The notes: a model not told the origin generated them from the sequence alone. Shown: positions 1 to 64,000, counted from the first letter of the stretch. The stretch is DNA of 64,000 nt from Piedraia hortae CBS 480.64 (GCA_010093745.1 MU005986.1:124001-188000); one strand, 5' to 3'. Numbers and translations: made by a program.

Positions 1-307
1 GCTGCTATTGCTAGCTCAGCCTTGCTGCAGCCACATCCGCCGGTTCACCAGTCTGCCTCGGTAACGATGGCGCCATTGCCTGTTGGCACCTGACCTAGAT
101 TGCAACTGTAGTTTCCTTAAAGCTGGCCGGTCCCACTCGATTGAGGAAAAAACCGATTGGGAACGAGCTGGTGTATAATCGTGCACAATTCTGCACACAA
201 AATCTGCCTAACAACCTCTGACACCCTGCGAATCATTCCCGAAGAACACCTTGGCGCTGGCGTCCTGCCTCCCGAGGATATGGTCCAAAACTCCCCCCAA
301 ACCCGTA

Positions 308-1189
308 TCATGTTTTGTTTTTCGCAATCCAGTCCCCAAGTTTATTCAACGAGAACTTATTATCGGCCCTAAACTTCTCCAAACCATTCACCTCCTCGAG
401 AATCGAACCTGCGGGCCCCTTACTCGCGCGCCGAATGATCTCATCAATGATTCGTTTTCGTCGGAAATAATAGGACCTATCGCTTTCCTTGTTGCGCCAT
501 GAAGCGCCCAGTGACGCCTCAAGCGATTGCACCGAAGGATTCCCATTCAGCCCAACCGTCCACTCTTGCCAGAGATCAGGAACTGTGGCGATGCTCCGGT
601 CCTGGGCGTGTTGAGCAGGACTGTTAGCAGCAACAGCAGCAGGCTGCCCTGGGGTCGCTCGATCATGTTCCGATAATAGCGCCTCTTGGAGGGTATTATG
701 TGCGCTTGCATCTTCAGGCTGTGCACTCCATTCTGTCCGATTGCCCATGTTGTGCCACCCGTTTACTAGTCGGGTTCCCACTTGCTCAGCAGCAACTTCG
801 GCAGACGGTTCCCCTTCTTCCCGAAGTAGGCCTCCGTCTCTCCTGTAACCCTGTCCATCGCTAGATAGTCTGACCCTAGTCTCACGCCCTGCCCTCTGGT
901 CGGCCGTATCCCCATTCCTATTCCCATCAAGACCAACAGTAGTCGTTACGGTAAACTGCCTGTTCCTTTCAAACTGAGACAATTCGTCAATCTCTTGTTG
1001 CATGCGCTGAAGCTGTTTCCGACTCTCAATGCTTTGCCGCAGCGAATCCTGGCGCATCCGGTCGATTGCGCCCATGATTTCCGTCTGGATATTCTCCAGC
1101 TTGAGCTCAATTCCGCGGGTCAGTTGTTGGAATTGTTGCTCGCTCAGCCCGCCAGAGAGACTTGGCGATGATGGCGCGGATGGGTCCAT
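308..1189 (-). CDS. GCR1_C-domain protein (Gcr1/Msn1/Hot1-like DNA-binding C-terminus; possibly Crypton-derived)
   Basis: C-terminal SIATVPDLWQEWTVGLNGNPSVQSLEASLGASWR...YFRRKRIIDEI matches the GCR1_C pattern; coiled coil near N-terminus; first in-frame ATG at 1189 (track start 1222 is TTG). Confidence 0.75.
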   Translation of the reverse strand: MDPSAPSSPSLSGGLSEQQFQQLTRGIELKLENIQTEIMGAIDRMRQDSLRQSIESRKQLQRMQQEIDELSQFERNRQFTVTTTVGLDGNRNGDTADQRAGRETRVRLSSDGQGYRRDGGLLREEGEPSAEVAAEQVGTRLVNGWHNMGNRTEWSAQPEDASAHNTLQEALLSEHDRATPGQPAAVAANSPAQHAQDRSIATVPDLWQEWTVGLNGNPSVQSLEASLGASWRNKESDRSYYFRRKRIIDEIIRRASKGPAGSILEEVNGLEKFRADNKFSLNKLGDWIAKNKT

Positions 1190-1722
1190 TGCCACGATTA
1201 CGACAGCAATCGGTGACTGCAAATGATGGAATAGATCCGTCAGAGGTCAAGTGTGAATATTTATTTCGCTCGAGGAGTTTGGTGTTCACTGAGCCTGGCT
1301 AGAAGGAATGCGACTTGTTTGTCGAATTGAACTGTGGAAACTGAAGCGGGGCGCTAGGTCTAATATGGTATGGTACACTCGTTAACCGAAAATAGTAATC
1401 GAGCTAGTCTTCTAGAAGAAGTTGACATCACTCAAGTCAGCCTGCCAAACTCTAGGTGCAAACGCTTTTATCCGGACAGACTTGAGCGAGCTAACTCGAT
1501 CGGTCTACCATCCCCATCCCAAATACCACTTAAAATCTCCTCCACTATAAATGTACAAGAGAATGGCTATCTGCAATCTCAACAGTACGAGACACTGTTA
1601 ACGCATACCAACTGCTATGCTCCGTAGTATTCAGAACGTTAATCCCCAACAGAACTCGACAGAAAAGTATTCATAAACTCCCTGCACCACCAGTACATAC
1701 ACCCTACCAACGGCCAGAACGC

Positions 1723-4700
1723 CTACTCCCTCAGCGTCCTCAACAACTTCTGCCCACCGAGTAACAGCCTAGATTTCCTCCCAAGCTCCTCATCATGTTC
1801 ATCTACACCGTTAACATTCGCACTATTTACTTCCGACGTCTTGGGTCTTATACCCCCAAAGTGAAATAGACCCCTTGGTCTCCTACTAGCCTCATTCCCA
1901 CTGGGGTGCTCACCCTGCTGTTGCTGCTGCTGCTGCTGTTGATGATGATGATGGCTCGAATCGTCACCACTACCATCAACTCTGTTAAGAAACTCTGCAG
2001 TGGCTTGTTCATCGATGCCATTATCATCGGCCCCAAACCCTGTCGAGCTTGTGGTGTCGGTGATTGACTTGTCTATAGTTGTTGCGACTGAAGTTCGTCT
2101 ATCATCACCATGACCGCTGAGGATGTAGTCTTCGGGGAGGTCAAGGATGGAGCTCTGTGCGCTGCTTTCGTTTGCTGGGGTGCCAAGCGCGGTCTCGGAG
2201 TTTGCGTTGGAGTTACCGAGCTTCGCCCTCGCTTTGTGATATGTGAATTTATTGCCGACGATTTTGCCAGCGTGGGATATCAGAACGCGGATGGCGTCTT
2301 TCTTGAGTTGGAGGGCGAGGTCGAGGTTCGACCATGTTTTGTTACGGTACTCGAGTGTGGGCATGCGGAAGATGAGGTCGTGTACATCTTCTAGGTTGCG
2401 TTTGCCTTGGCCTTTGTAGGAGAGGCAGAGCACCATGCTGGGTATGCGGACGTAGGAGAGGGTCATGTAATTTGATGCGCGGGAGAGCATTTGAGACAAG
2501 TCGTCGTCTCTTGCAGCAGTATGGGTGCCGCCTCCAGTCTTGTTGTGATTGACTTTTCTCTTGTCATCACTTTGTGTGCGGATCAGGAGCGGGGGCTTCT
2601 TGGACGGATCTGACCCGATAGAGGCAAGGGAGCGAGAGCTGGGTGGGCGTAGAGTTTTGTTCAGGTTTGTTGCGCGGTGGTGTAGAGCATTGCGAGAACT
2701 GCTTGAGATGGAAAGCCATGATTTGCTACTGCCATCATGGTGGTGCCCCAGGCTGTGGGCAGGCTTGTTTGTGTATCCCTTTCCTGACAGATTGAGTGTT
2801 GGATGGAGCCGTTTTGGCAAGGAACCCAGGCTGTTGCCGTTGCTTTGGTCTGTGGAAGGTAGGGAAACTTCGTATGAAGATTGACCGTCGCCGTCATCAT
2901 CATCATCATCCTGTGATGGAATCATATTCTTCACCATAAACGGTGAGAAGCCACCTTCTTCAAATGCATTCCCACCTACGCCCGGGAAAATGTATTCGAA
3001 GAGTTTCTTGACAACCTCCCGCTCCAACTGCAGTTTCAACGGAACCAGGTTAACCTCGAACCGGTCTACTACAGAGATTCCAGCTATGGCCTCCAGCATT
3101 AGCCAGTGGACACGAAGCATCTTCTCATCACCGAGATGCCGACCGTCGAATGACTCGTCAGTGAATGGCCCAATGATCTGAGGGTATATTGCTGAGGGGA
3201 GGCGATTGGAGCCGTGGATGCGATCAATCTCGAGACGGTAGTCCTTTGACCCATCGTTGTTATTCGTGAGATCAAATGAGGTGCCCCTAAGCTGAAACTC
3301 GAGCAATGGCTCGTTCTTTTCTCGGATGAGGTGCCAAGCAATGTCACGAGCCCAGACGTTCAAGTGCAACGTCCCAGAGGTAGAATCCTGATCACGTCTG
3401 TCTTCAGGTCGATGCTGCGACGTGGTGATGGCCGTCATCATGAAGAACAGCTCATCCTCGCAGCTCGCCAGCTCATTCTCAATCGAAATGTGATCTTTCC
3501 ATCCCTGCCGATCAAGGTACTTCTCATTGACCTGGAAATGCGTCTTCAGCTCATACAGCATGCGGATGCGGTCCTGCAATGCCTGGACCATCTCCGGCGC
3601 ACCGCTAAGATCACTGAAGTCGGAAGCAAGCATGATCTTCTCCAGCCGCTCGCTGCGAGTCTTTTCAAGCGGTTCGCTGTACAGTAGGAGATCCATGACG
3701 ATGATGTACAGAGCGTAGTATTGGCTCGAATCACAAATGGCCTTTAATTGGGGGAATTCCACCCACATATGATCCATCCGATCCTGGCCCTCCTCTGTGC
3801 TCCTGACCGTCATTTGCTCACCGGCTGAGACATCATCATTGCGTTTCAGCCGCAGTGAATTGTACTTGTCGTAGCGCATACTCGCCGACGTCCTAGTCAC
3901 TACTCTGTTGAAACCAAAGGGAGTTGCCTGGAACTCAAACATGATCTCCATGGGAACCCACGGCGGCCATTGGGCCCCAGCCCGAGTCCCATACAGATTG
4001 GCCGAGTACATATGGAACAGGTCAGTGGAAAAGGTTTTTGTGCTAGTGACAAACATTTGCAGACTGTCAGCAGCAGCAACGAAGCGGCGCTGAACGAGTC
4101 CGTTGACCTCGTCGGTGATGTTGTCCTTGTCCATGATCTGGACGACCTTGAGCTGCATCCCTTTTGCCGTCATGAGCACCGCCGAGCTGCGGTTCTTTTC
4201 GCTTTGGAACTGTACCTGAGGCGCGATGAGCTTGAAATGGTAGATGTTGAGAGGAGTGTAGTCAGGCGAAATGTCCTGGTGAGTGGCAGAAGTATCGACC
4301 GCGTTCGACGGCTGAGGCTCTGCCGCATCGACAAATTGCCGAGTATCCTTGAGAAGCTGCTGGATACGATCCTGGACCTCCTCATCGTTGTCTTCGTCCT
4401 CAGGCGGACCTTTGGCTTGGGGATTCTGCGATTGTCGCTGAGCTGGTGTGACCGGGCGCTGGCTGCTCTTCTCCTGCTCTTCTATAATATCAAGAATGAA
4501 CCGCACAGCCCTTCGGGACATGTAATACACGAAACCCTGTCTCTGGCTCGTTTGATGAAAGTAGCGCAACAGTATATTCCTAAGGGAATTGTTCCACTTG
4601 ATTTGTGCGTTGTGCACGATGAAGCGGTTGTTGAAATCAGTAGGCACCTCTTCCATGCCCAATTCCATCTCAGGACGCCCACTCTGCTCCTGCTCCTCAA

Positions 4701-7700
4701 AGAATTCTTCACTTGTCTCCAGGTCTGGTACAAGTGAGGGATCCCTATCGCGTAACCGTTGATTGAGTGTGTCAAGCATCCGCTGCAGGTATGCTTGTTT
4801 GTTGTTTAAATGCTCACCGTGACTACGCAAAGCAGAGAACTTCGCCTCTAGTCGCTCTCGAGCAACTTTGTCGTCCCCAACATCCCGCACGATCTTGAGC
4901 TCTTGCTCGTTTGCAGCACGCTGGTTCTGGATCTTCTGCTCCCGCAACGTTTTTAGGCGCTGTGCAATGAGCTCAGCCTGTACGCGTCTCGGGTCATTTT
5001 TCAGAGTCATTACGCAGTCATGAGTGGGCTCATCGCCAAAGGGACTGGTGCGGGACGGATCACCGGCAATGACCCCTCCATGATCCGTCTGCCGAAAGTA
5101 CGTGAACCGCGGGGCATATCCCAGAGGCAAGTACTTGATTTCAGGATTAGGAGCTGATGGAAGCACCCAGTCCAGCTCGACAAAGTCGTCCATGTCAATC
5201 CAGGTAAAGTCGTTATCCGGGATTTCCACCCTGGACAGGTTCTCTACACCTGGCGTTTGGCTATGGATATTGGCAATTTCTTCATCTGTTGCCTGATCAA
5301 GATCCTCAAGACTGGCGCCACTGATCGTAGCCGATACAGCTCTTAAGTCGGCATGGATAAAGTCCAGCTGAGCCTCGTGGATACGCATGCCAGACGTCTT
5401 CTTAAGCACGTCTCCATGCCCCTGCACATCAAAATGCTCCCTGCGTTGATGCAAATCCAGCACAAAGCTATCGAGCTTCATTTTCAAGCCAGTGGACGAG
5501 ACCGAGTTGGTCTCATAGTCCTCGGCATCCTTATGCTTGTAAACGTGGCTGACGTATAAAGGCGACAGGAGGAGGCTGTACTTGATTGTGGCCAGATGAC
5601 GGCCAAACTTCTTGCTCTTCTTCTCCGTCACCCCCCACAACGGGCCCTGACGAATGGGCAGGGACATGACACCAGAGAACATGGACCACCAGTTGAGGAA
5701 ATGCGTCAAAAAGCGAGGGCTGAGATGCACTGAATTGTAGTTGTTCGATGGCGTGACATCCGAGTCCAACCAGTTCCTGTTTGGCGGAGCCAGGATGCCA
5801 ATCGACATGTGGATATGTTGGCTGCGGAAACCACGGTAGGCATCATACTCTTGTCCAGGCGGTGCCCGAGTAAAGTCGGGGTGCTTCAGGACGACATCGT
5901 AATGAGGTTTGAAGTTGAAGACCTGTTTCCCCTCTTCATCGTCGCGCTGGAAGATCAGCCCAACCAGCCATCGAACATTTCCAGACAGTTTCATAATGAC
6001 CTTCTTAAAGGCCTGGGCGTTCTTATGCGAAGTAGAATGGCTTCTCTTATGGCCAAAGCGACTCTCATGCATTCGCCTGGCATCTTTGTTGAAATCTGGG
6101 ATGGCGAGGATGTAATCACCACTGTCGATTGTCATGAACTGCTTGGGGTCAAGCGACTGGCCAATGTTCCACCGCACATCGTTCCGCCAAACCATGACCA
6201 ACCCAGCCCCGGTGCCAGTGACCAAATATGGATCCCTTGACCCTTTGAGGTTCAGATGCATATCACCACCACCTCTCCACGAAACATTGACACGAGAATG
6301 GAAGCTCAACCGGATTTTATCCCAGAAGCCCACTCGATCCGAAGGGTCAACTGGCGGTTTGGTGAAGCCCTCAATGACCTGCATAATATCCTGAATAGCG
6401 GGCTGGTACGACGAACCCCAGGTGATGACTGTCGGATTGCTGGTGTTGATCTCGAAGCGCATATCCGAATACGTCTTGACAGGGGAAATAGTCCTCCGAA
6501 CCTCAACAGCAAAGCCCTTTTTACTCCCTGATCCCATCTTCTCGGGAGGTACAACCTCTACAAAAACCTGCCGCTGGCTCTCAACGTCACGGAACTCCTC
6601 TGCCACGACAAAGTCAGCTCGCATCGACAGTGCTGGCAACCTTGCGCTCTGACTGCCGGATATCTGCGGAACGTGCATTACGGGCAGAGGGTAATCGCGG
6701 AGTTGCGTACGGAGCTCTCCCATGGCTATATGCATATTCAAGGGCAGTAGCATACCGTACTTCATGTCGTACGGCATACCTTTGCCCACGTCGTGCAGGA
6801 AGGTTGGGATTTTCTCAAGCGGAAAAGAGGGCTTATCAATGGCAAAGTAAAGGTCACTGATTGACATGAACATCAGCGCGGGTCGCTGGCTGCGAGGAAG
6901 AATGGGCTCTTTCTCAACGTCGTTGTCGTGAATCTCATCGACAGTGGCGGGAAGGTGCTGAATCTCAGGCACTGTGGTGGTTGGAGAGTTTAGGACACGA
7001 TCAATGCGGTACTTCCACGACTGCGCATTTAGTTGATCAAGCTTCTCTCGGGCGTACTCGACCGATACACTCGCACGATCACTCAAGTGGCATCGGGCTT
7101 CACCATCGTACCGAAACCTCGAACGTCCTTCGTTACCATGCCGGTGGCTTGTTCGCGCTCTTGGCGACTTTACATCTCCATCATCATTCATTTGGCTCAC
7201 CGGGCGTTCACTAGGCGCTGCGGAGTGTGCGCGAGTTCGAGCTCGGCCACGCGCACTCTTGGCCACTAGCCTTTCCTTCATCCTAAACGCTTGTTCTCGA
7301 GCAAGCCTCTGTTGTTGCTCAATCAGTCCCGTCCTGTATATCGCCGCCAGTTTCCACTCAAATCCACCATCTTCCACATCGAACAAGAAGAGATTGGCTC
7401 TGACGGTCACACGAGGCACTTTCTTTGGCTCTTCTGGTTTTTTTCTGAGGATATAGTCTCTAGTGCCAGTCGCAAAGTGATGCTGCAGTTGCTGGGATGT
7501 CTTGATGACGCTGGTAATGTTATCAAAGACGCTGTGGACGACAAGCAAATGCGGGACAGCAAAGCGGATCATTTCGGTGGATATATCAATCGACTTTTCC
7601 GGAACCATCAAACCATGCCTCGCCTTTCGCTTGAGATCACGCACATCGAGTCGAATGTGCTTAATGCTAACTATGCGGCTCCAAGCAGACCTTGTGCGCG

Positions 7701-10428
7701 GGGCTCGAACGCACATACGGGCAACCTTGGCCCGTACATAAGGCGCCGTCCACCGATGCTTACCGGCATCTACTTCAGAGATCTGTAGGAGCATAGGCGG
7801 ATCAGACGGCATGCGTGCCTTGAGTTGAACCAGATTCGCTTTAAAATCCACCGCCGTGATTTCTCCCAAAGCCAACTCTTCGAGCTGCACATCCCTGGGC
7901 GAGAGCGGCATTTCGAATCCACTCACGGACCCACTGGTGCTAGGTGGATGGCCATCAATGTTAGGCGTCTCCTTAGCTGAATGGCTGAGAAACGTATTCC
8001 TCACAACCGTTACAGCGACTCCGATGGCAAAGTGGGTGTATAGCGAGTACTGCATCAATAACGTCTTGGCAAACGCGTTGATATGGAAAATGGGGCCTTG
8101 TGGATCACTCAACGTAGAAAACCCAAGCTCAAGCTGCGGCAGTGTCATGAAAGACTCGGGCTCGGAGCCATCTAGCGAATCAATAATGTACCCGTCCAGG
8201 TTCTGGATATTGACTGTGAGTTTTCGGTCATCGGCAAAGTGGTGATGCTTTCTGCCGGGAGATGTGTTGCGAGTACGGCTCTTCTTGACTCTAATCGAAC
8301 TGGGCCTGATAAGGCTCATTCTTCGCGAGTCTTCAATGGGCTTTGGCTCCTCGCGATGGCCCTTGTACTCTGTAACCCATGTTTCCAGCTGCAACGCAAA
8401 TCCTCTTGTTTCTGACGAGACTTGCTCATCGATTCCGGCTAACTGCAGCCCAAATTCAGAACCCTCTACACGGCAATATTGTAGCCAGCTTGGTACGGTG
8501 CGCAAGAAACTGGGCTTGGCCTTCTTGACCGGCGACTCGTGTCTGGCCATGACATCCTTGTGCAGCTGCGCAACAATCTGAGCAAGGCCTTTGCAAATCT
8601 CGGGCCGAACAAGGAAGATTGCAAAGGTCCGCAGCCGGACGTCTGCTGTTACAGTAGGTTCTGGGAGCGCATTGATATTGACGTCCACTTCAACCGTATC
8701 ACTTTGCATCAAATCATGCCGCTCGCCCCCAGCGGTGAGATAATAAAGGTTATGCTTGGTGTGACGATAGTTTGACCCCAGATTGTAATTGATTCCACCG
8801 TCAGCCGCATGCGATGATTCAAGTTCAATGGCGATAGAAGTAACAGATGAGATTAAGAGATCATATTCGTCAGATGCAGCATCGGCCTTTTCCATAGGCG
8901 GTAGTGATATGCGCACGACGGGTTCTTGGATGGACAGTTTGACTCGAGCCTTGGGCAGAAGCTGTGAGATGAGTCGGTGACGGTTCTCCAGAGAATGATG
9001 ACCACGAACAGAAGGCACATGCTTTCGTCGATACCGGCGTTTCAAGATATTACGTATCGTCGGCAGATGCTTTGGATCCAGATCGATGGAAGGGGAAGTG
9101 CACACGAAGTTAGCGTAGAGCATGTTCGTATTTCGATCTTGGGCAGTGCCACGTTGTTCATGGTGTATGGTGCGAGTAAGGAGCGTGGTACGGACGGTGG
9201 CAGTGATCATTGGAACATACAAAATACGCTCCGGGTGTTCATGGCCATCCTCGATTCCGGCCGAAATTTCAATTGCAGTGACAAGACATTGATGGGCGAT
9301 ATCATTAGTGGAAAAGTGCATACGATGGGCAGGGCTCTTGGGCTCCAATCTTGCGATGTCCAGGCTGACTTGTTTAATGGCAAAATTGAAGTAAATCTCA
9401 GTGCCCGATGAGCTCTTGACATCTAGCTTCTGCGAAATGCCGAGCACGCCCACAGACAGCTGCACCTCCCTTATGCCACGCAGAATCGAAGCAACAAAGG
9501 CCCGGGAATCGGCCACAACGCGACCAACCCATTCTTCGTGGCTCGTCCCCGGGTTCTCCAACTCCTCGAGAGCATCGGTAAGAGACACTCGCTTGCGTTT
9601 GGTATAAAGAGATTTGCCCCGCAAGATTTTGGCCTGCGATTTTGCCAATTGGATCTCGCTGTTGGGCACATTAAGTCGGCCACATTTGAGAGAAATGGAG
9701 GCATCACGGAGCCCCTGCAGCTTGTTGTGCAACAAACCATGAACGCTCAAGGTGCAGGTGTCCAGTATTTCGGTCGAGGGACCGCCCTCGGGCGTAAACA
9801 GAAGACTTCGGAATAGGGCCATCCATTCGGCCGGGCTCTGTGTATCCGGACCAGGCTTCTGGAACTGGAACCAGCGAGAGTGACCCATAAGTTTGCTGCG
9901 GGTATCCACCGATAGGGTCAACCGTTCCAGCCTCAGACTTCCCACGCCGATGATCTTAACTTCGGTAGCTGTGGCCACCAGATCCAGCCATTTGATCCAA
10001 TGGATGCGGCTGTGCAGCCTCTTGATCTTCTCTTTGGTCTCCGTAAGTTGCCTCCAAAGCTTCCCGTGGCCATCTGCATCTTCATAGTCCCCATCAACCA
10101 CCTTTGGATCCCCTGGTGCAGAAATGCTCCCTAAATCGACTGTAACAACAAGCTCCGTCACATTGAGGCTGCACCAAGTCGGCAGGGCAAAAGTCGGGCG
10201 ATGAAAGCTCAGACCTAGTCCTCGCACATTGATTTTGATGCCCTTTTTCGCCGTAAATGAAATGCGCCGCAGACCGGAAAACCCCAGTCGCTGCACGCTC
10301 ACCCCCGTCACAACGCGCAAGATGGCAAAGACGACAAACGTCGACAGATAGCACACAACAGCGATGCCCAAGAGCACGGGCAGCGAGGGAAGGATCATTC
10401 TGGACGAGACAATGCTATCATGGGCCAC
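1723..10428 (-). CDS. FMP27: FMP27/Hobbit (BLTP2/KIAA0100) bridge-like lipid transfer protein
   Basis: 2901-aa single ORF; N-terminal TM anchor; GFWDK motif, WPPW motif, C-terminal Apt1-like region (LSYKG...MPTLEYRNKTWS). Confidence 0.92.
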   Translation of the reverse strand: MAHDSIVSSRMILPSLPVLLGIAVVCYLSTFVVFAILRVVTGVSVQRLGFSGLRRISFTAKKGIKINVRGLGLSFHRPTFALPTWCSLNVTELVVTVDLGSISAPGDPKVVDGDYEDADGHGKLWRQLTETKEKIKRLHSRIHWIKWLDLVATATEVKIIGVGSLRLERLTLSVDTRSKLMGHSRWFQFQKPGPDTQSPAEWMALFRSLLFTPEGGPSTEILDTCTLSVHGLLHNKLQGLRDASISLKCGRLNVPNSEIQLAKSQAKILRGKSLYTKRKRVSLTDALEELENPGTSHEEWVGRVVADSRAFVASILRGIREVQLSVGVLGISQKLDVKSSSGTEIYFNFAIKQVSLDIARLEPKSPAHRMHFSTNDIAHQCLVTAIEISAGIEDGHEHPERILYVPMITATVRTTLLTRTIHHEQRGTAQDRNTNMLYANFVCTSPSIDLDPKHLPTIRNILKRRYRRKHVPSVRGHHSLENRHRLISQLLPKARVKLSIQEPVVRISLPPMEKADAASDEYDLLISSVTSIAIELESSHAADGGINYNLGSNYRHTKHNLYYLTAGGERHDLMQSDTVEVDVNINALPEPTVTADVRLRTFAIFLVRPEICKGLAQIVAQLHKDVMARHESPVKKAKPSFLRTVPSWLQYCRVEGSEFGLQLAGIDEQVSSETRGFALQLETWVTEYKGHREEPKPIEDSRRMSLIRPSSIRVKKSRTRNTSPGRKHHHFADDRKLTVNIQNLDGYIIDSLDGSEPESFMTLPQLELGFSTLSDPQGPIFHINAFAKTLLMQYSLYTHFAIGVAVTVVRNTFLSHSAKETPNIDGHPPSTSGSVSGFEMPLSPRDVQLEELALGEITAVDFKANLVQLKARMPSDPPMLLQISEVDAGKHRWTAPYVRAKVARMCVRAPRTRSAWSRIVSIKHIRLDVRDLKRKARHGLMVPEKSIDISTEMIRFAVPHLLVVHSVFDNITSVIKTSQQLQHHFATGTRDYILRKKPEEPKKVPRVTVRANLFLFDVEDGGFEWKLAAIYRTGLIEQQQRLAREQAFRMKERLVAKSARGRARTRAHSAAPSERPVSQMNDDGDVKSPRARTSHRHGNEGRSRFRYDGEARCHLSDRASVSVEYAREKLDQLNAQSWKYRIDRVLNSPTTTVPEIQHLPATVDEIHDNDVEKEPILPRSQRPALMFMSISDLYFAIDKPSFPLEKIPTFLHDVGKGMPYDMKYGMLLPLNMHIAMGELRTQLRDYPLPVMHVPQISGSQSARLPALSMRADFVVAEEFRDVESQRQVFVEVVPPEKMGSGSKKGFAVEVRRTISPVKTYSDMRFEINTSNPTVITWGSSYQPAIQDIMQVIEGFTKPPVDPSDRVGFWDKIRLSFHSRVNVSWRGGGDMHLNLKGSRDPYLVTGTGAGLVMVWRNDVRWNIGQSLDPKQFMTIDSGDYILAIPDFNKDARRMHESRFGHKRSHSTSHKNAQAFKKVIMKLSGNVRWLVGLIFQRDDEEGKQVFNFKPHYDVVLKHPDFTRAPPGQEYDAYRGFRSQHIHMSIGILAPPNRNWLDSDVTPSNNYNSVHLSPRFLTHFLNWWSMFSGVMSLPIRQGPLWGVTEKKSKKFGRHLATIKYSLLLSPLYVSHVYKHKDAEDYETNSVSSTGLKMKLDSFVLDLHQRREHFDVQGHGDVLKKTSGMRIHEAQLDFIHADLRAVSATISGASLEDLDQATDEEIANIHSQTPGVENLSRVEIPDNDFTWIDMDDFVELDWVLPSAPNPEIKYLPLGYAPRFTYFRQTDHGGVIAGDPSRTSPFGDEPTHDCVMTLKNDPRRVQAELIAQRLKTLREQKIQNQRAANEQELKIVRDVGDDKVARERLEAKFSALRSHGEHLNNKQAYLQRMLDTLNQRLRDRDPSLVPDLETSEEFFEEQEQSGRPEMELGMEEVPTDFNNRFIVHNAQIKWNNSLRNILLRYFHQTSQRQGFVYYMSRRAVRFILDIIEEQEKSSQRPVTPAQRQSQNPQAKGPPEDEDNDEEVQDRIQQLLKDTRQFVDAAEPQPSNAVDTSATHQDISPDYTPLNIYHFKLIAPQVQFQSEKNRSSAVLMTAKGMQLKVVQIMDKDNITDEVNGLVQRRFVAAADSLQMFVTSTKTFSTDLFHMYSANLYGTRAGAQWPPWVPMEIMFEFQATPFGFNRVVTRTSASMRYDKYNSLRLKRNDDVSAGEQMTVRSTEEGQDRMDHMWVEFPQLKAICDSSQYYALYIIVMDLLLYSEPLEKTRSERLEKIMLASDFSDLSGAPEMVQALQDRIRMLYELKTHFQVNEKYLDRQGWKDHISIENELASCEDELFFMMTAITTSQHRPEDRRDQDSTSGTLHLNVWARDIAWHLIREKNEPLLEFQLRGTSFDLTNNNDGSKDYRLEIDRIHGSNRLPSAIYPQIIGPFTDESFDGRHLGDEKMLRVHWLMLEAIAGISVVDRFEVNLVPLKLQLEREVVKKLFEYIFPGVGGNAFEEGGFSPFMVKNMIPSQDDDDDDGDGQSSYEVSLPSTDQSNGNSLGSLPKRLHPTLNLSGKGYTNKPAHSLGHHHDGSSKSWLSISSSSRNALHHRATNLNKTLRPPSSRSLASIGSDPSKKPPLLIRTQSDDKRKVNHNKTGGGTHTAARDDDLSQMLSRASNYMTLSYVRIPSMVLCLSYKGQGKRNLEDVHDLIFRMPTLEYRNKTWSNLDLALQLKKDAIRVLISHAGKIVGNKFTYHKARAKLGNSNANSETALGTPANESSAQSSILDLPEDYILSGHGDDRRTSVATTIDKSITDTTSSTGFGADDNGIDEQATAEFLNRVDGSGDDSSHHHHQQQQQQQQQGEHPSGNEASRRPRGLFHFGGIRPKTSEVNSANVNGVDEHDEELGRKSRLLLGGQKLLRTLRE
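1915..1952. repeat. Trinucleotide microsatellite encoding poly-His/poly-Gln in the FMP27 C-terminus
   Basis: (ctg)n and (atg)n runs; translate on - strand as HHHHQQQQQQQQQ. Confidence 0.85.
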
Positions 10429-10757
10429 TACTCCTGGCGGCGTTGCCCTGTGAGTGTGGACATGCTTTGACGCGTTTGCGTTTAGGTCACCTCAACAACG
10501 GGAATGTGGAAGTGGAAGGCGCGTTACTCTGGTCAGGATGCGCTCTCTAGACAACAATCTACTTTTGCGAGCCCACCTGTTCAGCCTTCGTTCCGCGAAA
10601 GTCTGGGGGGTAATTTAGGGGGCGACGCGCCATGGGGGTGCGGGGTTTCAATAACGTCATTGCCTTTTTCCTAATGCGGAGGCCAACCTCACTCGTCTAC
10701 ATTTCACATCACATCATTGACATTCACATCATACGCTCATTAATGCGTATATGTAGC

Positions 10758-11759
10758 TCAAGAGTCTACCATTGCGGTATCTGTATCGCCGCCCACTGCA
10801 CTGCTAAGAAAGATCTTCTCCTTTGTTGTGGCAGCCATCAGCCCCATCTCATCTTCCACTGTAATCTTTTCAGCTGCCTTGACGGCCTGTTCCAAATCTG
10901 CTGGTCGACTGCTCAAGTTCTCCCTCAGCTCAAGAGCACTGCGTAGATTCTTGGTCCTGTACTTCACGTCTTCAGTTGCTCGATTTGTTTTTCTTGCAGC
11001 GTCCTGGATTTGCGAGGTGGTGTAGTCTCTGTTAGAAGAAAGCGGTGTGGAGGAAAGAGTCTGCACCCAGTATTTATTCCATAGACTTTGCAGTAGCTTA
11101 CTTTCGAGCGTGGATTTGAAGTGTGATACCTCCAGGCTATAGTAGAGGTGAGCAAAAGCACCAAAATCTGCTGCTTTGTCTGTGCGGATTGTAGCTGCGC
11201 CGGTGTATCTTTCTGTTGCCTTGTGCCCCTCGGGATACGTTCGAAAGGCACCAATATCAACCTTGCCCGAGCTGACGGTGCGATGTGGGTCGATGACGAC
11301 GGCAACCATAGGCCCGCTGTACTGTTGGAGAACCTGGGTATCGATATCGATCTTGCTCAGCCAACACCCGTAACCCGGATGGCTATGATACCAGCCGACA
11401 ACATTCTCAACCTGCCCAGCCTGCCGAGCGCTATCAAGAAAGGTAATCAGGTACTCGTTTGCTTCATCTTGCGCGTTCACTCGGGTTTCAGTGCCCTCTA
11501 CGGGAAGTCGCAAGGCATCCGTAACGATAAACGTCTCGTGCTGCACGTGGCCCTGCATGAGGCCCATGACCTCCATATCTCTGCCAGATCGCGCGTGCAT
11601 TACCATCTTGACATATGCAACGGCCGATATACGGACATTTTTGAAGTGCGTTGGGTCGCTCTTCCACGGTGCTTTGTCCGTCAATTCTTTTACTGCGGCA
11701 GCATCATAGTTGTAAAGGGCATCGCGGTCGGCATCGACCAGGCTAAATCCATCGCCCAT
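10758..11759 (-). CDS. CSN5: COP9 signalosome subunit 5 (JAMM deneddylase)
   Basis: [50 protein letters not shown] motif; first ATG at 11759. Confidence 0.95.
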
Positions 11760-12201
11760 TTTCCGATAGCAGTCAGTCGCGGCTAATACTGATCTGCTCG
11801 CATCGAAACTGTGGAAGGTAAAAGCTCGCGTTACGTAAGCAGGTGAGGTTTGCCTTGGGCTCACTGACCCAAGTGCCCCACCACACAAACAAATTTCCAG
11901 TGGCGATTTTGAGTTCCAAACCCTAAAGCCATTGGTGGGTCAAAACATAAAGGCAACGGTTTCTGAAAGAAGTTAACCCCGGTGTGCAAAGGTGAAATGT
12001 TTTGTTATTGTTAGTTGAAATCGTGAATTGGCTACTGTTAGAATCAGTAATGATGGCATAGGATGGACCAGCAATGATTTCAAGGGCACAAGGTTGCAAC
12101 GGTGATAACTAGCAAACGAATATATCAATGAACGGACGGGTGGATCCTGCTATTATTTCTTCACACCTTCGTCTGAAAACATAGAGCATGCCTATAAGAC
12201 C

Positions 12202-12612
12202 TTAATGGAAATCACAGATGCAAGTACTGGAAACATGATGACAGTATGTGTGACATTTTTACGGGCAAGGTAATGCTCACCTGCGGAGAAATCCACCGCA
12301 ATGGCCACCCGTCCGTCCTCCCTTCAGGGTGAGGCACTGCTCTCTGTCAGCAGCGGAGATGTCTCTTAGGCGATACCAAGTAGGGAAGGCTTACGCGATC
12401 AATGCAGCCTTGTGGATAGATTGAACATATAGTATTGCGTTTCATAAGTTCAGGGTCGTGCTTAAGCAGAAGTTCATTAAATTCGGCTTGAAGTTCCTAC
12501 GAGACTTGATAGTCGTCGTCGACGACGGCATCGACGCTACTCTCAGCGACAGGAGCAGCATCTGCAAGAAGGGCGAAAAGGGAAGAAGAGCAAATATCTT
12601 GGTGAACTGCAT
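12202..12612 (-). pseudogene. Defensin paralogue 1 (pseudogene), 3 exons 12612-12395, 12336-12281, 12226-12202
   Basis: Aligns to the two intact copies; GT-AG introns at the same positions; 1-nt deletion near 12579 in the signal peptide and TAG at 12497-12499 in the propeptide; reconstructed mature NTICSIYPQGCIDRCLTLKGGRTGGHCGGFLRSTCICDFH keeps 6 Cys. Confidence 0.88.
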
Positions 12613-12965
12613 GACTGCTAATGTAGTCGACTTAGCAAAGTGTGTGGAAGGACCTCTGTTTGGTGGAGAGAGACATCGGCCGTCTTATATCTTGATCCTT
12701 TCAAGTTAAGCATCCAGATCCTTGTCTCCAAGACCCGAAGTAGAAAGTGGTTACCAACATTCTTTGTATCCTGACTCGATTCTTAACTGCTCAGAGTTCG
12801 AATTGTCTTCGCAAGTTATGGACTCCGCGAGTCATGATACCAATGCCAAAATACCAACAGACCGTGAATACAAAGCTTGGGCTGAAAACGCGCCACTGTA
12901 TTGTCTATACTACGATGAGATTAACCAACAAACATCATGAAAACATGAGCCGACCATGACTCGAT
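12613..12965 (-). promoter_or_regulatory. Upstream block of defensin copy 1, homologous to those of copies 2 and 3
   Basis: Reverse complement contains TGGTCGGCTCATGTTT, TTGGTTAA, TACAGTGGCG, TTGGTATTTTGGCATT and TATAAGACGGCCG, blocks also seen upstream of copy 2 and/or copy 3. Confidence 0.7.
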
Positions 12966-13964
12966 TGCCCTGCAAAATTGGACTTTGTATCTGCATCGCT
13001 CATTCTGAAGAATCTATGACATCACGAAGGCCAGTTTCTCATGTCGGTATTCCATCCACAAAGGTTGAAGTGACATCACTATAGCATAAACCGTGCGTAA
13101 TTGTAGTCGTGACCATGGCTTAACGTTGGTCTTGAACTCTGCGACAAGCACAACGAACCTCCTACCAATCTTGGGGTTGCGAGGGAGCTGGGATCGTGGC
13201 TACACAGTCTAACAAAATGCCTTACAACTGTTCAGGATAGCTAGTTGTGGTTTGATCCGTTTTAGACGCTATTTGCAATTGCGGGACCAGTGGCGTGGAG
13301 ATTTTAAAGGTGGCGGTCCACCACACCTCTCCAGAAAGAGTAGTGGATGCGGAGCCACAACCGCGGATGCAGGATAACAGTTGCCCTCGCTAACACGGCC
13401 AAAGGCTGCTCCACTCGGAACTTTTGGAAGATCGTTGGGTGGCGCTGAAGGATGAAGCGAAGGATGTGGAGGAGAGTGACACATTTGCCTCGTTTACACA
13501 TATCATACGTCATGGTAAGCACTCCACAATGACATGAGCATCGTCAATGGCGGATTAGCTATGGATGCTAACGAGGTGGAGTAATGCAAGCCTACGAACT
13601 AGTTTAAGAGTTTACAAGCTCTTGGTTTTGACCAACAGTAGACTTTGGCTCGCAAGATTATCTTTGGCTTGTGTGTGTTTGATCCCACAGGGAATTCATA
13701 GATAGTTGGTTTATTCCAGTCTGATTCATGTATACACTGAGCATTTCTGACGTGAAGTCTATTCTCTACAGCTGGGGGTTCGAATGCGTGGATGTATCCG
13801 TATTCGGTGTTTTGCCTTTCTTTAGACTTGCTCCGGTCAAAAGACATGTCGAACTGCAAGGTAACAATCCTATGACCATCCAACTTGGATTCGCGATCCT
13901 CGGCACACGTTTTGAGAGGCAGAAATATATGGTACAGATCGCAACAGCCGATATTACTTCGAGT

Positions 13965-14318
13965 CCATTGAGTAATGGTCGGCTCATGTTTCCACAATAG
14001 TTGTTGGTTAACCTTGTCCTCGCAACAAAGAGTACAGTGGCGTATGCTCGTCCAAACTGTTTGTTGGTATCTTGGCATTTGAATTGCGTCATCATCCGGA
14101 AGCCAGGAATTTTCTAAGTGGTTTCAAAGACATCCAGGCTGCAGAGGATGTTGGTAACCAAGCTTCACATGGCGTTGTGAGGACCAAGATCCTGATCACA
14201 AGCTTGGCGAGATTCTGATATAAAATGACCAGTTTCCCTCCCTCATGGACCATCTCGCTCACCCACTCCAACAAGCAATAACAACTACCACTCTGCTCAA
14301 TCGAGTATATTAGCAACC
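13965..14318 (+). promoter_or_regulatory. Upstream block of defensin copy 2 with TATA-like box
   Basis: TGGTCGGCTCATGTTT, TTGGTTAA, TACAGTGGCG, AAGCTTGGCGAGATTCTG then TATAAAA at ~14219. Confidence 0.7.
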
Positions 14319-14729
14319 ATGCAGTTCACCAAGATCTTTGCTCTTCTCCCCGTCCTTGCTCTTCTTGCGGGCGCTGCTCCTGTTGCTGACGTCGCGGATG
14401 TCACCGATGTCGACGACGGCAACCTCATCTCTGAGGACCTCCAAGCTGAGGTGAATAATCTTCTGATCAAGCGTGACCCCGAAATCGTGAAGCGTGGATT
14501 CGGATGTCCCCTCTTTCGTCAGCAGTGCAATGATCACGTAAGTAGCCAATCATTTGATTCTGCCTGAGATATACCGGGAGCTGACAAAGAGCAGTGTATC
14601 TCATTGAAAGGAGGACGTACGGGTGGATATTGCTCTGGAACCTTCCGCCTGTGAGCAACCCTTGGCCCGTAGAGATATCACCAATGCTAATCTTGTGTTT
14701 CCAGGACTTGCACGTGCGTCTTCGGTTAA
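14319..14729 (+). CDS. Secreted CS-alpha-beta defensin precursor, copy 2 (plectasin/eurocin-like); exons 14319-14537, 14595-14650, 14705-14729
   Basis: Signal peptide MQFTKIFALLPVLALLAGA, acidic propeptide ending in KR, spliced mature peptide GFGCPLFRQQCNDHCISLKGGRTGGYCSGTFRLTCTCVFG with C..CxxxC..GxC..CxC; canonical gtaagt/gtgagc donors and ctgac/ctaat branch points. Confidence 0.95.
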
Positions 14730-15612
14730 GGCTCTACAAGTTTCTTCTCAGACAAGTATGTTAAGAAAAGAAATTTGGCAGGATCGGCCGTCCATTCCTT
14801 TAGTGATAGTTTTTTTGTCAGTTACTGTATCATCGTTGCAACGCTTTGCCTTCAAGTCATTGCTAATTTGTCACTTGCCATTGTAATAAGAACTTCCTGG
14901 ATGATTTCTTCCCTTTTCCATCAATTGCGGCCATAGAAGTCGGTCCCCACGGTGTGCACTATGCCACTCTGTGCACACCTTCAATCAGCCTCATATGCTA
15001 CCAATTCATAACGATGACCTTGACATCAAAATATCGACCGACATTTAGTCACAATGCGTGTTGCTATTTGCATCAAAGGAATAATGCACGCAGTGGTGCA
15101 GTACAACAACCCAGCCTACCCAGAACCGGGGCGTCGAGATGATCAACGAGTCGAGAGGCAGTTCCTGTTGGCCAATAGCCAATGGAGTGCACGCTGCACA
15201 AGCTGGCAACTCTCGCCAATCGCGAGTCGGTACAACACGAGTTCTATAGTGCGGGGCGAATCCCTTGTTGGTGAGGGCGGCTAAACGCGGCTCATATCAC
15301 TACGCTCTTGTCCCGTGTTTTGTGAGCCGAGGAGGATCCAACACCTGCATCTGTCTTCACTCCTCCGACGCTATTCTATGCAGCCAACCACTTTACGCTG
15401 CAAACTCGGGAAGGGGTGCGGCTGAACATCCAGAACCGCTCTTCTAACGTGTGATTATTCAGCGGCAGAGTAAGCCGTGTATTGACATCATGTATGCCGT
15501 TAAGAGCTAAAGCCGCTACGCGGAACTAAATGAAGGAAGATGGATTGTCTCTTGAGGCAGTGTCACACTCGACGTCACTTCTGACGTCAGCAAAAACACA
15601 TGGCGATGTCAG

Positions 15613-15800
15613 GTGCATATCCTTCTTTGTTTGGTCCGTATTTGCAGCACCGAGGACTGGCCCCTCATGGCTATAGAGAGTGTGACAATGACGCTGAAAC
15701 CTACCGACTTCTTTGAGCGAAACACTACTCTCAACATGGCTTTGTCTAATGATGAAAGAGGCGTGTTGGCCGAGGGTTGCACCGCGATGGGGAATAGCAT
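15613..15800 (+). pseudogene. Relic of a copper amine oxidase C-terminus
   Basis: TEDWPLMAIESVTMTLKPTDFFERNTTLNMALS resembles the CAO C-terminal motif EDWPVMP.E...LKP..FF.RNP.LD; no intact upstream ORF. Confidence 0.6.
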
Positions 15801-17034
15801 AAATAGCACTGCGACATTCTCAACGAACAAGTTTTGGGTGGCGCTGAAGGATTAGGGGCGAAAGGACTCCATGGTCTCTATCGTGTCGGAAGAATCGACA
15901 AAGAGGGATTGGCCGTTAACGCCGGTGAGAGGGTTTGACGCATGTCTATGAGCCAAAGGGGAATTCACAAGCCCCTGGCTTTGACTGGAGGTGTGGTTTG
16001 GCTGGCGACATCTAGCATTGTTGTTTGCATCCATTGATGTTTCGAGGGAGCTCTGCAAACCTGGGGTAATCTCAACACAGCAGAAATTCCGGTAAAGGAG
16101 GGATCTCCTCGGCAATTTTCCCGTGAGCTCCCGTCCTGAAGATGCAAAGCCTTGCAATGAACGGAATGAAAATTTTGTGGACCTAGATGAAGTAATGTCA
16201 TCTATGACCTCGATCGTAGAGGACGTCTGAGCCGTATACGCTTGGCGACTCGAAAGGCCATACTCGCGCCTCACGTGTTGCCTATTGCGTGGACACTCGC
16301 CACAGCGGATGCAAGTCTGGGTAAACCCACAGTCTGGACTAGTAAGAACGCTCTCATGTTGCACACGGCGTGCTCTGGGACAGCGTGCATATTTTTGTAA
16401 GTGGCGGCGCAGATTACGCCAGTCATTGCATGATCCATGCTTCTGGAGGAAAAGAATTGGCCCGATGTCTGAACCGAAACCGAGTGCAGATATATCACGT
16501 GACATTTGCGCACAACTTCCCCATATATTTTGCGGGGAATAGGGAAAACCCTTGCAGGGAATTTGATTCGATTAGATTTTGTCAGTTGTAAAATCTAACT
16601 AAATTGTACGATGTAGTCTGAACCGTTTGCGTCTTGTTTTCCAATCCTTCTTGGGAACATGGTGAAACTGCATATAGACAGTTGCCTGTCAAATAGGCGG
16701 TTTATAGGCCGCCACGCGGATCAGAGAAATCCTATACGATGGAAAGTTGGTGTGGTTTGGCCGTATAGTCACACCGCTCATATAGTATCATGTATGTAAT
16801 GGGCATTCATTGCCGATCCGAATTCTGCCTTATGCAGCATATGTTTAATCCCGTAGTCTGTTCCATGTCCAGTGCTTTGCGTTTCGACCAACTCCCTCCC
16901 CAGGACATGTTGAATCGCATCACTTCTCTACCTAGCAAAGTAACAACTCCATGCCCATCCCACATTGATCCCTGAACCTCAGCATATGCCTTGATAGGCT
17001 AACATACAAGCTGCAATTATCGACCCTTCCTCGT

Positions 17035-17397
17035 GGCCATTGAGTAGTGGTCAGTTCACGTTTCCAAAATGGTTGATTAACCTTATCCTTGCATTAAATA
17101 GTACAGTGGCGCACGCTTGGCCCAATCATTGTACTTACACTCTGGATGGCATTCCATCCTGGTGACTTCACATGCTAGGATAATTCGACCTTTTGAGTAG
17201 TTACAGAGCGAACCAGGCTGCATATGATGTTGGTGACCAGTCTCCACATTTAGTCGTAGGGGAAAGGATATTGATCCCAAGCTTGGCGAGATTCTGGTAT
17301 AAGACGGCCGGATGTCCCCCCCTCAAGGGCCACCTCACTCGCAAACCTCAACAAGCAAATCAATTACCAATCTACCCAATTGACTTCATCAGCAATC
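17035..17397 (+). promoter_or_regulatory. Upstream block of defensin copy 3
   Basis: CCATTGAGTAGTGGTC, TTGATTAACCTT, GTACAGTGGCG, AAGCTTGGCGAGATTCTGGTATAAGACGGCCG shared with copies 1 and/or 2. Confidence 0.7.
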
Positions 17398-17787
17398 ATG
17401 AAGTTCACCAACGTCTTTGCTCTTCTTCCAGTCTTCGCTCTTCTTGCGGGCGCCGCTCCTGTCGCTGACGCCGACGACGGCTATCAAATCTCGGAAGACC
17501 TCCAGGCTGAGGTGAATGACCTTCTGACCAAGCGCGACCCCGAAATCGTGAAGCGTGGATTCGGATGTCCCCTCTTTCGTCAGCAGTGCAATGATCACGT
17601 AAGTAGTCAATCCTTGATTCTGCCTGAGATATACCGGGAACTGACAAAGAGCAGTGTATCTCATTGAAAGGAGGACGTACGGGTGGATATTGCTCTGGAA
17701 CGTTCCGCACGTGAGCATATGCTTGCCTGTGAAGATGTCACCAATGCTGACCCCGTGTTTAGGACTTGCACGTGCGTCTTCGGTTAA
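17398..17787 (+). CDS. Secreted CS-alpha-beta defensin precursor, copy 3; exons 17398-17598, 17655-17710, 17763-17787
   Basis: Signal peptide MKFTNVFALLPVFALLAGA, acidic propeptide-KR, mature GFGCPLFRQQCNDHCISLKGGRTGGYCSGTFRTTCTCVFG; same intron positions as copy 2. Confidence 0.95.
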
Positions 17788-18528
17788 AGATTCACAGTCA
17801 TAGCCTCGGGCAGGTGAGTTGAGAAGATATAGGCAGGATCCGGCCGTCCACTCGTTTGATAGTTTTTTATGTCAGTCTCCACCGTTGCAACGCTATGCTT
17901 GGAGCCTGTTGCAGGCTAATCTTGTGCCATTGCAGTATGAAGCATTTGAATAAGTAAGTTAGAGTTTCCTCAAAGATACGATAGGGTTTTCTCCCTGTGG
18001 ATTGCAAACGTGTTTCATTTTGAGCAATGTGCAATGTGAGTGCGCCGAAACAGGTGTTCACAATGCTACAATTTCGTCGAATGTTGTTGAGTGACGTCCC
18101 AAGTGGATTGGGACGGCGCAGATTGAGAGGTGCACCTCCGATCTGTACAAACATGACCTCGCAGAATACTATCCAAAATATCAATGAAACAGCATCAGCG
18201 ATCCTTCTATCACTGTATCAATTAACAACCCACCTGGTCCCTGCAATAGAAAACTCTTGGTTGATATGTATGTCCGAGCAAGGGTTCCTCATTTTTGAGT
18301 CAGACAGGTCCTTGCAAATACCTTTGAGGGTTCGATAAAAACCATCTCGCTCGACAACGGTCTACAGGTTTCACTCACTGTCACATCCCGAAATCAAGAG
18401 CAACTACGCCTTGTCTCATGATGTTCTGTGTGCAATCGCCCCCTGTGGCCGCTATGGGTACTCCTACTTATTAATCGCAACTACTACACTGCAAAGTGAA
18501 AAATCCACCCAACGCCATGCTAACCCAT

Positions 18529-19812
18529 TTATTGCTGCTGACATTGCATTCCCTCAGCACCGTCTTCATCCTCCCACTCCGCACCACCTCTGGGATCACC
18601 TGAGCCTGCACCGAAATCCTCCATAGACCCTTCCTCAAAGGCAACCTCGTCCACCTCTTCTGGCTCTTCATCAACAGCATGAATCTCATCCTTTGGCAAA
18701 ACAGCACGAACAGCATCTACAGCAGCCTGATCCTCGAGCCAACCATCCTCGGGGAATTTAATCACAACGGTGAAGTAAAGATCACCTTTGAGCTCCGACT
18801 TCTTAATAGGCATGCCCTCGCCACGCACGCGGAGAACCTCACCGGGCCGGAGGACCTTGCCTTTAGGCTGGGTGACGTGCAGCTTAATACCCCTACCATC
18901 GAGGTGAGTGAGTACGACTCTGTCAAAGCCCGTAAGGGCCTCTGCTAGGGTAATATTTAGATCAGCCTGAAGGTCAGGACCTGCGCGAGCAAAGGTCTCA
19001 TGTTGCACCTCGACCAGAGTGAAGATGATATCGCCCGGTTCGTCGTCTTCGGGAGTCTGGTCTGCTTCGCCTTTGAGAACTATTCTGTCGCCTTCGCAGC
19101 TGCCACGCGGAATGTACAACTCCAAAAGCTTCTTCTGCTTAACTGTTCGCTCGCCCTTGCATTTCTTGCATTTATCTTTGTCGACGTAGAAGCTGCCCTT
19201 GCCGTGACATGTACTGCACGGTACCGTCTCCTGTGTGACGAGACCCGGACCGACAGGCCTCAGCCGCGACGTCATGCCTCGTCCCTTACAGCTGTCACAT
19301 TCCTTGGCCTTGGCCTTTTCCTTTCCACCAGACCCTTTGCAGTGGTCGCAGATAACGTTCTTTGTGCTTGAAAACTTGGTTGTCTTGCCCTTGTACAACT
19401 CGGCGAGGGTGACTTCGTATTGCTGGACTTCGCTGCGTCCTTTGGGATGACGTCTGGGGCCAGTAGGTCCGCCGGGCATGGAGCCACCCTGGCCAAACAT
19501 TTGCGCGAGGAAGTCGTCGAGGTCTGGGCCAGCACCGCCGGGGAATCCGGCATTGGCTTTATCAAATGCAGCCATACCATGTTGGTCATAGAGCGCGCGG
19601 TTATTATCATCACTGAGAATCTCATACGCGCGCGAAATGCTCTTGAATTTGATTTCCGCGCTCTCGCGTTCTTCCTGGGGGACTTTATCTGGATGGTTTG
19701 CAAGAGCCGCCTTGTGATAAGCACGTTTGATCTCGCTCTTTGACGCTGTACGCGAGATTTGGAGCACCTCATAGAGATCCTGCTCTTCTTCTTTCCCCTT
19801 GCTGGCGTCCAT
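18529..19812 (-). CDS. Type I DnaJ co-chaperone (Xdj1/Ydj1/Mas5-like), CaaX-terminated
   Basis: J domain with HPD, four CxxCxGxG-type zinc motifs, C-terminal CQQQ; ATG at 19812. Confidence 0.92.
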   Translation of the reverse strand: MDASKGKEEEQDLYEVLQISRTASKSEIKRAYHKAALANHPDKVPQEERESAEIKFKSISRAYEILSDDNNRALYDQHGMAAFDKANAGFPGGAGPDLDDFLAQMFGQGGSMPGGPTGPRRHPKGRSEVQQYEVTLAELYKGKTTKFSSTKNVICDHCKGSGGKEKAKAKECDSCKGRGMTSRLRPVGPGLVTQETVPCSTCHGKGSFYVDKDKCKKCKGERTVKQKKLLELYIPRGSCEGDRIVLKGEADQTPEDDEPGDIIFTLVEVQHETFARAGPDLQADLNITLAEALTGFDRVVLTHLDGRGIKLHVTQPKGKVLRPGEVLRVRGEGMPIKKSELKGDLYFTVVIKFPEDGWLEDQAAVDAVRAVLPKDEIHAVDEEPEEVDEVAFEEGSMEDFGAGSGDPRGGAEWEDEDGAEGMQCQQQ

Positions 19813-19951
19813 GTTGATAGTGAGCAGATACGAGACTCCAAACACCAAACTTTTTCATGACGACACCTTCCAAATCGGGACTAGCCGCAAACGGTTCGCT
19901 CAAGTGTCACGATAGCGGCCGCGTGCGGCCGACGCACCTCACCTCCTGCCA

Positions 19952-21562
19952 ATGCTCTCGAGCAGAGGGAGCCTCATCCTGAAGCGATTCCACGGGGCAT
20001 TATCGCGAGCACCCGTCCTCCCCCGCCCCGGAATAGCCGTCCGAACGCGATTCGCTCCTTCGCCCACAGGATTCCTCCACCTCGGCGGGCTGCGCACAGC
20101 GCTATACAGCTTTCTCCTCGCACGCCGGACCGGAGGGGAATTCATCCTCCGCATCGAAGACACCGATCACAAACGTCTGGTCCCTGCCGCTGAAGCACGT
20201 CTCCTTTCCGACCTCCACTGGGCCGGCCTATCATGGGATGAAGGTCCAGATATAAACGGGCCGTATGGACCCTATCGCCAATCCAACCGCGCGGACATCT
20301 ACACCACCCACGCAAACCAACTCATCCACAAGGGAAAAGCGTACAGATGTTTCTGCCCTCCGCAGCGCGTAAAGGAAGACTTCGTAACGAGCGACTGCTA
20401 CCAGTCCTGCAATACGCTGAATAAAGACGCTAGCGCGGAAAAGGCACATAGGGGGGAGAAGTTCACAGTCCGTCTCTCTCCGCTGCGAACCTCAAGACAG
20501 AAATTCCCGGATTTGGTATATGGGAATATCAAACCCCTTACGCGGAGCGGCTCTACCGCGGGAGAGATCCTATTAAAGTCGAATGGGATGCCGACGTATC
20601 ATCTTGCTAATGTGGTGGATGATCATTTAATGGCGATTACCCATGTTGTGAGGGGAAGCGAGTGGATGGCTTCAACGCCGCTGCATTACCACCTCTACGA
20701 TGCGTTTGGGTGGCAGCCCCCTTCGTTTGCTCATGTTGGGCTCTTGGCAGATGAAAAGGGGCGGAAACTTTCAAAACGATCTGCGGATGGTGAGGTTGAG
20801 TGGAGTTTGAGTTCACTAAAGGAGAATTGTGTTTTGCCCGCTGCGTTGACGAATTTTGTGGCGTTGTTGGGTTGGTCGAATCCGACGAGGTCGGATGTTC
20901 TGTCGTTAAGTCAGTTAGGGGAGGTTTTTGATCTAAAGTTTACGAGAGGAAATGCGACGGTGCAGAGTGGGAAGTTGTGGTATCTGCAGAAGAAACATGT
21001 TGCGCTTCTTGCCAAGGGAGTTAGGGAGGGTGGGAGTAGGGAGGCGTTGCAGCCATTGGTTGCGCCAATGATGCAGGTTGTTAGGGAAAGGTTCCCGGAC
21101 TTTGTGGCTCAACGAGGGGAAGTGGATTTGCAACGATATTGTGAAGATGTCATCTTGGCCGATGAGAGGAATTTTACGTCTCCTCGTGCGTTTTTGGAGA
21201 GGAATAAGTTTTTCTTTGCATGGGATAACAGTGGGGATTCTCCCTCGGTTTTGGAACAGGTAGAGTCTTGCGTCGAAGAAATGATGAATGCTCTTCAAGA
21301 AAAAAATGATTCCTATTCCACAGACTCCGAGGGCTTGTGGTTTGACAATGTTGCCAAGCGAATAATGGCCAGTCTCAACACTAAAGTGGAGGAAATCACA
21401 CCAGACATGGAGAAGCAGAATACGTTGAAAAGGGACGTTTCCCAGTTTCTCCGCCTCAGACTAAGTGACGGCCTACCCGGCCCCAGTATTGGCGTCTTAA
21501 TGGCCATACTAGGCTGCGAAGAATGTCGTCGACGCATCAAAAGATATATCAATAATCTGTAA
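19952..21562 (+). CDS. MSE1: Mitochondrial glutamyl-tRNA synthetase
   Basis: RTRFAPSPTGFLHLGG (HIGH), LRIEDTD, THVVRGSEW, KLSKR; Arg-rich N-terminal presequence. Confidence 0.93.
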   Translation: MLSSRGSLILKRFHGALSRAPVLPRPGIAVRTRFAPSPTGFLHLGGLRTALYSFLLARRTGGEFILRIEDTDHKRLVPAAEARLLSDLHWAGLSWDEGPDINGPYGPYRQSNRADIYTTHANQLIHKGKAYRCFCPPQRVKEDFVTSDCYQSCNTLNKDASAEKAHRGEKFTVRLSPLRTSRQKFPDLVYGNIKPLTRSGSTAGEILLKSNGMPTYHLANVVDDHLMAITHVVRGSEWMASTPLHYHLYDAFGWQPPSFAHVGLLADEKGRKLSKRSADGEVEWSLSSLKENCVLPAALTNFVALLGWSNPTRSDVLSLSQLGEVFDLKFTRGNATVQSGKLWYLQKKHVALLAKGVREGGSREALQPLVAPMMQVVRERFPDFVAQRGEVDLQRYCEDVILADERNFTSPRAFLERNKFFFAWDNSGDSPSVLEQVESCVEEMMNALQEKNDSYSTDSEGLWFDNVAKRIMASLNTKVEEITPDMEKQNTLKRDVSQFLRLRLSDGLPGPSIGVLMAILGCEECRRRIKRYINNL

Positions 21563-21588
21563 TCATGTACACAATCATGCGACCAGTA

Positions 21589-23158
21589 TCAATACTCCGT
21601 ACTCAGCACATCCCAACCAACCAACTTCCACACTTGGTCAGAGAACCACTCGCCCGAGTTCAAGTCCCGTTCGCCTTTCTTCCCCTTGGGCATGGCCACT
21701 TCTTCACCGTCAGCTGGAGGGACTGGTCTACGCAGCGCATCCCGAATTTCAGCGCATTCGTGTCCAAAAAGACAATTGACCAGTGTACGCTGCAGTTTGT
21801 GTCTTGCAGACTGGATCAGCGGGCCATCTTGTTTTACAGCCCGAGTGCGGCCTCTCCTTGGCGCAAGTGTCAACATTTCGTCGCTAGGCATCGCTGGGGT
21901 CGAGTTCATGAAGCCCGGCGCTTGCCCCAGGACCTTGGATAACAAATGGACCAGATAAGGCGCTTCGAGCTTCGCCTGCTCTCTTGCTATATCTGCGGCC
22001 TCTGGCTTCTCATTAGCTTCATGCTCGTCGGCTTCCTCAGCCCGGGTCCCTAGATCAATCTCCTCTTCAACATTCTTCCCTTTTGGATGCCCAAAAACTG
22101 ATGCAAATAACGTGCTGCTGACACGTTCGATGACAGCAAAAGCCATTCCTTCGAAGAGCGATTTGTGAAGGTCACTTTTGCAGTCTAGCTGACCAATTGT
22201 GGAAGCAAGAAATACCGCTAGGTTGTTCAGGCCGGGGATGGTTCTCAATTTGGTCTCGGTGGAAGAATCGTGACGGACTGCTTCGTGCGCAGAGATGGTA
22301 CCCATGCCATCTAAAACTGTTGAAAAAGTCTTCACGTAAGCGTAGACAACTTGGCTAGAGTAAAAGTCTGACCCTAGAAGCATGCTGAAGCGTGAAATGG
22401 CCACAAGAAGCAACGCTATCGCTCTGGCACATACTTTGAGGGTAGTACGAAGGAGCCCTGCGCCAGTGATGACTAGCGTATTGCTCTGCTCTATAGAAGA
22501 AGTGATGAGGGAGGATAGAGATGATGCCGAGCGTTGGAGATGGAAAGCCAGTTCTTGAGAGGCAGCGTTGGAGTCTGTTCCACTGTGACTCAAAGCGTAT
22601 TGCACTTGGATCAGACTCTGAACGAGACCTTCACCCACCGGACCTGCATCAGCATCAGATATCTCTGTCTGTATGCCTGATATGATTTCTTCCACATCGC
22701 TGGTTCTGGGCCTTTTGGCATCCTTGAGTGGACTGGAACTTCTTTCAGTTCCCTGAGAGCGTCAACAACGAACAACCCGAGAAGTCAGTATACTTGCCCT
22801 TTTACTCTTTCTCGATGAAGGTCGAGAAGAGCCTTTACCGCTTTTCAGCTTTTCGAGCTCGGATTTGAGCCTAACGACTTCATCCTCACTCGCGCGTAGG
22901 GCATCTTTGGTACGCTCGTATTCGCATTGCCAAAATGCTGACCTGTCCAGCTGCCGTGTACGAGTGGCCGATTGCTCTTGGACAATATGATCACGGATAC
23001 GTTTGATATATTCTGTCTTGAAATAGTTAATCAGAAACAATCACGTTAGTGGTGAGACAACCTCGTATACTTAGCTCTGGAGGCTTAGAGCGAACTATTG
23101 AAATGGCAAAGGCTATGCTGCGGCTGGATGGGCATTTTGCCTGGTGCGATTGTGTCAT
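21589..23158 (-). CDS. Hypothetical protein; introns 23061-23013 (GT-AG) and 22797-22753 (GC-AG)
   Basis: Three ORF pieces join in frame through these splice sites; coiled-coil middle; C-terminal GEWFSDQVWKLVGWDVL. Confidence 0.65.
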
Positions 23159-23270
23159 TGGGACCGAGACATTGGGATGTGGAAAGGTGGGATGTCTGGA
23201 AAGATTAACCACAGTTGAGGAAGGCGCGATGGAGGCCACCCCAATCTTGACACAGTAATGCTACATGCAG

Positions 23271-24502
23271 CTAGCGATATCGCTCGGTGCTCTTCCGCTG
23301 ATACGGCAGGGGTTGTGTAATCTTTTGCTTGAATTCGACATCCCAGCCTGTAATGTTTGCTCGCTTCATGACGTCGGCAGTATTTTCATCCCACCTTGTG
23401 CGGAACAAATCCACTCCCACCGGCTTCAGGTCGAACTTGTCGAGAAGACTTCGAAGAGTGAAGCCGTCTCTAGTGGAGTAGCGGCTCATCTGCTTGGCGG
23501 CTGCTACGTCTAGAGGATATTTGGTCTGCTCTAGTATGAAAATAGCCATACGTTGGTATTTCAGTCCCTTTTGAGAGTAGGCTGGCATCCATGGCAAGAT
23601 AACTTGACTTTCTGCCAGTTTGTTGAAATCCACCTCAGTGTCTGTAGGAGAAACCTCGATGTTACTAGCCAAAAAGTGACAGCGGTGGGTGTAGCCATCA
23701 GCCTTGACGTTTGGCACATCGGGATTGACCACGGCTATTGTGTAGAGCCTTTTGCCTTGGTCGTACGGCTGGATTTTCATGGCTGGTGGGCGCTCAGAGA
23801 CTAGGCTGTCGACAAAGTCGCCATGCTTTGTCCACTTCTTTTGAGCTGGCCAGCCTAGTGATGTAGACACTATAGGGTCAATGGCGGGCAAGATGTCTGG
23901 GACTACGTGCATCTGTGTGATGCGCTGGACAAGCAAGAGGCGCTTGTAGGACCGCCATTTCTTATCGGCCAAGTGGCGGTAGATAGGCTTACTCATGTCG
24001 CCTTTGCTGTCAGTAAATGTCTGCGGGATTCCTGCTGCCTTCACTCACCCATGCCGTCCTCGAACTTCTTCTTGACCAGCGGGTCGTTGATGTCGGCCAA
24101 GATTTTCGTCTCCTCGAGCTTCCGCCTCATGTCGGCCAGTCGCTTCTGCTTCACATCTTCCTCTTGCGCAGGCACCTGCTTATTCCGCAGCTTCTCGATC
24201 TTCTCGCGGAAGCGTTCGATGGTCGCGAGCTTCTCCTGGCGGTCTTCTTGTAGCACTGCTCTCGCTTCCTGAAAGCATTGATACGGTAGAAGATGGAATG
24301 GGACGTTGCTAGTGGTGGAGATGGCAGCGCGACGGCGGCGACTGCCGACGGGCGACACTCCGCGGCGGACAAGTCGGCGCTCCTTTCGCGGGTTATAGAC
24401 GCGCTCGGGGTCAATAAAAGGACGGTAGTCAGTCTTTTCCTGCTCTACACGCGTAGTTATCCATCTCCTCGCTGTGTGGCGTGTCGCCAGTCTGGTGGTC
24501 AT
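23271..24502 (-). CDS. MRPL35: Mitochondrial large-subunit ribosomal protein mL38 (PEBP-like domain); intron 24048-24002
   Basis: PFHLLPYQCFQEAR, ADINDPLV...GDMSKPIYRHLA, VNPDVP, VDLFRTRWD; in-frame splice. Confidence 0.9.
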
Positions 24503-24567
24503 TGTCGACGTTCGTCGTGCCAAGACGCGCAGCGATCCCGCGGCGGAGCGACTTCACCCCCGGAACA

Positions 24568-25377
24568 ATGCGCCGCATCACCACCAGTCTGCGCCAGTGC
24601 AGTCGTCTGACTACAGAAACATTTCCATCTAGCTATTCACCTCCGCCGAATCCCTTCATCACATCTGCCGCAACAACAATCCACGCGTTCCCGTCGTTTG
24701 AGCCCAAATCCGTCACGAACTACCCATCCACCCATCTCCTCCTGCCCCTGCGCAAGGACATTCTCCACCGCGCCGTCATCTACGAAGGGGATAACGCGCG
24801 ACAAGGCACAGCAAGCACAAAATGGCGCAGCGAAGTGCACGGCTCCGGCCGCAAGATTCGGCCGCAAAAGGGCACCGGAAGCGCACGTCTAGGAGATAAG
24901 AAATCCCCAATGCTGCGCGGCGGAGGTGTAGCCTTTGGGCCCAAACCGCGCGACTTTGGCACAAATCTCCCTGCGAAGCTGTACGACCTCGCATGGCGGA
25001 CGGCCCTCTCATATCGCTACGCAAAGGGCGAACTCATAGTTGTCGAAGGCGAGGCGGAGTTGGAAGGCATAGCTGAAGACCATCTATCCACATACCTCAA
25101 AGACGTCCTACAGCACAATAAAATGGGCCATGCGAACGGCCGCACAATGTTCCTCACCTGTAGGCGAAACGAGGGTCTTTTCGAGGCCCTCAAGGGAGAG
25201 AAGATGGGTCGTGAGGCTATAGCAAAGGACGTCAGCCACGTCGATGTCAAGAATCTGTTAGAGCTGGGGAGGCTCGTCGTCGAGCAACGCGCTCTGGACC
25301 TTATCCTTACCCAGCACGAGAGCGACTTGTCGCCTGATCAGCGATTGAGAAAATGGAGAGAGAGAACAACACTGTAA
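24568..25377 (+). CDS. YML6: Mitochondrial ribosomal protein uL4m
   Basis: RQGTASTKWRSEVHGSGRKIRPQKGTGSARLG..SPMLRGGGVAFGPKPRD L4 signature; ATG at 24568. Confidence 0.92.
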   Translation: MRRITTSLRQCSRLTTETFPSSYSPPPNPFITSAATTIHAFPSFEPKSVTNYPSTHLLLPLRKDILHRAVIYEGDNARQGTASTKWRSEVHGSGRKIRPQKGTGSARLGDKKSPMLRGGGVAFGPKPRDFGTNLPAKLYDLAWRTALSYRYAKGELIVVEGEAELEGIAEDHLSTYLKDVLQHNKMGHANGRTMFLTCRRNEGLFEALKGEKMGREAIAKDVSHVDVKNLLELGRLVVEQRALDLILTQHESDLSPDQRLRKWRERTTL

Positions 25378-25388
25378 AAGGAATACAA

Positions 25389-25808
25389 TCATCCACCATG
25401 TAATGTAGACACAAAAACAATCTCGTCCCTCGGTTGGAGGATGTAGTTTTCTTCCCCTTCGAGCTCCCAATCTGCGTCGTTGATAAGGACTAAGATTCCC
25501 GGGCGGCTGTCCACCAATCAGTCATTGCCCTACAATAAACATAGATCATTGAACGAACACAGTTCCATCAAGAACGAACATATCCCTCCTCGAATCCGTC
25601 ATCAAATTCTCACACAGCCAGGTAATCAAGTACGCAACATCGGCTGGTTTTCCCCGCTCCGTAGCGGGGATCGTAATCGCATGCTTCCTCTGGTTCGAGA
25701 ACAGGACTTCTAGCCCTCCCCTTCAAAAATCAATAAAAGAACTCCCCCTCCCCCCCCCTAGACATTCAAAACTCACGTAAACTCAACTCTGATCTGAATA
25801 TCCTCCAT
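25389..25808 (-). CDS. URM1: Ubiquitin-related modifier 1; introns 25776-25721 and 25558-25507
   Basis: Spliced product [24 protein letters not shown]...[21 protein letters not shown]...FVSTLHGG*; not recovered as a whole by the ORF track. Confidence 0.95.
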
Positions 25809-25985
25809 CGCGGTCTGTGTGGGGTTGAATGAAAAAAAGTTCCCCGCCAAGACACCACCACACCAACAACACCGACCGCAATAACAACAACAAGTCTTTG
25901 AGTCCCAACAGAACGAAACCCCTACAAGTGAAGTTACAAATACCCAATAATTTTTCAACCCCTCCACACGGTCAAAAAGGCAAAG

Positions 25986-28235
25986 ATGCAGCCCATATTC
26001 ATCTCCGCGGGAGGAAACACCCACCCCTCCAGCGCCTCCTGGCGCGAGAACCTCCTCGCCTTTGGCAGCGGCACAAACATCGCATTATGGAACCCATCCC
26101 TCCACCGGGGAGTCTACGCCCTCCTCAAAGGACACACCAAAGCCGTAAACGCAGTTGAACTTTCCACCATCCCCTCCAAAGGATGGATAACCCTCTTCTC
26201 CGGCGGAGCGGACGGCGAAATTCGAGTCTGGTCCCAAAAACCCACCGAGCCAACCTCAGAAGGTGCAAGATGGGAGTGCACACACACCCTCAACCGCACC
26301 GCATCGATAAACGCCCTACGCGCTCTCCCTGCCGCGGGGGTTTTGGTCACCGGTTCCGCGGACAGGAGAGTTGGGGTCTACGGGTTGGATGACTACGAGC
26401 TCATACAAGACATCCTGCTCACGCCGAAATATATCCCTCTTGCGGTCGCTGCTACCGTCCTGGGGAATGGTGTTGTAGTACTCGCTGTTGCGGGAACGGG
26501 GACTTTGATTCAGATTTTTACGAGATGGGGCGAAGGGGGTTTTGAATTGAAAGCTTCGCTTAAAGGTCATGAGGGCTGGATACGGGGGTTGGATTTCTAC
26601 ACGAATGGGAACGAGACGCTCCTCGCGTCGGGGAGTCAGGATAAGTTTATTAGGTTGTGGAGGTTTAAGTACGGGGAGAGGGTGGATGGATTGGAGAATA
26701 AAGCGTATGAGCTTGGGGATGGGTATGAGGTTGCGCTTGAGGCTCTGCTCGTGGGGCATGAGGATTGGGTTTATACTGTTAAGTGGATGGATGGGGCAAG
26801 TGAGCCGACTTTGTTGTCTGCGTCGGCAGATAATTCGTTGGCGGTTTGGCAGGCGGATTCGGCATCGGGAGTTTGGGTCTCGAAGACGAGGTTGGGGGAG
26901 ATAAGTGTGCAGAAGGGTTCGACGACTGCTACGGGAAGTACGGGGGGTTTTGCGATTGGGTTGTGGATGCCCGATGGCGGGTCGGTTGTTAGTCTTGGAC
27001 GGACGGGGAGTTGGAGGAAGTGGGATTTTGATGAGGAGTCGAAGAGGTGGATGCAGGCTGTTGGTGTGAGTGGTCATGTTAAGGAGGTTCAGGACTTGGC
27101 TTGGGCTACTGATGGCTCGTATTTGCTCACCACGAGCTTCGATCAGACTACTAGGCTGTTTGCCGAGTGGGAGAGGACTTCGTCATGGCATGAGTTTGCG
27201 AGACCGCAGATTCATGGCTACGATTTGATCTGTATTGATGCGCTGAAAGGTCATCGGTTCGTTTCTGGAGCGGAGGAGAAACTGCTGAGGGTCTTCAACG
27301 AGCCAAGGTCGATAAATGCTCTGCTAGGGCGATTGTGTGGCTCCGAAGCGAAAAAGGAGCTGCCGGATGCTGCGAGTGTGCCGGTACTTGGATTGTCGAA
27401 CAAGACGGTAGCGGCTGAAGACGAGAATGGGGTTGATCCGTTTACGGAGACGCAGAAAGTAATTGCAGAGCTCGACCATCCGCCGTTGGAGGATCACCTG
27501 GCTCGATTCACGCTCTGGCCAGAGCAGGAGAAGCTCTACGGCCACGGATATCAGATTTCTGCTGTTGCTGCCTCCCATGATGGAAGTCTGGTGGCAACAG
27601 CCTGTGGGGCTAGCACAAGTGAACATGCAGTCGTTCGCATTTACGAAACGACCGGGTGGACAGAGGTGAAGCCGCCTCTGGCAGCTCATTCATTAACAAT
27701 CACCAGCCTTGCATTTTCACAAGATGATCAGCACCTTTTGAGCGTCGGTCGCGACAGGCAATGGGCCGTCTTTAAGCGTGAGAGCCCTACAGAATACAAA
27801 TTGCTCACACGCAACCTCAAAGGTCACAGTCGTATGATTCTCGACTGCTCGTGGGCCCCAAAGTCTTTGGGCAACGCATTTGTTACGGCTGGCAGGAACA
27901 AGGAAGTCAACTTTTGGAGGCTGGACGGTGATAAATGTGAAATGGCGTCAAGCCTCCCGACGCCGGCTCCAGTTTCAGCCATTGCGTTTAGGCAGGAAAC
28001 CGATACCAACGGTGAGGCGTTTGTGGCTCTTGGAATGGATACAGGCGACGTGCAGCTGGTCGCTGTCGATGGACGTCTGGAAGTCAAGGCCCAGATATCA
28101 TTTGCTGCAAGCGAATGCCCCTCGGCTGCAATTACCGGTCTTCGATGGCGCCCCGGCACATCGCACTTGGCAGTTGCCAGCGACGATCACTCTTTACGCA
28201 TATATGATACGGACGCAGCCAATCATTGGTCGTAG
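25986..28235 (+). CDS. ELP2: Elongator complex subunit 2 (double WD40)
   Basis: WD40 repeats with GHEDWV, WHEFARPQIHGYD, FVSGAEEKLLRVF, TLWPEQEKLYGHG motifs. Confidence 0.95.
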   Translation: MQPIFISAGGNTHPSSASWRENLLAFGSGTNIALWNPSLHRGVYALLKGHTKAVNAVELSTIPSKGWITLFSGGADGEIRVWSQKPTEPTSEGARWECTHTLNRTASINALRALPAAGVLVTGSADRRVGVYGLDDYELIQDILLTPKYIPLAVAATVLGNGVVVLAVAGTGTLIQIFTRWGEGGFELKASLKGHEGWIRGLDFYTNGNETLLASGSQDKFIRLWRFKYGERVDGLENKAYELGDGYEVALEALLVGHEDWVYTVKWMDGASEPTLLSASADNSLAVWQADSASGVWVSKTRLGEISVQKGSTTATGSTGGFAIGLWMPDGGSVVSLGRTGSWRKWDFDEESKRWMQAVGVSGHVKEVQDLAWATDGSYLLTTSFDQTTRLFAEWERTSSWHEFARPQIHGYDLICIDALKGHRFVSGAEEKLLRVFNEPRSINALLGRLCGSEAKKELPDAASVPVLGLSNKTVAAEDENGVDPFTETQKVIAELDHPPLEDHLARFTLWPEQEKLYGHGYQISAVAASHDGSLVATACGASTSEHAVVRIYETTGWTEVKPPLAAHSLTITSLAFSQDDQHLLSVGRDRQWAVFKRESPTEYKLLTRNLKGHSRMILDCSWAPKSLGNAFVTAGRNKEVNFWRLDGDKCEMASSLPTPAPVSAIAFRQETDTNGEAFVALGMDTGDVQLVAVDGRLEVKAQISFAASECPSAAITGLRWRPGTSHLAVASDDHSLRIYDTDAANHWS

Positions 28236-28323
28236 TTCAAAGGTCCGGGCCGGCTAAGCGGCACCCACTGTGGATGAATAATGGATGAGCGCTGCAATTT
28301 GACATTGTCCTTCAGCACAGCCG

Positions 28324-30174
28324 ATGGAGCGACCGAAAAAACTCCAGCGGATCAGCCAAGCCTGTGATCTCTGTCATCGGCGGAGCATCCGCTGTCGGCC
28401 TAGCGCCGAGAACCCTCAACGGGCATGTCAAAACTGCTATGATTTCAACGTCGAGTGCACCTACAACCGACCTTCGCGACGTCGACGTAACCAGGCGGCG
28501 CAGTCGGGTCCCCCAAACGTTCTTCCTGGTCAGACTTTAGCGTCGCCGCGATCTGAAAATGCGCGGGGCGAGAGTTCTCGATCAACGCCCCATGGGACGA
28601 CCAGAAGAGAGCAGCCAGACTACACTGGAGCATATGGTGCAGTGAGAGAGGGTGCCCATGATGAGTTACAGGGCTTGGCTTGGAGGTCTTTTGCCGCTGC
28701 TAGACTAAACGTGATTGATCAATATATGGAAGTGTACATGGACGCTATTCATCCCCTGTTCCCGTTTTACCACAGGCCAACTCTCTTGGAGCAACTGAGG
28801 AAGCGACGTCATCTCACAGACAGGTCTTTGTTCGCATCCATCATGGCGGCGTGTGCCTTGACTGCTTCGCGAATCAGGGACGGAGCAACAGACCGGAGAC
28901 AGTTGGGCTCGGACCCGGATTGGTCGTCAGAGGTATTTTTCGCGGCCGCACAAGATGCCGTATACCAAGACTTAAACATGGCCAAGGGTATTGGTTTCAT
29001 GCAAGCCTGTGGCCTGTTGGCACTGACCAGTATCCAGTATGGACAAATACGGATGATGCATTTGCATCTCGGCACATATCATACGCTAAGAGCCATGCAG
29101 CGGTTCCACAACGAAGATCATTGGCCGGCAGGTCTGTCAGTGATTGAGAAGGAAGAAAGGCGACGCCTATTCTGGTCCATGTATTCGGTTGACATATTCA
29201 TATCAGTCACATTCGATGCTGTGATCAAATCAGAAGAAACGCATTCCAATGTGCGATACCCGAGCGAAAGCAGTGATGAGGATCTCAGTGCCGGTGTTTC
29301 CACGCCCTCCAGCCCTGAAAGCTGGTTACGCGGGTGGAACTTTTGCGTAGATCTCTACCGCATCCTGGAGCACACTGTCAAACGCATGAGACGGTTTAAG
29401 CAGCCGAGCAGTGATAAGATTGCCGTCACGCGAATGCTAATCAATGACGACGTACCAGAAGGACAAATCATGGAACAGGTCATGGCCATTTACTACGAGC
29501 TGCCGGAGCGTTTTCGTAACAGCAGCCTTCCGGTGACTGGCGATATGTCTCACGATATATACGGTTTTCAGATGGCAAACATCCAGGCTACGCTGCAAAT
29601 GGTACGAATGACGCTGTTTTCTATGGATTACTCGCACGACGTCTACCAGAGATGCAACGTAGCGGAGCAGGTTTTGACAACCTTTCATGGCATTTCGCCA
29701 TACTATCTGAGAGCTATCAGTACGCCTTTGGTTTATCATTTAGGTAGCATCGGAAAAATTCTGGCATCAGTCATGGAAGGGAGGCTCTGCGAAGAATCGT
29801 ATTTGCGGGTAAGAGGGCTGCTGGTGTCTATGGCGGATCTGTTGCAAGGGCTGGAGTCGGGACTGCAGCCCACGGCTGGGGCGAGTAGAGAGATGAGAAA
29901 ACAAATTGACAAGATTGATCGGTACATGGAGGCACAAAGGCGCATATTACCATCTTCGCAGCAGCCACAGGCTCAGCAGCAGCCGCATCAGGCACCCCAG
30001 ACCCAACAGTCTCGGCAGCTACCTCAAAGGATGCCTCCATCGCTTCCAATGCCAGAAGGAATGCCAGGGCCAGCGACCGCTTTTGACGAGTTCCAGCTGC
30101 CGACGGAATTGGTGAGTTCCGACTCTTGGCCGTGGCCATTCGATTTTACTGCTGAGCAGCAATTACGATTTTGA
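28324..30174 (+). CDS. Zn(II)2Cys6 transcription factor with fungal-specific TF domain
   Basis: ACDLCHRRSIRC...CQNC...C cluster; EERRRLFWSMYSVD middle homology region. Confidence 0.9.
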   Translation: MERPKKLQRISQACDLCHRRSIRCRPSAENPQRACQNCYDFNVECTYNRPSRRRRNQAAQSGPPNVLPGQTLASPRSENARGESSRSTPHGTTRREQPDYTGAYGAVREGAHDELQGLAWRSFAAARLNVIDQYMEVYMDAIHPLFPFYHRPTLLEQLRKRRHLTDRSLFASIMAACALTASRIRDGATDRRQLGSDPDWSSEVFFAAAQDAVYQDLNMAKGIGFMQACGLLALTSIQYGQIRMMHLHLGTYHTLRAMQRFHNEDHWPAGLSVIEKEERRRLFWSMYSVDIFISVTFDAVIKSEETHSNVRYPSESSDEDLSAGVSTPSSPESWLRGWNFCVDLYRILEHTVKRMRRFKQPSSDKIAVTRMLINDDVPEGQIMEQVMAIYYELPERFRNSSLPVTGDMSHDIYGFQMANIQATLQMVRMTLFSMDYSHDVYQRCNVAEQVLTTFHGISPYYLRAISTPLVYHLGSIGKILASVMEGRLCEESYLRVRGLLVSMADLLQGLESGLQPTAGASREMRKQIDKIDRYMEAQRRILPSSQQPQAQQQPHQAPQTQQSRQLPQRMPPSLPMPEGMPGPATAFDEFQLPTELVSSDSWPWPFDFTAEQQLRF

Positions 30175-30210
30175 TAATGTACAATTGCAATGATTATAGA
30201 CATGAACCAA

Positions 30211-30726
30211 TCATCGATCCTGGAAGTCAGACGCCTGCATGTTTCTGGTCCGTGACGGTAATTTGACCTTGACATCAGTAATCACGTCTGCTATGGTTTG
30301 CCAACGACTCACCACTAAGCCATCCAGCTCCTTGCTCATTGGTACTTGGCACCCCAATCGACTTGTGCTTGTAAGACCAAAGGCTAGATCAAGCATGTCG
30401 TCCTCTTCATCGCTCGGTTCGGGCATTTTGTCATACATTTCCTCGTCTTGGACAATCACGTGGCACGTGCTGCATGCACAGGATCCTCCGCAAGCACCTT
30501 CCATTTCCAAGTCATTTGCCTGAGCTATATCGAGGAGGTTATCTCCATCTGCGGCTACTATGGGGACTTTGCGACCCTCGCGGTCGATGAAAGTCACATG
30601 TCGTTCTTCGCCCGGCTTGGGCTTCCTTAAAGTGCCGTGATTCCTTGTTTGGGAAAAGGCAAATGATCTTCGGGGAAGAGATTGCAATCGTAGTGGCCGC
30701 AAGAGCAGCATTGGCCGCACTGGCAT
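30211..30726 (-). CDS. YAH1: Mitochondrial [2Fe-2S] ferredoxin (adrenodoxin-like); intron 30312-30268
   Basis: EGACGGSCACSTCHV, EEDDMLDLAFGLT.TSRLGCQ; Arg-rich presequence from ATG 30726. Confidence 0.95.
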   Translation of the reverse strand: MPVRPMLLLRPLRLQSLPRRSFAFSQTRNHGTLRKPKPGEERHVTFIDREGRKVPIVAADGDNLLDIAQANDLEMEGACGGSCACSTCHVIVQDEEMYDKMPEPSDEEDDMLDLAFGLTSTSRLGCQVPMSKELDGLVVSRWQTIADVITDVKVKLPSRTRNMQASDFQDR

Positions 30727-30879
30727 TGTTGAAGTTTGAATTGAAGAGCCGGACCGTTCCGATGTCACACTGTGACACTGTGACATTCACTGTCAGTGTC
30801 ACGTCGTCGACGGTCCGTCCCGAACCACCTTGATGAACCGACTTCATCGCTTGGGTTTGAAGAGATTCCTAACGCAGCC

Positions 30880-32280
30880 ATGGACGATCGTTTTCCACTT
30901 GCGGCTTCTAGAGAGCCTAATCCCCTGAGGCCGTATCAGTAGGTTTACAGCTAACCGCCGTGCTTTGGACGTAATCTAACGACCGATAGCATCCCCCCTT
31001 CTATCGGCCACCAGCCCTCAAGACCACAACGAGAGCTCCTCCCAGAGCTGGACCTCAACTTCACATCTTCCGCAGCAGAGGCATGGCGCGGGAGCAGAAG
31101 CCTCATTGACAACCTGTTTTACCGGTATACAAGTGTTCTGCTTGCCCAACCTCTTGATGTCGCAAGGATCATACTCCAAGTGTCCCTCCCGCCGGAATTG
31201 ACTGCTGCGCGAACCCCTTTCGAACGACCTTTGCGTCCTTCTGCGATCCCTACTGCCGATGATTCGAATTCCGACTCCGACTCCGACTCCGAATCGGACA
31301 GCAGTGTGGTTGCATACTTTGCCTCCCAATCACGGTCACGGTCACCAAAAAAAAGAGAGACTCTTTCAAAAACGCCGACTCCCAGGTTATCCTCTCCCGC
31401 CTCTGCTCCGCGTGAAGAGCACACACTCCAACTGCGCAAAGCGGACAGTATATCGCAGGTGCTTAGCCAATTATATCAGACATCGGGGGCTATAGGCCTC
31501 TGGCGCGCATCAAACACAACATTCATCTACACAACATTATCTCGGATGACTGAATCGTTTCTTAGAGGCTTCCTGTATGCTGTAATGAGCATAACAGATA
31601 TCATGCCCAGTCCAGCAGCGCTTCTCGCCTCAGATCCGTCCGGGCTGGCCTCGGGCTTCACAGGCGGACTTCTCAGCGGAGCAGATTTCTCGGCCAGCGC
31701 GAACCCAATGGGTCACTTGGCTGTACTGGCACTCGCGACTGGAATTACAGGCGTCCTCCTCTCACCGCTAGACCTTATCCGCACGCGGTTGGTGGTGACA
31801 CCACTTTCACATCCCCCCCGAGGTTTGGTTGCCAACATTCGCCGCCTACCTTCTCTGCTCCCCTCGCCCTCGCTCTATATCCCAACCATCCTCGCCCACA
31901 CCCTTCCGCCCCTGTTCTCTGCCTGCGTTCCACTCTTCTTGACACGGAAATTCTCCTTCAAACCCTCAACTTCTACCCTAGCCCTGCTCATGGGCTGTGC
32001 AAACCTAATGGTCCGCCTCCCACTTGAGACCATCCTCCGAAGGGCACACATTGCCGAGATCAAGCGCTCTGAGCCGCTGGTCAAGACAATCATACCGCCG
32101 GGAGGATACGGCGGGGTCTTCCCCACCATAGGGACGGTGTGTCGGGAGGGCACGAGGCCGAATGGACGCAAGGGACAGGGTGTTGCAGGGCTATATCGGG
32201 GTTGGAAGGTCGGATTCTGGGGGTTAATGGGAGTTTGGATGATTGGCTGGGGCGCATCAGGCGCTGGCGGCGAGTTTTGA
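30880..32280 (+). CDS. UGO1: Mitochondrial outer-membrane fusion protein Ugo1; intron 30939-30989
   Basis: Spliced N-terminus PNPLRPYHIPPSIG, YTSVLLAQPLDVARIILQV, carrier-like PLDLIRTRL and PLETILRR motifs, GLYRGWKVG. Confidence 0.85.
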
Positions 32281-32356
32281 ATCCTTTATTCACGAGCGGG
32301 ACGTGTACCTTTATCAATTGTACATACATTGACTGTCCTTTCCTAAAAATACAAGC

Positions 32357-33526
32357 CTACTTCTTTACATAGTCCCTCCAATCGCCTTCCTTGCTGTTCT
32401 TACTTCCCAACCAGCTTTTGAACCTCCCAGCAACGCTATTATCCTCCTGCACAGACTTCGCCTTAGCATCAATAACCTTCTTCCCCTTGGCCCTCGCCGT
32501 AGGCGGCGAGTACCTTAAACCATGACTCCCGCTCTGCGCCTGTTTGTTCTTCTCCGTAAACGACTTGAGAATATCCTGAAACGGGCTCTCCGGTGGCGAC
32601 GAATTCTTGACCTTCACAATCGGCGCAATTTTAAAAAACCTCCTCACTTTCGGCATCCTCAGCAGCGCGGCCTGCGCTATTCCAAAAGACCCTGTAGTTA
32701 TGAACCATACACACAACGCCCCGGGCTGCCAGCCCATAAACAATAACACAATCCCCGGCAACCCGTAGAGGGTAAAAGCGCGCATACCCGGAGAAATCTC
32801 AAGGTTAGAATTCTGCACGCCGCTTTCCCCACCCATTCGCGCCACGACGTGCACGCATCCGGCCATCATTAGGGGTAGGATTACGTAGGGGTCGCAGAGG
32901 GTTAGATCTTTAACCCAGAGGAAACCCCCGTCGCGGAGCTCGGGGACGGGAAGTGCGGCCATGGCCCGGATGAGTTTAAACCCGCAGAAGCCGAATACGC
33001 CTTGGAAGATTGCGGGTGCGAGTTGGGCGCGGAGGGTTATGCCCGCTCGTTTGCGTACGGCCATTTCTTCTTGGAGGTATTGTTGCTGCGCGGCCGTGTC
33101 GCCGCGTTTGAGGGCTTCGGTTTTTTTCTCGCGTAAAGGGTTCATGATAGGGCCGAGGGCGTTGAGACGCGCATTCGCGTCGGCGCTTTTGAGGTACGCA
33201 GGGAAAAGGACTAGACGGCCCAAGAGGGCCGTGGAGGCGATGGTCGCCCACCATGGTAGGCCTGTATACACGTGGATGTGCTCTAATGTCCATTGGAGGG
33301 TGGAGGTTACGCCCCAGCCGTAGTCGAGACCTAGCGAGTGAAGGTAGCCGATTGTGTTTGGGTCGACGGCTTGGGGGACTTCGGTAGGTAAGGTTATGGT
33401 GTCGATGTTGGAGATGGTCGGGGCTTGAGGCTGGGTTGAGACGAAGCGGTGAGGTAGCGTTGGTGAAGAGGGATGTAACCTCTTAGCAGGACGTAGAACC
33501 CGCAGGACTCCCCGACTCGGCATCAT
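32357..33526 (-). CDS. OXA1: Mitochondrial inner-membrane insertase Oxa1 (YidC family)
   Basis: IGYLHSLGLDYGWG, LEHIHVYTGLPWWATI, GGFLWVKDLT.CDPY.ILP. Confidence 0.9.
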   Translation of the reverse strand: MMPSRGVLRVLRPAKRLHPSSPTLPHRFVSTQPQAPTISNIDTITLPTEVPQAVDPNTIGYLHSLGLDYGWGVTSTLQWTLEHIHVYTGLPWWATIASTALLGRLVLFPAYLKSADANARLNALGPIMNPLREKKTEALKRGDTAAQQQYLQEEMAVRKRAGITLRAQLAPAIFQGVFGFCGFKLIRAMAALPVPELRDGGFLWVKDLTLCDPYVILPLMMAGCVHVVARMGGESGVQNSNLEISPGMRAFTLYGLPGIVLLFMGWQPGALCVWFITTGSFGIAQAALLRMPKVRRFFKIAPIVKVKNSSPPESPFQDILKSFTEKNKQAQSGSHGLRYSPPTARAKGKKVIDAKAKSVQEDNSVAGRFKSWLGSKNSKEGDWRDYVKK

Positions 33527-33622
33527 TTTTGCGGGTGTCGTGGTTGTTTTTGCAAGGCGGTTTCGTATGCGATTAATATACGTTGCTTACGGTTATTTAT
33601 TACTATGTACGGATACTGCCGT

Positions 33623-34028
33623 CTACTCGAGTGAGGTGTACATGTCCAGCTCTTCTCCGTCTCTTCTTCGCCGTTCGATTGGATCTTCTCGCATAATCAC
33701 ACCCGGCCCGACTCGACGGGATGAAGGGAATACCTTGCTCTGTCAGCTTTCGAGAGTTTAAATGAACGTGAGTATGGATTACTCTTGTGCCTCCCCACCC
33801 TAGCCTGAATGCCGCTTCATGTGCAAACAGCTCTCCGAATCCCAGCATGAGGCCGTTGACAAAGGGCAAGACGAGGTTGATTGCGGCGCCGCGGAGGAGC
33901 CCCCATAGGGTTGGTGGGTGGTATAGAATCAGGGGACTGCTTGTTACGCTCGGTGGAGAAGGTTGAAGCTCGTAGCTTTCGCTGTCTGATGATACTTCGG
34001 CTGATGTGTCCATGTGTGCGTTGCTCAT
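33623..34028 (-). CDS. MIM1: Mitochondrial outer-membrane insertase Mim1/Tom13; intron 33782-33734
   Basis: AAINLVLPFVNGLMLGFGELFAHE signature; splicing gives GWGGTRVFP...YTSLE*. Confidence 0.9.
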
Positions 34029-34152
34029 GCCCTGCACGCTGCTGGGAGGTGAGATCTTGCTTAGTCAGCTATACACTTCGTGATTCCCTAAACGGTAAGT
34101 GGCATGTCAAGGTAAAACGAGGCTCCGCCGCAAACTGTCCACCGAACGAACC

Positions 34153-35317
34153 ATGGACGCCGAGCAAGAGGACAAGATTGCGCACTTTGTCGCCATTTCG
34201 GGCAGTGATCCCCAAGCTGTAAGGAGCTTGTGCCGTTCTCTTGGCTGAGCTAACAAACTAGGCCCGTACGGCTTTGAATGCGACCAACTGGAACTTGCAG
34301 GAGGCGATCACTCTCTGGATGGCCGGGAACGATTCGCAAGACACTGCCCAGCCGCCGACGGCTTCGTCGTCGCGCAATCCTCGTGCCAGCTCGAATCAAC
34401 ACTCCAATTCGGTTACCATTCGGGACTACCAGCATGAGGAATCCGATGATGAATCTGACGATAAGGACGACGAATTTTATGCTGGAGGAGGCAAGAGCGG
34501 GCTTGCCGTGCAGAACCCAAATTCGGGCGGACCGACGGATCACTACCGCAGCATAATGAGCCAGGCACAGGAGAGCAGCTCGCGCCACCAAGGGAACGAA
34601 GAAGATCAGCCGCCTCCGCGCCGCACATACTTTACCGGCCGCGCACAAACCCTCGGCGGCGACAACACACCCAGCCGCATTATCGACGCTGGTCCAAACC
34701 ATACTGAACCAGCTCGTGTCGAGCGCACGCTACACCTCTGGGTTGACGGCATCAGCATCGACGATGGACCGCTCTACCGCTTTGACGACCCTGCTAACGA
34801 GGATATGATGAAACAGATCCAAAGTGGCCGTGCGCCGCTGGGTCTACTTAATGTGCAACGCGAACAGGAAGTTGAGCTCATCCTCGTTCCCCACCAGGAT
34901 GAGAAATATACCCCTCCCAAGCAACCGTATCAGCCCTTCAGCGGCCAGGGCCAACGTCTCGGATCGCCGACGCCCGGTCCTTCTACCCGTGCCCCGGCCG
35001 CCCCTTCGCAACCTCAGGCGCAGCCTGCCGCAGCGGAACCCTCTCAACCGAGCGTCAATATCGACTCCAACACGCCGGTTCTGCGCATCCAGATCCGCCT
35101 TGGTGATGGCACGCGTTTGCAGTCACGCTTCAACACGACGCACACGATCGGTGATGTTTACGACTTTATTAACAGGGCCTCAATGGCTTCTAATTCCAGA
35201 AACTATGTCCTCATGACGACGTTCCCCCCGAAGGACTTTACGGATAAGTCCCGCAAGCTGGGCGATATTGATGAGCTCAAGAAGGGTGGCGGCTCGCTGG
35301 TGCAGAAATGGTGCTAG
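34153..35317 (+). CDS. SHP1: Cdc48/p97 adaptor Shp1/Ubx1 (UBA-SEP-UBX); intron 34219-34261
   Basis: UBA-like N-terminus, FYAGGGKSGLAVQNP, SEP (LHLWVDG.SIDDGPL), FSGQGQRLG, UBX (IQIRLGDG...TTFPP). Confidence 0.93.
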
Positions 35318-35748
35318 AGATACCCGTTTTTGTAGTTTAGACGTCTTTGAAAGCTGGCGTATGTTACGCGAAGTGTGCTGTGCCATCTAGTAAGTTGAGG
35401 GCGTGCAGATCATGAACTCGGAGAAGAGTTGGTCCGCATGATTTCTGTATGTGCCCTAAGCTGTGAGCCCTTCCCTGCTCGTATTCGTGTTGTGCCTGTG
35501 CAAATTTTCAAGGGTGATTTCTATCGCCTACACACTATTCAACAAGAATAACATACGCAGTCCCATGGAGAAATATGCCCTCGCATCAAAATCTTCGGAT
35601 ATAATTTCAACCATTCACTGATCAACTTCAACAGTGGGTTCGTAACGTAATCGTCCGGAGTCAATACAACCGACGATCTACTCTGCCCCCTCTCGATTGG
35701 ACGAGCTTTCCAACCGTCACTTGAGGGGTTATTATTTGAGTACCAGAT

Positions 35749-37113
35749 GTGGACGGCACCAGCTTCCCAAGATCGTTTCGCCTTGTAGAGAAAGGCTTCC
35801 CACGGGACGGCACCAACGCTGACGTTGGGAAAAATGCGGATGACTTTCCGCGGTGGGGAATCTTGGCAGCGGGGTTATTTTCCGTGCGCACCAAGGGATT
35901 CTCTCCCTTGCACATCTTAGTTATGGACCTGGGATGCCCACCAAAGCGCTCGTCTTGTTGTCCATCATTTAATCGCTGATATAAAGAGCGAGGAGACTGT
36001 CAATCTTTGTTGGTCGGATGGTTGTGAAGGTTCGATCGCAGGGAATCATGAATCTTTAGTATCTTGCAGTGGGTGATACTTGCCAGAGAAATTGGAGTAG
36101 CCGCAGAATCCAGCCATTCTGGGTGATTACAGTTTCCTACATACATGCAATGCGTCACACAAGTTTTTGGCTCTCGCACACTGCTTCCCACACATGCGCA
36201 ATATTGGTATATTATCATCACGGCACACCAGTTTTTCAAGTCAGCCGCAACGAAGCTCTGCAAAGACATGCGGCTGCGGCTCCTGGAAAGAGACGATAAG
36301 TTGGGTCCGTGTTACATGAGGATGCGCCAAGCAATGAAGAATGCGTAAGATATTCTGACTCACCTCGGACTGGTTGAGTGGATTGACAAGGCGACACTTC
36401 TTTACCAGGACCTCAGGATGTCTGTGTACGAGCTCTGGGCTCTGATCCGATTTGATCCGAAACACGAGAGGAGGTTTGGAAAGCCCTTCTGTTCATCGAG
36501 ACAGACAACCCCTACTGAGGGCCCTCAGGACGTTTGGCTTAGTGATATCGTGAACCTCGAAAGCTGGGACTACGTTATGTTCTACGGGCGTGAAATGCAC
36601 AAGTTTGCCATACAAAGCGACTTTGTGGTTAGATGTTTGAACCACGGCACTGTCCCTGCCGATCGAGAATAGCTCTTTGAAATTGAGTCCGGAAACCATT
36701 CTCTTCATCTACCAACATGGTGTTGTCAATTCGTGGCAATATCTCTTATCCATGAAGAAGTACAAGTTTACCCCGATCAACCCGGGACATAAAGCCCGCA
36801 TCAACGTTAAGCGTGCCATGACGGTTTACCTCCACAACTTAACATTCCACTTGTGGACGTACGAAGGCATCAAAATTGCAGCACGGAGATCCATCCGACA
36901 ATCAAAGGGCAGGGGGCAGAGGTTTCGGGACTTTTGCTCGACCCCGCATATGAGGATTCGAAGGCAACGGTGATGGGCATTGTCAGGTCATATCACAGAC
37001 ATGGGCCATCTTTCATCATGAAGGAATCGTCGAACATGTTTAAGGAACGCATTATGAATACCTGCGCTAAGGCTCCCAGACACAACGCCTTCTACGTCAA
37101 ATTTCATCAATGA
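35749..37113 (+). pseudogene. Probable decayed gene of unknown family
   Basis: ORF fragments starting 35749, 36145, 36418 and 36853 share one frame and are separated by stops; 36677 is frameshifted; protein-like composition. Confidence 0.4.
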
Positions 37114-38113
37114 CCTCGTAAATGCCATCATAACCGAGAACGTATCATATATGAAGAAGGCGAGGAAATTGATCCACGCCAAGCATCCGGACGCCATTAC
37201 CGTCGGATGCCAGGCCCACGGAGCGGTCCCTTTCGCCTGACTACCTTGATGGGAAACCTCCATTGAGCTATGATAACATTTTCGACCTGTATAATCTCAT
37301 GTCGCCCTAGAGTTGAATCTGGGTGTGAATCAAAGGCGGCATGCACCATACCCCTGCGTGTATTTGCACGAAGCTGGAGATTCTTCCACTCAGGCAGCCA
37401 GGTTACCTTATCAGAGTGTCGATCTAGTTTAGTGCTTATCGACTCTTCGACTCGGTCAGCACTAAACTGATAACCTCGACAGGCAATCTGAGAGTGCGTT
37501 GTACGCTAAGGCATGCTGAGCAAGCTTGGCAGGGGTGGGTCAGTCTTTGATCGACCAGTGAGCGGCCCCGCTTTCAAGCGTGCTGCTGCTAAGCCTGGGA
37601 CTAGATCGAATAAGACCCTCGAGAGGCTCGCTAGCACGGTGCCTGCAATCATCACCCAAAGCAGACAGCGAAAAGCCTTCCGCGTGGAATCCGTCCCGCT
37701 GCTGACTGGATACCCAGCTTAGCGTGCATTAGCGGGAATTAGCGTCACACAGCATCCGCAGCCAAATTGATCCACTACATATTTGTACGAGGTTGACCTC
37801 ACATCATGCAAGCATGTTGGCGAAGCATCTTTCCCAGCAAATTTGCAGCGTATTCCCAGTTCATTTCCGTTCAGTACACATATCTCAGTTGTAAAAACCC
37901 GAGGGAAGACGTTTCGATGCTGATTGCAATGCTTTGATCTCTGCGTGACTAGATGAATGACACTCAGCTTAAGCTTGTGTGGGGTGGCAGACCCACATCA
38001 AAGTTTTTCGCACTCGACTACAATTCTTTGAACAGATCTAATTACAAGTTCCCGTTGATCCTGGGTATGTCTATTGGTTTCTACAATTCAAAGATGCACT
38101 CACCGCTAAAGCA

Positions 38114-39817
38114 TCAACACTGAAAGATATTATCCCCCTGCAGCCAGTTCCCCTCCTCATCCTGTTCAAAGCCAAGGATATCATTCTGACCAGCTCCAAA
38201 AAACGCTACGGGCACACTGCGATCGGTCCCGTTATAAATCGTAGCGGCATCGAGTATCGTCCCAAACGTGCCAGGCTGATGGCCCAGCTGGGAAGTGTTG
38301 CTCCTAAGCTTTGAGGAGCTGCAGTCCCACGCATTAATAATGGTGGACACTTTGATCTCTGCATTGGCATCTTGCGTGTAGAACAGGTTGCCGTCGTTTC
38401 TGAGGAAGACGTCATCCTGGGCTTGAGGGGCACTGTTGAAGCACTGTTGAGGCCCCGGTGCCAACTTGTCGAGGTTGACGGCATAAAACTGGTATGAGGC
38501 ATTGGTCATGCTTACGCTCACACTATAGGCCACGGCGCTGTCTTTGGAGCTGTAGCAGCCGAGGCCCTGTGGTATTCGACTGGAGACACTTGTTTGTTGG
38601 GAGACCCAGTTGTATGAGTCGTTGTTAGTTGTTTCTGTCCAGAAGAGCCATTGCATAATCTCGCCGGTCAAAGTCGTGGGGTACCATAACATGAGACCTT
38701 GTGCGTCAAGATCTTGTTGGTCATATGTCGGGCTGCGGTTGTTTGAACTGTAGTAGACTCGGCAAACGGTGGACCTGTGTAGTTTGAAACCGTACATTGC
38801 TGTAGCGCTGGAACCATTGAGGTGTCTTGTTGTGCGTGATTGGAAATCTGGGTCTTGATAGGAGAAATGTTGGATCGTGTTGCTGGCATCGAGATCTGTG
38901 CACGCCGGTTAGTCTTGTTAGCGACGCTTCTGGAAGGATTTTGACAAACAGAAAATGTTCCAAATGACAGCGTTGTTATCCAGCATGGATACCGCATTAA
39001 TGGGAGAGTCGGCTTGAATGGGAACCTGCAGAGGGACTTTGTTGTCGGTCCAGGACCCGTTTCCCCAAAGTCGATGAACACGAAACTCGGTGTTGCTAGC
39101 ATGTGTCCGATTCGCTGTGTATCCCGAATGGTAATACATATTTGCGATGCTCAAATTCCCAGATAACGAGGATTCTCCCTCAGGTAGAGTGGAAAAGGCA
39201 AACCCCAACGGTGACAGACTGTTTCGTCGCGTAACAGCTGTTCCGGATGGGCAAGTAAGGCGTCTTACCGTTGACGGTGCTGAGCTGGCTAGTGAACTAG
39301 CAGATGAGCTAGCAGAAGAGGGCAGGATTGTCGTTTGAGCCTGAGGTGACAGAGGCTGCGATCTAGGACGCGAGCTCTTCTTAAGCCCTAGGCCCACACC
39401 TAGTCCTAAGGCAAGTCCGATTAGTATCAATATGAGCAGTATCATGCCCAATACCAATCTTGACACGCCGCATATACTCTTCTTTCTCTTCTCCCGCTCA
39501 GTTGATTGCTCAACTTCGGGGTGCCCATTCGGATAATAAGTAGTGTTTCCATAGGCTTCCTTGTTTGTGTCCCCTCCAAGTAGCAGAGACTGCGCTGCAC
39601 CAGCCGAATTCCATTCTTTTTCGGCAATAACTGGCCTATGGCTAACTTCCTTTTCTGCAGGGATCGATATAAGTGGCTCCGGTGCAGCTGTGGATGGTAA
39701 GGTGATTGTATCTTCCAGGGTGTCTGTCCTCGGGCGCGCGTCCGGCTTTGACTGAGGCGAGCCTAGTGAATGTCAGGCACGCTGTTTTGCTTCGCTCGGG
39801 TTGAAATAACCTTGCAT
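38114..39817 (-). CDS. Type II membrane protein with Ser/Thr stalk and probable beta-propeller (fucose-lectin-like) ectodomain; introns 39810-39763, 38949-38896
   Basis: Spliced MQGSPQSKP...KKSICGVSRLVLGMILLILILIGLALGLGVGLGLKK, S/T-rich linker, WNIFYLDASNTIQ and other beta-strand/Trp repeats, many NxS/T sequons. Confidence 0.65.
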
Positions 39818-40795
39818 TTAGGCGCAGAGCTCGGCGATTTAGGCGCTTGTATAGCATTTCGAGTGTTAGCGCCGTGGCTTCAGCCTTGCATATGCGAGGA
39901 TGCTCATTGTGCATGCCCTGGTCAGGAGACATTGTCGCTCCACGACTGAAGAGGATGGACTCCAGGTAAAGACCGCTGTGAGTCCTTCCGGGTTTTGCGA
40001 TCGCACAACATGAATATAGCTACTATGAAATTGAGTGAGCAAGCCTGCGAGGTATAGATGGCTAGCACGCATGCATCAAGCCTCACCAACTGCAGGGGTC
40101 AAAGACAGGCCGATCATCACCACGGAATTATATAATTTGCCAACAAGCGTCCAAACTCGCACGTCCAGCTTTGGAGTGCTGGCTTTAGGTGGTAGAGGTA
40201 TTCGTACATATGGACCGACTCTTTGTTTGTTGAGCTGCATCATTCAGATACCTAGCAGCACCCAGCAAAAGGTCTTGTGAGCTCCCCTAAATCAACCAGA
40301 GTGAGGTTTTGGAGGTTCTGTAGGTGGGATTTTGCTTGGCGATGCAAACATTCATGGCCGTTATCCATGTTTCATAGGCGATAAGCTTCATCATCACTCT
40401 CATACCTATTACCAATTAGATCAAAAATACTCATACATGTAATCATCATCAGGTTCTCCCGAATTCTTGCGTCGGTTGAAATCAATTTTGATTGCTCTCG
40501 ACACTGTGTCTTCACTGAGCTCAAGAAGGTATATCTTTGGCATATGGACTTCCAAGAGTTGATCGACATCCATCCACCACGCGGTGATGCTGTCTAGCAC
40601 TCCCGCCATTGCCGTCTTACCACGGTGCTTAGAATTGATCCTGCAAAGCAATTACACAATCTCTGAGAGGCGGCATAGTCATCCTCGCGCCAATGACCCC
40701 CCAGCCCGTGTATTGTCTGTACATGTCTCCTTAAACCCAAGAAATACAGTTTCCTCCACGTCACCCCTTACAGAATCCATAACCCACTCACTCAC

Positions 40796-42502
40796 TCATT
40801 CACCCGCCCACCCATCCTCCTCCCCCAATCCCTCCCCTAACGGCCCAACCACCAACGCCGGGTTGAGGAACACATCCCACTCAAACGCCCCCCAATCCTG
40901 CAACCCCTGCACCACAACCCCCTCCCCCCCCGTCACCTCCCCCTCTTCAGCAGCAGTCTCCACTCCCTCAACCTCCAACAACCCCACCTCCACCAACTTT
41001 CTCTTCCTCGCCATGACGACCAATTCCCTAGCCTGCCTAACCGCCTCCTTCACCATAAAAGTCTCAAAAATCTCCCCCACCCTCCTCAACAAACCCATAA
41101 CCTCCTTCACGTACCCCAACGCCCTCGGCGTCGACGCGGCCAACACAACACAAAGGAACTGAAATGGGGTATGAATCAATCCCCACCACGCCCTCCCCAT
41201 CTCCAACAACTCCCGCGCAGCGGATAACGCTTCCTTCCCCAACCCCAGCACAACCTCGACCCTATCCTTCGCATCCGTAAGGCTCATTAGCCAAAGACGT
41301 CTATAAATCGCAAATGACAGATCCGCCTTTAGCAACATCAAAAACGCCGAATGTGTCTTCGGACCCTCTGCCAGCCTCGAAAGCGCCGTTCCCAACGCAG
41401 CGGGGGGATCACTCTCACTCCCCGGCGAATCACACGGCAGGAGATCCGCCAACGCAACAAACTCGTGCGCTGAGCTCCCCTCCTCAGCTGGAAAGGGTTT
41501 CGTCGTGATCAAATCCAGTGTGACCCTCGAACGGCCGTACTCGAACGAGAGGATCACATTCAGCGCGCGCGCGATGTGGAAGAGTTTTCTCCTCGTGGTC
41601 TGGAGTTTTGGGTCTGGGATGGGGACTTGAGGGTACACGACGCTTATGGTTTGGAGTTCTTTATGTAAGCCGCTTGCTTCCGCTTGGTGCATGGTTATGC
41701 AGCTGCTCATCCAGGAGCCGTGGGGACGGGAGGTTAAACGGAGGTAGAGGGTTCGGAGAATCCAGCCTGTGATGTTGTGGGTTGTGGGTCCGTTGACGGA
41801 GCGTTGGGTTAGGACTTTGCGGGCGATGAAGGTGAATTGTTTCTCCTTGGGGTGGGGGGTGGAGGAGAAGAAGGACCCCAGGGCAGCTACGCCGAAGATG
41901 ACGGCGTCGAGGTCGTTGGATCCTAGGGGGTTTTGGAAACGGGAAGAGACGAGGTTGGGGAGTTCGGACTCGTCTAAGAGGCTGAATTCAGGCCAGATGA
42001 CGGTGAAGTACACTCGGCTTAGGCGTTGCCAGTCTGACCAAGTGAGGAGGGTGGTTATCGGGGTGGTTTCTTCAGTTAGTTCGGGGCGGATACCGGTGTT
42101 CCAGGCGAAGGAATGGAGACGGGGGATTGTGTCGGATTCGAGGTCCATGCCGAGGATTCGAGGGAAGGCAATTGCTGAGTTAGCACGGACAAAGCGGGTT
42201 TTGACAGGGTCGAGGATTGCACGGTGGTGAAACCGGGCTCCCGGTGCGGTTAGGGGGGATTTTGACGGGATGGTGGTTGAGGGTGAGTTGCCGTTTACTC
42301 CAACTTCAACTCGTTTGGTGGTTGAGAAGTGACATTCATATTCGTAGCGTTGACAGGTTCCGCAGGGTAGTTTGCCGTCGCATTTCCTCTTGCGTTGGCG
42401 GCATGGTGTGCATGCTGCTCGGCTCCGTTGACGACCGGTATGCTCGGGAGGTGATTGTTCGTTATCAGGAGAAGAGGGCGATGCCCTTCTCTTTGTAGTC
42501 AT
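40796..42502 (-). CDS. Zn(II)2Cys6 transcription factor, Rdr1-like
   Basis: ACTPCRQRKRKCDGKLPCGTC...C; ANSAIAFPRILG, LHSFAWN, SFEYGRSRV motifs. Confidence 0.88.
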   Translation of the reverse strand: MTTKRRASPSSPDNEQSPPEHTGRQRSRAACTPCRQRKRKCDGKLPCGTCQRYEYECHFSTTKRVEVGVNGNSPSTTIPSKSPLTAPGARFHHRAILDPVKTRFVRANSAIAFPRILGMDLESDTIPRLHSFAWNTGIRPELTEETTPITTLLTWSDWQRLSRVYFTVIWPEFSLLDESELPNLVSSRFQNPLGSNDLDAVIFGVAALGSFFSSTPHPKEKQFTFIARKVLTQRSVNGPTTHNITGWILRTLYLRLTSRPHGSWMSSCITMHQAEASGLHKELQTISVVYPQVPIPDPKLQTTRRKLFHIARALNVILSFEYGRSRVTLDLITTKPFPAEEGSSAHEFVALADLLPCDSPGSESDPPAALGTALSRLAEGPKTHSAFLMLLKADLSFAIYRRLWLMSLTDAKDRVEVVLGLGKEALSAARELLEMGRAWWGLIHTPFQFLCVVLAASTPRALGYVKEVMGLLRRVGEIFETFMVKEAVRQARELVVMARKRKLVEVGLLEVEGVETAAEEGEVTGGEGVVVQGLQDWGAFEWDVFLNPALVVGPLGEGLGEEDGWAGE

Positions 42503-42800
42503 TGTTGATGGAGTATAGTTTTCGTGGATATGGGAATATCATCGTGGTTAGGTAGCTCCAGCGCCATGTTGTTGTCAACTGTGGGGCCTGCACAGAACTT
42601 GGCACATCGCCATCCATCAATGAAAAACGTCGACCCTGGATAGCAGATTGATGTGATACAAAGCGTCATCCGCTGTATCAAATGCCTACAGCATTGTGAA
42701 ACCCAGCTTAAGGATACTGACAGAATTATTCACTGTCACTATATCCAGGCTTGCCTCTATGAACTTTCCGTTGGGTATCAAATTCTATTACACACGACTT

Positions 42801-45482
42801 TCAATCCTGCATGATAAGCGAAGGATCGTCTACATCATCACCGTCCTCCTGACCCTCCTTCACCTCTTGCTGCTCACTCTGCAGCTTAAGCAAAGTATTC
42901 CGCAAATCAGCCCGCTTTTCCGACGGACTAAAATCCGCAAAGTCAACATGACCCTCTAGTCGTCTGCCGGCTACCTGAGCAACAAACCTCTGAGGATCTT
43001 TGACAAATTGCTCAACGTAGCCAATTAGGTAGACACCGCAATCGCAAAAATTGGTCTGCTCCGGTATCCCCAATGCCCTCATGCCCTGGAAGACTGAGCG
43101 GTCGATTTGCATTCCACGCTTCTCCTCGCCTTCCTTAGCTACATACTCCTTCAGAAGTCTCACCTCTGAGCAGTGATCTCCGCCTAAAGAGTCAAGAGTG
43201 ATGATTAGGGGTGTTTTGGCGTTGTAGGTTCGGTAGGAAGTGATGGACTTCTGCTTCCTCCGTTTACCGCGTTTAACGGGTTTGGCCACCTTTGATTTTG
43301 TCAATTTTGACCCGTCCGAGTTGAGGATATCATCGTCAACGGTCTCATCCTCTTCAGCGGAGCTGCCAATTTTTATCCGCTCTTCTGTTGTCTTGTCGCT
43401 CTCCTCTTCCTGCGACTTTTCCTCGTCATTTTTCTCAACCTCTACCGGCTTTTCTTCTGTTGCCTCTTCCTCGCACTTTTCACCGCCCTCCATAAGCGTG
43501 TCTAGGTTGCAAATGATAGCAACAAACCAATGAAGCCGCACGCAGATGGGAACCACGATGTAGGGAGTTTTGAAAATGTCAACATTTTTTGTCCAGCGCT
43601 TCACGGCGTCGTAGTTTGGAGTGTTGCGTCCGCCTTTCGAAGACAGGGAAGAGTAAAAAAAGCTGCTAAAAAAGTGAATCTTTTCGCGCACTTCAGGGGC
43701 CAGGCTTTCCTCAATCTGTCGTAAGCCGAAGCCGACTATGCTGTCGTTGAGAAACTCCCCTTCATCTAGACGCGGCAAGTCGTCAAAGTCCACAGTCACC
43801 CTCCTGGGACCTTCAGCAGGGTAGACAACCGGACGTGGCCAGCGATCAAGCGGGTTGACTCTTGTCCACTTCTCCGGTGATGGCTCCTGCTGCCGTCTCA
43901 AGGTAGGTTTTCGATCCCGCATCGATCGACGGAGGAAGAGTTCGGGAAAGGGTTCGTCAGCAGTATCTTGCCTGTTTCGCCTTACTCTCCGAAGAAAGCC
44001 CGTGGATCGCTGCCGCTCCGACACATTATCTTCAATGTCGTCTACCGGCGTGGGCATCTGTAGGGCTTTCGGCAGAGTGCGAATCCGCTCCATCTCAAGC
44101 TTCAGCTGCTGCACCTGACGGTTGTACTGCGCTTCTACGCGTTCGGCAGAAATTTTAATGGTTTTGATGTTTTTGTTGACCTGTGCGAGCTTTGTCAAGA
44201 GCCACTCTTGGCCGCTCTTGTCACCCTCGGCCAGAGCGAGGCAAATGCTGCCATTGCTGACGTTCGTCATGCTCCCCTTGATGTGGATCTTGGACACTGT
44301 AGGAGAGTAATGGACCTCGTTTGCTTCAACACTGCCAATCTTAACGACTTGTGTCTCGTCTTGGATGCTGACCGGACTACTTCCGTTGTGAAGTACTAGG
44401 GCATCGTTCTTGTCGTCCCAGTGAAGAGCAATATTGGCACCATCCAGAATACAGGAAGTGGCGTGGAAGGCGGCGATCGTTACAGAATCCTCGTCATGGC
44501 TGAGATCAATGGCATCGCAGAATTTGCGAAAGTGCCTGGACGTTATCCCCTGTGACTCGGAAAGTTTGCGTGGGGGAACGTTCCTTTTAAAGGCGATGGA
44601 ACTTCTGGTGAGCTCATCACTAGAATCGTTATCACCACCTCCATCTGGCCTTGGTTGCATTCGAGCGATTATCTTATTTCTGCTCGTCTGCGACTTTTGA
44701 CCCTTTGCTGCACGTTCAATATCGGAATCGGGACAGGTTTGTTTGATGGCTCGCCTTGGCGGTTGGGCGGGAGATTTGGAAGCCTTGGCAGCCCTATGCG
44801 TTGTTTCAGCACTAAAAAGGCCAAGACTGTCCGTGATTCCACTAAAAGAGGCATTGCCGGGAGGGTGTTTGGGACAACTTTGCGCGGGCTCGTCTTCGCG
44901 TGTTGCGTCGACTGGGACCGAAATGGTCACTTGCTGCACCCCATTACTCTGTGCTGCGGATGAGCGGCGTTTTGGCGGCGAAGCAGCTGACTCTCCGTCT
45001 GACAGGTCCACGACAAAGCTTACTGAATGTGCGCTGTGCGGGCGCGGTTTGGGCAAGGCATTATGCATTTCAAAAGGTCGCACCTCATCATGCGGGAATT
45101 TTCTTTTTTTCGAGAACTCCGTGGGTCTCATTGGGGCCGCGTAGGACGCGCTGCTAAATGTAGGCATTTGTAAAAGGGGTCCTCTGGCGGCGTTTAGGGT
45201 ATTTGTAGGCTTCACACCGCCGTAGTTTTTGGGCTTTGGTTTGCTCCTCTGGGCACCGGAATTTATCACAGTGGGAATGGAGCGCGCGGTTGATGGAGTG
45301 CCGTAGTCACCCATTAGCCTCGCCGCATGATTGTTTTCCGCCATTCTGGGGAGTTGTGCGCCATCAGAAGCGGTGTTTACGCGCGGGACACTGTCAAGAT
45401 TCTGCGGAATGAGCCATGATTCGTTTGCACCTAACATGATCCAGCAAGAACGAGAGGGTGGTAATATTGGAAGAGACGTCAT
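42801..45482 (-). CDS. SUMO-specific cysteine protease, Ulp2-like (peptidase C48); true 5' end probably in upstream exons (to ~45680)
   Basis: EFLNDSIV, VKRWTK, HWFVAIIC, LDSL, QTNFCDCG catalytic motifs; ATG 45482 appears to lie inside a gtaagt...ttag intron. Confidence 0.85.
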   Translation of the reverse strand: MTSLPILPPSRSCWIMLGANESWLIPQNLDSVPRVNTASDGAQLPRMAENNHAARLMGDYGTPSTARSIPTVINSGAQRSKPKPKNYGGVKPTNTLNAARGPLLQMPTFSSASYAAPMRPTEFSKKRKFPHDEVRPFEMHNALPKPRPHSAHSVSFVVDLSDGESAASPPKRRSSAAQSNGVQQVTISVPVDATREDEPAQSCPKHPPGNASFSGITDSLGLFSAETTHRAAKASKSPAQPPRRAIKQTCPDSDIERAAKGQKSQTSRNKIIARMQPRPDGGGDNDSSDELTRSSIAFKRNVPPRKLSESQGITSRHFRKFCDAIDLSHDEDSVTIAAFHATSCILDGANIALHWDDKNDALVLHNGSSPVSIQDETQVVKIGSVEANEVHYSPTVSKIHIKGSMTNVSNGSICLALAEGDKSGQEWLLTKLAQVNKNIKTIKISAERVEAQYNRQVQQLKLEMERIRTLPKALQMPTPVDDIEDNVSERQRSTGFLRRVRRNRQDTADEPFPELFLRRSMRDRKPTLRRQQEPSPEKWTRVNPLDRWPRPVVYPAEGPRRVTVDFDDLPRLDEGEFLNDSIVGFGLRQIEESLAPEVREKIHFFSSFFYSSLSSKGGRNTPNYDAVKRWTKNVDIFKTPYIVVPICVRLHWFVAIICNLDTLMEGGEKCEEEATEEKPVEVEKNDEEKSQEEESDKTTEERIKIGSSAEEDETVDDDILNSDGSKLTKSKVAKPVKRGKRRKQKSITSYRTYNAKTPLIITLDSLGGDHCSEVRLLKEYVAKEGEEKRGMQIDRSVFQGMRALGIPEQTNFCDCGVYLIGYVEQFVKDPQRFVAQVAGRRLEGHVDFADFSPSEKRADLRNTLLKLQSEQQEVKEGQEDGDDVDDPSLIMQD

Positions 45483-45827
45483 AGGCTAGTTGTGAACTTA
45501 CCGAACTTTGAGGTTGTCTGTCCTTGCTATCCTTTGACGTGAGTGAATTTAAGAGACTGCTGAACATGCTTGACCCGTCTCACGCGTACTTCACCCAGCA
45601 GTCGGCTTGGTAGCAGACGGCCACAGCCGCAGACCATGTTGCGTGACGGCGGCATCGGTTGAATGCCGTAAACGGACATCGTACAGTAGCCAAAACGGGC
45701 TAGCCTAGTGATACACTTCGGACTGAAACGACGCGGGAAATAGAACAGACTAACCAGAATTGGGAAGGCAGCTGCACGTTGGGCTAACCTTTCCAGGCCA
45801 TATCGAATGAATGAGTACGAATTACGG

Positions 45828-46833
45828 CTACATGTCGACCAGCGTATTGCGACGGACCTTCTCCTTGGCCTGATCAACGGCATTTTGCTGCGTGATGCTT
45901 TCGTCGTGACTCCGCCAGTGCATGTTGGTATCTGGCGGCAGCGCCAGAATGCGCTTGATGGTTTCGCGAATCTTGACATTGCGCCCGCCGTCCATCTTGG
46001 TCCACACCGAGATCATGTCCTCGCCGCTGCGCACACTGACTACGGCACCGCACACCTCGTCGCCGGCCTCTGCGAATTGATCCCCAATCATCGCCAGCAA
46101 CAGGTCCTCCCAGTAGCGGTCGGCGACCCCCTTCTTAAGCCGCAGAATCCACTTGCCGCCCCGTCTATTCTCCTCATCTTCCCACACCGGCCTGATGCCG
46201 TCTTTGAAGAAATGGTAATCACTGACGATGGGCAGCGCGCTGGGCCGCTTCAGGTGCACGTAGGCTTTGAAAAAGTCCTGCACCGTTGACACACGACAGA
46301 GCGGCTGCATCGACTTTTCATAGTCGCTGTTCTTGCTCGTAGGTGGGCGGTAGTATATGATCCACGAGTTTCGCAGCGCCGCCGCATCCTTGGTCGTTAC
46401 CGTGTCCAACGGCAGTTTCAGCGCTGAGACCGACCGCCTTGCAGCCGATTTAGGCTCCCGCTCGGGCTCGTCCTTTTCAGTCTCCTTGTCTTCGGCTCTC
46501 GTGGACTCAGCAGCCGCCGGTTTGGTCGGTTTGGATGTGCTCCCGAAGCCAAAGGCGCCGCTGCCCAGACCAAACGATGCCTGACCGTTGGGAGACGGGG
46601 CGCCGAGGGTGCCCAGCCCGTTCTGTGAGCCGCGGTGGGTGGAGAGACTGATCGACCCCAGCCGCTTGGCCGACTGGGGCTCGTAGCCATCGGCGCGGTC
46701 TGGTTTGTTTACCGAGATGCTGAGTTTTCCGTTGCTGCGACGGTGTCAGAGAGCCGGCAACTGGTTGTGCATAGAGGAGCGCTTACATAGAACGACGTGA
46801 CCAGATACGAGCCGGAGATTCTCTCTGGTCCAT
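45828..46833 (-). CDS. Class II eIF4E (4EHP/eIF4E2-like); intron 46786-46735
   Basis: DYHFFKDGIRPVWEDEEN..GGKW, RYWEDLLLAMIGDQF; Tyr in place of N-terminal cap-binding Trp (IIYYRPP...SDYEK); spliced start MDQRESPARIWSRRSINGKL. Confidence 0.9.
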
Positions 46834-47600
46834 TGGCAGTTGTCTGCTGGCCGTACAAGGTTGTCCTTGGCGTTTGAAACAGCGACAAATGAGGACCTGA
46901 CGCTATGGCTGGATATCAAAAAGGTGGAGATGATTGTATAGAATGTGTTGAATGACTGGCGGGAGCGCAAGGGTGGAACTGTGCAGTTGTGGTATTATTG
47001 ATGGACGAATGTTTTGTGGAGGTTCGTGTTCTCCCCACCAAATTCCACCGTAAAACCCTGAATCTCCCGTTTCTACTTTTTTTTTTCTTCTTCACAAAGA
47101 CCACCAACTCAAATCACCGTCACCGCCTCTGTTCATGGCATTGACGGTTCCGCATGTGTGCGTCGAGAGTGAACAGTAGTCCGTCCGTAAAACCATCATC
47201 ACGAGGGTAATCTTGGGATCTCTCCCATGATGGCTTCCCATGATGCGATGATGACCTGAATGGCGGCACACTCCCATGTAAGACCATTTCCTATCTGCTG
47301 CCTTGATGAAATATCTAGAGCTTCTGGTAATCCAACCGCTGCACAGCCGCAACCTTGCTGGCTGTGTCTGAGGAGCAAAGGCAAAGTCTGACATGCAACT
47401 TCTTTCTCTGACCACACTTTCATCCGCTAACAGTCCAGACAGGAAGCGTTTCTAGTCTGACTATTCTACATGTCTACTTTACACCGACTACGTCATTCTT
47501 CTTCCACAATCATTACCCTCCAGCACTCCTAGCCCAAAGGCGAACCGGTCGCCATGCTACTACATTACCAGGCACCGTCGCTATGCTTCCGTTCCCAGAC

Positions 47601-49735
47601 TCATGTCTGTGGCCAGCGGGACCTAAGTCCCTCGGTCCATCGTCCGTAGAGCACATCCGCCAGCATACCTACATGCTCCATGTCCTTTTCAATCTTTCCC
47701 GGCATCTTGTCCTCCAGAGCCGCTTTTTCCTTTTCCTTTTCCTTTTCCGCCTGCAGCTGTTGGTTAGAGCGCATCTTCTTGAGGTGTGGGTTGAGCGGGT
47801 TGAGAACCAGCTTGCTGGGACTGCTGCTGCCACCACTCTTGGTCGGAGAGTAGGAACTTCCCTCGCTCACCCTCTTCGCCTTTGACGGTGACGAGTGCGG
47901 TGTTACGTCTCGATTGGTCGAAGTTCCACGCTGTGAGTTTTTCCTCGACATGCGCATCGAATCCGCTTGTGCAGCGGCCATACGCTGTGGTAGCAATACA
48001 CTGGCAAGCTTGGGATCCATCTGGATGCGATCCACGATGGCTTTCAGCAGGATCAACTCTCCCTCGGGATCGCCAGAGTCCAGCTCCGCCCAGGCCTCAG
48101 CCACTCTGCCCAAGGCTTCACGCTTGGTGCGATCACCAGTGGAGGCGTAGCATTCCTGAAAGGCCGGGTCGACGCAGTTTGCAAAGCTCCTCCTGCCAAG
48201 CAAGCCCTCCTTGTTGGTAGCCGGTGTAGGTGGAGGACGTAGCACGGTTGATATTGGAGGTCTGTTCTCGGCATCGCTGTCGATGACGCTGTCCTGCGGT
48301 GAGACAACACTTTGAGCCTGAACTGCGGATTTGTGCTCCGAAGGAACCCTCTTGAATTGGCGGACCGTAGACGGGCTATTGCCAAACGACATGTCCACCC
48401 CCAGCGGCTGCCTGGCGCTGACACGACGAGCTGTAGGCGTTGCGCCAGAGGATCTTCGACTAGACCGGCGAGCAGCTGGGGAGACGACGGACACCTTTCT
48501 GGCCGTGGCAACTCTCGGGCTAGCATGGCGTGGCTTGGGAGTCGTAATGGTCGACTGCGCCCTTCTCATCGTACCTCCAGCGCTCTTGATAGTTCCCAGG
48601 GGCGCATTATCCAAGCTGAGTCCCTCCATAGCGCTCGTAGCCTTCGACATCCCATCCTGTCCTCTTTCCGCATTGGGTCTAGACACCAACCTTTGCGTCC
48701 CAACCAGCGCTCGCACCGTCTGCGTAGGCTTGATCGTCTCGAAAACCCACTCATCGTCCTCCTGGAGATTGTTCATCTCCCTAAGCGTCTCCTCATAATA
48801 CTTCGGCGTCTTCTCCCTCCTTGCACCGCTCTGCTCCCATTGCTTCACCTTCTGCACCAACCCCTTCAACACTTCCACCTTCCCCGCGCGCGCAATGAAT
48901 GGATGCTTTAACAGCGCCCTCGCCGTCGGCCTCTTCTCCGCATCCTTATTCAAACAAAGCGCCACGAAATCCTTAAATTCCCTCGACCACCTATTCCCCT
49001 CCAAACGAGGCGGTTTTTCCTTCGGAATCAAAAACAACACCTTCATAGGATGAACCTCGCTCCTCGGCGGTTCCCCCAGCGCCATCTCCATGGCCGTAAT
49101 CCCCAGGGACCAAATATCCGCATGAAAATCATATCCATACTCCTGGATAACCTCTGGCGCCATCCAAAACGGGGTCCCAACGAACGTCAACCTCTGACTC
49201 TTAATATTGGTCAACTGCGCCGCGACCCCAAAATCCGCAATCTTCACTCTTCCCTTCTCAGACAACAAAATATTCGCCGCTTTGATATCCCGATGAATCT
49301 TACCCGATCCGTGGAGGTAATCCAGTCCATGCAGCAGCTCTCTCAGAACGATCGCGATGTACTCTTCACTTAGCGGACCAGGTTGGAGGAGATCCAAACA
49401 GCTCCCTCCGCCAAGATACTCCATCACGATCCACAATTTCACCCCACGGACAAACGACGCCTTATACCTTGTAACATACTCGCTCGAGCACGTCGCAAGG
49501 AGGGATATCTCCTGCTGAATCTCGCGAATGTCGTCATCGCTGCCTTCAAGATCGATGTGCTTTATCGCGACGAACTCGCCGGTGCTTTTCTCGAGCGCTT
49601 TGTACACCACACCGAAGGAACCGCCTGGTCGTACACGTTAGCGATCCCCCCTCCCATTCGTGGGTTTTCATGGATGGTTGACTCACTCCCCAACTGCTCC
49701 AGCATCTGGTAATTGTCAGCCATTTCGGCGTCCAT
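47601..49735 (-). CDS. STE20/GCK family Ser/Thr kinase, Sid1/SepL-like; intron 49686-49625
   Basis: LGSGSFGVVYKA, HRDIKAAN, DFG, FVGTPFWMAPEVI; C-terminal LYGRWTEGLRSRWP. Confidence 0.88.
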
Positions 49736-50183
49736 TGCGGGAGAAAAGAGTGGTGTGGCGTAAAGGAGGGAAAAGTGGTGGACGGCGTTGTTCCCGTTTG
49801 TGTTGGCTTGAGCGGGTCGCTAGTCTACCACCGTTGAATGCGTGGTTCAGGGAGGGTAAATATCACCCCGTTGGCATGGCAACGAAGACGTCATTCACTC
49901 GTTTCAGCCGGCCGTTGGTGGGCCTGAGCGGGTGGCTTGGATTCACGATTCTGGAAGTGAGTGAGGCGTTTTTGTGGATGCAGTGTAACTGCAGGATGAC
50001 ATGCGCGAGCGCTTTTCTCCGCGTTGCGATGACGCTGTCATCACAACAGCGGGATGGAAATTGAGACTACTGCACGTGAGGGACTGCGGAAAACGCCGTC
50101 TTCATGGTTGACCGGCAACAACCTCTAGTCTAGGCTTCAGCTAATACCCATATACCATCGTCATCATGTAGCCATCTATTGCA

Positions 50184-52178
50184 CTAAACATGCCTTAGAG
50201 GATGCAACAACGCCTCACCCGGGGCGGGACTCCCCCTCTTCGTTCTCGCTTTCGGGCTTCTGGAAACGCTCGCTGTCGTTCCACGTGTTGACATCCTCCC
50301 CCTCGTAACCTCCTTTAGTCGTGCAATTTCCTCCTCCCTCTTGACCAGCAACATCTCCCTGTTTTGTAACATTGCCTTGAGTGTGATATTATCAGTCTTT
50401 ATACTCTTCGTTTCCGTTTCGATATCAAGCTGCCTGAGGACTATCCGCTCCCGCCCCAACATCTTATTCGCCTCGTTGAGCTGTTTTTCGAGAGTCATGA
50501 CCTGGTCCGCGAGGCTGCGCGCCTGCTGCGATGCGTTCTGGTACGTCTCCCTCAGGTACTGCGCTTCTTCTTTGGCGGTTTCGAGACGCTTTGCGAGCGC
50601 TTCTCTTTCGACGGTGACGGATGCGAGATTTTGTTGTAGACTGGCTAGTTCGCCTCGTTCTGGGATGGTGTGGTTGAGGAGCTCAGCTTGGGCGGTGCTC
50701 AGCGCGTCTTTGAGGTCGACATTTTCGAGCTTTAGAGCAGTGGCTTTGGCGTTGAGATGGGTCAACCTCTCGGTGGCACTTTGGGCGAGGACAAGGGCGT
50801 CGTCTCTCGCTCGACCTATTCGTGCAATGTCGTAGCGTTGGTCTTCGTAGCGGTATTGGAGGTCGTTCAGTGCGACGATGTGCTCGTTTAGTCTTTCTTC
50901 GAGAGTTTTGAGGGCAACAGTGCAGGCAAGTTTGCATCCGTTGCTGGGGTGGGTTCGGCCCAATACGCGGGTGTTTGAGGATATTGAGATGGAATTTGGG
51001 GAGACGGTCCCCTCTAGGCGGGGTTTCTTGTGGTCATCGGCGGACGGGTCGGTTGCCTCGTCTAGTGGTCTTTTATGGCTGGAGGCTGCGGGGGTATTAT
51101 TGGGCAGCGAGTCTTCTGGTAAATTGGCCATGATTGACAGGACGGTTATGTCGTTTATGGGCAGGTCCATCTCCTCGTCATTAGAAGTGAGGTACCTGGC
51201 AATCCTTGTGCTTGCCGCTTCAGGTGTAATGGCTCCGCTGCTGCTTTTTCCAGCCTCGCCGCGATACTGCCACGTCCCGATCACTTGAGCTCGTAGGCGA
51301 TCGAGCATCGGCAATGAGGGAGAAACCGATAAATCGACGTGCTCAATAGAGTTAGGTATCACTAAGCGAACGACGGGTAGTCCTTTCAGTTTCGTGAGAG
51401 AATCCTCCGCCTCCCGCTCGGCAAGCGGATCTAACAGGATCAAAAGTCCCATCTTAGACTTCGAAAGTTGTGCCGGGAAATCAGAGCTCAGCATTAACGT
51501 TATCGCCAGCCCACTGGTGCTTTGTTTAGACTGCTCTGAAGCATAACGGCATGGGACGTCAAGTCCTTGCAAAAGAGTCTGGAGCATGGAGATCAGGCTA
51601 CCATGGTGTACCATGATCCCAATCTGCACTTCTTGATCTCGAAGCTTGTTTACCAAGTCTGCTAATAGGCGGAACTTTGAGCTGCACTCGGCATCCCACA
51701 ACGCTTGGCTCTTGGGTTCGACTTGAAACCGTGGCTGCTGAGCCTCACTGTTATCCAGGTCCATGTGCAAAGTAATAAGTCGCATTCTCTCAAGGAATTC
51801 CTTGACATTAGATATGACTTCGTCATTGGGTGCAGCTTCTCCCAAAAACGTTTGTATCAACCTTCTGTGCTGCCACACCGTGGTGTTGTAATGGTCTCGC
51901 TGATGCCCCAGTAGAGCAATGGGGTATGTAGTAATATGAGGCTGGAGTGACCCCAAATCTGGGGTTTGAGGAACGGATTCCGATGTCATGTATGGTCCAG
52001 TACCCTGTATAGGTGTTGTTTGGGCCTGTGGAATCAATGTCTCTTGATAATCAGTTTGGGTTGTATCAATTGGGGAGAGAGCGCGAACGGGCTCTTCGAC
52101 GGGAATAGCTGAGGGCGAACGTTGACGATGTTCATCCAGAAAAGATAACTCAAGCTTAGGACAATGAGAGTTCTGCAT
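50184..52178 (-). CDS. HDA2/3-like domain protein with C-terminal coiled coil
   Basis: CSSKFRLLADLV...VVRLVIPNSIEHV resembles the HDA1-complex subunit 2/3 fold; long heptad region; start uncertain. Confidence 0.55.
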   Translation of the reverse strand: MQNSHCPKLELSFLDEHRQRSPSAIPVEEPVRALSPIDTTQTDYQETLIPQAQTTPIQGTGPYMTSESVPQTPDLGSLQPHITTYPIALLGHQRDHYNTTVWQHRRLIQTFLGEAAPNDEVISNVKEFLERMRLITLHMDLDNSEAQQPRFQVEPKSQALWDAECSSKFRLLADLVNKLRDQEVQIGIMVHHGSLISMLQTLLQGLDVPCRYASEQSKQSTSGLAITLMLSSDFPAQLSKSKMGLLILLDPLAEREAEDSLTKLKGLPVVRLVIPNSIEHVDLSVSPSLPMLDRLRAQVIGTWQYRGEAGKSSSGAITPEAASTRIARYLTSNDEEMDLPINDITVLSIMANLPEDSLPNNTPAASSHKRPLDEATDPSADDHKKPRLEGTVSPNSISISSNTRVLGRTHPSNGCKLACTVALKTLEERLNEHIVALNDLQYRYEDQRYDIARIGRARDDALVLAQSATERLTHLNAKATALKLENVDLKDALSTAQAELLNHTIPERGELASLQQNLASVTVEREALAKRLETAKEEAQYLRETYQNASQQARSLADQVMTLEKQLNEANKMLGRERIVLRQLDIETETKSIKTDNITLKAMLQNREMLLVKREEEIARLKEVTRGRMSTRGTTASVSRSPKARTKRGSPAPGEALLHPLRHV

Positions 52179-52821
52179 CGTGACCTTGAAGTCTAACCCG
52201 CTTGGGAAGGATCTCACTAGATTTACAGGTTACGATGCTTGAAGGAGCAAGTATGTTTTTGTCTTGCTGTAACGGTCAAGTAGTGATGTGGAAATGATAA
52301 TTGATGCAGCACTAATATTAGTGTTCGAAGCCGGGCTGCGCCGGGCCGCGCCGTGCTGCAAGATCTTCAACCAACCAAGATGCAGATTCGTCCAACCCCT
52401 CGGACCACAACTTGACTTCAAGCGCGAATGTAACAACATATAGAGCTTTGACATGTCCAACTTCAGTCCATCTTACTTTGCGACATGATTGTCTGGAAAG
52501 CAAGTTGGTAAGACATGGTATTGTGCACGAATGTCAGGTATATCAAGCTCACGCAACCCCACTTGCCCGGTATTCGGAAGAAGAAGTGGTGGGGAGCAGC
52601 TGCAATCTGCTCTGCCGTGATCTCAGTAATGCTTATAGACCACCCTGGAGCCTCATGGGTGAATTGTATTATAATCTTACAAAGTCCTTTGCACACAAAT
52701 TCATGTGACCCCTCCCAGCCATGACGCCAGTGACGCTATGACCGACACCCGTGTTCAATAAGTCCTTACCCCACTCGCACAAACACAGAATAGCCATCAA
52801 TATACAGGCTACTCTCGTAGA

Positions 52822-53782
52822 CATGGCCAGCACCGAGCATGGGTTGCATTCGCCGCCTTCTGAAATCCCCAAGCGGCCAAAAGGTGAGCCACTCGCCTTA
52901 CGTAGCCCGCTCTACTGACAATCTCGTCATTTGGATAGGCATTCTGAAAAACTCTAAATCATACCAGCAGTTGAATCAGTCTGAAAGTGCAGCTGTGCCT
53001 GCCAATGAGGCACAGACTGTTTCGTCCGATGAGCCATTGCCAGCTGCTGTTCCCGGGAGTGACCGTCCTCCCATCCAACGTCGTAACTTGTCCGAACGGG
53101 AGATTACTCAGATGAATACGGAACTCAATGCTGGTGCTGGAGGCAACCGTAGCAGTTCCAGACACCGGGCTCAGCTGCAGCGTCGACCGTCTGGCCAGAG
53201 TAACAGCGCCGAAAACGCTCAAGATCATGCCATGAAACTCAAGTGGGATGAGGCCAATCTTTGGTTGAATGAAGGACAAATGGGAGGGAAGATGAAAATT
53301 GATGAACCCAAAACTCCGTATGCAAAGCAGTATGATCCAGCTGAAGACGAGGAGGAACTCTCCACCATCAACCCCCAACAGATTGCTGTTGATGAGCTGG
53401 AAATGGAAAAGTCCAAGGTCTCAGGATCGAAAAAGAAGGTCAAGGAGGATGATATCCCCGACATTGACCTGGGCGAGCCGGAAGTGAGGCCCAAGACGCA
53501 AGACCGCAGGACCAGCGATGGAGATAGACGTGTCACTGTCAATAAGCAGCCAGAGAATGACAATCTGCATCATGGCGAGGACGAGTCTGGCATGAGCCGC
53601 GAAGAACTGGAGAAGCACAAAAAGTTTGAAGAAATGAGAAAGAAGCACTACGAGATGAAGAACGTCAAGAACCTTCTTGGGTAAGCTAATCTGTCTAGAC
53701 GGTCTGAATTCGGATGCTAACTCTTGCTAGACACCCAGAGAAGTTAGACGAACTTGCGGACGATGAGACTATGGATGACTAG
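52822..53782 (+). CDS. GLC8: Protein phosphatase 1 inhibitor-2; introns 52884-52938, 53681-53730
   Basis: KGILKN, LKWDEANL, MKIDEPKTPY, FEEMRKKHYEM motifs. Confidence 0.93.
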
Positions 53783-54235
53783 CAAGGCTTGATGTTGGGC
53801 GGCCTGTATGCGGGCCGCGTTTGGGGGACTTTGGCAATCATCGCAGTTAGTGTTGCTGTACTACAAGCCTATAACTTCTAAAAGCTCCTTTTGCCTAATG
53901 GCTACTGGGCACAAATTCTGACAGACTCCAAATTGAAGATATGTTGCCCTGATATGAAACGCACCTAGCCATAGATGATAGCACGATGCGCGATTAACTA
54001 CGGGTCAATTGGTCTTGAAGTCAAGACTCACAATGCATGGCATAACGCAATGCTTGCAAGGACACCTGGGCCTTCATCCAAGTTTCCGGCTGGTGTTTGT
54101 GACTTCGTGGTTGAAACAGAAAGGAAGACTTTCGGTGTGTGTGGGGGGACGCAACCGGTGATTGGCTGGGCGCGGGGTATTGGCCGAGGCTTTCCCGACC
54201 CCTCAACGCAACACCCGATCGCACTCCAATCAATC

Positions 54236-54889
54236 ATGTTGGCCCAGAGGACTGCCCAGCAAGCCTTGCGTCGAGGTATGGAGCGAGAGACTAGATGCGC
54301 TGTACCGAGCTGACACGCGATAGTCGCTGCCCAGCAACCAGCGTCTCGGCTGTTGGTGCCGGCGGTCATCACGTCAAGCCGCGTAGTTGTCAATCAGAGG
54401 AGGTCCGAAAGCTACATACGTTAATGACTCCTGCTGACATATATCAGGCCTGCGGTGACGCAAACATTCGACAAGGGAGGCAACGAACATGATATCTTGG
54501 TCCAGCAGCGGGTGAAGCGACCTGTCTCGCCCCATCTGAGCATCTACCGACCTCAGGTGACTTGGATTCTGTCTGCTTTGAACCGTATTACTGGTGTTGC
54601 GCTTTCTGGTAGCCTTTATGCTTTTGGAGCACTCTACCTGGTCTCACCTTACCTCGGCTGGCACCTCGAATCTGCTGTTCTGGCTGCGGCATTTGCGAAG
54701 TGGCCCGTCTCGTTGCAGGCATTGACCAAGTTCATTGTGAGCTGGCCCTTCACATTCCACTGCATGAATGGCATCCGGCACTTGGCTTGGGACACGACGA
54801 GCATGCTCTCCAATTCAAAGGTCAGGATGACGGGCTGGGCGGTGGTTGGGCTGAGTGCCGCGTCTGCCCTGGCACTGGCTATAATGTAG
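54236..54889 (+). CDS. SDH3: Succinate dehydrogenase cytochrome b560 subunit; introns 54276-54323, 54403-54447
   Basis: RPVSPHLSIYRPQ, SALNRITG, FHCMNGIRHLAWD; presequence MLAQRTAQQALRR. Confidence 0.93.
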
Positions 54890-54983
54890 AAGTAATACAC
54901 ATTTGCCTAGTCATTGTACCACTTTTACTTTTTTTTTTCCGTCGTAAACATGTCGTTCTATCGTTGATAATGTCCTACAGAGC

Positions 54984-55397
54984 TCACCCCAGACGGGCTG
55001 CTTCGCCCTCGTCGTCCCATAGGCTGTACTCTTGCTTAGGCTTGACCCTTTCGTCCTTTAGCATCCTGGCGTCCTTTCTAACGTCCTCTCCCTCAACCTC
55101 CAGCCGGGCTTTGGGCTCCTTGGCTTCGATGACAAAATGGTTGTCGCAGTTGGGGCAATACTCATCGCTCTCTTCAAACTCCTCCATGTTCTTACGGAAG
55201 CATTTCTTGCATTTTTTGCAGGCAAATGTCATTTCCATGGTCTGCTTGAGCGGATGGTCCTCTTGCTCGGCATGGCACTGGGCGCAATCAAACCACTTGC
55301 GGCAACACGGGCTGCGAATGGCAACCTGGGCATTGAGAATGTGTTTACTGCGACAATCAGCGACTGGGCGGCTGTTTAGCCGACCGACTTACCACAT
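54984..55397 (-). CDS. CHY-type zinc finger protein; intron 55392-55348
   Basis: Spliced MCKHILNAQVAIRSPCCRKWFDCAQCH...CKKCKK...YCPNCD. Confidence 0.9.
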
Positions 55398-55506
55398 GGC
55401 CGATCGATGTTTCCAAGAACGCTGGGGGCGTCACGCCAACATTGACACACGCGGGGCGACGCGGCATGGCGTAAACAACTGACATTTCCAGAACAACATA
55501 TTCATC

Positions 55507-64000: not shown

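Follow-up and report, generated by a model that had tools for sequence, protein, structure and literature searches.

The interval between CSN5 and DnaJ in Piedraia hortae CBS 480.64, which lies in an analysed window of 64,000 nucleotides, contains three homologous units of ~0.9–1.0 kb each, one of them inverted; two units carry intact defensin genes and the third a disabled paralogue. Copies 2 and 3 add new members, as yet uncharacterised, to a known defensin family and are of the eurocin/micasin type. The explanation that best accounts for the whole locus, and which we consider probable, is local duplication of eurocin/micasin-group CSalpha/beta defensin genes whose peptide would be secreted and would block lipid II. 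Overall, two working genes and one broken defensin gene represent a sound, fairly ordinary find.

Self-BLASTN revealed that the units of copies 2 and 3 match each other at 74% over 1013 nt (E 1.8e-177), and that the inverted segment 12070-12642 matches both 14289-14864 (68%, E 1e-47) and 17382-17891 (68%, E 4e-46). Together with the repeat search and the alignment, this placed three homologous units roughly where a preliminary description of this DNA had located them. The flanking genes named there were also recovered by Pfam, with JAB (1.9e-29) and CSN5_C (1.9e-16) in the left ORF and the type-I domains DnaJ, DnaJ_CXXCXGXG and DnaJ_C in the right, and the interval was likewise free of housekeeping genes, as had been proposed: the Pfam search found no match for a 217-aa ORF there (15852-16505, minus strand), for which the structure model in the ESM Atlas was very poor. 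All three copies share an upstream block (copy 3, 17031-17125; copy 1, 12858-12965) with a sliding identity of 0.75–0.83, compared with 0.33–0.43 directly downstream, and with repeat identities of 80–82% (D6/D7), 83% (I4) and 70% (I5); we regard this block as a candidate regulatory element, and the TATAAAA and TATAAGA motifs closer to the genes as candidate TATA boxes (Table 1).

Table 1 Coordinates of the features in the CSN5/DnaJ interval and at its borders, in window positions.
Feature	Position	Strand	Remarks
CSN5 (COP9 signalosome subunit 5) ORF, left flank	10758..11759	-	Start codon toward island
Copy 1 unit, inverted, with homologous upstream and downstream flanks	12070..12965	-	BLASTN, inverted repeats I1-I7, three-way alignment
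Copy 1 exon 3 including stop codon	12202..12226	-	Gene model
Copy 1 exon 2	12281..12336	-	56 nt, equal in all three copies
Copy 1 exon 1	12395..12612	-	1-base deletion and TAG in defensin frame
Copy 2 unit (promoter, gene, 3' flank)	13856..14849	+	BLASTN vs copy 3, direct repeats D1-D8
Conserved upstream block, candidate regulatory element	13959..14056	+	~260-360 nt before ATG; common to all three copies
TATAAAA, TATA-box candidate, copy 2	14219..14225	+	100 nt before ATG
Copy 2 exon 1	14319..14537	+	Signal peptide, acidic propeptide ending KR, first 14 mature residues (read from sequence)
Near-identical tract of copies 2 and 3, likely gene-conversion tract	14475..14641 (copy 3: 17536-17701)	+	Propeptide end to most of exon 2
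Copy 2 exon 2	14595..14650	+	Preceded by 57-nt phase-0 intron
Copy 2 exon 3 including stop codon	14705..14729	+	Preceded by 54-nt phase-2 intron
Copy 3 unit	16935..17898	+	BLASTN vs copy 2
TATAAGA, copy 3 equivalent of TATAAAA	17298-17304	+	100 nt before ATG
Copy 3 exon 1	17398..17598	+	Gene model
Copy 3 exon 2	17655..17710	+	Joint 17598>17655 in contig of run X2, skips 56, GT..AG
Copy 3 exon 3 including stop codon	17763..17787	+	Joint 17710>17763 in run X2, skips 52, GT..AG
Poly(A) addition site, copy 3 transcript	17895..17895	+	Loose end of 24 A behind 17895, run X2
Type-I DnaJ (Hsp40) ORF, right flank	18529..19812	-	Stop codon toward island

Copies 2 and 3 are intact 3-exon genes with GT..AG introns (57 and 54 nt in copy 2, 56 and 52 nt in copy 3) and open coding sequences of 300 and 282 nt, and their spliced products of 99 and 93 aa (P0003 and P0004, respectively) are identical to deposited P. 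hortae CBS 480.64 'hypothetical protein' entries, which are present in NCBI and are named 'Invertebrate defensins...' in UniRef. Both products have a hydrophobic N-terminus, an acidic spacer and a KR immediately before GFGC, and cleavage behind KR would leave mature peptides of 40 aa with 6 Cys and a net charge of +3, which differ from each other at one residue (L/T). For these two copies, the previously proposed three-exon signal–propeptide–KR–defensin structure and a 40-residue, six-Cys peptide of about +3 were thus correct, as was the remark that the ORF list represents each of them by exon 1 alone. Intron 1, in phase 0, interrupts the helix behind the His codon, and intron 2, in the c-loop, is in phase 2 because exon 2 is 56 nt long.

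In the public runs, one contig of run X2 joins copy 3 at both predicted GT..AG introns, as the preliminary description had anticipated, and ends in a poly(A) tail that defines a 3' UTR of ~108 nt; copy 3 is spliced and polyadenylated. The RNA status of X2 is a software guess, and the splice joints and the A-tail argue that the run holds RNA. No copy 2 splice joint was found among the joints listed for the public runs, and in one X2 contig (14689-14798) exon 3 of copy 2 adjoins the terminal 16 nt of intron 2.

Defensin identity, claimed earlier, was supported by Pfam PF01097 (Defensin_2), which gave 33.0 and 34.0 bits (cut-off 20.4) and covered profile positions 1–34 of 34. The Cys spacing in both live copies, C-x6-C-x3-C-x11-C-x7-C-x-C, agrees with the defining cystine framework of the family, C1...C2xxxC3...C4...C5xC6 (PMC5234102), and would imply disulfide pairing C1-C4, C2-C5 and C3-C6. 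Two other Pfam candidates were rejected, namely the long-chain scorpion toxin domain PF14866 (25.1 and 25.9 bits, cut-off 27) and the plant defensin/gamma-thionin domain PF00304 (18.1 and 17.2 bits, cut-off 25.1). The AlphaFold2 model, in its mature part (pLDDT 90–93; helix 67–76, strands 81–87 and 93–98), points to a cysteine-stabilised fold of a helix and a two-strand sheet. In the Foldseek search against PDB, the best 7 matches were all cysteine-stabilised alpha/beta defensins, namely micasin, MGD-1, actinomycesin and plectasin forms, with TM by target of 0.63–0.80 and E-values all >0.001 (best 7.5e-3), which are formally weak, though expected at 40 residues.

The gene structure agrees with this assignment. 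Micasin-type genes are described as having two introns, one in phase 0 in the helix region and one in phase 2 in the c-loop (PMC4165938), and this organisation is found in copies 2 and 3; by a count made by eye, the reading '...HV...' runs through an intron at the same position in 25 of 35 incomplete relatives. The Zytrisin type of Zymoseptoria, described as having a phase-0 intron at the signal-peptide end and a phase-2 intron in the Cys4 codon (PMC5234102), was ruled out by the intron positions in helix and c-loop. Among solved structures, sequence matches were led by eurocin (2lt8) and micasin (2lr5), followed by MGD-1, actinomycesin and BmKDfsin3. The earlier label 'plectasin/eurocin-like' therefore holds for the eurocin/micasin type, including the GGRTGGYC stretch shared with eurocin, the best solved relative, but only weakly, by sequence, for plectasin itself. 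Plectasin, the member whose lipid II binding has been elucidated, is a weak sequence match here (E 0.045).

Relatives are present elsewhere among Dothideomycetes and also in lichen fungi, dermatophytes and invertebrates. The closest natural ones are uncharacterised 'hypothetical proteins' of Acarospora aff. strigata, Dothidotthia symphoricarpi and Flavoplaca limonia (35/40, 28/40 and 26/40 mature residues identical to copy 2, respectively) and of Bimuria novae-zelandiae, and the three Piedraia copies cluster with Acarospora in the tree (SH-aLRT 89). The novelty suggested for the peptides is accordingly small, with both proteins already in databases and a lichen-fungus protein this close.

In the mechanism that we propose, the putative N-terminal signal peptide would direct secretion, a Kex2-type protease would remove the acidic propeptide at the KR read from the sequence, and the mature peptide would fold into the helix and two-strand sheet with three disulfides. 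Lipid II would then be bound at its pyrophosphate and D-gamma-Glu part by the N-terminal GFGC backbone together with Cys5 and the His preceding Cys3, and this capture would block cell-wall synthesis in Gram-positive competitors on hair. The lipid II network reported for plectasin comprises the N-terminus, Phe2, Gly3, Cys4, His18 and Cys37 (PMC8877149), and copies 2 and 3 both have its equivalents G1-F2-G3-C4, H14 and C35; R32 provides the basic c-loop residue described as important in antibacterial members (PMC5234102). By analogy, the copy 2 and 3 peptides may bind lipid II and act against Gram-positive bacteria. They might instead use the defensin fold to control how the fungus itself grows or develops, to act as antifungals or to block ion channels, since some fungal defensin-fold peptides, e.g. 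Zytrisin-1, are reported to lack antibacterial activity and classical insect-type members to regulate fungal growth (PMC5234102), potassium-channel block is listed for one fungal defensin (PMC13199095), and the scorpion-toxin and gamma-thionin models gave weak sub-threshold matches. Such another job is improbable, however, because the nearest relatives, eurocin and micasin, are antibacterial fungal members (PMC8877149), the GFGC N-terminus, the His before Cys3 and the basic c-loop residue are all retained in copies 2 and 3, and the scorpion-toxin scores stay under the cut-off.

Comparison of copies 2 and 3 revealed that they are products of duplication of a ~1-kb unit and later exchange of a ~170-nt tract, which likely arose by gene conversion. 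This near-identical tract contains the propeptide end, the mature part of exon 1 (42/42 matches), intron 1 (53/56) and most of exon 2 (53/56), whereas outside the tract intron 2 matches at only 38/52 positions and the flanks at 65–74%, i.e. ~30% different. As to selection, the prepro part has a dN/dS of 0.22 between the two copies. Exon 3 is identical (25/25) between two divergent flanks, indicating that selection alone can keep short coding pieces identical, and purifying selection with no gene conversion might by extension account for the mature part; we give this little likelihood, because the near-identity includes intron 1, against a mismatch rate of 31% in other non-coding parts (binomial P = 2.5e-6), and because synonymous divergence (dS) amounts to 0.036 for mature-coding sequence, against 0.379 for prepro sequence.

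Copy 1 is an older, divergent paralogue that is disabled by a frameshift and a stop. The 1-base deletion is located in the signal peptide between 12580 and 12579 (alignment column 452; three-frame translation) and the TAG in the propeptide at 12499-12497, in the defensin frame (alignment column ~533); both introns, 58 and 54 nt long, still have GT..AG borders. Its mature part has 20/40 residues in common with copies 2 and 3 and begins with NTIC, not GFGC; it retains all six Cys but has lost F2 and G3 as well as the His in front of Cys3. The preliminary description had assigned a defensin gene to each of the three units and one mature peptide to all of them, and on both points copy 1 departs from it; the proposed locally amplified locus under birth-and-death evolution stands as regards gain and loss, but with two intact genes and a disabled, divergent third rather than three. 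Copy 1 would still be live if a cryptic short intron in exon 1 removed the stop and restored the frame, with a different N-terminus: 3 of 35 GT..AG candidates of at least 30 nt are open through to the defensin stop, one of them 44 nt long and ending at the TAG, the shifted N-terminus remains hydrophobic, and the six Cys codons persist despite the 20/40 residue differences. However, 3 of 35 is close to chance expectation, the donor of the 44-nt candidate is poor (GTAGCG) and a clear branch site is missing, and the lost residues are lipid II network equivalents, all of which make a live copy 1 very improbable.

An assembly artefact that turned a single gene into three copies is scarcely credible: although Logan contigs of run X1 break within the near-identical tract and one of them has copy-2 letters in copy 3 intron 1 (17607, 17613, 17640), as is typical of collapsed repeats, the copies are 26–32% different outside the tract and have unique flanks, X1 contigs tie every copy to its own flank (not independent support, because X1 is possibly the assembly's own source), and the second sample, X2, agrees at at least 99% identity in 22/25 pieces.

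A broader reading, which we hold only tentatively and consider rather unlikely, would define a distinct antibacterial subgroup marked by the KGGRTGGYC loop and a C-terminal CTCVFG, common to Dothideomycetes and lichen-forming Lecanoromycetes. If this is true, amplification and homogenisation through gene conversion would have made the P. hortae locus a main weapon against Gram-positive hair bacteria, parallel to dermatophyte defensins, and copy 1 would be what is left of a second paralogue that had another target. The mature peptide is ~88% conserved across classes (Piedraia vs Acarospora), and on this reading such conservation would reflect either unusually strong constraint or transfer between fungi living on rock, lichen and hair. 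The P. hortae genome is, to our knowledge, the smallest among Dothideomycetes.

Among known systems, eurocin of Eurotium amstelodami is the best solved match (E 4.4e-9, 25/39 aligned residues identical) and has in common with the Piedraia peptides the GFGCP start, a His in front of Cys3, the TCTC end and the six-Cys framework. It differs in having 42 residues, a c-loop 3 residues longer and other n-loop residues, with ~36% of aligned residues different, and the Piedraia peptides, unlike eurocin, end in VFG. Micasin (E 4.6e-7, 19/37 identical) has a precursor layout that matches the one predicted here, and its gene and those of other dermatophytes (Microsporum, Trichophyton) are described with the same pair of introns as here (PMC4165938). 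Micasin-type producers and P. hortae are both keratin dwellers, of skin or hair, but the dermatophytes belong to Eurotiomycetes and P. hortae to Dothideomycetes, and the m-loop of micasin is shorter by 2 residues (GRKFG vs KGGRTGG here) and its C-terminus differs.

Plectasin of Pseudoplectania nigrella (1zfu) resembles these peptides in fold, cystine framework and conserved lipid II network positions, and the AlphaFold2 model superposes on plectasin variants with an rmsd of 1.1–1.3 A over 41 columns. The n-loop of plectasin is long and acidic and its net charge close to zero, in contrast to the short n-loop and charge of +3 here. The Acarospora, Dothidotthia, Bimuria and Flavoplaca proteins share the KGGRTGGYC loop and a C-terminal VFG or IFG, but their propeptides are shorter than those of Piedraia. 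Tandem defensin clusters with local duplication, mixed orientation and pseudogenes are described in Pyronema, Mortierella, Agaricus and Pochonia, with paralogues that have identical mature peptides and synonymous differences (PMC4165938); compared with these, the Piedraia cluster is smaller, with two live genes and one dead, and contains a likely conversion tract, mapped here, with an intron inside it.

Spliced models of copies 2 and 3, the two intact defensin units, contain open frames of 99 and 93 aa, respectively, interrupted by GT..AG introns (57 and 54 nt in copy 2; 56 and 52 nt in copy 3) with branch-like motifs (CTGAC, CTAAT or CTGAC). A search with the exon-1 translations retrieved two Piedraia hortae CBS 480.64 proteins, K470DRAFT_86688 and K470DRAFT_258354, labeled as 'hypothetical protein' (NCBI) and 'Invertebrate defensins...' (UniRef). 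These deposited proteins are identical to the spliced models letter for letter; thus, the genes are already in the public annotation. The spliced translations agreed with the preliminary description in giving a mature peptide of 40 aa after KR, with six Cys and a net charge of +3, and the two peptides differ only at residue 33 (L or T). The propeptide of copy 2 contains 18 nt more than that of copy 3 (14391–14408), in a repetitive stretch encoding Asp-Val, which looks like replication slippage.

The search of public sequencing runs matched two runs of one and the same organism, with none recorded as RNA: X1, which is DNA and possibly the source of the assembly, and X2, whose type was given as 'RNA?', a guess of the tool. 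In one X2 contig, 17598 is linked directly to 17655 and 17710 to 17763; both joints have GT..AG borders that coincide exactly with the two predicted introns of copy 3, and 24 A were found as a loose end behind 17895. Copy 3 is therefore transcribed, its two introns are removed where predicted and its transcript is polyadenylated; a lack of such splicing, named beforehand as a refuting condition, does not hold for copy 3. Among the joints listed for X2, none lies at either intron of copy 2. Because copies 2 and 3 have the same sequence across the exon 1–exon 2 junction, contigs can neither assign it nor settle the case of copy 2; the bases that tell the copies apart are 14642 and 14649–14650 in copy 2 and 17702 and 17709–17710 in copy 3. 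Another X2 contig (14689–14798) holds the end of copy 2 intron 2 adjoining exon 3. X2 cover was zero over 11890–12552 and almost zero over 12553–12773 in copy 1, which is not evidence of silence, and contig depth is a per-contig value that gives no basis for ranking the copies. In the 3' flank of copy 2 (14796–14878), one X2 contig skips 81 nt with non-canonical CC..TG ends and a short side of 28, and another (14769–14907) reads straight across the site; candidate causes of the skip are a deletion in the strain, unusual splicing and an effect of the assembly.

Both proteins passed the Pfam model Defensin_2 (PF01097; 33 and 34 bits vs a cut-off of 20.4), and scored under the cut-offs of the scorpion-toxin and gamma-thionin models. 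The best solved chain was eurocin (E 4.4e-9), with which the two peptides share ~64% of aligned residues (25 of 39 identical), including GGRTGGYC, the stretch whose likeness to eurocin had been pointed out from the sequence. Micasin (4.6e-7), mussel MGD-1, actinomycesin and a scorpion defensin followed in this order, and plectasin matched weakly in the same sequence search (E 0.045). In an AlphaFold2 model (67 relatives), the mature part has pLDDT of 90–93 and forms a helix (residues 67–76) and two strands (81–87 and 93–98). The top seven Foldseek rows against the PDB were micasin, MGD-1, actinomycesin and plectasin forms, with TM by target of 0.63–0.80 and rmsd of 1.2–2.6 Å; all their E-values exceeded 0.001, as is usual for small domains. 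Intron 1 (phase 0) directly follows the His codon of the helix and intron 2 (phase 2) falls in the c-loop, an arrangement published for the genes of micasin and other dermatophyte defensins (PMC4165938). The gene type of Zytrisin from Zymoseptoria, as presented in PMC5234102, has different intron positions.

The defensin region extends from 11760 to 18528, bounded by the CSN5 start and the type-I DnaJ stop, and its GC content is mildly different from that of the flanks (44–52% vs 50–59%). Self-comparison of the window recovered all three repeat units, whose previously assigned coordinates were correct to ~100 nt, and tblastn with both proteins detected no fourth copy in the whole window (best other match, E 0.14).

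Features of the defensin region and sequence identity between copies 2 and 3
Feature	Position	Strand or orientation	Remarks
CSN5	10758-11759	minus	JAB + CSN5_C domains
Copy 1 unit	12070-12965	inverted	68% identical to both others, E about 1e-47 (self-comparison)
Copy 2 unit vs copy 3 unit	13856-14849 vs 16935-17898	direct repeats	74% over 1013 nt, E 1.8e-177 (self-comparison)
Copy 2 exons	14319-14537, 14595-14650, 14705-14729	plus	spliced model
Copy 3 exons	17398-17598, 17655-17710, 17763-17787	plus	spliced model
Type-I DnaJ	18529-19812	minus	right flank
Promoter			copies 2 vs 3, 68%
5' leader			copies 2 vs 3, 74%
Signal peptide			copies 2 vs 3, 86%
Propeptide			copies 2 vs 3, 87%
Mature part of exon 1			copies 2 vs 3, 42/42
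Intron 1			copies 2 vs 3, 53/56
Exon 2			copies 2 vs 3, 53/56
Intron 2			copies 2 vs 3, 38/52
Exon 3			copies 2 vs 3, 25/25
3' flank			copies 2 vs 3, 65-68%

An upstream block common to all copies (12858–12965 in copy 1, 13959–14056 in copy 2 and 17031–17125 in copy 3) lies ~260–360 nt 5' of each ATG; its identity among the three copies was 70–83%, vs 33–43% between the block and the core promoter, and it is possibly a shared regulatory element. Two spacers share an identical 19-nt direct repeat (within ...GGGTGGCGCTGAAGGAT...), the one 5' of copy 2 (13435–13453) and the one between copies 2 and 3 (15834–15852), with a spacing of 2399 nt vs ~3070 nt for the gene units. The latter spacer also contains a minus-strand ORF of 217 aa (15852–16505), long for chance, most of which is spanned by an X2 contig (14878–16501). 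This ORF matched no Pfam family; a letter-for-letter entry exists in the ESM Atlas, where its model is very poor (mean pLDDT 0.28) and yielded no usable structural look-alikes. A scan for bacterial promoters and terminators, a type unsuited to a fungus, found nothing.

The earlier view that every unit holds a defensin gene stood for copies 2 and 3, which are intact, but not for copy 1, which is frameshifted and stopped. Read in the defensin frame, its exon 1 (12612–12395) lacks one base of the signal peptide (between 12580 and 12579) and runs into a TAG at 12499–12497, within the propeptide. A cryptic exon 1 intron was considered as a rescue, and 3 of 35 short GT..AG candidates restored the frame; these were judged to be chance, and one of them, of 44 nt, has poor splice signals. 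The introns and exon lengths of copy 1 are preserved, and the conceptual mature part retains the six Cys and the GGRTGG loop, with only 20 of 40 residues matching; GFGC is replaced by NTIC, the His preceding Cys3 by Arg and the Tyr preceding Cys4 by His. Comparison with copies 2 and 3 gave dN/dS of ~0.46–0.49 at dS of ~0.9. These sequence features suggest that copy 1 was long maintained as a folded defensin with an altered N-terminus and was later disabled.

A putative conversion tract of ~170 nt (14475–14641 / 17536–17701) accounts better than selection alone for the close agreement of copies 2 and 3 there. Intron 1 has only 3 mismatches in 56 positions (P = 2.5e-6, given the 31% mismatch rate of non-coding sequence), and synonymous sites diverge by 0.036 in the mature part vs 0.379 in the prepro part (signal peptide plus propeptide). 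Such a conversion tract would also be the reason why X1 contigs break in the near-identical stretch, and why one X1 contig carries copy-2 letters in copy 3 intron 1.

An HMMER profile of four sequences, searched against 1.84 billion cluster representatives, detected 97 clusters at E ≤0.001 and 18 at ≤1e-10, and the complete six-Cys pattern was present in 65 of 100 retained relatives. Over the 40 mature residues, the lichen fungus Acarospora aff. strigata supplied the protein nearest to copy 2 (P0005; 35/40), followed by Dothidotthia symphoricarpi (28 identical residues), an unnamed 128-aa protein (28) and Flavoplaca limonia (26); further named relatives came from Bimuria, Squamulea, Aspergillus pseudoviridinutans, Trichophyton (triintsin, defensin-1), a tardigrade, ticks and oysters. 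The Acarospora protein is thus nearer than the Dothideomycete relatives found, despite the different class, reflecting either strong conservation or a contig from a co-assembled fungus. A quick tree of the mature domain (35 rows, 40 columns; 3 of 37 chosen relatives were dropped for an incomplete six-Cys pattern) joined Acarospora and the three Piedraia copies in one group (SH-aLRT 89), which nests within a larger group of 13 rows (95). Strong support was limited to 1 of the 32 inner branches, so the tree, with its 40 columns, is not used to argue for transfer or for a sequence of events. Among the 35 incomplete relatives, 25 by eye count were gene models reading through the same first intron ('...HV...'), and such models (P0010, P0012, P0017, P0023, P0027 and ~20 others) stop or run on wrongly. 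This read-through indicates that the family is under-annotated in fungal and lichen genomes.

The expected novelty of the peptides was upheld in that no solved or named defensin among those searched matches either of them exactly, but both are already annotated and are ordinary members of a well-studied family. Searches of a literature library found no paper naming Piedraia hortae defensins, these locus tags or a 15-residue stretch of the mature sequence, and, among the matches listed on fungal defensins with lichen and plectasin, none relevant by title or abstract. Tandem defensin copies with pseudogenes are described from other fungi (PMC4165938), and knowledge of the family is unchanged by the Piedraia locus, which is a compact case of duplication, intron-including gene conversion and decay of one paralogue. 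Fungal defensins of this kind have drawn attention as leads for combating resistant Gram-positive bacteria, and plectasin derivatives have entered clinical trials (PMC13139365); two uncharacterized natural variants from a human-hair fungus, at least one of them transcribed, add sequence diversity.

By analogy with the family, the peptides would be secreted, cleaved from the propeptide at KR, folded with three disulfides and able to bind lipid II. A basic c-loop residue, which PMC5234102 considers important in the antibacterial members, is present in both, as are equivalents of the residues in the plectasin–lipid II hydrogen-bond network described in PMC8877149 (N-terminus, Phe2, Gly3, Cys4, His18 and Cys37). 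Of 101 Dothideomycetes, P. hortae is reported to have the smallest genome, at 16.95 Mb, and the lowest number of genes, 7,572 (PMC7082219); this, together with the human-hair habitat, makes a role against Gram-positive hair bacteria plausible. The retention of duplicated defensin genes in this most gene-poor Dothideomycete, as in keratin-dwelling dermatophytes, is of small ecological interest.
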